DNA from: Octopus vulgaris | Lineage: Eukaryota | DNA: 64,000 nucleotides | Assembly (NCBI GenBank): GCA_951406725.2 | Contig: OX597818.1 | Span: 13,330,001 to 13,394,000 of the forward strand | Direction: 5' to 3' | In this document: one piece after another, positions 1-64,000 of the stretch | How positions within the stretch are numbered: the first letter of the stretch is position 1 | How the letters are laid out: each line of letters begins with the position of its first letter | The notes under the pieces: generated by a model | What the model was told of the DNA's origin: nothing | The model's database searches: none | The model's input: the letters and a program-made list of their open reading frames with translations, nothing else | Translations under genes and position numbers: made by a program

Positions 1-373
1 CCGCGAAACCTATAAGATAATTCTTCTGAAACACTTTACATATTTTTCTTAGCAAATTCTGAGCCTTTTCTCTAAACTATGCTATTTAATTATACATACA
101 TACATGCATACATACGTTCGTACGTATACACACACAGAGACATATTATGCCAAACTCTGAATCGGTTCCGTGCTACTTCAAGTTTTGTAGGCACCTAACG
201 AGAACCTGACACCTTCAAACTTTTAAAATGACCAAAGATTCGTACATTCCAGAAGGCGTAAGGGGTCGGACTCTCGTTAGGAACCTGTGAAACTTGATGT
301 AACACAGAAGGAATCAAACTGCCTTAAATAAGTCATGTAACTTTTATCAAATGTGTTGAATGCCTGTTTCTTT

Positions 374-417
<44 letters not shown>

Positions 418-1434
418 CACGCACACACACACGTGCACACACGGGAGCGCGGACACACACATTCACGCACACATACATACATACACACAAATATGTATAT
501 TGTATATATATTATGTATATTGATTTATTTATAGTAACGAATTAAAAGCAGCGCTTGGGTTGCGAACATTATCGACTGCGCATACTCAATGTATGTATTT
601 TGCTTGTTCGCCGCTTTCCAGCGGTAAACAGCTCATTGTATTGGATGTTGGAATAACTGAAGTCCATAGGTGAGTTGTCTCCTTCATGTTTGCTGGATAC
701 TGATATTTTGCCACTTCTCTGCCTTATCAACACCGGAGACGAATTGAAATGCCACTCTATGACTATATTTAAATAGCGTAAAAACTATTCAAAAACTGCT
801 GATATGCCACGTCGATCCATACGTAAGATCAAATTAGGTCCCGAATTAAAAAGAAAACAGCACCAATACTGTAATTATTATCGACCGCACATACTCAATA
901 TATGTGTTTATCTATTTTCCTACTTGAATGGCATTGTATATATAAATAACAATTTTCCTTTAAGGATGCATTAATTTTACGGTTCTGATATAATTTCATT
1001 GAAAACCCGTCTATAATCTTCCTCTACGTTTCCTAAGATGTTTTTATATGGAGTGGGTTCTGCAAAGAGAGGAGCATAGACGGAATATACTTTAGATTCT
1101 TCATGTCGCTTCGCTTTGTGCCAAATTATATTTATTTCAAATATAATTTGTAATTCTATTACTTACGTCTTCTAGCACAGTAGAAAGAATTTGCAATAAA
1201 CGTGAAATTTTATTCGTGCTTTTACAATTTAATAACATGATCGTGTATTTTTACTTCGGAAAGTAGAGGCGCAATGCATAGATAGGGAAATGAGAAACAA
1301 AACGTATATATGTTTTCCAAGAAAACAATACACAAATATTAGTTATTGTCGGATATTATATTTATTATTTGTCGGATTTCACAACCTCTCAGAATAAATA
1401 TAATCACCCAAACCTTGTAAAGTAAGCTTTACTT

Positions 1435-2295
1435 AAAGGTTTAGGACGCAGTTATAATTATGTTCGAGAGATGGAATGGCTGTTAGGATGGATGTGAGTA
1501 TAAATAGTAAGGTGTTAGAGGAGGTGAGTGTTTTTATGTATCTGGGATCACATGTGGTGGTGCATGGGGTGTTCGCTGAAGAAGTGAGATATAGAGTAAA
1601 ATACTTGGAGTTATGAAAGGTATGCTGAGAGTATGAGAGTATGAGAGTGTAAAGAGGTTTGTATGAGGGCATGATTGTGGCGACAATGTTATATGGTGCA
1701 GAGACGTGGGGCTGAGAGGGGCGAAAAGGAGGCGAATAGATGTGTTTGAGATGAGATGTCTGAGATCTCTGGCTGGTGTGACACGGATGGACAGGATGAG
1801 GAATGAGGAGGTGCAAAGGCGAGCAGGAATGAAAGTAAAACTAACAGCCAAAATAGATTAATGTTGAGGTGGATTAGCCATATGGAGAAGATGGATGAGG
1901 AGCGGATGGTAAGGAGGGTGATGAAGGCAGAAGCAGTAGGCAGCAGAACCGGAGGCGAAGTTGGGTTTGTGTGGATGGATGGAGTGAGGAAAGGCTTTGG
2001 TGGTTAGAGCTGTTGGAATGAGAGAGGCAAGAGAGTTTATAAATGATAGGAAAACTTGTAGAGTGTTTGTGGACGAATGAATGAATTTGATTTTGCACAA
2101 AGTGGTACTGAACCAGCATGATGCGGCGGGGATAAACCGGCATATGATGTCGGGCTCCGCTGCTGATATTAGAGGTCGCGTTCTATGCTTTGACGTGAGC
2201 ATACGACGGGGCTTGCCTCTTTGACCTGGAAAATGAACGGAATGCCTGGTGTTTATCTTGTGGTTATCCCTTCCTAAAAATTGGGGACTAGAACT
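1435..2295 (+). mobile_element. RTE-clade LINE, 5'-truncated and disrupted (RT C-terminal region plus 3' UTR)
   Basis: Manual + strand translation gives LEEVSVFMYLGS, LYEGMIVATMLYGAETW and DVFEMRCLRSLAGVTRMDRMRNEEV, typical RTE C-terminal motifs, with stops and frameshifts. Confidence 0.85.
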
Positions 2296-2441
2296 GAGTA
2301 TATGTATATCTATATTTCATTACATCTAATAGGAGCAAATATGGTAATGTGTGGTTATGTAGTAAAGTCAGATAATCTACGTTTCAAGCCCATTACTTAG
2401 AATGTTTTAAATAAGTCATCACGACGGTGTTTACAATTAAA

Positions 2442-2672
2442 GGCGAGCTGGCAGAATTGCTAGCATGCCGGGCGAAATGATTTGCGGTATTTCATCTGCC
2501 CTTACGTTCTGAGTTCAAATTCCGCCGCGGTCGACTTTGCCTTTCATCCTTTCGGGGTCGATAAATTAAGTACCATTTACGCACTGGGGTCGATATAATC
2601 GACTTAATCCGTTTGCCTGTCCTTGTCCGTCCCCTCTGTGTTTAGCCCCTTGTGGGTAGTGAAGAAATAGGA
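2442..2672 (+). mobile_element. tRNA-derived SINE with Meta/MESC-like core and 13-bp TSD
   Basis: Core GTCGACTTTGCCTTTCATCCTTTCGGGGTCGATAAATTAAGTACC; B-box-like GAGTTCAAATTCC; direct repeat GTTTACAATTAAA at 2429-2441 and 2673-2685. Confidence 0.9.
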
Positions 2673-3394
2673 GTTTACAATTAAACGATAGACAATTATC
2701 ACATGATAAAGCTTTATATTCGTTGCACCCTATACACGAATGATTGCCTCCTCAAACCACTAGATTTCTTAATATTATTACTGTCTTTGCTTTCATATAG
2801 GTAGATACTTTCCCTTTTATTGTAGTATTTAGAGAACACACGCTTTTTAAATTTCTATCGTCGGTATCTTTTAACTTAATCTAAAAGCTTCCAACTAGAG
2901 GAAGCAATTAACTATTAAGAACCGTTTAACACAATTGACATTAACTGTTATAATCCCATTGATGCTAGCATTTCCCATTTACACTAGAAATCTTGGTGGT
3001 TCAGTTCACAGGTCTACCAAACTTTACAATCGGACCAAAGCAAGCAGCCACATTGCTAACGTAAATATACGCAACTTATAATATCCCCAACAACATTCAC
3101 TAAATCCAAATCATATAAGCTATATTGCGTTGTAAATACAACAGCTGAGACACATGTACATAACGTCTATCACATCTTCAAGAATATTAACTAATCTAAG
3201 AAACAGATTATTTTGGTTAGTAAAATATAATACCCACATAAAATTGGCCTGTTAACGGGAAACTTAATCCACGAAGTATCATGTTATATTATAATACATG
3301 CACCAAAATATACATGAACAATCAACCCCCCAACACTTATTACGCCTACCGTTATTAGCATCCCAATAGAGGGCGTTTGTGCAATATCAATATT

Positions 3395-3608
3395 AAGGCG
3401 ACGAGTTGGCAGAAACGTTAGCACTCTGGGCGAAATGTTTAGAGGTATTTCGTCTGTCTTTTCGTTTTGATTTCAGAATACGCTGAGGTCGACTTTGCCA
3501 TTCCTGCTTTCGGGGTTGATAAATTAAGTACCAGTTTCGTCCTGGGGTCGATCTAATCGAATGACCTCCTTTACAAAAATTTCGGGCCTTGTGCCTAGAG
3601 TAGAAAAG
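3395..3608 (+). mobile_element. SINE with the same head and core but an alternative 3' tail
   Basis: Homologous to 2442-2610, then tail GGGCCTTGTGCCTAGAGTAGAAAAG; AATATCAAT flanks both sides (3383-3391, 3609-3617). Confidence 0.85.
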
Positions 3609-5306
3609 AATATCAATGTATTATATAATGTACAAAACAAAACAACACATAAAAAAGTAAGGCCCCTAAACATGCTCAATCGTACAAGAACTTTACTTTG
3701 AATTAAGGAAAACTTAGAGACTTAGAGACAATGAGAACCTAAGATACAAAAGATTCGCAGACAACAAGCACATCAAAAATATATATGTCATAACTAGCAG
3801 CCTAACGACTATCATTATAGGTTCCTCATTCGGACAGAACCATTCAATCTAACATTAAAACTATAAATGACGTCTGAGGATTAATGAACAAGAAATACGA
3901 ACCACACATCAGCACAATATTCCATTATGTATACACCCAGTTATCATTACACAACACAAATTCAAACATCATATCTTAAACGTGAATCATAGCTATGAAG
4001 CATATATATTCGATGACATATATAAAGAAAACAGATATATCACCAAACAGCCCTCGTTATTCAAAGAACTATCAAATTTATTCCTTTAGAATTAGTAGAA
4101 CAAAAGGAGACATGTGGGATAGAGAGTTTTGAGGAGGTCATAGGATATGTAAAGAAAGACCTTTGACAAAGAAACTAAAACAATGATAATGAGAAAATTG
4201 AAGTGATGACCAAATATATAGTCCGTGTGTTTAATAGGCAAAATATGATCACTCCCTAGTATAACAATATACTTCATCACTCAACTTCAAGTTACAAATC
4301 ATGGAAAAAATATATATAAACATATATATTACACATATATATGTGTATGTTTCCCTGGGAGTAGGTGTGTGCGTGCGTGTGCGTGTGAGTGCTTAGTTCT
4401 CTGTGATTCTACATATCACATCAGAAAAGAATGATGTATGTGTAACTGAAGTGTAATGTTGCAGAGCAACGATGAGTTACACTAAAATAATTAGCCAAGT
4501 ATAAAAATAAACATTTGCATTAATATGATATTCGAGAGTATGTATATCATATGTCCAATAACAATACAGCTTGTTCCAATATGTAGAACAAAAGAGAAGA
4601 CTAGTACCAAAAATAAAATATAGAATGTATGAATATATATTAAGACAAGTAGAAATATTCGTATAGCTGAAAAACCAGTGTTTTGTTGTTGTTTTTATAG
4701 AGATATTGTATATTTTCAAGCACCATAGTGATGAAGAGACGTCGGTAAAAGTTCAAACGTCAGGATTTAGTTCAAGATGACTTTTCTAGAACTAAAAGTC
4801 ATCTTTACTAGCAAGCAGTATGTGGAAAATTGACTCGCAATAACATTGAGATGACGAGTCACATTTAGACGAACGGCTGCGTAATATGTAAATAATATTG
4901 TTGCATGCAAAAGCTGCGGGGTGAAATGTTTTACTTGCACGAGATGAAAACATGATGAAATATAAGAAATTCATAGAAAATGTAAATATGAGGGTATCCC
5001 ACCTAAGTATATATTATATTATACTCAAGGAGATTGTGGAACATAATGGGAATATAATAAAATAGAATTGTGTGTGTGTGTGTGTTTGAGTGTCTATGCA
5101 TGTGTGTGTGTGTGGGTGCGTGCATGTGTGTTTCTGTATATTTGCATCTCACTTGGATATACTATTGAAAGCAATTCTGCCACCGCTACTAGATGCTTTA
5201 CGACTGGTCCTGTTAAAGTTCTATGCTTTTTATCAGTATACGCCGACAAGAGAAGGTTTTTTTGAAGACGAATACAGCAGTTTTGTGGCTTTCGAGAGGG
5301 TATTCT

Positions 5307-5450
5307 AGAGCGTAACTGCATAGTCAGAAATTTGTTTCTCAACTATATGGTGCCAGGTTCAGTTTCATTGGCCAGAGGCATGAGCAAATTTCTTCAAATA
5401 TAGCTCTGGGCTGACTAACAACTGAGTGGATTTGGCAGACGGAAAATAGA
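5307..5450 (+). mobile_element. Degenerate SINE head (family of 23636-23913)
   Basis: GGTTCAG...GAGTGGATTTGGCAGACGGAAA matches the copies at 23636 and 9306-9452. Confidence 0.6.
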
Positions 5451-6070
5451 AGGTTCTACCTCCCTATGCGGCACGATGTTGTTGCTAAAACAATTTGCAA
5501 TGCAATTCTCAAAAAAGACTATTCTGAAAGAAACTTAGAAAATCCCTCTGCTATGGAATACATTCATAAACCCTGACTCAAGGCATACTGGTGGAATATT
5601 CCCATCAAAACCTCTGTGAAATGTAAACATAACAGCCTGGATATTGCTGTTTGTGACAGAGAGGTAATGGTATGTACCATCAAACGGGTCAGCTGTCTTG
5701 CAGATATAAATATCTCTATGAAAATCAAAGAAAAAGAGTATATCTATGGACATCTATTTGAAATCTCCAGCTTCTATATCCAGATTATGAATTCATATTC
5801 ACCCTAATAATAATTGGAACAATAGGTTTTGCTAGTAAATTCTTAAAGGTGAATCTGGATAAACTGGGATTTTCAGAAAAATAAACCGACCGGCTAATTT
5901 GTACATTAGAAGTGCAATCGGTGAGTGAAACAGTAACGATATGCAAGACTTTTCTCAAGTTCCAAAAGTGAATCCATCTGTGTTAAAAACATCCTAAAGA
6001 TGGAGCCTTATGTATTTGTTGGAAACCGGCTTCCTCTTCAGTGGAAGATTTATAATGATTAAGAAGTAGA
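5451..6070 (+). mobile_element. 3' fragment of an R4/Dong (R2-group) non-LTR retrotransposon, restriction-like endonuclease domain
   Basis: Translation YLPMRHDVVAK...YWWNIPIKTSVKCKHNSLDIAVCDRE...VSCLADINISMKIKEKEYIYG...ICKTFLKFQK* (stop 5969-5971): RHD motif plus a decayed PD..(D/E)..K RLE signature; followed by (TACA)n. Confidence 0.75.
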
Positions 6071-6075
6071 AGAGA

Positions 6076-6272
6076 CATACATACATACATATATACACAC
6101 ATACATACATACATACATACATACATACATACATGCATACATACATACATACATACATTCATACATACATACATACATACATACATACATACATACATAC
6201 ATACATGCATACATACATACATACATACATACATACATACATACATACATACATACACACATACATACATAC
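6076..6272. repeat. (TACA)n microsatellite
   Basis: Direct reading. Confidence 0.97.
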
Positions 6273-6276
6273 GAAT

Positions 6277-6668
6277 ATATGGTAAACGAAAGACGGAAGA
6301 TGGAAGATACGAGAATTTTTATTTATCAAGACAATTGTTTCGACATCTATAGCACCGATCCCTCACTGGTGGGTTACTTAACAACTGGTTCAGAATCATC
6401 CGACGGTGCAGATATGTCTCTTCTATATAAGTGAAGATATATCCTGTAATTAACTGCTTTACTTTGCGCCAAATGAGAAGATATATTGCGGGAGTGTTAT
6501 TTAACGGGTTATATCTATTTATTACCTGAAGATACACATCTGCACCGTCGGATGTTCCTGAGCCAGTTGTTAAGTATCCCACCCGTGAGGATGCTATATG
6601 TGTCAAAACAATTGTGATTAATATAGAAATTCTCGTATCTTCCATCTTCCGTCTTTCATTTACCATAT
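6277..6668. mobile_element. Inverted-repeat cassette (~145-bp arms) with a degenerate hammerhead in each arm
   Basis: 6277-6423 is the reverse complement of 6528-6668. The left arm (-) keeps GACAT..ATGTC GAAAC AATT GTC; the right arm (+) keeps CTGAAGA at 6526-6532. Confidence 0.75.
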
Positions 6669-6740
6669 ACATAACAAACACTGTGAAATTGAACTTGGCT
6701 TTGCCAGTAAGCTACCAGGTATAGAACATTCGTTTTATTA

Positions 6741-6790
<50 letters not shown>

Positions 6791-7684
6791 GTATGTATGT
6801 TATGTATGTATGTTTGTATGTATGTGAACACCCTTCACCAACACCCGGCAGTGTATCAATTTATACTTAAAGTTACCCTGTAGGTACTTGTGAGCAGTTC
6901 TAGTCTTCATCACTAATTCTGTTACAAATCAAATTGAATGCGATTGTTTTAAATATGACGCTCGCTCCGAAACTAACTTTTGAGTTAAAATATTTGAATT
7001 TTTTTTTTAGAATTATATTATTTTTCACATTTTATTTTATTAACAAAATTCATTATTCAGGCATTTCACATCAGAGATATTGTTATAAAATTTACATTAT
7101 ATAGAGTATATTTAATTTAGGAAGATAAAAAATAGTAACAAAAAATTTAAAGAAAACAAGGGTGTTCCTTTAAAGTTTGCATTATCAGATAACAAAATAT
7201 CTGGAATTTTTTAAAAGAACTGAAAACTAATGAATAAATTGATTGTAAAATGTTGAAATGATTCTCTAGCTTTTTAAAAGAAACTTACGGGCTATAATGC
7301 ATTGTCAGTTTTGCTTAAATTGCTATAATGTGATTTTTTTCTAATATATAAACTTTTAATATCCAATTTTTAATGTGTAAATTTGCAGGCAATTATTTTT
7401 TCTGCCAGAATTGATAATAAAAACCTTCTTGAGTATTTTAATTAAAACTTTTATTTCAAATTAAAAAAAATATAAAGTGCATTTATTGCTAGCTTGGTTT
7501 TTAAACTCTGGAATCACCAGCAATATCTTGTCTTGTTTTTCTTCGTCCTCCTCTTTTCCAGGTTTAATATTCTAGCATCCTGTGTCGGTATTTGTCATTT
7601 TGTTAGTGCTTGTTCTGAATTTACCAGTTCCAATATTTAAGTATATTCTATGATTTTGTGCCCGTCAATTTTTGACGTTTGAAC

Positions 7685-7737
<53 letters not shown>

Positions 7738-8031
7738 TTATAAGTATATGTATGTGTATGTGAATAAATATAACCGCACGTGATTGTTAAAGAGTAAAAG
7801 TAATCATGAATAATCTTGATTATTTTTCCTCCTTCATGTTGAACATTCCTGGTTTACCTGTTTCCGAAGAGGCGCAATGCTTGACACGTAAAATTACACC
7901 TATTTTCCTTCACAGAGTGTAATATTAATACATTCCCCATACTAGTCCACTCGTTTGTTTGCTTTTCCTCTTCTTTTTCTCTGTTTTTAATTGACTATAT
8001 ACATACATACATACATACATACATGCATACG

Positions 8032-8096
<65 letters not shown>

Positions 8097-8100
<4 letters not shown>

Positions 8101-8397
8101 CCGTAATCACCGTGATCACCGTGACCGACCAGGCTATCAGATGTTGCTACACATCGATGGTCACAATGGCTTTAAATGATGCCACCGCGCTCGCTACGCG
8201 AGCAGGTCAACAGGAGAAAGAGTGAGAGAAAGTCGTGGCGAAAGAGTACAGCACGGATCGCCACCACCTCTGCCGGAGCCTCGTGGAGCTTTAGGTGTTT
8301 TCGCTCAATAAACACTCACAACGCCCGGTCTGTGAATCGAAATCGCGATCCTACGACCGCGAATCCACTGCCCTAACACCTGGGCCATGCGCCTCCA
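8097..8397 (-). mobile_element. tRNA-derived SINE inserted in (TA)n
   Basis: Reverse-complement homologue of 21959-22268; tRNA-like head and (CACGGTGAT)n tail. Confidence 0.9.
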
Positions 8398-8563
8398 CAT
8401 ATATATATATATATATATATATATGTGTATGTACGTATATCAAGTAGGTACTGCAAATTTAGGGTGAATACTTGATAAGTGAAAGAACCTGTATACGCCA
8501 GATTGTGGCAGAGGTAAGAGAGAATATATCAAATAAAATCAAAAAGAGAACACAAAGGATATC

Positions 8564-8655
8564 GCGGTACACGTGTTTCAAGCTTTATAAACGACCTGTT
8601 CATTGCATCAGTATATAATAGATATAAAAGATGGTTTAAAGCTCTCTTCAGCCGC
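8564..8655 (-). ncRNA. Type I hammerhead ribozyme with long stem II
   Basis: GCGG CUGAAGA GAGCUUUA...UAAAGCUU GAAAC ACGU GUA^CCGC. Confidence 0.85.
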
Positions 8656-8840
8656 ATACATGATTATTCCAAGGAGTTACATTACACTATAAAAAATATG
8701 AAAAGTACATGTAGTATTACCCATTATAATACGTATATCATATCTCCCTGAGAAAGTGTATTTGTAAAATTTCGTAACTGTATTACTGTATAAAGATTCA
8801 TTGGATTTCGAAAATCTGCCCCTTTGGAATAACAATGTAT

Positions 8841-8932
8841 GCGGCTGAAGAGAGTTTTAAACCATCTTTTATATCTATTATACACTGATGTAATGAACAG
8901 GTCATTTATAAAGCTTGAAACACGTGTACCGC
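8841..8932 (+). ncRNA. Type I hammerhead ribozyme with long stem II
   Basis: GCGG CUGAAGA GAGUUU...AAGCUU GAAAC ACGU GUA^CCGC. Confidence 0.85.
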
Positions 8933-9039
8933 GATATCCTTTGTGTTCTGTTTTTGATTTTATTTGATATATTTGTATGTATATATATATATGTAGAAAT
9001 ATATATATGCATATATATATACATTCTTTTATTTCAATC

Positions 9040-9452
9040 CTGTTACTTTTTTGAGCCATTTGACTGCGGCCATGCTGGAGCACCGCCTTTAATCGAACAA
9101 ATTGACCCCATTACTTATTCTATCGGTCCCTTTAGTTGAACGGCTAAGTTACTGGGACGTAAACACACTAACATCGGTTGTAAACTGATGGTAGGGGACA
9201 AACACAGACACACAAGTACATACATACATATATACCCACACACATACACACACACGCACACACGCACGCACACATATATATATGTATATATATATATATA
9301 TGTCCGACGGGCTTCTTTCAGTTTCTGTCTACCAAATCCACTGACAAGTCTTTGGTCGGCTCGAGGCTACAGTAGAAGACACTTGCCCAAGGTGCCAGGC
9401 AGTTGGACTGAACTCAGAACGATGAGGTTGGGAGCGAGGCTTCTTACCATGC
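9040..9452 (-). mobile_element. Composite SINE (tRNA/CORE-like head, internal CA/TA microsatellite, 3' part)
   Basis: GAAGACACTTGCCCAAGGTGCC CORE-like segment; homologous to 50883-51275 and 23636-23913. Confidence 0.85.
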
Positions 9453-11825
9453 TTATATTCATATAGAGATGGAGTGGGGGAGTTGTATTTATAAACGTAG
9501 GAATGTAAAAATACACTTATATGTGTGTTATACTCTTGCCTTTTCTAATTTCTGTTTTTCCATTTGTATTAAACTTATAATAGCATATAATCTCCCACAC
9601 AGTAGTCTTGACTGATGTGCCTAGCCTGGCTTCTGTTATAATTATTTATGTAGCCATCAGCCCATATACATCTCTCATTTTCCGTCTACAATTGATGACG
9701 TACATGCCCTTGACAATTACTTATTTTATCAAAGTTTCCTCCATCATCCTCTTCTACTTCTTCGCCTTCAAGAAATCGGAAAATTTCCATATCCGTCGCC
9801 AATATTTTCTTTCTCCATTTATTTCTCCTACTACCCTATTTCATTATTTATGATGATGACGATGAAGATTGATAATGAAGATGAGGTTGTTGCCGTTGAT
9901 AAAGTTAATAGAGTTGGCGGTATTCTCTCCTTTATTCGAGTTAGAAATGATATGAAAAATTTATATATATAAACATAGGGCGGGGCTAACAAATCTCTGT
10001 AGGGTGGAAGTCATATATTTATAAAAATGAAGTGGCATGTGACACTTTATATCATATATAATAAAACGGGCAAAAATGATACGGATGAAAGCATAAGTAA
10101 ATTGTGACGACAAACCACTAAATAATGAAGGTAGAATTAGAAGAAAACATAACTCGAATATAACATAACGCATTGAGTTGATGTCCACATACGGTGGAGA
10201 AATCTACTAATTTTATTGTTCTACCTCCCTACCATTGCTCATACTAGAGTATCGTGCAACTAACATTTTAGAGTTAGTTGAGTAGATAACACACTAGGTC
10301 TTCGAGATACGACTTGCTCAATTCATTGCAATTCTTCTATGTTGTTTTACCAATAACCTCTCATTGTCCAAACCAAAGTGTGATGGCATTTGTTCCACAT
10401 AGGTTGGTGGAGCGTAAAAGGTTTTGTGATGTATTCATAATTAAAAATATTTATAGTTGATTTGTTTCAGTGACTTGGCAAGTATAATTAGTGAAAACCT
10501 TTTGGCAGCGAAGGCGCTTTTTTTTTATCGATTAGCCAGATGCAGTTGCATATTTATATGGTATTCTACGACGATAATGTTTTGTTTCATCTATTTCGCT
10601 TGTCATGTCAGCAATATAACATAAAATCAAAGTTACCATCACGTAAAAAAAAGAAGCAAAGCAAATTTGAGAAAACTTGAATCAGCTATCTAAAATTTTG
10701 TGTGAACTTATGACACACGAGTAGATAAGTTACGTAAAATGAAAATACGGTGTACAGTTACTAGTCATTCGATTCTAAAGCAGAATATTACAAAATTGTA
10801 ATCCTCCATTTAAGCCAATAAATATTAATATTGTGCTCGTATGTAAATAGTATGGAGCTGACACTAAAAAAAATATATTACATGCTAAACACAGAATTAT
10901 GTATTATATATATATATATATATACAATCAGTATATAACATGATTTTTATAGCTGTTTTAGTCAGAATACAACACATGAAAGCTTTCACAATGTATGTTT
11001 TGTACTGCTGTATACTTTTCTATAAATCATATATTAATGCTCCTTGATGCAATCTATTTGCACATTGCATAAATCTATTATTCATGAGAATATTTATTTT
11101 AAAATAGAAAGACGTAAAGAGTTGTATATATTTAATCCATTATTACTAAATAATGTAATACAAAATACCTATTGAGAATAAAGTAAGCCATTGAATTCCA
11201 TTTATAAAAGGATCAGGTCGTCATATAATTGACAGAATTTAATTCACAGAAAGCGCATGTATACATATACGTACACATACATACACACGTACATATATAA
11301 ACACGTATGCACATACATACATGCATACATATATTCATACACACATGCATATATGCATACATACGTACGTAGGTACACACACACATACACTTATACATAT
11401 ATGAATATACTTGCGTGAGCGTTTGCGTGGGCTTGTCTGTAGAAGCTGTGAAGAGTTTCGCTTTCCAAATATGAGCTCTCCGATTGTTTCATTGCTCGGA
11501 AAGTTGTATTAGGAATTCCTGTAATATCTTCGTGTTTTGTAAGTTTTATAGTTACCCATTATGTGGAAGACGCATACGTTCTCATACATACACAGACAGA
11601 TGCAAACACACACAATGCATACATACATGCACGTATAAGTGCGCGCGCACACACAGGGATTATGCAAATGCCTACATAGTAAAAGTCCACGAGATTAGTG
11701 CTCGACGAGTAAAAATCATTAAATATTTAACGAAACTAATGTACTCCAAAGCAGATGAGTGAATTAGAAGAACACGATTATGTGTAAGTAAAGAAAGAGA
11801 AACAATCATAGATTTATAGAACATA

Positions 11826-13105
11826 TTGGGTTGTCCGGAAAGTACGTTCCGATTTATAGTAGCTTACCTTTCGTCTTATTTTAAAACATAGTTGAGTCAA
11901 TAAAATAGGATTTGACAACACCTCCATTTAGAGCACAGTTTAAACTATGTTTTCGTGGAAGAAGGTTTATGTTCCTATAATCTGTGTTAATTCTGTAACC
12001 CTTTAAAATGGAAGATAAGAAAGTTCATTTTCGGCGCTTGATGCTTTTCTTTTTCCGTAAAGGGAAAAATGCCTCACAAGCAACCAAAGAAACATGCCCA
12101 GTTTACGGTAATATTTCTTTATCCGAAAGAAATGTGCTGAAGTGTTTCGGAAGGTTCCCAGCTGGAGATTGTAGTCTTATTGATAAAGAGCGTTCAGGCA
12201 GACTATCCACTACAGATGATGATCAAATCAAGTCATTAATTGAGAATAACCCACATAGCACAACCCAAGAATTGGCAGAAAGATTCAAACTATGAAAATC
12301 CGTCGTTCATGAACACTTGGTAAAGCTTGGGTACACCAATGGCTATGATGTTTGGGTACCACTTGAGTTGAGTGAGAACCTTTTGGATCGAATTTCCATC
12401 TGTGGTTCGCTTTATAAACGGAATGAAAACGCGCCTTTTTTAAAGCAAATTGTGACAGGTGATGAGAAATGGATTATCTACCGAAATATTCAGAGAAGGG
12501 GATCCTGGAGTAAGTGACATGAGCCACTCTTAGCCATCCCAAAGCGGGTCTTCACCCTAAAAATTTCTTGCTTTGTGTCTGGTGGGATTGGAAAGGAATT
12601 CTGTACTATGAGCTTCTCCCAAGTAACCAGACAATTAATTCTGAGAAATACTGCACATAACTGGACGAGTTAAAATCAGCAATTCAAGAGAAACATCCAG
12701 AATTGGCCAACAGGAAGGGTGTTGTTTTACAACATCATTATATAAGACCGCACGTTTCTTGGGGAACCAGACAAAAATTGCTGCAGCTCGGCTGGGATGT
12801 GTTACTCCACCCTCCATATTCACCAGATATCGCTCCTTCAGATTTCCACTTATTCGGGTCTCTGCAGAATAGTCTTAATGCTAAAAATTTCAATTCCTTG
12901 GATGACGTAAAAAGATGCCTTGATGAATTATTTGCCATGAAACCACGTCAATTCTGGTAAAAGGGTATTTTCAAGTTAAAGGAAAGATAGAGACGCAATG
13001 TGCATTAAAATGATTCACATTTGGTTGATTAAAAATGAAATGGCAATTATTTATTGACCTTTTCCTTTCCTTTAATAATCGGCACGAACGTTTCGGACAA
13101 CCCAA
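11826..13105 (+). mobile_element. Full-length mariner (DD34D-type) transposon, 1280 bp
   Basis: TIRs TTGGGTTGTCCGGAAAGTACGTTCCGATT / AATCGGCACGAACGTTTCGGACAACCCAA, with TA on both sides. Confidence 0.95.
12008..13031 (+). pseudogene. Mariner transposase pseudogene
   Basis: HTH region with RSGR, then WVPLEL, TGDEKW and HPPYSPDIAPSDFHLF, split over three ORFs by stops and frameshifts. Confidence 0.95.
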
Positions 13106-13111
13106 TATAAA

Positions 13112-13161
<50 letters not shown>

Positions 13162-13279
13162 CAATTAAGGAACGGCCATAATAGGCCATTCACCCACTAG
13201 AAATAACAGCCAAAGCTTCTACCGCAAATAAAGATCAATTCCGTAAACAGGAGAAAATTAAAAAAACATTTACCCTGTA

Positions 13280-13386
13280 ATTTCTTGTACGGTATACCGT
13301 TTCATCTGCTGTTTAATGGTAAACTAACCTGATTAAATTAAATCAAGCCAATCTTCCATAAGCCCTCAGATTCTTCAGCAAGAAAT
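13280..13386 (-). ncRNA. Type I hammerhead ribozyme, fully canonical, in a ~260-bp element between (TA)n runs
   Basis: AUUUCUUG CUGAAGA AUCUG...CAGAU GAAA CGG UAUA CCG UA^CAAGAAAU: 8-bp stem I, 5-bp stem II base, 4-bp stem III. Confidence 0.92.
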
Positions 13387-13412
13387 AGCTCAAGTCGGAA
13401 CAGATATATTGA

Positions 13413-13463
<51 letters not shown>

Positions 13464-13807
13464 ACGTGCTGCATCCTCATAGTGGTTTTGACATCCATGT
13501 CTTGAGTGCACGATTATGCATATTATACAATTATGTATATGTGTTGTACTATAATAGTACGCAAAAGCACACAGTCACCCGCAAGTATCTTCATGCATCA
13601 GACACAGAACGACATACTGTGAATATAATATTGGCTTACGTTTGCAGACAAATGGGAAAACGTTGTGTTTTAACCCTTCCTTGATACGAATTACTTCAGA
13701 AGGTTATATAATCGTTTTGAACAGAGAATCTGAATTTAAAACTTTTACATTTGTTAGATATTATATGGTTATGCTTCCATGAATATATGTGCTAATCAAT
13801 ATGTATG

Positions 13808-13853
<46 letters not shown>

Positions 13854-13951
13854 CTTACATACATACATACATACACACACGCATGCACACACACACTCAC
13901 ACACACACGCAGGCACACACATACACATATATATATATATGCATGTATGTT

Positions 13952-14165
13952 AGGCAGCAAGCTGGCACTATAGTTAGCACACCAGCTAAAATGCTTAGCA
14001 ACATTTCATGGGTCTTTCTGTTCTGAGTTAAAATTCGCCGTGGTCGACTTTGCCTTTCATGCTTCAACGCTTGATAAAAAGGTATAAATTGATTTGTAAG
14101 GTCGATGTAACCGACTAGCCCACCTTTCCAAAATTGCTGGCCTTATGATAAAATTTGAAACCAAT
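13952..14165 (+). mobile_element. Degenerate Meta-core SINE
   Basis: GGTCGACTTTGCCTTTCAT core; head similar to the copy at 2442. Confidence 0.8.
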
Positions 14166-15052
14166 TAATATATATGTAACATTAAATCCCCTTTCTTTAA
14201 AATTCGTTAATTGTTTGTGTTATTGTTCACACATCATGTACTCCTTCCAGCAACATATATTTTTCAGAGCACATTTTTGTCAAAATTTCTTGTTATAATA
14301 TTGGTTTCAGTTTTTGGAAAAAATACCAGTATTTTTGGGGGAGGGTATGTATATATGTGATGTAGCAGTGATTCGGAACGGCAACGCAAGTTATTCGCAA
14401 ATACATCCCGCTCCAAACACAATAGTTTCATGCGATCGATCCATTTAGCCACCAAAGAACGTGAAGCCATAGCGTGATTTAATCTAGACTCTTCTTCCGG
14501 TACCCTATTAAATGCCGCTTTGGCGCGAAGATCTTTTCAAAATTTTGTAGGCGGCTGAGCAATATGTCTCATATCTTGCCACAACAAACTATAAAGGTAG
14601 ACGGCCCAGGTAGACATTCCAGGAACACAGTCCACCCAGACGGCCTTGGACAAATAACTAAGAACCTTCGATGCCACCAATATAGCGCAACTGATTTCAA
14701 ATGCATTCGGAAAACCGCATATTATCGCACTAATAGCTTTCTGTAGTCTCCCAGCAGTATCTCTTTCCCAGTCAGTAATTATTGCCGTTACATTTTCGCC
14801 GCTGCTGTTCAGTTAGTTTTTTCACGTCGCCAAGAAACATATTTTCATTTACTATGGCATAGCAAACAACCAACACCCACGGCAACATTGGTGATACAGC
14901 CAAATGACACCCGTGACATTGATGTCACTCGACATCCATTTTCCCCAAGAGAACCATTAGCAACTCTCAACTCAAAAAAATTCAAATAAGATCATGCAAT
15001 CGGACAACCGACATTAATCTTTTCGAAATTTGATGACATTCGCCACAAAAAT

Positions 15053-15436
15053 AAAGCGGCGATCTGGCAGGAACATTAGCACGCCGGGCGAAATGCTTAG
15101 CGGTATTTCGTCGGTTTTTACATTCTGAGTTGAAATTCCGCCGAGGTCGACTTTGCCTTTAAAATAAGTACCAGTTACGCACTGGAGTCGATATAATCGA
15201 CTTAATCCGTTTGTCTGGCCTTGTTTGCCCCTCTCTGTGTTTAGCCCCTTGTGGGTAGTAAAGAAATGGGTATTTCGTCTGCTGCTACGTTCTGAGATCA
15301 AATTCCACCGAGGTCGACTTTGCCTTTTATCTTTTCGGGGTCGATAAATTAATTCCCATTGCGTACTGGGGTCGATCTAGTCGACTGCCTCCCCCCCCAA
15401 AAAAAAACGTCTGGTCTTGTGCCTAGAGTAGAAAGG
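15053..15436 (+). mobile_element. Dimeric Meta-core SINE with ~15-bp TSD
   Basis: Two GTCGACTTTGCCTTT cores; ATTCG(C/A)CACAAAAAT at 15038-15052 and 15437-15451. Confidence 0.88.
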
Positions 15437-16999
15437 ATTCGACACAAAAATTATCAGCAAAGTCCGTTAAAATAACGCATGAATATCAGAAACGGTCATA
15501 GAACAACAAATTGCAACCAAAGCTTTTATGCACAAATATTTCGCAGAAAAGACTCTCAAGGTTTTCAAGAACTTTCTCTTTATTGTTCTGCATTTTTTAC
15601 ATCAATGTAATGAACTTGGAAGGAACTGCTGTATCATTTATTGGAACCCGAGTCGCTGGAAAGGAGGTCAGACAACACGAACAATCCATATTTGTTCCCC
15701 GTGATTGGTCTATTAAGCAACCAATCAGCGCGAAGTCATGGTGTAATTTAATATTCTAGAATCTTCTTGTATTCTAAAAAGACTGCTTTGGTACCAAACT
15801 TTTCACAGAATATTGTAGGGAGATGAGCGATATGTGTTTCCATTTATGCTACAGTAGACGGATCAGACCGACGGCCCACGCAGACGCCCTAGATCTGATG
15901 AAGAAGAACGTCTGTAACCAGTGACTTCACGTACATTGAGCAAACTGCATGTTGCCGTACCGATAGCTTTTAGGAACCTCACAGCAGTATCTCTCCAAGT
16001 TTGTATTTATTGCTGCTCTTAAATATTAATGGCCAACACAGACTCCTTTTATGTGCGACGATGAATACATCTGTTAAATGTTTGTGGACGTTGCTCAGTT
16101 ATTTCTTCACTCGGTCAATGAACATATTTTCATTTACTAACTCAACTACGACACATCAGTATACATGCGCAAGCACATAAGGTAAAAAAATATAGTTCGT
16201 GTACTGACGAAGTATGGAATTAAGGTGTTAAAATTATACTTTCAGAACAGTCTATGATACCAAATATCTATCAGTCACCCTACTGAGTTTTGAATTCAGC
16301 ATTCCCTGTAAAAACTATTAGTTTAATTTTATTTTCAAAATTCTTAAGATATCTCAGCTTGAAGCATAGTCAGCAAGGTTTTCCAGCATTTTGTTGTTTT
16401 CAAAATTTCAATTTTCTTCATTCTACCCATTTTCTATTACAGCTATATATAACCAACCATACTATTTTCAATTTTGTATATCCTCTTAGAATTTCTTAGT
16501 AAAGAATAAGTATATAACCAGCTATACCATTTTCATTTTTGTCAAACCACATACAATTTCTTAGTAAAGAATGAATAGTCATATAAATGAGTCGTACTCT
16601 GAAAATCGATTATTTCCCGTAAGTCCTTTCTGGTTGTATGATTTACTTATAAGATTTAAAAGAAAATAATTGTCACACTGTTTTTGAAATGTCTTGTCAT
16701 TTAAAACCACAACTGTTTAACAAGAAAAAAGGAGGAGAATAATGCATGAAACATTCAATCTACCTGCAGGTGATAAGGTTCTCTTTTCGTTTTTGAAAAT
16801 TCATTGAAAAAAGTCACTTGCATTGTGAACCAAAACTTGGTGGCTTTGGAGACTGTTCCAGGAAAATTTCAACCAAATTAAAGAATTAGATTATTTGCAT
16901 TTCAAATATGTTAATAATCTAACACAGGCTCTTACATTTTTCAGTTGCAAAAATACTGCTTAAAACTTCATATCAACTCGGCAATCATCAATAAACGCA

Positions 17000-18785
17000 T
17001 GCGAATCAAGAATGGAATATTGCAACTCAACTAAAAATACATCATGTATTAGAGATAGAAAAGAAGTTAAAATGCCGACTTGTAAAGATAGAGTATAGAG
17101 GACTGTCTCTTGACATCATATTGCCACAAGTCTCTATTTATTCTCTCTACACTACTTCTTGATGTCTCTTCAATATATGCTGTATATTTGTTCTTAGAAG
17201 CAACCTCTATGCATCTCATTGTTTTGACTACATTTCTAGTTCTAAAGTTATTGCCAGGTTTAATTTTACATATCACGCAATTTTCATTAGTACATGTGGT
17301 ATTTTCGAAGAGGTATGTCCTACAAAAATGCAATATGATGCAGCTCCCTAGCTTCTCAACGATGTTCATGTTGAGCTTGGTCTCCTTCAGAGCTTTCATA
17401 AATCTACTGGCTAGTTCCCCGTGGAGTGGAGCCTCTACAAACAGCGCACCTTGATATTTGTCAGCACCGTATCATGTGTTCATTCTGTTTGCTTTGTCGC
17501 AAACGCTCTAGTTATTATTTCAGTCTTGATCTCTGTCTCTAGTACGTGCACCACTTGCAGCATCACGTATTATGTTATTTAATGTCTTTCTACCTCCCCT
17601 GTATACACGAATTCTATCTTTCTTGAAATATCTAGACAATTGCATGCAGTGCATGAAGTTCTGTACATGTTTCCTTGTTTTATAGGGATCACATAACAAG
17701 GGCACGATATGCATTATCCTAACTAAGCCTGCTATCAGTGTGCTGATTTTCGTATTGTGTGACAAAGCTGAGTTCTTGTGAACAACGTATTTAGAATATA
17801 TGGGTTTCATGTAACAGGAGTTTAGGAGCTGCACCTTGTTGTTTACAATCTCTAACGAATGTTCAGTATGAAAGACAGGAGGTCTGTTGATAGGGTGCCT
17901 AGTTGGGCAGTGTACCTTAATACTTCCGTGGATGGGGTTAGCTACGTGCTGGATGATCTACATTATGTTCCACTTGTTTTCTACGATAGACTTAACAGGA
18001 TTTGTCCTAAGTAGAATATTGATGTCATCTACATATCTACAGTAAAGCAATACTGTTGGGAATTGTTCAGTTTGAGATGTTTAAAGATTCTGTTCCACCA
18101 GATCATGAAGAGGCAGGCCACACCGACACCGACTGCTGCACACTGAATCTGCATGTATAGTTTCCCGTCAAACGTTACTATGTGGTTCTTTAAGGTGGTT
18201 CTCACGCCAGCTCTTGTAGCACGCACGGTCATTCTTTACACCTGATTGTCATTCTGAAGGTCCTGGGTTGGTATGATGCTGGCTCTCCAGCGCTTTATAG
18301 TGCTTTTCTTCACTACCAAGTTGATGGTGGGTGGTATTCTCATCTGTGACTTGGTGGGGCAGAATCTACTCAGGTCATTGATGTCTAGTTACAGTCATAA
18401 GTTAGTTTTAGGAGGAGGCCCAGTTCCCTCGTGCTGACTTCGCGGTTGTCTACTTCGCTCTCACAGATAATCTCAATGCATTTTTCCACTGCAAAATCTA
18501 TGTCTATACATGGGTAAAAAGAAATCACACCTATACTACCTACTGCAGAACCTGTGAGTTCGTTCAAGTGGCTGCAATTACTAATTATACAGAGGACATC
18601 CATTGCGCTCACACAGACATACAGAGACATTTCAATGAGTGGTCGTGAAACCTATGAAATGAAGAAGGATAACCTATAATTTCTGGAGATATTCGCTCCA
18701 CAAACTGGCCGGGTTGGGGGCCTCATAATTGAGTTTACGTAGGCTTGATGATTCTTCTGTAACCCGTACAATGGAAGAAATATAA
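17000..18785 (-). mobile_element. Decayed Penelope-like element (RT plus GIY-YIG endonuclease)
   Basis: LYGLQKNHQ...PPTRPVCGA, SIGVISFYPCI, FDGKLYMQ and RYVDDINI, then C..CKI...RTRNVV...YIEETSRS..ER. Confidence 0.85.
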
Positions 18786-18834
18786 ATAATAAATGAGTGC
18801 AAACTGGACCGGTGAGTGTGTTAAATATTAAGGC

Positions 18835-18878
<44 letters not shown>

Positions 18879-18928
18879 AACGATTTTTTGCCAACCTAAT
18901 GTAGCATTCCCGATTTTGCATATATATA

Positions 18929-19448
18929 TAGCAAAGACGCGTGTGTGCAACAAACATGAAAAAAATTTGTCTTACCTCTAGGAAGAACATCTGAAAAATG
19001 GAAAACCTAGAAACGGATAATGCAGGACCGGTTTCAGACACTTCAAATACGTTTGACAACGTAGATTTGATTTGTCTTCATCAGCTGCATTTACCTAGAC
19101 AAAATTTCAAATGTTGCCACATCTATGCCAGTACACTCGTCTAAACGCCAAAACAGTAACAGAACGATAACAGTGAAGTTTCAATGAAAATAATAATGCA
19201 ATAGGAAAGTATTGCTTTCCAGTAAAAGATAGCCCGTAAGGGTAAAATTATACATCTAAAAGTATTATCCGTTTCTAGGTTTTCCCTTTTTCAGATGTTC
19301 TTCCAAGAGGTAAGACAAATTTTTTTCATGTTTGTTGCACACACGCGTCTTTGCTAGTATATACGCCGTGAAGCTATACAATAGCGTCGTATTTATTACG
19401 ATTGCTATTTTCCAGTAAATATCGGGGCCTCGTTGTACCATTTATTTA

Positions 19449-19450
<2 letters not shown>
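18929..19450. mobile_element. Non-coding hammerhead element with an inverted 5' part, bounded by (TA)n
   Basis: 18929-19021 is the reverse complement of 19264-19357; 19264-19450 recurs at 41493-41680. Confidence 0.85.
19019..19091 (-). ncRNA. Type I hammerhead ribozyme with minimal palindromic stem III
   Basis: AAUGCAG CUGAUGA AGACA...UGUCU GAAAC CG GUC^CUGCAUU: 7-bp stem I and an extended stem II hairpin. Confidence 0.92.
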
Positions 19451-19504
<54 letters not shown>

Positions 19505-19555
19505 TGAAGTATTGTTATATTTCGGAATGGTCATTTTGCCAGTTTAGCCAATGTT

Positions 19556-19912
19556 TGAAGTATATTTTCCATCTAAATATGGCTAACCACTAAGGGTGGA
19601 TGTTACTGTAGCTTGTAGCCCCAGGAGAACATATTCTCCAGCTGGCTATTGACACACTTTCTGTGTCCTATCGGTATTTGCAAATGGAGGTCATCCTTCC
19701 CCCGTCAACCTAAGTGATACGCACGTACTGCAGTTTCTGGGTATTGACCTGTCCTCAGCGCACGTAAACCACCGGTTTTCGATGGAAGGGTCCCAATGCA
19801 AATATTTATATCCTTTTTCCAGTGACTTTTCGTCACTGATTTCCTGGGGCTACAACCTACAGTAACATCCACCCTTAGTGGTTAGCCATATTTAAGTGCC
19901 AAATATACTTCA
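19556..19912. mobile_element. Inverted-repeat cassette (~70-bp arms) enclosing a hammerhead
   Basis: 19556-19626 is the reverse complement of 19842-19912. Confidence 0.8.
19721..19763 (-). ncRNA. Type I hammerhead motif with partly disrupted stem II
   Basis: GUGCG CUGAGGA caGGU caau ACCca GAAAC UGCA GUA^CGUGC. Confidence 0.7.
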
Positions 19913-20171
19913 CGTTGTCGTGCAGTTACTGTCTACACCTTGTTCAGAGATTTATTATTGCTTGTATACACTTTTTCAAGATCAGTGACTAAATGTATAA
20001 GCGCAATACATGAATGACATAGTGCAAGTAATTTTATTTGATGTAGATTCGTTAATCGTTACGCCGGTTTTTATGGTTACTTCTTACACATTGGCATTTT
20101 GGTAACTAATAATGTGATAGGAAGTAATGTTTCACGAGCCGATTCTGCTATTCGAACTGAGCAATTAGAGT

Positions 20172-20536
<365 letters not shown>

Positions 20537-21786
20537 CTCAGTCATTTTAGCTATTTAATCTACAATTCACTCTTCTCAATTGCTATTTCCCTTTTGAAAT
20601 CTCGAAATAAAATAAATAATGACATACAATGAACCCAGTACTGGCCTGTTAGCACCCTTTAACGAACTAAGTTATTGTACATAATAGCACGATATAAATA
20701 GATAAATATAGAAAAACAAAAAAATGCTTTGGAATCAAATAACTTCACTCCTTTAGGCAGTACCGCCGTACTTTGTGCTAACACTTCACCCGATCGATAT
20801 CAGCTTTTAAGTGTTTCTCTGCCTAACTAACACAACATTATTTCACCTCGATTACATTAAGTGGTTGATATTAAGTTTATATTGTGAGCAGTTTCTCCTC
20901 TTCTTGTACAGAGTAATAAATCCTACCTTTCTGACGTATATTCATGAGAATTGACCAAAAGAAATTGGTAGTAAATTATTGCTAAAAGCTTGAATATTAA
21001 TCATTATATATTCCCGAGTAACAAAATGAAACAGAAATTATGGATGAACTCCATATCATGAAATGAGGCACTTTACTGGAGTGCAACCACAAAGAATTTT
21101 AATCAATAACTACAGTCTAAGAGCAACTGAAGAGCATAATAATACTGCTGAATGTCTTTAAACTTTCCGCTTGATTTATGGTCGAACACTGCTTATGCAT
21201 CTGATTAAATATTGCGTTGCTTCACAGAAAATGTTTAGCTGTCCATACACTATAATTAAGAGAACTCAGAAAAGTTTTCTCTTATTTTTCTCTGGCTCTA
21301 TTTAACTATGGTACTATCATGGATCGTCTTTCAGTCTGCAGAATATGTTCTATATAGCTCATACATATAGGCTGTGAGTTGGCAGAAAGTTTAAACCTCG
21401 GATTCAATATGTAACCATATATGTTCTGGTTGTCCGAGTTCAAAATTCAAATGACGCCGAGCTAAACTTCTTTCTTCCTTTCTTAACTGATCACAATAAA
21501 TGAAAATCTAAAGCGGTGGATAGTAAAGAAGGCAATGCAATGTTGATGGAAGGGATAGCATGTAACATTTTTTCTGGTGCAAGGTCGTGCTTGGGTAGTA
21601 GAGTTAATCCGTTACCGGGTGTGACACTAACAGATGGTATTTGAAATACCTTTGGTCGAATGGACGTTGTTACAAACGTGCGCATTAGGTGTCTTGTTTG
21701 AGCAAGCATTTCATTCGTCTGCTTATACCAGAAAAATATTCCTTTTAAATGGTCTCGGACACAATTTTCCACCCTGCCTACTGCCT

Positions 21787-22268
<482 letters not shown>

Positions 22269-23459
22269 GTATATATACATATCTATGTATACTGACACAC
22301 AGTCACACACACACTGACATATGGGAAAAATGTGAAATGCGTACGATTCTGTAGACACGTATTCAGCTAATAGCGCACTGCATCTTGTACTACAAATTTT
22401 ATCCAGCTTGTTTGGTCATAAGTGTCAAAATCTGTGACTATCTTACAACCATACTTAGAGTAGCGCCCTCAGTTACATGCTTACAACCAACTATATGAAA
22501 ATGACGAAACCTATAATTCTAACCACATATCCTTCCTTTAATTACATGTGGATATAAATTATTAATAAGAACATCACAGGCTTATGAGCAACAATCAATA
22601 TGCAATGTTGTATGGCACGAAACCCCCCAGTTTCACTTCACGTTTTAGGATATAAAGTCACAAGGGCTGTTCTGATTGTAATATGTTTTTGCACATTTCC
22701 ACACACAATTAATCTTGATTGCACTTCAGAAATACATTCAATGGATTAGTAATTAAAAACCATCTTCTAAAACTTTATATGTATCAGATAGTAGACATTG
22801 TCCTCCATGTCAGTAATTATATCGACCAGAGCATGCTGAGTGAATGAAAGAGACATCAGGCAGCGCAAAATCACAAAGGTTACAGATCATGTGACACCGA
22901 GTATAGAGATTATAAGCAAAACAAAGGATGGTCGTTAATGGAATTATTTCAATGGAAATAAGGTTTTCTAACAAGAAAGATAGAAGCTGATATATTAACA
23001 TAAATTTCATGCCACAGATAATATATGAGTTTGGTATGAAATGTGTACAGTTAAAATTTGATACATAATGCAACTGTGGTATTGTTTAATGTAGTTATTA
23101 GCACCGCAGGTATATTATTATATATACAAATAAATGGAAGATTGGGGTTTTATATTTATACCATAATTAAATCCGTCTATGATAATTTCAGAAATTTAGT
23201 ACGGCATTATTGTGAACATTACTTTTATCAATAATAGTAGCTAACAATAAAATATGTCACAATATTGATGCCAGGAGTGTTATAATTATTAGGCGAGACT
23301 AATGAAGAGACTCCGACATTATATTTGATTAATTAATTAAGTTTAATTAGTTATTCAGATATTTGTATAACTTCGTAATACATTTTATTTTTCACTCATT
23401 GCTATATTGTAATATATATTAGATATTACATTACACCATTTACTTGAGGCGCAATAAGA

Positions 23460-23508
<49 letters not shown>

Positions 23509-23534
23509 CATATATATATATATATATATTCTCA

Positions 23535-23584
23535 ACAAAACTGTCCGACGGACGGGAAAGTGAAACTCTGAGTAACAGTTTTGT
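23535..23584 (+). ncRNA. Compact hammerhead motif with variant core
   Basis: ACAAAACUGU CCGACGG AC gggaaa GU GAAA CUC u GAG UA^ACAGUUUUGU: 10-bp stem I; the core deviates from CUGANGA at two positions. Confidence 0.65.
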
Positions 23585-23635
23585 GATATTTTTGCTGCTT
23601 TTTAATAAAGTGTAAGTAGATAGGTAGGTAGGTAT

Positions 23636-23797
23636 AGGTGCAGAAGTGGCTGTGTGGTAAGTAGCTTGCTTACTAACCGCATGGTTTCGGGTTCAGTGCC
23701 ACAGCATGGCACCATCGGGAAATGTCTTCTACTATAGACTCGGGCGGGCAAAACCTTGTGAGTGTATTTAGTAGACAGAAGCTGAAATAAGACCGTC

Positions 23798-23838
<41 letters not shown>

Positions 23839-23913
23839 AGTGTGTGTGTGTATGTATGTGTATGTGTGTGTATGTGTGTGTGTGTGTGTATATGTATTTG
23901 TGTTTGTCCCTCC
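23636..23913 (+). mobile_element. SINE (tRNA/CORE-like head plus internal microsatellite), 3'-truncated
   Basis: A box TGGCTGTGTGG, B box GGTTCAGTGCC; homologous to 9040-9452. Confidence 0.85.
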
Positions 23914-24640
23914 ACGAGAGAATTCCATGCGGCGCATGAAGTTCTGTACATGCATTTCTCTGGATATGATCGGAAAGATATACAGGGGTGCTAGAAAGAA
24001 TTTAGATAACATCATATGCAATGAATCCAGTGGTACCTGCCCTAAATATAGAAGTAAAGATTGGAATAAAATACAAAGAGTTTGTGACAAAGTAAACAGG
24101 GTGAACACGTGTTATAAAACCGACAAATATCAAAGCATGATGTTTTTAGAAGCCACAGCTCATGGTGAACTAGCCCGTAGATTTAGGAAAGCTCTAAAGG
24201 AAGGCAAACTCAACATTAAGATTGCTGAAAACCAGAGAGCTCCATCAGATCACGACTATGTAGAACGTACCCATTTGAGAATCCCACATACACCAATGAT
24301 AAGTGCATGGTATCTAGGATTAACCCTGGCATTAACTTGTAGAACGAGAAATGTAGTCTATAGTATAAGGTGCATAGAAGGTGTTTGTAAAGACAAGGGC
24401 ATGATATACATAGGTGAGAGACCTAGGAGCATAGCAGATAGACTAAATATACAATTGAGACAATATGATGACAAAGCATAGGCCTCCATATTCCACCAGC
24501 ATGCCAAAAACTAACATTGAGGCAATTTGGTTCAACTTGACATCCGCATTTTATTCAAGCACTCGAAGGACCCAACTCTCAGACAAATACATGAGTACAT
24601 CATCATAAATGAAAAGTCCCCAGTTCTAAATAGGATATAC
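23914..24640 (+). mobile_element. Penelope-like element fragment (thumb plus GIY-YIG)
   Basis: FLEATAHGELA, CRTRNVVYSIRC...IYIGERPRSIADR; homologous to 17000-17680 (-). Confidence 0.85.
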
Positions 24641-24668
24641 GTAGTCGGTAGTCATACACTTCTACCCA

Positions 24669-24704
<36 letters not shown>

Positions 24705-25332
24705 GTAGAGTAGTTAGTTAGTAGTTATGTAGACGTATATATGTGCGTAAGTGTGTGTGTTTATATGTGTATATATGTATATATATATGTGTGTGTGTGT
24801 CTGTATAAATATATATATGTATACACGTACATCTATATATATGTCTATGTATATATATGTACGTAAATGGACATGAATGTAATCAGATAGAAAAAGATTA
24901 GATAATTACATAGGTAAAATGAACAGACAAGCACACATACACACATGCATAGGCAAAATGAAGACTGAAACACATGACCATATACACACATGGACACTTC
25001 ATACAAAGACACATATGGAGACACACATACGTACATTATATACGCATACACACACATAGATGCATACATACATGCATACATACATACATACATACATACA
25101 TGCATACATACATACATACATACATACATGCATACATACATGTATATATGTATGCGCACGCCCCCTGACCCATACACATGCGCACAAACAAATAAAAAGA
25201 ACGTAGCTCGAGTATCGTACAGAGTCAACGCCTATTGGAAATGATGCAGGACGCAACGAAAATTTTTACAAAAGTAAAGAAATTAGTGTTAAGTAATAAA
25301 GCACTAACAGAGAATGACTCTTCCCAGACACA

Positions 25333-25414
<82 letters not shown>

Positions 25415-25499
25415 GAGCAAAAACTCCCCTGAGTTGTTTAACATTTAAGAAAAATTTTCTAAAAACAATTTGTCCAACCGCCCTTTTGAGAAACACTGA

Positions 25500-25750
25500 T
25501 TTAAACTAAATTTGAAACACCAGCAAAAGATGGATCTCGACTGATGTACTTGCGCGTACAAATGCACGTTCCCACGTCTTTATCGATCGCATTCTCACCC
25601 GGAATCGATTTTTGTAATTTTTCAAGTCTTATACACGCCTGGTACCGTCGGTATCTGCATATCAAATTTGAGTGCAATCGGATGGGGGATGCCGAGATCC
25701 TAGAAGACACACACACACACAGACAGAACGGATTTTATATAATAGATATA
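25500..25750 (+). mobile_element. Possible non-autonomous Helitron/HINE-like 3' fragment
   Basis: AAATTTGAGTGCAATCGG...ACACACAGACAG...TTTTATATAATAGAT resembles the DINE-1/HINE-type 3' layout. Confidence 0.45.
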
Positions 25751-26228
25751 CATATATATATATATGTATGTCTGTGTGTATGTATGCCTATATGTATGTA
25801 TGTTTGAATCTATGTTTTTGTACACACACATACATATATATATATATATAGATTGGTCGATATATGGATAGACGCACACACACATATATTCATTTATTTT
25901 GATTCGTATAAATGGCGGATCTCCGTCATCGACTCAACTATGAGTGTTCAATTGTTTATTTAAACCCATAACTGAACAATCTGCTCCTGGGAGTAGGGTG
26001 GAGCATTTCCTAGACACGGTCTCCCTTAACATTTAGGCAGAATCAACATGGGGTAGGTTTTTTAATTACAGTACATCTAGATATGCACCCATACATACTC
26101 AGAGAAATACACACACACGCGTTTTATATTTAATTGATATTTAAAACAGACATAAATAATGTGGGGAAAGGTAGAGAGATAGAAAGAGAGAATGAAGAGA
26201 CAGAGGTAGATAGATAGATAAATAGATA

Positions 26229-26266
<38 letters not shown>

Positions 26267-27200
26267 AAGAGAAGCACATTCAAGGTAATTTCTGATAAAA
26301 ACATATTGACAACACACAGGACTCTAAAATTTAATTTTTACTTAATTAAATTTTACTGCACGTAGACCGCCAATTAACAGGGAACTATCTGTAAATCTAT
26401 CCAAATTACAATTAGAGATCTGTAATTATTATAATTAGATGCTTATCATTAGTATTTCGCTTGTACATTACATCTCATTCTGTTTTATTTATAGTTTTTT
26501 TATGTTATAAATCTTCCAATTTCAATGTGTGAAACTGTGCTGTGTATTTCTTATATAACTGTTTAAGTACGTGAGTGAAGGTTTCAGATATTTTACTTTC
26601 TTTTTCGTTGGTTGGGTAAAATTGAATTTAGTTTATATCTCTGTTATGACAATGGAAATGTGTGAGCTGTTTATGCTATTTTTCTGTTCCGCACATTTTT
26701 CTTCTTGTTTTCATCCTTTTGCCTGTATTTATGCATTATGTATTACGTAACTTTCCTTGATAGAATATAAAGAAAAAATGTGTTCTGGTATTCCTGATGT
26801 AATATACAGTAAAGCATTATTAGTGCGAGGTTTCAAACCTCAACGTAATAGTAGATATATGAAGAAGTTAAATAAAGAAGTACTCATTTGCATTATTTCT
26901 GTCCCAAAGGATAACAACTATTTCAAACATGAAATGGATAACAGTCATCGGGAAGAAAAACCAATTCCCTGTGACGAATGTTGTGTATACTTTAATTTCC
27001 ACCACGTTTTACGCAGCAGTTAAGGCTTTTATGCAGGATCAGAAAATATTAGAAATGGAAAATTTCTTGTGGTACAGGTATGACGGCATACACGCACACG
27101 CATATACACACACACAGACACACGCACACACAGACAAACACGCATACGCACTCACCTCACACATGTATGTATTTACACACACTCACATATTCATATATGT

Positions 27201-27244
<44 letters not shown>

Positions 27245-27342
27245 TTATATTATATATATATATATATATATATGTACAATAATTAGGAGGGATGCTATTT
27301 GAAAAACGAAGGAATGTTTTTCCAATGTTTACATCTGTAAAC

Positions 27343-27680
27343 TCACCCCGTAAACGTGTTCCACAGATTATGCTTGGAAAAGAGTATTGAAAATTGTTCC
27401 TCCGTGGTAAGCGGGCAGAAAGATTTCCCTTTGCAATAGGGAAATGATATCGGTAACATTTTCCAGTCTAATGAAAAAAGCTTGTTAGAGTCTTTAAGGT
27501 GCCACAGTGGTTTACTAAACCCTGTGTAATTACGCTTACTGTAGTATTTGAAGGTAGAGAAATGGTTAGCCAGCCTAGATTTCAGTTTCGTAGAGAATAA
27601 ACCTATATAAAGATATGCCTTCTTACCAGAGGTAATCTTGCACCGGTACACGGGACTTTTAATTTGGCAGATTCCATTTG
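27343..27680 (-). mobile_element. Penelope GIY-YIG endonuclease fragment
   Basis: VYRCKI...YIG...KSRLANH..TF...LWHLK...W...CPL..EE pattern in ORF 27343..27933. Confidence 0.85.
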
Positions 27681-27712
27681 TATGTTTGTATATATATATA
27701 TATATATATATT

Positions 27713-27751
<39 letters not shown>

Positions 27752-27870
27752 AAATGAAATAAATGAAAGACAGGACACAAAGGATGTTGCGGTACATATG
27801 TTTCGGGCTTTATAGAACAACTTATTCTTACATCAATGCATAATCGACATAACAGATAGTTCAATAACAG
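27752..27870 (-). mobile_element. Diverged partial copy of the 8523-8972 hammerhead family
   Basis: ACACAAAGGATGTTGCGGTACATATGTTTCGGGCTTTATA aligns to 8550-8589; only the 3' half of the HHR remains. Confidence 0.7.
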
Positions 27871-28045
27871 ATAGCATGCAATAATAAAGACTTGTATCAC
27901 ATTGTGAAAGGTTTGAGAAAAAACATTTGGCATTGTTTAAAATGGTAGGTAAAACGAGTATCACTGGGAAAGTATGTTTGTAAATCTTCATAGGCGTACA
28001 TGGTATTATTAGACTCTAAAACAAATCGTCTATGTCGTTTTCTCA

Positions 28046-28107
<62 letters not shown>

Positions 28108-28119
28108 TATAATATAATC

Positions 28120-30562
28120 TAATACAAGTAGAGAAGTATAGGAAATCAATAATCTCAAGGAGGATGACAACATAATTATAAAAGAAGCCGACTAACGAAG
28201 TGCTGCAGTAACCACAGACTCAGAAAAATACATACACACTACACTAACCCTCTCTCAAGAAAAAAATCATCAACTACAGTTAATCCAAGATAATGACCAA
28301 TATGATAATAACCACTATGTCTATACTTATCCACCAATTCCAACAATGTCTAACAAAAAAGGAGATAGATTACTTGACTAGATTTAACTGCAAAATCGGT
28401 AACTTCTATGAACTTCCCAAAATCCATAAAAGTGATGTCATAAACGAAGCCTGTAACAGCTCAACTTCTATAGACATAAGTATTCCACCCGAGAGATCTC
28501 AAAATGAGACCAATTGTAGCCGATCCTCGTGTGAGACACACAGAGTCAGTAATTTTATTGACTCCTCCTTAAACCTATTCTCCAAAATATACCGTTTATA
28601 GAGGACGATCTGAACTTTTTAAACCATCTCCCGAACATAACCAGCAAGGACTCCCCCCTGGTTTCATTTGGTTTTATAAACCTCCACACCTCTATTACTC
28701 ACGAATAGAGAATAATAGCGATACAATACTGGCTGGAGAAATTCCCAACTGACATTCCTGACCGAATTGGAAAATAATTCATCGTTGAAGGAATACGATT
28801 CATCTTACAGAACAAATTCTTCAATGTCAACGATGACACTTGTAGGCAGCTGCGGGCACGGTGATGGGAACGAGGGTAGCCCCTACTTTTACCAAACTTG
28901 TCATGGCATATTGGAAGACCCAATATACGAACACGCTAGATTGAAATTTTGAGACATCTTCAAGAAATACTCACTAATTGGAAACGCTATCTCGATGACT
29001 GTTTCATCCTTGTGGTCGCATAAACTTGAACAACTCTCAAAATTTAAAAAGCTTTATCAACAGCATTAACCAGAGTATCCAGTTGACAATGTAATACAAC
29101 CACAAACAACTACCATTCCAGGACAGCTTAATGGTAATGTGAGATACTGAAGTTGAAACCGACGTCTTCTTCAAAACAATATCTTCTATTCTCCTTTTGC
29201 CATTCTAAACAGGAAAATAAATATACTGTTCAACTTAGCGAGGAGAATTTGCATGATTGCATCAAATCCTGAAACCCGAGAAAAATGACTCCAAGAACTT
29301 AAAAAACACATTACTGAATAGAAAATACCCATCCAGTCTAATCGAAAATGGAATAGACCGTGTAAAAACGATAGACATCCAAGAGTTACGGAAAACAAGA
29401 AAACACCTTGTCACACTTAAAACTCTTACGTAGCAACACACAATCCAAGAAGCATGGAAGCATACAACATCATCCACCGTGAATTAGGGTTATTAAAAGC
29501 AAGAGACAACACCAATCCCTTAGAAATTACTCACCAGCGCCTAATTAACCACCAAAAATACAACCGCACAAGTCAGAAAGAGCAACGGCCCTAACTGCGG
29601 AACTTGCATATTCTTCTTGGAGAGCACAACATAGAAATTTAAGTCAAACTTTTCCCATAAAATATGACTTCATATGTGCTTCGAAGAACTTAATCTATGT
29701 TATCCAATGTGGAGGTTGTGGTGGGGACGACATAGGTCAAACAAGCTTAACATTGAGGGATAGACTTACGGTGCACAGGAAACAAATCCGGGATGCCACC
29801 ACAAGGAAACTTCCCGTAAGCAAGAACCTACACCAATGCCCCGTATACAGAAACCCTAAATACCAAATGTTCTCTCTCTATCAATGCACTGGAATCACTT
29901 CAACCCAATTCCATTAAGATAAGGAAAACCTATTGATTAAAAAATATAAACCACAGATGAATATCTTTTAGAAAGAAGAAAGAGCAGTAAAAAGAAAAGA
30001 AAATGGGCTCAATTTCTCCATAAAAAACAACAACCAGGAACAAAAAGAATTTTTAAAAATCGTTAGTAACAATCTTCCACCCAGGTTCCGAAACCACAGC
30101 TCTATATCTCCATACGAACACCAGTTTCCGATGTATATATATATATATAATTTAAAGAACATATTTATATTTAAAAATATTTTTACGTATATTTATTTTA
30201 TTATTGTAGTTATCTTTAACCTGATGAGTGGCTATATTTATATTGAAGTGATTTTACTACTACTAATATTTTTACTATAATCAATGCTTAAATATCGCCA
30301 CGAAACACCTGTCTTTTTTCTACCAAATATATACGTTTTTATTTATTATTTTGCACATTAATTAATCATCGTTATATTTTTTATCTTATATTTAATTTTT
30401 CTATAATATGTAATTTTCTAGATGATGTAATTTAATGTTTCATTATTGAATTGATAAACTCTGATGTTCTCTGATTTATATATATATATATATTATATTC
30501 TGTGAAATTTGATTTAGTATTTCTAAATTGAATTTTTTCCTGTAAGTTTAGAATAATATTCC

Positions 30563-30567
<5 letters not shown>
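28120..30567 (+). mobile_element. Decayed Penelope-like element: RT, GIY-YIG and 3' pseudo-LTR, between (TA)n runs
   Basis: DDNIIIKEAD, FYELPKIHK, MRPIVA, GTVMGT, WKRYLDDCF, then CASKNLIYVIQCGGCG..IGQT..LRDRLTVH; many stops. Confidence 0.92.
30216..30318 (+). ncRNA. Hammerhead motif in the Penelope 3' pLTR (stem I decayed)
   Basis: CUGAUGA GUGGC...GCCAC GAAAC ACCU GUC. Confidence 0.75.
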
Positions 30568-30611
<44 letters not shown>

Positions 30612-30814
30612 GTAAGTGCATGTGGATTGTTGGCAATGCTTTCTTCCGTCTTCCTTTTCATTTGAACTTTCTTCTCTCTCTTGTTTCCGTAGATGAGGTT
30701 TGCTCGAAATGCTTTTCTTTCCTTCCTTGAGCGTCTTATTAATACGTTGCATGTACCAAGTTCTTGCGTTTTTTGTTTGTATTCTACTCTTTATTTTTGA
30801 ATTAATTATATATA

Positions 30815-30914
<100 letters not shown>

Positions 30915-31493
30915 ATTTGTGTGTATATATGGTGATCGAGAGACAGATACCGACACCTAAAGTAGATATAGATCTATGAGATATGTGTATAGTAAATGTC
31001 ATTAAAAACAATGCCTGCTAGTTTCTGTTATTTATTGAATAGTCTTAGTAAATTAAATAACGAGGAGAATGTGTACACCATAAATTGTCTGTTATTTTCT
31101 TGCTAGAAAGAGAGTAAATAATGTAGAATATTAGACTATATTTAGTTCAGAATAAAAAATGAATACAACAAAAGAGATTAATTGTATATCTGGCAAAGAT
31201 TCAGCCAGTTGATTACATGTTTGAGAAGTTCTGAAAAATATCAGCTTCAGCCAATTTATCATCGCATTTATGTTTTCTTACTATATTTGCTTTCCATGTA
31301 TCTACGAAGGACTTTCTTCGAATTGTGTCTCATTTACAATGAATCTCTATAAAAGATTTTCAATGTAATGTCATTTGTGAAAAAAGAAAAGAAAAAAGGA
31401 ACGCACTGTGATTGGTTGGTTGGCTGAATTTCCATCTTTAACAAGGAAGTGAAACATGTCAGATTTTACAATTTTGTTGTAAGCTGTTCTATA

Positions 31494-31755
31494 TTTAATA
31501 GATGAGGAATTATGTACGTTATTTACATTATTTACATTTGACAGATATTTGTCACTATCTTCTTTGCTGTTAACGCAAAGTTTCGGCTGATATACCCTCC
31601 ATCCCTCATCAGGTGTCTTGGGTAAATTTCGAACCTGGGTTCTCATTCCTAACGTATTTTCGATTTTCTTGTGGTTGTTGTTGTTGTTGTTGTTGTTGTT
31701 GTTCTTCTTCTTCTTCTTCTTCTTCTTCTTCTTCTTCTTCTTCTTCTTCTTCACC

Positions 31756-31793
<38 letters not shown>

Positions 31794-31960
31794 ATTATGA
31801 TTATTATTATTATTATTACTCCGTCACTGCCTAGAATCGAACTCGGAATCGTGCATAAGGCGTAGTGGTTAAGAGCATGGGCTAATAACCTCAATATTCC
31901 GAGTTTGATTACAGACATGACCTGAATAATAATATTAATAATGATAATGATGATAATAAA

Positions 31961-32052
<92 letters not shown>

Positions 32053-32205
32053 CAACAAAAACAGCAATATCGAAAAAAGCTTAGCAATGAGAACCCAGGT
32101 TCGAAATTTCACCTAGACACCCGACGAAGGCTGGAAGGTTTATCAGCCAAAACGCGTTAACAACAAAAAGATGAGGTTAAATACCCGCCAAATTTCAATG
32201 ATGTA
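31494..32205. mobile_element. Inverted pair of a pLTR-like repeat with degenerate minimal hammerheads, separated by trinucleotide microsatellites
   Basis: 31494-31666 (-) matches 32068-32205 (+); the composite reads ACAC CUGAUGA aGGCUG..CAGCC GAAAC. Confidence 0.7.
31673..32060. repeat. Compound (TTG)n(TTC)n(TTA)n and (AAT)n microsatellites with short tRNA-like fragments
   Basis: Direct reading. Confidence 0.92.
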
Positions 32206-32336
32206 AGTAATGTTGTTGTAGGCTGTTAATCAACAATTCACTGGTATATTGTCTTGATAGAGATCATATTCTGTGTACTCTAGTGCTTCAGAATGTCATG
32301 TTATAAAATCCAGTAAACATAGCAGTGAAGAAAAAT

Positions 32337-32371
32337 AAGAGGAAAATAAGAAGAAATAACAACAACAAAAG

Positions 32372-32464
<93 letters not shown>

Positions 32465-32480
32465 TAATAATAATAATAAC

Positions 32481-32552
<72 letters not shown>

Positions 32553-32582
32553 TAAAATTTTAATAATAATAATAATAAAATA
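32337..32582. repeat. (AAT)n microsatellite
   Basis: Direct reading. Confidence 0.97.
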
Positions 32583-33084
32583 ACTTCTGATCTTAACTGA
32601 TTGGAAGTGTTATCATGTACATTGTGTTTTCTTGGTATAAAGGATAGGCTACATCAAATATTCTGCTCGATACGACAGATTTGCTTGTCAGTTGTTTCAC
32701 CTTAACCTGTTGACCATGTCACTTAGTGACTGACGATATATGCATCTCTGATCATGAGCGAAAGTAGTTGCGGGAGGGGAGCATCTTAGGTGTGTGGTAA
32801 AAGGAATTCTTTGAGGTTTGGATAATTCACCATTGGAAACATGGGTCCTTCGATGAACATCATTAAACAACTCTTATTCAAGGACCTTTTGAGCGGGATG
32901 GGTTACTCCATGCGCTGTTTATCTTGAATTGAGATCACTATGTTACGCACATATGGTTATGATGCATGTGCCTCGTGTACCCTTGTCAGACGGGTAGTCA
33001 TGCTGGGCATACTGGGTTTCGTGTATTTAACTCCAGTGTCACTTTGATGGCATACACTGGTCTCTCACTCAGTAATAATAATAA

Positions 33085-33285
33085 TACTTTTTACTGGAGG
33101 CAGAAGGCGTCAAATTAATGGGGTCGGATCTAGTCGATTATATCAAGCCCAGTGTTTCACTGGTACTCAACTTATCGAGCCCAGAAGGATGAAAGGCAAG
33201 TCGACCTCGGCGGAATTTGAACTCAGAACGTAAAAACAGAGGAAATACCGCTGGTTTGGTAACGATTCTGCCAGCTAGCCACGTT
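33085..33285 (-). mobile_element. Meta-core SINE
   Basis: GAAGGATGAAAGGCAAGTCGACCTCGGCGGAATTTGAACTCAGAACG is the reverse complement of the SINE core and B box. Confidence 0.88.
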
Positions 33286-33292
33286 AAAATGT

Positions 33293-33580
<288 letters not shown>

Positions 33581-34754
33581 GAAGATGATGACGTTGATGA
33601 TAAGGAAAACGATAACAACGATGTGGAAGATGATGATGATAATGTTGGTGGAAGTTTCATGTGAGAATTGCTTCTATTCTTTTATTTAGGTAATAGAACC
33701 ATATGGGAAATGTATTTTTTTTAACTTGTGATGGAAATTAGTAATTAGTATCATTTTATATTTAATCGACAATCTCTACAATTCTTCAAACCGTCGCACT
33801 TTAGAATATTATGCATTTTTCTAGCAGAGAAGGAATGCATTGCCTTATAAGAGAACTAAATGAATTGTGAAGTAAGCAGAAGAAAATATAATATTACTTT
33901 ATGCTGAGAAGGAGTAAGAGGATGAACTATGGTAACTGCTACATGCAATTTAGTTTAAACTAAAAGGTTTAGCCGTATTTAATTATTTTACTGCTAAAGC
34001 CTAGAGCTGTTGATCATAGCCGAAATTGAATATGAAAATCATATTTTATGCAATTCGCTTTCAGTTACACAAATATGCACGAAAACTATATTTTTCAAAA
34101 TCAAGGGAGATAAAAATGATATTTTCGAACGTCTTATTTTGCCATATAAAATAATTGCATAATCAGTTTCGTATTTTATTCTAAGGTATGAGGAATACTA
34201 TCATTTTAAATCATTTCTCTATCGGTCTGTCTCCCTCTCCCGCTCTCTCTCTACCTCTCTCCCTCTCTTCCTCCTCTCTCTCTACCCCCCCTGCTCTCTC
34301 TCCCTCTCTCTGGAAAAGCAATATACGAAGCCTTGTTTATCTACCTTTTTTTAGTTTGTCTGAACTGATGAACGGCACTGAAATTCTTGTGCCTGTATTG
34401 CAAATGCATTAGATAATGAAACAAACAGTCTTCATATTTATAAATGTTAACAATATGCCAAAAAAGATAGATATATAAATTCTTACTTCTTGGTAAGAAA
34501 TTGAAATCAGAAAAATAAAAAGGAAATTAACCACGTTCTTTTGTCACATAGCCACCTACAGAAAAGGTTTCATTGGTATGACGTTAGCGCAAATACTAGT
34601 TGGGATACTAATTTCTTGGCTTTTTCCTGAGTTGCTCAACTTTAGGTCACAATAAGAATCACACACGGTGGATAAAAATAAAGTTAAGAAAAACATATTC
34701 CAAAATATCTTTGAAATATTTAAACGCAATATCAAAATATTTCTTTCTAAAGAA

Positions 34755-34846
<92 letters not shown>

Positions 34847-34993
34847 ACTCTCAAGAGTCGAGACTATTGAAAAGGTTGCAAGACGGAACGAAAATTTCAA
34901 AAAATAAAAGTAAAAATAAGTGGAATTTTTACCGGTGAGTCTGTTAAATTATAAGACACAAAAAGAAAATTACTCTCGCCAGACACAACTGTG

Positions 34994-35077
<84 letters not shown>

Positions 35078-37113
35078 GTGTGTATGTGTGTGTGTAAGTA
35101 ATTTTGGGTGAATACTGAAAAACCTATTTCAACGTTCTTTTGTTCTTTTCGTTTTTTCTAATTTTCAGACCAAATGTACTGGCATAAAAATTCCGTACCC
35201 AAATCGGAGAAGATTGTAGGAATACCTGCTATTGTTCAATGTTCTCAAACTTGATTTCGTGCTTTTTAGTTTTATTTTATAACCCACCACTGATTTTCCT
35301 TTTCATGAGATCAGTCGCTCTCTTTAAGATAGAAGACCCCAATTCATTGAGATATTGCTCGATGACATCCCTATAGAGAATTTTATTAATTCCCTTCTTG
35401 GTCTTCCACACTTCAACTCACCGTGGAACACAGCATCAGTTTCCTCGTATCCTCCGTTCGGCTCACATGCTGTAATCCATTTCTTGTACATCATACTTTT
35501 GAAATCCTTGGAGGTAAACTATTTCCGATTACCAATAACTTGCATTTATATGTTCCTAAAAGATTAGAGTCGCCCAAGAAATTGACACGACATTTCGTTA
35601 TTAGATACTTTGTTCGTAATGCTGCACGTCTCTCAGATATCTAATGCAAGTCAGTATCAACAGAATTGTGGAAGGTTGAAACTTAGTGATAAACCGAGCA
35701 ACGTAATAACGACTGTATCACAATGCGTACTTCTCAATCTCAAACGACTGTAGTTAAATATGAAATGTATCAGTTATAAAGAAAAGAAGTGTCAAAATAT
35801 AATGGTTGTAAAAGTATGGCACTTCAAGTTGATTGCCATTTTTATACAGAATCAGATTCATTACATATTTGATTGTACCAGAAAGAGAGTGAGAGAGACA
35901 AAGGGAAATAGAGGGTGAGAGATATTCCAGTTTTTCATATTAGCAACAGTGAGGATGTTATCAAGTATCCTGTTATAAATAAATAATGTTTTCCCCATCC
36001 TTCTCAAACAGGATATTCTAGTTTCGACACAAAGAAGAATCGACTAGACGCATTTGGCTTATATTGCCTCAAGGAACCGTGGGAATCAAGCAGAAATGTG
36101 ATTCTGATACTCTCATGCAATTGCAATATAAAATAACACACTCACGCAGACGCATACGTACATATATGCATAAATATGCACGAACTAAAATATATAGATA
36201 CACACATAGATACAAAAACACCTGCATTCAAGCACGACTATCTTATCTCAGAGATAGAGCTTTATTATTGATTTTCATACATTGTGATCTTCCCCTTATA
36301 GGAGGTTAAGGCATTACGTTTGGGAAAATACCTGGATAGTTAATTCCTCAATAAACCAAACATGAATGTTCTTTATCACACCTTATTAAATTAAATGTAA
36401 ATTGTGTTTTCACTTTGGTACATCGAGATTTTTAGGAGATATTACTGCTATTATTAGTAAAACATTATACACCTTAGATGTTAATTTCGTTTTTGTTCTT
36501 CAGCCTGAGTTTAGTATTAACTGCTGAAATCTAAACAAATGATTATAAGCCTGATTATCCTGACTCATGTACTACAGAAACTACTTTTTACTTTTTAAAC
36601 TGTGTAGTGAGTCATTTAAAGAAGATTCGTCTCTCCATTTCTTGCTGTTCCATAACAGCTCAGTGTATCTGCTTTTGTGGAAGTAAAGCGTGATCGAGCT
36701 GATCTGTAACGAAATGATTTCCACCCGTGATAATCGCATTTGTCTTCTATGGGTTGTGCTATATTCCCCAGTTTATGCAATGTTTTCCAAGTCTTCCAGA
36801 ATAGGGACGGAATTATCCACTTGGTCCTTCCAATGTTGATTTGGATTCTATTTCTAGTGGCGTTAAAAACTTAGGTACGTGTGATTTTGTACAATCCGAT
36901 TCTGATCTGGCAGAGCTATGATTTAAAATGCCTTTAGTAAGTTATGACTACATGATTCGGTGTGTTCTTCCTCTCTTGAAAGATTTCTTGAGAATAATAT
37001 ACGTGAACTTCCGTTAGTATATCTAACAGTTCGAGCATACGACACACTCACACATACATGCAGAGATATACGCGCGCTCATACACACACACAGGCACAGA
37101 CACACACACATGA

Positions 37114-37163
<50 letters not shown>

Positions 37164-38149
37164 TTACTAAGAGAGGGAGAGAGACAAATACATGACAATA
37201 GAATATTTCAAATGCAAACTTTCGATGTCTAAAAGCAAACAGTTATCCATTTTTCTAAGCTCAAGCATACGAACACATGCTAACAAACAAATAAATCCTC
37301 AGCTTAAAAAGCAACTGAATGACAATTGTCATCCTCAATATTTGTAGAAATAAGAAAAGAAATAATGTCTATATTCTGTATACTCGAACAACAAATACTT
37401 TTGTTTGTTCTTGCACAAAGAAGTTCTTTTGCAAAACAACTCTCAACCACGAATTGTATTCTTCTATTTTAACACACTAAGAAAATACACTTCTCTCCGG
37501 ATAATTTCATACAGGAAAACTATAAAGTCGTAAATCAATAAATAAATCGAAGTATGTCATTTCACGGATATCACTACATAATGCCATATCAGTATGGACA
37601 ATTCCGATGTCTAGAATTCACGTAACGGGAATAAATTGACTATGCTTGATTGGCTTTCTCTAATGTAGGCACACATGTAACTTGTTTAAGTGTTTCTTCA
37701 ACAAATTATTTTATTACTCTTTTCATCGATCGATCAACAACTGACACGAAAATCAAACTAAAACAAGCAAACAAAAAATGGTTTATGACATGAAAATGAC
37801 CTATTTATTCAAGGTGTTCTTTTTATGGGACGACATTTTCATCCGCCTATATATTCACCAATACATCAAACTTTACAGTGGTAGCAAAAATATACAAGCT
37901 ATATTGAGTGTTTCAATGAGCATGATGTTTCTGATGCCGTTTATCCTGGTTGAGATAAATCCACAAAATATCCACCTTGCCATAACTATCAGTACCCTCA
38001 GTGAACTGCCACCATGAGACCATCTTCCAATTCCTCTCTAGTATGACTTTTGTATTGGTAGGAACTACCTAACACAGCTTCTGAATCGCTTTGGTGATAT
38101 TTTAAATATCTATTATTTAGGAGTGTGTTCCGACATAGATAAATTTAAA

Positions 38150-39200
38150 GAATTTTTGATAGGGGGATTAGATAAAAACACGGACACTTAAATACCGAAC
38201 AACATACTTTTCGCAGTGGCAGAAAATGCAGGATGCTTCAAAGAACTTCTATACCTCTTTTTATAAGGAGGTATATAAGCCACATAAATTATGAAATGAA
38301 TCCAAAGAATTGAAACTTTTATAAACCTTCGAATGAAATAAAGAAGCTTACAATTGACTGAATTAAACAAAAATATTATCAATTTAACAAACAGTCTCGA
38401 TCAACCACAGCAAACCGGCCATATCAAACGAATTCACTCACTTTTGATCTAAGCAAGACCTTGAACAAATGCCACCGCGATCATCTATCAAAATCTACTT
38501 CATTACACCTAATTTAGGATCTATAATTGCTCCCTTTAATAGACACAAATTGCATCAGCTATTCCTGGACATTACAATCTATCCCACAAACCCACACAAC
38601 TCACCAAGTTGCAATAATTCACCTCATAGCTATTCCACTCAGAAATGCCAACCTTAATGTTACTGCCCATAACACTGTCCATATGAGCACATGTAGCAGC
38701 GGTCATACCGTCTCAAAAACCGACACTGATATTGATAATACCTCTCGCTCCTCCTTCTTGGTAACGGGCTATTCGGACCTGATCATCCCAGCGATCAATT
38801 GCATGCAGAAAACCTGTAATTGGTGTGTGACCCAATCCAGCTCTCTTGGAGGTTTCTGTCTATACAAAAATGTTGTCTACAAATATCGAGTAGTAACACC
38901 ATGTTCCCACCAAGGATGGGTTTAAATCGGTGGCACTATTGATTTCAAGCGTCACTTTCGAGTACACACGCACACTTTCTCCAATCCAACTTCTAAATTA
39001 CCTACTCTTTCAGCAACTTTTATACACACCCTCAAATTCCAAAACATTCCCTATACTCTATCCTGGCCTATCGTCAGTGAGGCTTCCCTTTACAACACTA
39101 AACCTGGCTTTTTAAAACCGCATTGAAAGGTATCTCTCAGCATCCTTCGTAACAACTTAATAAATTCACAGATGCAATATGTTCATGTTAATTCAGGCTG
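38150..39200 (+). mobile_element. Highly decayed Penelope-like fragment
   Basis: CNWC....SLGGFCLYKNVVYK matches the CNC..CPLxGxC..NVVY motif that precedes PLE GIY-YIG domains. Boundaries are approximate. Confidence 0.5.
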
Positions 39201-40266
39201 TATTTATCGTTTGTCTATTTTCTTCAATCTATGTAATTTCCTTATAACGAATAACCTTAATTATAATCAACCTTAAATTACAATATAATGCACTAATAAC
39301 ATAAAGCTTTCTAGTAAATATTTATTCTTAATATTACCTTTGCAAATTCATTCTACTCAGTACATCCTCCCTTGCAGCCATCCCATCCTCATTTCTTGGC
39401 CCATTTTCTTGCCTCTTGAACTAAAACTACTTAGTTCCAATTACCACTACCATCGCTACCTATATATCTATTCCTCTCACCCTCTCTGTTCACTTCCCTT
39501 TATTTACTTTCAATCACTTCTACATACCTCAGGTCTCTCTCTGCCATCAATCCACCTTCATTCTTTAAATTACCTCTTCGCTGGTATACTTAGAGAATTT
39601 AACTGAATTCTTTCCCCCTCTTAATACTCATTCCTCCCTGGTGTCACTATCTCAGCTTCCCTTAATTCTATAGCCTCAGCGTACTAAATTTTAACATCTA
39701 TTCATAAACCCCAAAAAGTCGACCTTCCTTCAAATATCACCTGTACTACTCATCCAATTTATATTCCAATTTACCACTGCCATTACTAATTCTCTCACTA
39801 ACTTGTTCATTCATCACTTCCATCTTCTTGATCTAACTCTCTTATCTCTCCCTTTCCTTGCTCTAACACACCCCGCACTCCCATTGAGTCACCTTCCACT
39901 CCTAACATTGTTTGTTGCTTGTCCTCCACTGCACCCATTCTACCATTAAATTTCACTGCATTATAACCTGATACCTCAGGTTCTTATTTCTTCAACATTA
40001 AGGACGAGGCTAAGTTTTTCCAATATTTGTTTGCTTCCATTATTTGTTGGAACTTTTGGTGAACTACGTCTGCCAAAATTGTGAATTAACTCCAGGCTCT
40101 CAGAATCTGCGCTGTCGGACATGTGACACTCATACCTTCTTCCATCTAATTTTGGAGTGTCTGTAATCTAGGTTAGTTCGCTCTTTAATATATAAATATA
40201 TATACATATTTATACTTGATCTGAAACTTCACAGTCGTTGCCTTTTCCTTATTTATATGTATACAC

Positions 40267-40317
<51 letters not shown>

Positions 40318-40530
40318 TGAACAAGAAGGGTAGTAATATTATTTACTACCAGGTGCCCAGCACAAAAGACGAATTAGTCATAAGACAAAAATATTATTCA
40401 TATAGAAAAATATTATTCATGTAGTTATACAATTAAGGGCGTCTAAATTAAGATGCCGAGTGCTGGGAACACAAAAAAAGGGGATGAATTTATCGAGAGT
40501 GAAAAACAAAAACGTTTATCGATAACTTTA

Positions 40531-40604
40531 ACTCGAACCGCGGTTTCTGCTTCTTTCTAGCAAAACACAAGATATGTTTGCTAAGGCTAGCTTCATCAGC
40601 GAGT
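40531..40604 (-). ncRNA. Type I hammerhead ribozyme (array copy 1)
   Basis: ACUCG CUGAUGA aGCU...AGCa GAAAC CGCG GUU^CGAGU; A-A mismatch at the base of stem II. Confidence 0.82.
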
Positions 40605-40984
40605 CGCCTTAATTTAATCGAGGTCTGCAGCGATGTGAGACCATGTGTTGATCTCGAACTACTAGCAGATCTTAACTTTTCAAATCTCTGCGCAGACGCA
40701 AAATTTATACGGCAGTATAGGGCATGCCGGGAAGAATTTTACGAATAAATTCATCATGTAATATGTGAATATGAACAAGAAGGGTAGTAATATTATTTAC
40801 TACCAGGTGCCCAGCACAAAAGACGAATTAGTCATAAGACAAAAATATTATTCATATAGAAAAATATTATTCATGTAGTTATACAATTAAGGGCTCCTAA
40901 ATTAAGATGCCGAGTGCTGGGAACACAAAAAAAGGGGATGAATTTATCGAGAGTGAAAAACAAAAACGTTTACCGATAACTTTA

Positions 40985-41058
40985 ACTCGAACCGCGGTTT
41001 CTGCTTCTTTCTAGCAAAACACAAGATATGTTTGCTAAGGCTAGCTTCATCAGCGAGT
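40985..41058 (-). ncRNA. Type I hammerhead ribozyme (array copy 2)
   Basis: Identical to 40531-40604. Confidence 0.82.
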
Positions 41059-41434
41059 CGCCTTAATTTAATCGAGGTCTGCAGCGATGTGAGACCATGT
41101 GTTGATCTCGAACTACTAGCAGATCTTAACTTTTCAAATCTCTGCGCAGACGCAAAATTTATACGGCAGTATAGGGCATGCCGGGAAGAATTTTACGAAT
41201 AAATTCATCATGTAATATGTGAATATGAACAAGAAGGGTAGTAATATTATTTACTACCAGGTACCCAGCACAAAAGACGAATTAGTCATAAGACAAAAAT
41301 ATTATTCATATAGAAAAATATTATTCATGTAGTTATACAAATAAGGGCTCCTAAATTAAGATGCCGAGTGCTGGGAACATTCACGTAATAGATATATTAC
41401 GTGAATATTTTTTTTGTGTTCCCAGCACTCGGCA

Positions 41435-41480
<46 letters not shown>

Positions 41481-41488
41481 CATATTTA

Positions 41489-41677
41489 CTGCATTATCCG
41501 ATTCTAGGTTTTCCATTTTTCAGATGTTCTTCCTAGAGGCAAGACAAATTTTTTTCATGTTTGTTGCACACACGCGTCTTTGCTAGTATATACGCAGTGA
41601 AGCTATCCAATAGCGTCGTATTTATTACGATTGCTATTTTCTAGTAAATATCGGTGCCTCGTTTTACCATTTATTTA

Positions 41678-41680
<3 letters not shown>
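41489..41680 (+). mobile_element. Dispersed copy of the 18929-19450 family inside (TA)n
   Basis: Aligns to 19264-19450 and starts with CTGCATTATCCG. Confidence 0.9.
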
Positions 41681-41733
<53 letters not shown>

Positions 41734-41812
41734 TACCTGTGCACATGTAAATAAGGAAAAGGCAACGACTGCTAAGTTTCAGATCTTTAATACTCAAATA
41801 TAAATGTGTATA

Positions 41813-41878
<66 letters not shown>

Positions 41879-42108
41879 TACATTGTACATCAAACCCAAG
41901 GAGTTTTATCTCCCTTTTTTGCAACATTGTGTCAATATCTGCTGACATATATTCCCCTTATACCCATTCTTTGTCGTCGGTAAAGATTTCGGTGCTTATG
42001 CTCGAACATATTGAGCGCTACTAATAGCGATTTCCTTGTATACACATGTTAACCCTTTCTCTCTGTCTGTCTCTCTTTCTTTCTTTTCTCTCTCTCTCTC
42101 TCTCTCTC

Positions 42109-42194
<86 letters not shown>

Positions 42195-43679
42195 CATATA
42201 TATATAGATAGATAGATTTATATGTTACAGTTACAATATTTGGAAATATTAAATATCTAAATGAAATTGCAGAAAAGAAAAATTGACACAAACGTTTGCG
42301 AAGGAAATTCTCACATTGTGCTTACGTGCTTTGGTCTGTAAATTTTGCAAACACGTGCCAGGCGTTAATTTGTATTGAGAAAATAATTTTTGTGCTGTCA
42401 GATATAGAATTCTCATTAATTATTCTCCATTTGCCTTTCGTAGACCTTTAATTATTATACGTTGAACATAATATGTATTTTGAATTACTTATTTGCATAA
42501 TTGTCTAGATATTTACTACATGGAACATTCCTAAGGGATAATATTGAATTTCTTGTTTATATACTCATACAAGACACTTTTAAGTTTGATCGCGTTCGAC
42601 CTAAATAATTCTCTCTGCCGTTTGGATATGTGATGCAGTAAGTGTGATAGTTTAACCTTCAATTGGTGTTATTGCATTAGCATGCATATTAATATGTCTT
42701 TGTATCTTTACAGTGGATATCTGTTACAGTCGTTTCATTTTCTTTTATTACCAGGTTGTGTAAAAAGGAGGTCCCCTTTTATTCATTTCCATAATTAACC
42801 CGGACCACTTCATAAATGCTATCTATTAATTCAAGTAATCTTCTAAATGTTTTCCTTCTTTTGTGCAAAAATATAAGGTAGTCATCAGGATACTTTTTCC
42901 ATTTTCATATCAAATAGCATTGGAAATATTGATGAAAATTAATTCAGGAAATGGGCATAATATTTTTTCTTATACAAGAGATCCCTTTACTTGTGCCTCA
43001 AACCCGGTTACTGTAATCTGTAATTGTTTTCTATTGCCAATCGTAATTTATCAATTATAAATGTTTTGGGGAACCTCTCCTGAAAACATCGTGGGTATTT
43101 TTTAATCCACACCGTTAATGCTTATAATACTAACCGACGTCGGATATTTTTGTAGAAGCTGTTTACGTTGAGACTATTTAAAATCGTCTCTACAATTATG
43201 CTTTCTAAAACATTAGTCTTTATTATCTTTGATGAAACTACAGATCATTTTGCAATTTCGTTTCACGATTATGTCACATGAATTCTCAGTCAGAAAGTTT
43301 GAGAAATCTGGCAGTTCCTCAGTATCAAAGCAGTGCCGCATTATAGCCACAGTCAGTTGACTGACACAATTGAAGCATAATAGATATATTACGTGAATAT
43401 TCTTTAAGCCATTATGGTGTTCTTACAATTAATTGAGTGATTTTCTTTATTCTAAGTTTATCTGTACCGGATTTGAATTTTATGTAGAAATGTTAGCCAT
43501 ATAGTTGTTCTAGGACCATTTTTTTATAACGGGTCTTCTCACTTATCCCATCTTCTCAACTTTAACGATTTTAGATGAACGTTTGCTCTATATTTATACT
43601 GCTTGGTGTATATGGTTTGTAATTATAATGCTTGTTGTATATGGATCAGTGGTTGTGTATGTTGTTGTATATGGTTTAG

Positions 43680-43990
43680 TCATAGCTCAGTTGTTAGAGG
43701 GTCGGGCTCATGAGATTTCGATACCCTGACCGGGATGTGTATGTGATTCTTGAGCAAGACACTATTTCCCGTTGCTCCAATCCACTCAGCTGTAGAAATG
43801 AGATGCAACGTCACTTGGTGCCGAGCTGTATCGACCTTTGCTTTGCCTTGAATGTGGAGAGGGGAGGCTGGTATACATGGGCGACCGCTCGACTTCCGTA
43901 AAAAAACATTCCCCTGAATTGTGCCTCGGAGGGTAACATTCTAGGCACAATCTCAAGGCCATTCACGAACGAAGGCGGTCTTTTCACCCT
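43680..43990 (+). mobile_element. tRNA-derived CORE-like SINE
   Basis: TAGCTCAGTTGTTAGAG head, TTCGATACC B-box-like motif, CTTGAGCAAGACACT CORE-like motif. Confidence 0.7.
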
Positions 43991-44199
43991 GTATATGTTT
44001 TGCTGGAATGCTTGAGCCTGCTGATCTTACATTATGGACACATTATGAACACATTATGACACATTATACATTTCTCTAAATGTTTATTCTTGTTTGTAGG
44101 AGGTTGAAATGCTGTTTTGTTTTTCTCGCATGTGATAGGTTTCCATAATGTTTCGTTTTGGAAAAAATATAGAAGACGAAACTTTCCGCAAAAGTCCTT

Positions 44200-44625
44200 C
44201 GTGAAGCAAAACATCCCCAGATATGGTAAATTATGCCTAAAGCAAACAAAAAAGAAATCCTTTTCAATGTCATACGAAGAAACTCTTGCAGTGAGGGTAA
44301 AGATAATTATACAACTAGGAATATTCCAATTATATTCACAAATAAAATATCTCATTTACTGCAACATATGACCACAATGCATTGAGAATTGTAGCGGCCG
44401 AACAGCATCAAAATTGATAAATCGTATGAGAATATATAAACAAGATATTAAAGATTATCTTCAATGAATGAGGAAAGCTCCATGTGGAAAAGATCTAGAT
44501 AGCTGCGCAAATGTAAAATGCAAAATACTTTATTTTTCAAAAGAAAATACAGGAAAAATATGATAATCTACGGAAAACAAAGAAGAATGTTTTATAAGAA
44601 TTCTACATCCGACACTAAACTGGAA
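44200..44625 (+). mobile_element. Decayed Penelope GIY-YIG fragment
   Basis: KYLIYC..*PQC....GRT...LINRMRIYKQDIKD...KEECFIRILHPTLN parallels 29680-29965. Confidence 0.65.
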
Positions 44626-44804
44626 GTAATAAATACCAGAACTAAAACAAATTCCTCTCTACAGATTAACCATTAAGACGTGTGTTTGAAACAATTATGC
44701 TTACAGACTACGAAAACTGAAATTCCCAAAAGATTCGTCATTCTGTTTTCCTAAGATATTTCCAAATAGTTAATACGTTTTTATGAAAATCAAGCTAAAA
44801 ATAT

Positions 44805-44937
44805 GCGTACATACTTACATACATACACGCATACATACATACATAGATACACACATACATACATACATACATACATACATACATACATACATACATACAT
44901 ACATACATACATACATACATACACATATACATACATA
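44805..44937. repeat. (TACA)n microsatellite
   Basis: Direct reading. Confidence 0.95.
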
Positions 44938-47900
44938 CCATTTATATATAGGAGTATTTCATTTAAAATTAGCGCCAATATTTCAGTCAGTAAACATGTA
45001 TGGACGACTGTTATTCTTGCTGGTAGACTGCAATATCATGAACGTTTACATTTCCGTCTTATTTATAAATGTTTGTGAACGTTTTTCGAAACTGACGAAG
45101 TAGCAAGTTTAATATTGTTTGATGAATGTTTTAATGTGGCTGGTGAAAGGTTTCGTTATAATCAGTTTAAATGATAGCAATATGAAATACGACAAATATA
45201 GTGAAATATCGATCTTAAAGGCCAAACCACATGCACGTAATGATAATTTGAACACTTGAAATGTGCGTAATATCTTTTTCCAAACGTACACTAATGCATT
45301 ATACACCTGTTGTTTGTTTATGTTCTTTAGAAAGAAAAGAATGTCTTACTTCCGTGCTATCACACAATTGATTTCTCAATCTTTCAACCAATATTCCTAT
45401 TGACGTACTTCCGTCCCAACTGCAGTATCTTCACATCACCATGACGAAAAGCTTGGTCTCCGTCAAATGTTTGCATTATGAGTGATGGCAAAGATAGGAA
45501 ATCATAAAACGAATACCATATTCGCTTTGGAGCTTTTTAATATGAGCAACACATTAAAATATATCATGTGCATCATATGCGAGTAACAGTATTGGGCGAG
45601 CAATGTTCTATAGACTTTAGAATATAATACGTTACAATACAGGTACATGGTTTTCAGTTTTCAAGTTAAGTATTCTGTCAAGAATGTTATGGACTTACGC
45701 GAAGTAACTTAGTAAATTTCATGCAGCGTGAACTACTAAGCCTAAGCCATTTTTGTATTGTAGCCTTTCAGCAAAGCAACTCTTCTCCAAAAAATAGAAG
45801 ATCACACTTATAAGTTATGGCATATATTGTGCGTAATACAAGCACCACCTAAAAGTATCGTCAGACATGTTTGAGACGAATTTACTCTATAAGCGTTAAA
45901 ACTTGAGTGATATGAGTAAGTAATGATCAGAGCTATATTTTATCGCAAGCATACGTAAGATTGAAACTTAGAATGAATAGGTATCATTTGCCAATATTAT
46001 TTGTGATTGACAGATGTTTCCGAATTATATAATTTTCTATGTCAAATATGAATAGTAATGACAGTATATTTCCCTTAAATTTAGTGCATATAAACTTCGT
46101 GTGTACATCTCTCTTCAACCTTCCATCCTATGTAAAACTGAAAAAAATATGATATGGATTTGATATTAATTCATGTGAATTAAAAACATTTCCGAGTATT
46201 TTCCCCATTGATTATTCTTAAAAATGTTTTCAATCTCGATTTCAAACTTATAATTAATGTCATTCTAATAATCATAATCCGTAAATAAAGTAATCAGTTT
46301 CATTTTAAAATTTATTGAATTGAGGCACTCACGAACTTCATTTCTAATTTCTCCTGTGTTTTATAAGTTGTTTATATTCAACCTACATAAACACATTTGA
46401 AGTTTTCTGTATGTTATTGCCGATGGGGTATATGTGATATTTTCGAGAGCATTACTTTACAGTGTGTTTCTGTAATAATCTAGACGACAGCTGCTTAAAT
46501 GACAACGCTGTACGTTGTGTATGATATTCTATAATGACTGTTTGTAGTAGTGTGCCTAAAGGCAAATCTCAGTGGTTAATATCTAGAGATAATATATAAA
46601 TGTAAATATTTATCTGTATCCTCGTCAATAAATCACATTAAAAAGATTGTCATATAATTTGTGTGTGATACGAGTAAATAAACAAAATATTAACAATAAC
46701 AACACAATTTTACTAATATTTAAACAGAATATTAAATAACGAAGATATATGAATTACGTTTCTCGGAGACAAAAATTTGGTTATGATTTAGGTTCATTTC
46801 ACATAATTCTAAATGTTGGAATCTAGACATTAACCAAATTTAAGTAGTTGAGAAATATTAGCAAATATTATTTTATACAAAAGATTTAAACATTGCTTTA
46901 TATATTGCATCTTAATACATTAACCCTTCTCATTTGTGTTTTCCGCTCTGACTTGTATTAAAAACATTTCTTTCTAATATAGGCATAAGACCCTAAACTT
47001 GTGGCGAGCAGGGGTAAGTCAATTTCTGCCTACTTTTGTTTGCTGTGTATAACAATTCCCAGAATATCCAAATTAGTTTCCAGTTTGTAATATGTTACGT
47101 GCTGTGTATAAGTTTAAATGTGTGCGATATCACGTGAAAATTACTTGACGTTAATAATCTGAAATAAGATATTACACTTTGAAAGTAATGTCTCTACAAC
47201 ATATTTGTCTTAATTACTTAATGAAATTGTGTAAAGTATATAAATATCCAGTCCTTTGTGTACAGAAGCTGTTACTGTGGTTACAAAAGCTGTAAATTTG
47301 ATAGTAAGTGGCACAACAAAGAATGGTAAAGCAGCAACACTTTCTTCCTACCAACGGAACGCTATTTCCATGCATTTTATTGCTTTGTAGTTATTTATTG
47401 GTCAATTATTTCCAGTTACACATTTCACAGATTCGAAGAAGGAAATATATAGATTCACATCACTATTGTGTATCATGCATGTTTAAATATGAATATATTG
47501 CCTTCCTATATGTTTCATTACAAGTATTCTCTCTTTAGAATTTAACGAACTACTGCTTTGTTTTTTTATTCATCTATTCGAATCCCTAATAGAAAGATAT
47601 GGCAAAATATGCAACAGGTCCTTATGACAGTGTTCTGAAAATGAACGAACGTAATCAATGATATATCATAAACTGCAACATGCTTTTGGCAGTCTTATGA
47701 CATTAATTGTGATACATTGATGACTATCTTAATTTAATACTGTTTCGGAAAAAATATAAATATACAAATGCAGGGCTACTGGAATATAAACATATAAATG
47801 CACACGCTACATACCCTGCCACCCCCACACGCACACGCACATATGCGATTTTCTATTTATGAATATCTGAGTCGCTTTGTACGAACCAAATTGTATTGCG

Positions 47901-48099
47901 ACATGAAAAATAAACGTTTCAATCCATTCTAACATCTAATCACCTCTATGACATAAATATGAATGAATTTGTTGAACTTCGCTTAATAAGTTAAATCCTG
48001 TACTGATTATTTATATATATTTTGATATAATGGACTCCAACTTCCTTCGTCAATATAAATATTACTTTGTCTTTGAAAGCTATAATAAAGCTATACTAC

Positions 48100-49047
48100 T
48101 TAAAGATATACTACTCCTCCCGCCCAAATTTCAGTCTATCATAACAGCCTCTAATACATGAAAACTTTCTCCTCTATTATCACAACTTACACTGTAGCAA
48201 CTCTGAATATACGACCGGCTAATATATATATAGCTCCAATATCGAACCCTATACTTTAGACCATAACGGAAACCCTACCAATCCCACTAGCACTAACCAG
48301 AATACTACAACTACAACTTCCACCACAATTACAGACAGGATAAATACCGACAACGATAGAAATTGTAATGATAGGAGTAAAAATAATGTTAACAACATAG
48401 AACAATCTACTCCAATCTCTAACCTCATCTCTGACAGTATTAACCCCTCCATTCTTGAGAACAATCCCCACGGTGCACTAAGATGCAACTGCCGTTGGGA
48501 ACCATCTGTCCTCAATAACTCATTGCAGAAGGTGTAATGTAATTTATAAATGCACCGTCTTCAACACGTTACACAATTCTACAACCATATATATAAAATC
48601 AAATATAAATTTTAAACAGTGATACGCTGCGCATCTCAATTCTTTTACATACAAAATACATAGAATTCCACAACACTCCCCAGTCACATACATCAACTCA
48701 GAAACAGAAACATTCCCTGCAACTTGTCATGGTCCATAATAGATTCAAGGCTTCTATACCAAGCTTAACGCTCAGCCTGTAAGTTATGCCTAAAAGAGGC
48801 ACTCAATATATTAAAACACAACTCTTCAATACTACTAAATAAATATAATGAGGCCCTTGGTACATGCAACTAACGTTTTTTCATACATTCAAATTTTACA
48901 ACAAATCTAAATGCAATTAAAATTACCACATAGCTCATATCCCGAACACACTCAGGTAATCCCCAACAAGCCTATTTGACTTTCCATTAATACTACACAT
49001 ACATGGGTATGCGTATGCGCATGCAGATGTATGTGCGTATGTATATG

Positions 49048-49128
<81 letters not shown>

Positions 49129-50330
49129 ATGCATGTGTGTGTTAGCGTGTACATGTGTGTACGTATGCCTGTATGCGTTTATATGTACGCACGAATATGC
49201 GTATATGCATGTATTTATGGGTATGCGTGTGTGTGCATATATATATATGTATGAATATGTATGTGTGTATATATGTGTGTATGCATGCATGCGTATGTAT
49301 GTATATGTATACGTGTGTATACCTATATGTATGTATGCGTGTATATATGCATGCATTCGTACGGGTTTAAATACACATGTACGCATGCCTATATGATAAT
49401 GCATACACGTACACTTATATGTACATATATGCGCGCGTGCATAAATCGATATACACTTCTTTCTTTCTGTCTGATTCCTCTAACCATACTCACATTAGCC
49501 AGCAGAATAAACACAAAATTCTATTTGTACAAACTTGACCAGTCATAGTATTTTCCTCTTCCGTTTTGTAGTTTACTACTCACTTTCAAAACACCCCTCC
49601 TATTGCTTTTTCTGTACCTGTCCTTTAGTGTCATTCTAACATACTACCCCAACTCACAAACTTTACACTTATTTACTACTTACATTCTTATCTCTTCGTA
49701 CCCTTCCCCTACTCCACTTCCATCCCATCATATTATCTGGACCACCAACACATACTCTTTTTTCACATTTTTTCACTTTCTTACACTTTTTATTAATTTT
49801 ATTTTCTCTTTCTCTTTCTTAACCTCTTCTTTCCTCACATTTTCGTTTGACCTGTCTCTTCATTTTAACATACACTTTTCTTCTCCCCTCTCTCTCCACT
49901 TAATACTGCCACTACATTCTCAAATTTTCATTCACACCACACGACACTACATCTCCAAACTTTCCATTGTGATGAAAATATATGAACTCCTATTGGAATT
50001 TACATACCACGGACAAGAAGCATGTCTGCTACTTTTACACATCACTTTCCTTGGATAATGGGACTGCAACTATAACATTTTATACATTTTAATTTTTATT
50101 TCTACATCCATTCTCCTATTTCCCTACATACTCATTATTCGTTTCCTTTTCCAATATAACTCCGTATATTGAACTCTAATAATTCCCTCTATTTAACCAT
50201 ATCACATCGTCTCTGATAAAGGGAAATCCCTAATATTCCAGAAAGACCTGTAAGACTAACTTTCACTTTATATATGTCCTGAAAAGTCCACACAGCGTTG
50301 GTTTTATTGTCTCATTTTATTTAACACACA
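48100..50330 (+). mobile_element. Decayed Penelope-like 3' portion: Asn/Thr-rich linker, GIY-YIG remnant, pyrimidine-rich tail and degenerate HHR at 50209-50256; interrupted by a microsatellite at 48995-49450
   Basis: CNCR, NVIYKCTV and CKLCLKEA motifs; GUCU CUGAUAA..GGAA..UUCC.GAAA gaccu GUA AGAC. Confidence 0.6.
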
Positions 50331-50882
50331 CACAAACACACACATATATATTGAAATTTAACATCGGTAATTCTGCATTGTGTTACGCGGTTTATTGAAT
50401 TCCACCCATGAAGAATATATATTCTTTGTGGTATTCTCTTCATACACCATAGTCATGTGCTCTTAGCAGAAGTGCCTTTAGTTTTCATCTTAGTTTCTTC
50501 CTTTTATATGTTTCATTCCTCATTTTATTTAAGCATATTTATATATTTATTTTTTCTGATATATGAATGTTGACACGGCTATCAATATTAAATAACCCTC
50601 AGTAACATTTTTACCAAAATTTTAGGTAAACTGCTTTTTTTTTCAACTAACAGAGGAAAGCAGTTATTTTTTCAGATTTGATCTTTCTATTTTCAGATTT
50701 GATCTTCCTGCATCAATTCTGAGAGAATCAGAATTTACAGAATCAGACTAATTGCATACAGATTATTTTAAATATAATTCAAATAACAATATATTTTTTT
50801 TAAATGACGAGACCATAATACTTAGATATTCTGTACATACCTCAGTCTACCACTTTTGAAAGCATATGACACTGTAATATTT

Positions 50883-51275
50883 ACTTCTTTCATTCATTTG
50901 ACTACAGCCATGCTGGAACACTGCCTTGAAGTGGTTTTGAGAAGCAAATAGACCCCAGGATATAACTTTTTTAAAGCCTAGTACTTATCCTACCGGTCTT
51001 TTTTGCTGATTCGCTACGTTTCAGGGACATAGACACAACAACGGTTGTCTCAGACACGCAAATATACATCTGTGTGTGCGCTTATGTGTGTGTCTGTATG
51101 CATGACTGGCTTCTTTCTGTTTTCTAGTACCAAATCTACCCTCAAGGATTTGGTCGACCCGAGCTGATAGTACATGCATTGAGGTTACATGCATTGAGTC
51201 TGAAGCCAGAACCACGTGGTTGAGAACTAAGCTTCTTACCAAATAGCTAAGATTTCGTCCTACAGCGCCCCACTG
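50883..51275 (-). mobile_element. Composite SINE (family of 9040-9452)
   Basis: CATTTGACTACAGCCATGCTGGAACAC...CTACCAAATC-like blocks align with 9053-9452. Confidence 0.8.
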
Positions 51276-51281
51276 CATATA

Positions 51282-51601
51282 CACATTCCCCTCGACTTAC
51301 GACCGAGTTCCGTTCCAACTGACAGATTGTTAAATCTAACTGGTCGTATGTCAGGTTTATATTTTACTATTTTCATAAAACGGAAATGATACTTAAATGC
51401 GATTCAGTAAGAGACAGTGATTGACAGTGGGTCTCAGGGAGACTTGGGTTGGCAGGAGCTGTCATGGTTATCGAACGCGTAGCTACTCAACGTTCGAAAA
51501 TTGATGTTTCATTTTTGTATTTTTATTTTGCAATTTATTTTTGTGGTCGAAAGTACGGATGCTAGAAAGTCGCATAGGCCGTAAGTCGAGGAGGCGTACT
51601 T
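51282..51601. mobile_element. Tigger/pogo-like MITE
   Basis: Inverted termini CCTCGACTTACGACC (51290-51304) and GGCCGTAAGTCGAGG (51577-51591). Confidence 0.65.
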
Positions 51602-52133
51602 CAACCGTGCTCTTTTCCCTATAGTTTCTAACGAATGAAGGCGGAGAATTATCATTCCTTCGAATCTGTAACGATCATTGTTATTACAATGACATAATTC
51701 ATTGTTTTATCTAAATTATCTTAACATCATGTTTACTCTCATTGTGAGATGACATGTGTATTTGAAAAATAAAAGGATATTTCCCTTTCACAAGTCTTCA
51801 TACTAATATTCTATGAATCATCACGCATAAATACACATATAGACACAAACATACACAGACATATACATAAATAGACACACACACACTTATAGATAACTAC
51901 TACTCTAATGTAGCACTTAAATATTATAATTTACATGTTGTGTTTCACGTTTAGCATTTGCAAAGAAGAAATACAGGCATAAATATGTGTACCTTATGCG
52001 TCCATAAATATGCATAATGCATATATCTGTATATGCATAAATGCACTATTTAATATACACACATATAAACATAGGCATATACAGACACAGACACGCAACC
52101 ACACATATATGTGTGTATATAAATATATATATA

Positions 52134-53148
52134 TAGGGGTTAGACAAGATAATGAAACACCTAACAGCATAGCATCATAATTTTGAAATAGCTATAAAAC
52201 CGTCAAGAGTTCCTTTATTTTTATGGTTTTTGATTTATTATTAGTGTTGCTTAATGTTTCGTCGAAACAAGACTCCGGAAGAAAACAAAAATTTTCAGAC
52301 AGTTATATGAATTGTCAAAAAGGATCACAAAATTACAGCTCCCAAAATTACTGCAGAGCTTAATAACCACCTTGAGAACCCGGTTTCCTCAAAAGAATGT
52401 TCTCCAGGAGCTCTATAAAGCCGGATTTCACGGGAGGGCTGCAATCAGAAAACCATTTCTTTCAAAAACAAATGCTGCAAAGCGTTTAGAGTAGAGTAAA
52501 AACCTACAGATTCGTCCCTTGAGCAGTGGAAGAACGTTGTTTTCTCGGACGAATCATCCTTTACCTTATTTCTGACCATCGGAAAGAAGTATTTGATCCA
52601 GACTGCATTCTTCCAACTGTTAAACATGGAGGAGGACCTGTGATGATCGGGGAGTGGGGAGTTATATATTGGAAATCCGCCAGCCCAATAGTTTCCGTTC
52701 ATGGCAGAATTAATAGTCAAGACGATGTAAGCATTTTATCTGATCATATTCATCCTGTGGTTGCGGAACTGTTTCTGGAGGGAAAGGCAAACTTTCAAGA
52801 TGATAATGTACCTACTCATACAGCTACAATTGTTACTGAATGGCACGAGGAACATTCTAGTGAAGTTGAACATCTTATCCGACCACCACAGTCCCCAGAT
52901 TTCAATGTTATTGAACATTCATGGTACGTTTTAGAAAAAGAAGTAAGGAATCGATATCCTCCACCATCCTCTCTACAACAACCATTGACTTCTTTAGCTG
53001 AAGAAAGGACAACAATTCTTTTGGAAACAATTGAAACTGCGTACGAGTCCATACCTCGTAAAATTCAAGCTGAAATTACTGCCAAAGGCGGTCCTACCTC
53101 ATATTAAAATTAATTTTAAAGTGTTTCCATTATTTTGCCCAACCCCTG
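52134..53148 (+). mobile_element. Tc1-like (DD34E) transposon, internally deleted
   Basis: TIRs AGGGGTTAGACAAGATAATGAAACAC / GTGTTTCCATTATTTTGCCCAACCCCTG with TA flanks; motifs FSDESSF, PTVKHGGG, FQDDN, PPQSPDFNVIEHSW. Confidence 0.93.
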
Positions 53149-53173
53149 TATATATATATGTATGTGTGTGCGA

Positions 53174-53218
<45 letters not shown>

Positions 53219-55431
53219 AACAGAGAGAGAAAGAGGGAGAGAGATAGAGGTAGACGATGCAAGAAATAATGTTTTACATTCGTGTATATTTTGTACGTAG
53301 TCATTTTTTCTTCCTCATTTGCCTAAACTTCCTATTTGACATAGTATATGTTGATCTGTTTCGAGTATCTGATTGCATACAGCAGACCGAATCAGAGCAT
53401 TGTGAGAGTAATTACTTATGCCAAAATGAATATTACGGAGAAAGAATCTGTCTGCATACCTATGTTTTTTACGTATTTTCTTTCCAAAATTTCTTGTGTA
53501 ATATATATTTCTTTTGTAAAGCTTCTATGTTGCCACATGAGATTATACTAATGCACTAGCATACAAGATATAAATATTTTGCTTGATGTTGAGAACGTAA
53601 TCGAATATTCATTGTGTAGAATTTTAGGATATTTTTTCTTCTGAATGTTGAAGTTCTGAAAGGTCTTTCTATAGAGTATACATTTTACACCGATGCCTAC
53701 TAGAGGTGATAGATGGGAACGTTATGTATTTTTAAGATGGAATTCTTCAAACCTTATTTCATTAGTGAAACATATAACGTTAATGACAGCAGGTATTTTG
53801 TGGAGATATAATTCTATACCATTAAGGTGGTACGACGTTTTGATCTTTCAAGTGTTTTGTTGTTATGAAATGCAAATCGCTTTTATGAATTAAATTTTAG
53901 GCAAATAAATAGCTCGGAAACTCGCATCGGCCAATTTCTTTCAAGTCGAATCTTATACTTGCATACAAATATAATCCAATATCGTATAACTATCCCGAAT
54001 ATATATGAATAAATATCAATATATTTAATATAATATGACTTTCATGTAATATTATTGATCATAACAACTCTTAGAATATAGTATTGTATACTGATTTTTA
54101 GTAGCACACATGGGATTCCAACGATGACTAGATTATCAGTTTCTGGACCATTTTAAGTTTATTGCCTCTGTAACTTATGTATAGAATAGAACTGCCATTG
54201 ACAGCTTCAGTTTTATTATGAATATTCCGTAAACTATCTTTCAGTCGTTAACTAGTATTTCATTTTGATAGGATGTTTGATGTATAACATTGATAGGCGT
54301 TCAGCATTACCATTGACACATCTGACATTTCGAGGCTTTTCAATATAATATATTGTCTATGTATAATATACTGGAAAGAGGTTTGCAGCCAGTGAAATAT
54401 CAAAAACAATATCTTTTCAAATGATGATCGTAATATACAATTCAATAAAATATCCAATACTATTATATCAACATCATGGATATATTGAGAAATACACGAA
54501 CATACCAGTTTTCGTACATATCCTTGAAAGTACGTATGTGAACATGGGCCTGTACGAAGACGATGAACTATCGCAAGAACTATCATAACGATGTTACTGT
54601 GACAGGGAAGAGAAGATATAGCAATATTTAACAAATCCAGTATTTCGAAGCTTTAACTATATATTCAAGTTTTGCGAATAATATCTGTTTATTTACACTT
54701 CATATGACACATAGACTAAACTTAGAATTTTAAACTGTATCAAATTGATTAAAATAAAAGGATAACAAATTAAAGAATATAATATGATAGAATATATTTC
54801 AGCAATTCAACTACAATATAACCATTAAGTTTGGTTTTCAAAACCATCATAGCTGACTATTTTCTGTTTATAACATATCGATTTCCTGTAAGGCAAAGAA
54901 TTACACCAGTTATTTAGCAGATATAATGTAAAATGTGTTTCAGTTTGTATAAAATAAATTTCAAGTATCTTAATGTAAAGCTAAAATGAAAGTATGTATG
55001 ATGTGAAGTCGATCCAATAAACCATCATTTGTTACATAATCATGTCAGGTATATAAGAGGATTTCTCCTGGAATGCTTCCAGCAAAGTAAATTATAGGGA
55101 AATTTCAAATGAAGATATATACTTCATAGGAGAATAATATAAACATTGTCTGCGAGGTTGTTGTAACGGAGAACGCCATGTTCCACAGTATAGTAAACTT
55201 GGGAGAGTTCAAGATAAAACATAAAATGATGCTCGTTGGGGTAATTTAAATGAAGCTTCTTCATTCACAGATAGACTAATTCATAAGGCAATAACTAAAA
55301 TATCAAATGGCAGCTTAAAACAATTCTTATTGCATAAAAGTTTCTTCACTGACACACATACACACGTACTCTCACACATACACACATACACAACAACAGC
55401 AACAACCACAACAACACATATATATGTGAGC

Positions 55432-55470
<39 letters not shown>

Positions 55471-56092
55471 AAACTAAATGTGTAATATATAGATGTAATG
55501 TTACATCAGAATGCAACAAATAATTTTACCTCGGCGCAGCAGAATTAATTTTCAAAAAGAGACTGGTTAATCACTTAGGTAGATTTAGAGATAAAAATAA
55601 AAGATTCTAAACAAGTAAGCTAACCTGATATATTAAAGACTATACTATCAACTGGCAATCAATTAGTACTGCAAAACCATACCGACCAGGAGCTAATAAA
55701 TGTGAATGATGTTTAGAAGAATTTTACCGAACTTTTACATCTAAGGGTAGTATAATAATTTCTAGACAGGAACAATTTTTAAAACGCATGCATATGAGGA
55801 AAGTTACCTTTGCTCAATATAAATGAGCAATAAACAATAAAACCACAGGATGTTTTGAAATTACTCGCTACAAGTGATTATCCAATAAACACTTGAAGAT
55901 ATTTTGCGTTTGACTGAATTAACGAACAACTCCACATCATACAACATAGAGTACATAAGCGAAAGACTTTAAAGAATTAAATCAAAGTATATTAAAGTGA
56001 AGACCCTGAAGAAGCTGCAGCAATATAATAGTAGGGTTGCAATTGCAACGTTTAGTATTCGATGCAGTAGAAATATTTGTACGTCTATTTAA

Positions 56093-56139
<47 letters not shown>

Positions 56140-56284
56140 CAGGGCAAGACTGCTAGGTAGTCGGCCGTATGCTAGAACTAAGACATTTGAAATTTTATCC
56201 CTAATGTAATCGGTAAAACTAAGCACGTGTCTGTCTTGGCACAGAAAGCTGGGGTTAGTTTTCAGATTGCATTTACACTGAACG

Positions 56285-56361
56285 ATTGTACTGATGAGGC
56301 CACGGACATTTGAATTATTTAAGTAATTCTTTTGTTAAAGGCCGAAACCGAGGTATGCAAT
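56285..56361 (+). ncRNA. Type I hammerhead ribozyme (copy 1)
   Basis: AUUGUA CUGAUGA GGCC...GGCC GAAA CC ga GG UA^UGCAAU. Confidence 0.9.
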
Positions 56362-56829
56362 TAATTCTGTTTTTTAAATAAATTTTCATCTGTCCTGCCC
56401 CCAAATTTGGTTCTGGTGTTCGCTGAATTTTTCCTTTAGAGAACTTTCTTTGTAGTTTGATCGTTGATGATCTATTTCTAGCATACGGCCGACTACCTAG
56501 CAGTCTTGCCCTGCCAATGTACACATATATTAGAATTTTCTCTGATTTCTCAGATTTTTTGTATGCTAGACTACTGTTTTTAATTTGATATTAAAATTAA
56601 TATTAATTTATCTCCCTCATTATCTAAATATTGAAATAAATACGTTCTCTAGTAGCAAGCACTAACCGCAGTGAATTATTTACTGCAGTTCTTCGCTTCA
56701 GGAATTTTTTAGCACGCCGGAACTAAGAGATTTGAAATTTTATCCCTAACGTAATCGGTAAAACTAAGCACGTGTCTGTCTTGGCACAGAAAGCTGGGGT
56801 TAGTTTTTCAGGTTGCATTTACACTGAAC

Positions 56830-56908
56830 AATTGTACTGATGAGGCTACGGACATTTGAATTATGTAAGTAATTCTTTTGTTAAAGGCCGAAAAGGAGGT
56901 ATACAATT
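56830..56908 (+). ncRNA. Hammerhead copy 2 with mutated stem III
   Basis: AAUUGUA CUGAUGA GGCU...GGCC GAAA ag ga GG UA UACAAUU. Confidence 0.7.
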
Positions 56909-57168
56909 AATTGTTTTTTATATAAATTTTCATCTGTCCTGCCCGCCAAATTTGGTTCTGGTGTTCGCTGAATTTTTCCTTTAGAGAACTTTCTTTGTAG
57001 TTTGATCGTTGATGATCTATTTCTAGCATACGGCCGACTACATAGCAGTCTTGCCCTGCCAATATACACATATATTAGAATTTTCTCTGATTTCTCAGAT
57101 TTTTTGTATGATATACTACTGGTTTTAAATTGATATTAAAATTAACATTAATTTATCTCCCTCATTAT

Positions 57169-57206
<38 letters not shown>

Positions 57207-57211
<5 letters not shown>

Positions 57212-57560
57212 TAGGGAATGTAATAGTTCCAAGCTAACAGGGAAATAAATTTCAATTTAGCACAACTAAATCAAAATTCACAATATTATATATGCATGTA
57301 TATATATATATATATATATATATACAATTTTAAGATGAACAGCTATTACTTATTCTATCAATAGTGAAAGGATATTATCTATAATAACCACTTAGAAATT
57401 AATCAAATATCTTATAATTATTATTGTAAAAACTTATAACAATCAAACATTAAATTAACTACGCGCGTTTCATGACTAAACATATAAATCAATAATATTA
57501 AAATTAGAATTTAATATCAATTTAAATTTTAAATATTTAGCCACACTTCAGGTAAACAAA
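57207..57560 (-). mobile_element. Solo pLTR-like fragment related to the 28120-30567 PLE, with a hammerhead at 57455-57556
   Basis: 57209-57285 matches the reverse complement of 30497-30565; CUGAAGU GUGGCUAAAUA...UGUUUAGUCAU GAAAC GCGC GUA. Confidence 0.75.
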
Positions 57561-57735
57561 TAATATAAATAAATTTAGATATTACAATAAAAGAATAAAT
57601 ATATAAATATATTCATATTAACAGTAAATAATTCAATAAAATGTAACAATATTAATATAAAGCAAAAAACATGACTTGTCTTATTGATGAAAACCAGTTA
57701 AAAGGAATTTTAAACTTTAAACTTAAAGCTAGATC

Positions 57736-57798
<63 letters not shown>

Positions 57799-58050
57799 TC
57801 AGCACTTCTAATTGATAAGCATTTATAGACCACGCTTCTGCTCTTCAGAGATATAAAATTTGAATTCTGTATAACATATCGAATGGTAGTTGTTTTTTAA
57901 ATTTCAAGTAAAACTATAAAAAGGTGTTTGTTTGAAAGATAAATTAAAAATTAAAAATTATTGCTTTTGATGATTGTCTTTAAATCCATATATACTTTCT
58001 TGGTCATTCTTCTTTAATAATCCATTAATATTCATATGCAAAATCCGTTA

Positions 58051-58118
58051 TATTATCTTGTATTCCAAATATAGTTCATATATGTATTATCTTGTATTCC
58101 ATATATAGTTCATATATG
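58051..58118 (+). repeat. 34-bp tandem duplication at the LINE 5' junction
   Basis: TATTATCTTGTATTCCA(A/T)ATATAGTTCATATATG occurs twice. Confidence 0.9.
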
Positions 58119-58123
58119 TAAAT

Positions 58124-59072
58124 GTGAGCCTGCAATGTGAGCTGGACAAAATATACAAGTGGGCTGAAAAGGATAGCATGCAGTTCAATTCTGAAAAGTT
58201 TCAAGCTTTATACTATCAGCATGCAAAACTAAATGCAATACCCAATGAATACACTGGACCCGGCGGAATTGCAATCCTAGAGGCACAATCAGTGCGTGAG
58301 CTGGGTATTTACATGAGTGATGACGCAACCTTTCGTGTACATGTTGCTAAATTGGCAATGAAATGTAGACGACTGGCCGGATGGATTCTCAGAACCTTTA
58401 GAACAAGAAAACAAGAAACCATGATGGTCCTCTGGAGGACACTTGTCCTAAGCCACTTTGACTATTGCTCTCAGCTATGGTCACCACCCAGTGTCAAGTT
58501 GATCACAGAACTTGAGGCGACCCAACGTAGCTACACGAAGAAGATAGCCTCTGTGCAGAATATAAGCTACTGGGAAAGACTCAAGAGATTAAAACTCTAT
58601 TCCTTGGAGCGTAGGCGAGAAAGATATGCCATAATATACATCTGGAAGATCCTGGAAGGACTTGTCCCAAACTTTGGCATCGAGAGTTACACAAATGCCA
58701 GAACTGGGCGCCACTGCGTGGTGCCTAGGACTCCAAATTTGCCATCAAGATGTAGGACAAGATACTGTGATAGCTTGGGCTTCCGAGGCCCACAGCTCTT
58801 CAATATCCCCCCGAAGAACCTAAGAGACCTGCATGGGGTGGATGCAGATGTCTTTAAAATGAAACTGGATCTTTTCTTGTCAGGTATCCCAGATGAACCA
58901 ACTTCACGGCAGGAGGTGCAGATGAGGGCAGCTGCATCGAACTCTCTCATGCACCAAATGGCAGTTGCTAAAAAGCATTCGTGAAGTAAAACCATGTAGC
59001 AACACCAAATGGCGGTGCCCCAACATGGCCACAGCTCGTGAGCTGAAACTAGAATCAATCAATCAATCAATC
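58124..59072 (+). mobile_element. CR1/L2-group LINE, 5'-truncated, with uninterrupted ORF2 C-terminus (58124-58984) and (AATC)n tail
   Basis: LQCELDKIYKWA..MQFNSEK, DYCSQLWSP, YWERLKRLKLYSLERRRERY; AATC repeats at 59052-59072. Confidence 0.92.
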
Positions 59073-59734
59073 ATATACTTTACTATGAGAATCTTATCAA
59101 TATATGATTTCATTATAGAGACAAATCTTCTGCGAAATGATCGTAAGATGCTTTAAATAATTTATTCAAAACTTTTAAACTGTCATATACATTATATATT
59201 TATACTTATACATATTTACATATGGAGTTATATATATATTTATATTTATTTATTCATATATTTTAATACAACAATCATTTTTCACACGTGTATATCTTTC
59301 TGAGGAGTTTTTATATTGATTTCCTAATATTTATATATGCATCAATGTATCTATGTTTCTATGTATGTATGTAGTTCTATTTGCAGTGCTAAATGTGTCA
59401 ATCGATGCTGTCGTATATCTAATTTTGAAGCTGACATACTTTTTTGCTTGAAATTTTGTATTTTATACTTTATTTGCTCTTATCAAAGAAATTGATTTAG
59501 GCGTTTCATTTTATTACTGATATAAATTTATACATTTTCCAACGGTTCATAAGGGAACGTTCTCAGCAATATCTGAGCAGACACAATATAAATTTCCAAA
59601 GTGAATTCCAGAAAATTAGTGAATTCTCTGTTGATCTATGTCCCTGAGATGGTGATGTATGTGCTAGAGAAAATATAGCTAATCCCTATTATTTTCAATT
59701 TATAACATGCATATGAATAGTAATAACAACGCAA

Positions 59735-59790
<56 letters not shown>

Positions 59791-60029
59791 AACTCTTGTT
59801 CCATTCATATTTTTTATATTTTAGGAACTTTTGGGTTGCTATCACATATTTCATAATTTTAAAATTCTGTACCAGTGGCTTTCAACTTTGGTGATACCGA
59901 TTTAGTTTTCTATGCTAATTATAGAAATGAAAATCCTGTTTGTAATAAATCAATGAATATAAGTTGATAGCTTTTAAAAATTGCACATTTTGCGTATTTT
60001 AGCCACTCAGAAGACACCTATATACACAT

Positions 60030-60196
60030 GACCCTAATGGCTTCAAATTTTGGCACAACGTCAGCACATTTTTGAGGCGAGTGTAAGTCCATTAAACCTG
60101 ATGAAAGGCAAAATCGACCTTATCAGACCTAAGGACGGACGAAATGCCGCTAAGCATTTTCCCCACGTGTTAACGATACTGCCAGCTCAACACCTT
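60030..60196 (-). mobile_element. Degenerate Meta-core SINE
   Basis: GATGAAAGGCAAAATCGACC, GCCGCTAAGCATTT and CTGCCAGCTC blocks. Confidence 0.7.
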
Positions 60197-61373
60197 AAAC
60201 TAAATCCCATATTAGTCACTCGGAAATGGGACGTTATTTAATCGTGGAACACATTAAACTTCATTGAATGTGTTGGAAAGAATAAAATAGGAATACATTG
60301 AAATGTACTTGCTTACAGAAAACTTACCTTGCAATAAATGAATGCCAGGTATAGATCATAGAAAAATCAACATGCAACGAAGTTTTCCTTCAAACACTTT
60401 TCAGTATTTGGTGTGGAAGAAATATATTGGATGAGTGACGTATGAAAGTATTATCTAGTAGATCTCACTCCTCAGGAGTCATTGAATATTCACTAGAGAG
60501 TGATGGTAGTAATGTATTTTTTACGACACTTTCATTTATGTTTATATTGCATTTGACATTTTGGAAGTGGGAAAAATTCTTATTTTATGTACTGAAGAAC
60601 AGATCTTCAGAAAACATTTAACCTTACTTGGCCTCGTGAACTTGAAACAGAAAACTAAAAAAGAAAAAAGGAGAAAGGAACGGATAACTCTGGCGAAATT
60701 GGATTTTAAATACAAAGTAAATGATCGTGTATTCAGTTGTTGAATAGTTACGAACGTATCGCTTTAAATGGATTGACAGTTGTCTTATAAAATTAATGTG
60801 CACATGTGTAGGCATATGTATATCAATTTTGATAAGTATGCTGAGATAACCTATACGTCTTCCATACATTCAATATTGCCATCTGCGTTAAAATAACATA
60901 TTCTTTCCTACTTTACGCTTCCATACTAGTTTAATGTTTGTAGAACATTTGAATCAGTAGCTTGCCTTGAAGCGTAGCATTGTTCTACATATTGGAAATG
61001 TTTATCACCCATTATTGAATGTGAATACGTAACGCATTCCACTTAACACGCATTTGATGAAAGATCTGGTCTCAACAACTAAATGGAAATAGATCGTATA
61101 TTGATCGTTTACACCTTTAGGTGAGCATGAAGTTTCTTCGGAAATCTATAAATTTTTACATGCATTTTATCTGTATTCTTCAAATGTTCGACTTATGAAA
61201 AGCGATACGAACCCCTCTAACGAAAGCTTAAAGGTAAATAGCAAATCAAATGATACTCATATACTGACTCCAATGTAAATGCTGGCATATTTTCTTTTAA
61301 AGTTTACATGATTGGAACAATTAGAAAGTGGTAAATTGCACAAATATAATTCCCATGGCATAGATCTCTTGCG

Positions 61374-61411
<38 letters not shown>

Positions 61412-61551
61412 ATGTATATATATATGTATATATATATGTATATATATATGTATATATATATATATATATATACATATATATATGTATATATATATATACA
61501 TATATATATACAAATATATACATACATATATATATATATACTCATATATAA

Positions 61552-61800
61552 TAATAAATATTAGGGAATAAATCCAAATTTACAGGGAAAAATCAGATTT
61601 ATGATTGAATCCAATTTTATAGTAAAATATAATATAATATTAATTAGAGGCAAAACCACTATTATGCAAATCAAACAAAGAAAGACTTAATCCAATACAT
61701 AACATTTTTTATATAAATTAAATATAATTAAGATTAATTAAGATATCCACTACGATCGTTTCTTGTCACTTCAATGGACATTCATCAGGTGGTTTTCAAG
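61552..61800 (-). mobile_element. pLTR-like element end abutting (TA)n
   Basis: TTAGGGAATAAATCCAAATTTACAGGGAAAAA is similar to 57210-57250 and to the PLE terminus at 30530-30565. Confidence 0.7.
61747..61792 (-). ncRNA. Type I hammerhead ribozyme
   Basis: CCAC CUGAUGA aUGUC cauugaagu GACAa GAAAC GAUC GUA^GUGG. Confidence 0.82.
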
Positions 61801-62689
61801 ACCTAAAATATAATCAATATTTTTAAGATATAAATTTGAAATTACGAATATATATAAAATATAAAATTATCAATGAAAATATATATAATAATCAAGAACT
61901 ATAATAACCTCTATAAACGATTGTATATAATGAAACCTAGTATTTAAATTCTCATATTTAAAGATGAAATAGCTAATTTCAAAAAAAAAAAAAAAAAATT
62001 AAAAATATATATACACACTTGCTCATGCACAAATATCCATGTATGTATATAAACATATCTAAATACATACATAAACTCCCACACACATATATATATATAT
62101 CTATACATACAAATAAACATATAGACAAAGATAAATTTATAATGTAGCCGTATACTTCTACACATTACTAATTCATACTCCCACTCCCACACATACAATC
62201 TCTCATTCATAAACAAATTCTCTCAGCATGATAATAACACAGAGGAAATATAACATTCAGTAGCCGCAGATACTCAACCACAAACTTATAGAAATATTTC
62301 ATTCTTAGTAACATATTAAATACTATATACTATATATATGTAATAACCATATATAAATACGTAAACAAACACACTCACATATATATTCTATATACTATAT
62401 GTATTTAATAAATGTAGGTTACGAGGATATAGGAATTTCGGCGGAAAACAATTGAGGGTTATTTTTGAGAAAGTTAAGATGAATGGAAGTTAAGGCGAGC
62501 GGATGTGGACGCCGGTGCTTTTCTGTAATTCCACATCACACCCCCTCCTAAAACAATTTCACCCAAATATTTTATATATTGTGGAATCTACATAATATAA
62601 CACATATTCGTACAAAATTTCATTAAAAATATCCATTTTGTGAAAGTTATGATCATCCAAAATTCTGAGGGATCAGAAATCTGTAGTAA

Positions 62690-64000
62690 TGCCATTAAGC
62701 AAGTAACGAAAGACTTTGATTGTTATTCTGTTCCTAGTGTAGTTCTTAATTCTTTTTTAAGTAGAAAACGACCTTTCCAGAGAAACAGTTGTTGTAGCAG
62801 GAACTGTCAAGATTAACTGCAACAACTTCACAGTTTCAGGCAACGTTTGGGTCAGTTTATTTTCAATATATAAAATCAAGCAAACTTTTAACGGATTTAT
62901 TTCGAAACATTTGTGCATTGTAAATTCCAGCTAAATCCGCTGTCAGTCGTATCATGTCGAAAACGTTTCCATAGATCTTTTGTAAACGTTTAAATACATA
63001 CTTATCAACTTTGCAAGCAAGGTCTTGACATTTGTTTTCATGAACTAATGAAATGAAGTTTAAGTTTTTGAAATCAGCAAATCCCGCTTCGGTGTTTTTT
63101 CAGTATGTCATCCAAAATTACGCTAAATATTCTTCTTCTTACTTCTTTAACTGAACCGTTTCTATCAGAGTTTGATTTAGTTATTTTCTTTTCAACATTC
63201 TTCGAACTTCACATACAAATCCCCGAAACATTTGTCTAAATTCTCAATTAAATTTATTGTTCTATTAATCCTCTCAATGCTGTGTGAAATGTCTTTCATT
63301 TTGGTTTGTAGGACATTAAAAAGACTGTCAGTATTAATGAAATCTTCATTACAAACCACCAGAAAAAGTCTGTCGAATTTTTTGTTAGCTACTCATAAAA
63401 GCCATTGCTTCTCACTAAAGTATCTGAATCCCACAACATAGAATTATTGTTCATACTGTTGAAAAGTTTGCAAATGACACCATGTTATTGTAAAATAATC
63501 CGGATTAGTTTTAAATTCGAACTTCATCTCGATGCTGCTGCTTTTGGAATGCTTTATCTTACTATCTCATCAAGAGGTTGCTTTCGATTTGTAGAGTGAT
63601 GAAAAAATGAAGCAAGTGTTTCACTGTTCTTGAAAAAGCTTGTACACTCTGGTATGAAGTTTGCTGATTGAGCTAGAGCAAGATTTAACTTATGAGCATA
63701 GCAGCGAGTAAATAAAGCTGCTGGTGCCTTTTCTCTTACTTTAACTTGGATGCCATTTAAATTGGATGCCATCACTATTGCCCATGGTACGTTTGTGCTA
63801 CAGGTTTTTCACAACAGTCGTATTTATCCAAAATATTAAATATGCAATTTGTTACACCTCCAACAGTTCTGTCCTTAAGAATGTCAAATGATATACAGAC
63901 TTCTTTGATATCAGAGTCCAACACGTACGTCAATACTGTAGAACACCGAGCTGGACATGAAATATCTGTCGTTTCATCCAATTCTATGGTAATGTACGAG
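62690..64000 (-). pseudogene. hAT (ZMYM1-like/Tip100-type) transposase pseudogene, running off the window edge
   Basis: DETTDIS, AQTY..., NGIQVKVRE..P.ALF.RCYAHKLNL, and dimerisation domain ILTVPATTTVS.ERSFS.LKRIKNY; frameshifts. Confidence 0.88.

What the first reader, a model, noticed from the sequence alone, without database searches (positions are those of the whole stretch)
41489..41680. Dispersed copy begins exactly at the predicted ribozyme cleavage site
The HHR at 19019-19091 predicts GUC^CUGCAUUAUCCG. The copy here starts with CTGCATTATCCG straight after TA-rich sequence, with no upstream HHR bases, and ends in (TA)n. This is a genomic footprint consistent with in vivo self-cleavage followed by retrotransposition of the 3' product.
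Basis: partly seen in the sequence, partly recalled or inferred. Interest (0 to 1): 0.8.

Follow-up and report, generated by a model that had tools for sequence, protein, structure and literature searches.

The report
Retrozyme fragment starting at hammerhead cut
A 192-base piece of an abundant repeat that carries a hammerhead ribozyme motif sits between TA repeats and begins where the ribozyme is predicted to cut, likely because a Penelope-type reverse transcriptase copied an already cut RNA; other copies run straight through that site, so this is a suggestive case in a known kind of element, not proof of cutting in cells.

Summary
The coordinates are right. A type I hammerhead motif lies on the minus strand (predicted cut 19026/19025), and the copy at 41489-41680 matches its downstream side from exactly +1. 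A second arm (19264) starts at +5, and both end at +192 on (TA)n. Contigs of 4 of 4 public runs join +192 back to the DNA upstream of the hammerhead. The family is therefore most likely a ~426-nt cyclic, ORF-less unit (non-LTR retrozyme), and the copy is its first 192 nt, not the whole 3' product. Cleavage setting the 5' end is plausible (about 0.5) but unproven. Contig depth shows no step at the cut (ratios 0.90-1.20). 8 of 10 hammerhead sites in the window are read through. A GUA-triplet variant (12-25% of depth) makes the flanking TA possible ribozyme bases. With the ascertained copy removed, the clustering has P of about 0.02-0.05 within the family and 0.10-0.21 across four families. The genome-wide histogram could not be made: no assembly is held, and TA-junction contigs were not visible.

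The parts
41489..41680 (+). Dispersed copy, +1..+192 relative to the predicted cut (5' boundary ambiguous -2..+3)
   Evidence: blastn 97% over 104 nt to 19025-18923 and 96% to 19264-19471; alignment; nhmmer finds only these 3 family pieces in the window
41439..41488 (+). Left TA-rich flank; its last 2 bases (TA) equal U16.1/A17 of the GUA variant; 41483-41490 repeats the 8 nt just before the copy's last base
   Evidence: variant share; the 6-mer occurs near 9 of 116 TA-run ends, so the 8-nt echo is not significant
41680..41730 (+). Right (TA)n flank, likely the target tract that primed reverse transcription
   Evidence: the 19264 arm has the same 3' junction
19015..19097 (-). Type I hammerhead motif with minimal palindromic helix III; predicted cut between 19026 and 19025
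   Evidence: the helix III 10-mer self-dimerises at -9.7 kcal/mol; core positions show no variant among the 40 of 58 rows listed except C17 to A
18923..19264 (-). Inverted arm: +188..+426, through the intact hammerhead, to about +97/+103, ending at an internal TA-rich site
   Evidence: loose ends behind 19264 in 4 of 4 runs continue as the reverse complement of the +192 end; folds at z -2.75
19264..19451 (+). Sense arm of the same composite insertion, +5(+6)..+192
19451..19501 (+). (TA)n flank of the composite insertion

Best explanation
The 192-nt copy is a piece of a high-copy repeat bearing a type I hammerhead motif, likely a ~426-nt non-autonomous retrozyme unit, and it was likely written into a TA tract by a Penelope-type reverse transcriptase that started inside the RNA at +192 and ran off a 5' end made by predicted hammerhead cleavage. 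Shown: the motif, the +1 start, the +5 start of a second arm, the shared +192 end on (TA)n, and contigs joining +192 to the DNA upstream of the motif. Inferred: tandem arrays are transcribed; the hammerhead cuts, probably as a dimer, into linear monomers, some of which circularise; an unidentified autonomous Penelope-like element nicks (TA)n and primes at +192. Linear cut RNA would give 192-nt copies like this one, and circles or uncut multimers would give the read-through copies. The identity of the element is held at about 0.8, and cleavage as the cause of this 5' end at about 0.55.
For: Exact +1 start. An independent arm starts at +5, with P about 0.02-0.05 among the 2 other arms of the family. 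Fixed 3' end in 2 of 2 sense copies. 11 contigs in 4 of 4 runs (1+4+2+4) continue behind 19264 with 13-15 of the first 14-15 letters matching the reverse complement of the +192 end, giving a unit of 426 nt. Variation mostly fits a selected ribozyme: C17 to A keeps NUH; two stem II changes become G-U wobbles; 6 contigs of run X4 carry another palindromic loop III and a stem I change complementary to the 19088 variant (linkage on one contig not shown). Internal RT initiation and AT-rich targets are shown in vitro for a Poseidon element (PMC11167929). Monomers of ~170-450 nt with type I hammerheads form linear and circular RNAs in animals (PMC7229834). The window holds GIY-YIG-like remnants (0.91, a lead) and a decayed RT-endonuclease frame ending in (TA)n.
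Against: No step in contig depth at the cut: +13 against -1 or -11 gives 0.90-1.20 in 4 runs. Table 6 is empty, none of the 24 of 345 loose-end rows shown lies at 19025/19026, and 10 of 32 listed pieces bridge the cut. 8 of 10 hammerhead sites in the window's four families are read through; with this copy removed, 1 of 9 has P 0.10-0.21. The GUA variant offers TA microhomology at the cut. In the anole element, hammerhead mutants did not affect insertion in vitro and no RNA reads began or ended at the cut. The Rfam score is below gathering. Stem II position 19040 is changed in nearly all contigs but its partner 19073 in only 40-66%. In 2 runs the loose consensus behind 19264 diverges from the window's copies after 15 letters. 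No tandem dimer of this family and no autonomous partner was seen.
Confidence: 0.5

Rival explanations
1. Ordinary 5' truncation that happens to fall at the cut: reverse transcription on an uncut or circular RNA stopped, and the cDNA end annealed to the TA target at the UA of a GUA triplet (or stalled at the three-way junction). The ribozyme played no part in this end.
For: The GUA variant is 12-25% of depth and the flank ends in TA. Both inverted arms examined end at internal TA-rich sites, so TA annealing is used by these elements. The copy was ascertained on the coincidence. Depth is flat across the cut and 8 of 10 sites are read through. Insertion does not depend on cleavage in vitro.
Against: The unit has 39 TA dinucleotides (19+20), so nothing singles out this one. 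The +5 arm is not explained by TA annealing (its junction shares 1 base). Whether this copy descends from a GUA donor could not be tested.
Confidence: 0.33
2. A longer read-through insertion later lost its upstream part by a DNA deletion between the left TA tract and the triplet region.
For: The left tract is an unstable microsatellite shared with the 5' end of another tandem hammerhead repeat (40307-41437). One search lists internal deletions in this family (joints 18963 to 19030/19031 in 3 runs).
Against: No direct sign of a deletion; the copy is young (2 differences in 97 nt); this does not explain the +5 arm.
Confidence: 0.07
3. The pieces are truncated pseudo-LTR ends of an autonomous Penelope-like element rather than of a ~426-nt unit. 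The 20-nt match at 19264 would be a second copy of the terminal motif lying upstream of the hammerhead.
For: The architecture (5' truncation, inverted arm, microsatellite target) is that of Penelope-like insertions (PMC8557442). Loose consensus in X3 and X7 diverges after 15 letters, and only 11 short contigs carry the join.
Against: The join is seen in 4 of 4 runs, exactly at the arm boundary, and the X7 consensus regains register (5 contiguous matches). Two sister repeats in the window are overt ORF-less tandem units of 545 and 454 nt with the same design. No coding frame lies in the unit.
Confidence: 0.1

Closest known systems
Metazoan non-LTR retrozymes (Cervera & de la Pena 2020, PMC7229834; Li, Clavereau & Pollet 2026, bioRxiv 10.64898/2026.07.22.740005)
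   Same: Type I hammerhead with short palindromic helix III, unit of a few hundred nt (426 here; 150-450 bp in the 2020 paper), low GC, no ORF, self-paired fold, dispersed partial copies, coexistence with Penelope-like remnants.
   Different: No tandem dimer of this family was seen directly. The parts of these papers that I read do not describe a fixed internal 3' end, (TA)n targeting, 5' inversions or 5' ends at the cut. RNA and cleavage are untested here.
Insertion architecture of endonuclease-bearing Penelope-like elements (Craig et al. 2021, PMC8557442; Frangieh et al. 2024, PMC11167929)
   Same: 5' truncation, inverted 5' arm, microsatellite target with no discernible TSD, 3' end at an internal site downstream of the hammerhead cut.
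   Different: No RT/GIY-YIG ORF in this family. The start site is 192 nt from the cut, against about 85-92 nt in the anole element (my subtraction from its ORF coordinates). In that element cleavage was dispensable in vitro and no cut-site RNA ends were found.
R2 retrotransposon HDV-like ribozyme (Eickbush et al. 2013, PMC3774820, abstract)
   Same: [quoted passage not shown]
   Different: HDV-like rather than hammerhead; autonomous and rDNA-specific; cleavage was shown experimentally and the junctions are the rule, whereas here read-through is common.
Schistosoma hammerhead SINE-like repeats and newt satellite 2 (as reviewed in PMC6765202, passages)
   Same: Hammerhead-liberated monomers from multimeric transcripts proposed as templates for dispersed copies.
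   Different: No Pol III promoter was looked for; here the copy is a fixed 5' part of the monomer, not the whole monomer.

Membership tests
Type I hammerhead ribozyme | Core CUGANGA ... GAAA ... NUH | tested here: met
   19084-19078, 19035-19032, GUC 19028-19026
Type I hammerhead ribozyme | Stems I-III with the open ends in stem I | tested here: met
   Stem I 7+2 bp, stem II 4-5 bp plus extension, helix III 2 bp with palindromic loop. The monomer MFE forms stems I and II but mispairs helix III; the 10-mer self-dimerises.
Type I hammerhead ribozyme | Reaches the Rfam gathering score | tested here: not met
   HH9 26.7 bits against 52; the 31-nt loop II insert and missing loop III lower the score
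Type I hammerhead ribozyme | Self-cleavage after H17 | not testable with these tools
   No assay; only contigs were available
Non-LTR retrozyme | Repeat unit of a few hundred nt that closes on itself | tested here: met
   +192 joined to the upstream segment in 11 contigs of 4 of 4 runs; 426 nt. Rests on short contigs.
Non-LTR retrozyme | [quoted passage not shown] 2026) | tested here: inconclusive
   Not present for this family in the 64-kb window; no assembly held; contigs too short
Non-LTR retrozyme | No protein-coding frame; GC under 50% | tested here: met
   The only frame of 90 aa or more is stop-to-stop and runs into the TA flank (18652-19077); GC 0.38 for 18001-20000 and 0.41 for the motif
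Non-LTR retrozyme | Highly self-paired RNA | tested here: met
   342-nt arm z -2.75, 0 of 100 shuffles; 192-nt copy z -2.53, 6 of 200 shuffles. The whole monomer was not folded.
Non-LTR retrozyme | Expressed as linear and circular monomers | not testable with these tools
   No RNA holder listed
Non-LTR retrozyme | No LTR, PBS or PPT | not tested
   Not searched formally
Autonomous EN+ Penelope-like element | RT plus GIY-YIG ORF between pseudo-LTRs | tested here: not met
   None in or beside the family's three pieces; remnants elsewhere in the window share no DNA similarity with them
Penelope-type insertion product | 5' truncation, inverted 5' arm, microsatellite target, fixed 3' end | tested here: met
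   18923-19451 composite and 41489 copy; features from PMC8557442
Ribozyme-defined 5' junction (R2-like) | Family-wide peak of 5' ends at the cut | tested here: inconclusive
   2 of 3 arms in the window lie within 5 nt; no step or listed loose end in 4 runs, but no TA-junction contig was listed anywhere

The most novel reading that the evidence does not exclude
The genome keeps a readable record of hammerhead cleavage in vivo. Animal retrozymes are copied by Penelope enzymes from one fixed internal start; cut linear monomers yield a discrete 192-nt cut-to-start class of SINE-like inserts, and circles yield read-through and tandem inserts. The ratio of the two classes would report how much template was cut, and the inverted arm that stops at +188..+193 would mark one full turn of a circle.
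Probability: 0.3. Interest if true: 0.62.

Novelty: new member of a known kind. Interest (0 to 1): 0.38.

Why it matters
Whether the hammerheads of Penelope-like elements and animal retrozymes act during retrotransposition is open. Craig et al. 2021 call their function unclear, Frangieh et al. 2024 found cleavage dispensable in vitro, and Li et al. 2026 list the mobilisation mechanism as unresolved. This family has many young copies, a fixed 3' end and a cut 192 nt away, so one histogram on a genome assembly would test the question directly. By itself the single copy settles nothing.

Tried and rejected
No genome is held for the window, so the proposed histogram could not be made. Exact-pattern scans found 0 matches in metagenome contigs, viral contigs and prokaryotic genomes. 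Earlier scan notes gave no look-alike stretch. No RNA holder listed, so expression was not examined. Contig depth is not copy number and was used only as a rough ratio across the cut. No loose end made of TA repeats was listed at any place, so the laying is probably blind to the very junctions in question, and 321 of 345 loose-end rows were not shown. The 8-nt echo of the copy's own 3' end at its 5' junction (41483-41490) was considered as a template jump, circle junction or TSD and set aside: the 6-mer lies near 9 of 116 TA-run ends. Rfam microRNA and snoRNA hits over TA tracts are composition artefacts below gathering. Pfam found no RT or GIY-YIG family in 10 of 10 frames tested, only DDE_3 in 1. 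The host looks like an octopus-type genome from recall only; this was not tested, and the O. vulgaris repeat paper has 0 occurrences of 'hammerhead' or 'ribozyme' in its main text.

Full report
Observation. The window is a microsatellite-rich eukaryotic stretch (119 tandem rows; GC 0.27-0.41). On the minus strand lies a type I hammerhead motif: CUGAUGA at 19084-19078, GAAA at 19035-19032, a 2-bp helix III with the palindrome ACCGGU, and GUC with C17 at 19026. Stem I has 7 contiguous pairs plus two G-C pairs. The region folds at z -3.07, although the monomer MFE mispairs helix III, and the helix III 10-mer self-dimerises at -9.7 kcal/mol, as expected for motifs that work as dimers (PMC4209133, parts 1-2 of 4 read). 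Rfam HH9 matches at 26.7 bits, below its gathering score of 52. The copy 41489-41680 aligns from exactly +1 (97% over 104 nt) and is followed by (TA)n.

Anatomy in the window. blastn and nhmmer find three pieces of the family. Two form one composite between TA flanks: an inverted arm (18923-19264, minus) that carries the hammerhead, and a sense arm (19264-19451) that starts at +5 or +6. Both sense pieces end at the same base, +192, on (TA)n. The inverted arm ends at a TA-rich site near +97..+103, as twin priming (a recalled model) would give. A truncated copy with an adjacent inverted copy in a microsatellite is the architecture described for Penelope-like insertions (PMC8557442, 12 passages read).

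The unit is cyclic. No assembly is held. Of 24 runs listed, I laid contigs of 4 runs from 4 coded organisms on 18905-19280; 422-790 contigs were laid per run, so the family is abundant. Behind 19264, 11 contigs in 4 of 4 runs (1, 4, 2, 4) continue with letters that match the reverse complement of the +192 end in 13-15 of the first 14-15 positions (compare), on top of 5 such bases in the window itself. So +192 runs on into the 234 nt upstream of the cut, and the unit is 426 nt with no coding frame. In X3 and X7 the consensus diverges after 15 letters (agreement 0.68-0.77), which I read as a subfamily, because the X7 consensus regains register; a paralogous motif is not excluded. This fits a non-LTR retrozyme (PMC7229834, parts 2-3 of 6 and 2 passages; bioRxiv 10.64898/2026.07.22.740005, parts 1-3 of 5).

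The ribozyme looks maintained. Among the 40 of 58 variant rows listed, none hits the invariant core. C17 changes to A (allowed), and 19037 and 19074 turn into G-U wobbles. Six contigs of X4 carry another palindromic loop III with a GUA triplet and a stem I base complementary to the 19088 variant. Against this: 19040 is changed in nearly all contigs while its partner 19073 is changed in 40-66%, 19036 breaks the pair next to the core in 35-48%, and an empty core is not significant at this variant density.

Does cleavage set the 5' end? For: this copy starts at +1 and the independent arm at +5. With the ascertained copy removed, one stop within 5 nt among the 2 other arms of the family has P 0.02-0.05. 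R2 gives a precedent for ribozyme-defined junctions (PMC3774820, abstract only). Against: (i) depth at +13 against -1 or -11 is 0.90-1.20 in the 4 runs; table 6 is empty, none of the 24 of 345 loose-end rows shown lies at the cut, and 10 of 32 listed pieces bridge it with 31 or more letters a side. No TA-flanked junction was listed anywhere, so this test is probably blind to copies like ours; it shows only that much of the family runs through the motif. (ii) Three other hammerhead-bearing repeats in the window (545-nt and 454-nt tandem units, and an inverted pair with a decayed relative; motif reading by script; Rfam gave 0 and 1 weak match for two of them) all read through. The tally is 2 stops in 10 sites, and 1 in 9 without this copy, P 0.10-0.21; two of those sites are decayed motifs. 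(iii) The GUA variant is 12-25% of depth, and the flank ends in TA, so the junction may be TA microhomology at -2/-1; linkage to this copy's two variants could not be read. (iv) In the anole element, cleavage mutants inserted normally and no RNA reads ended at the cut. Unchecked notes from other genomes in this scan report single coincidences, a mildly favoured cut site, or ends upstream of the motif; I used them only as a reminder of ascertainment.

Mechanism. Shown: motif, starts at +1 and +5, shared +192 end, cyclic join, read-through copies. Inferred: arrays are transcribed and cut, probably as dimers, into monomers, some of which circularise. A Penelope-type RT/endonuclease nicks (TA)n and primes at +192. 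Cut linear RNA gives +1..+192; circles or uncut multimers give read-through. Enzymes of that type have been in this genome: a GIY-YIG-like remnant at 27346-27681 (Atlas 0.91, a lead) and a decayed RT-endonuclease frame at about 28140-29950 ending in (TA)n (motifs read by recall). No partner sharing the +192 end was found. I put cleavage-defined origin at 0.5, chance or TA-guided truncation at 0.33, an autonomous pseudo-LTR at 0.1 and a later deletion at 0.07.

Novelty. The element is a new member of a known kind. Five literature searches returned no paper whose listing or read parts map retrozyme or Penelope 5' ends to the hammerhead cut. The library lacks most subscription papers, so this is not proof of absence. 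The value lies in the test it sets up: a young, abundant family with a fixed 3' end 192 nt from the cut. Interest 0.38.

Noticed in passing
window 40307-41437 (minus strand): 454-nt tandem unit (2.4 copies, 98% alike) with a type I hammerhead motif in two units (H17 at 40990 and 40536, palindromic loop III), a short 5' inversion and TA flanks. It shares the TA tract 41439-41485 with the copy studied. Retrozyme-like; Rfam gave no match.
   Followed up: partly
window 56136-57171 (plus strand): 545-nt tandem unit (1.8 copies) with a hammerhead motif (cut after 56355; the second copy has a damaged helix III), a 45-nt inverted 5' arm ending at an internal TA-rich site, and TA flanks. Its 5' end lies 180 nt upstream of the cut.
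   Followed up: partly
window 8523-8973 and 27750-27864: Inverted pair of 150-nt arms, each with a hammerhead motif about 45 nt before a microsatellite end. A decayed relative lies next to a GIY-YIG-like remnant (27346-27681, minus).
   Followed up: partly
window 28140-30150 (plus strand): Decayed RT plus C-terminal GIY-YIG/CxxC frame with many stops and frameshifts, ending in (TA)n; Penelope-like by recalled motifs, no Pfam hit.
   Followed up: partly
window 17067-17957 (minus) and 23840-24481 (plus): Two 71%-alike decayed fragments with endonuclease-like motifs, probably tails of another Penelope-like family; no significant Pfam hit.
   Followed up: no
loose ends at window 19030 (run X4) and 19089 (runs X2, X3): Related subfamilies share the upstream DNA but carry different hammerheads: one with another palindromic loop III and a GUA triplet, one with other stems around a CUGAAGA core (clear in X2 only).
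   Followed up: partly
window 19260-19264: The inverted arm's RNA-sense start (+188) overlaps by 5 nt the +192 point where sense copies end, as if one full turn of the unit had been copied up to the start site.
   Followed up: partly
window 52523-53107, 11999-12960, 58109-58984: Tc1-type DDE_3 fragment (Pfam 7e-11), mariner-like fragments and a LINE-tail-like frame (the last two by recalled resemblance only).
   Followed up: no
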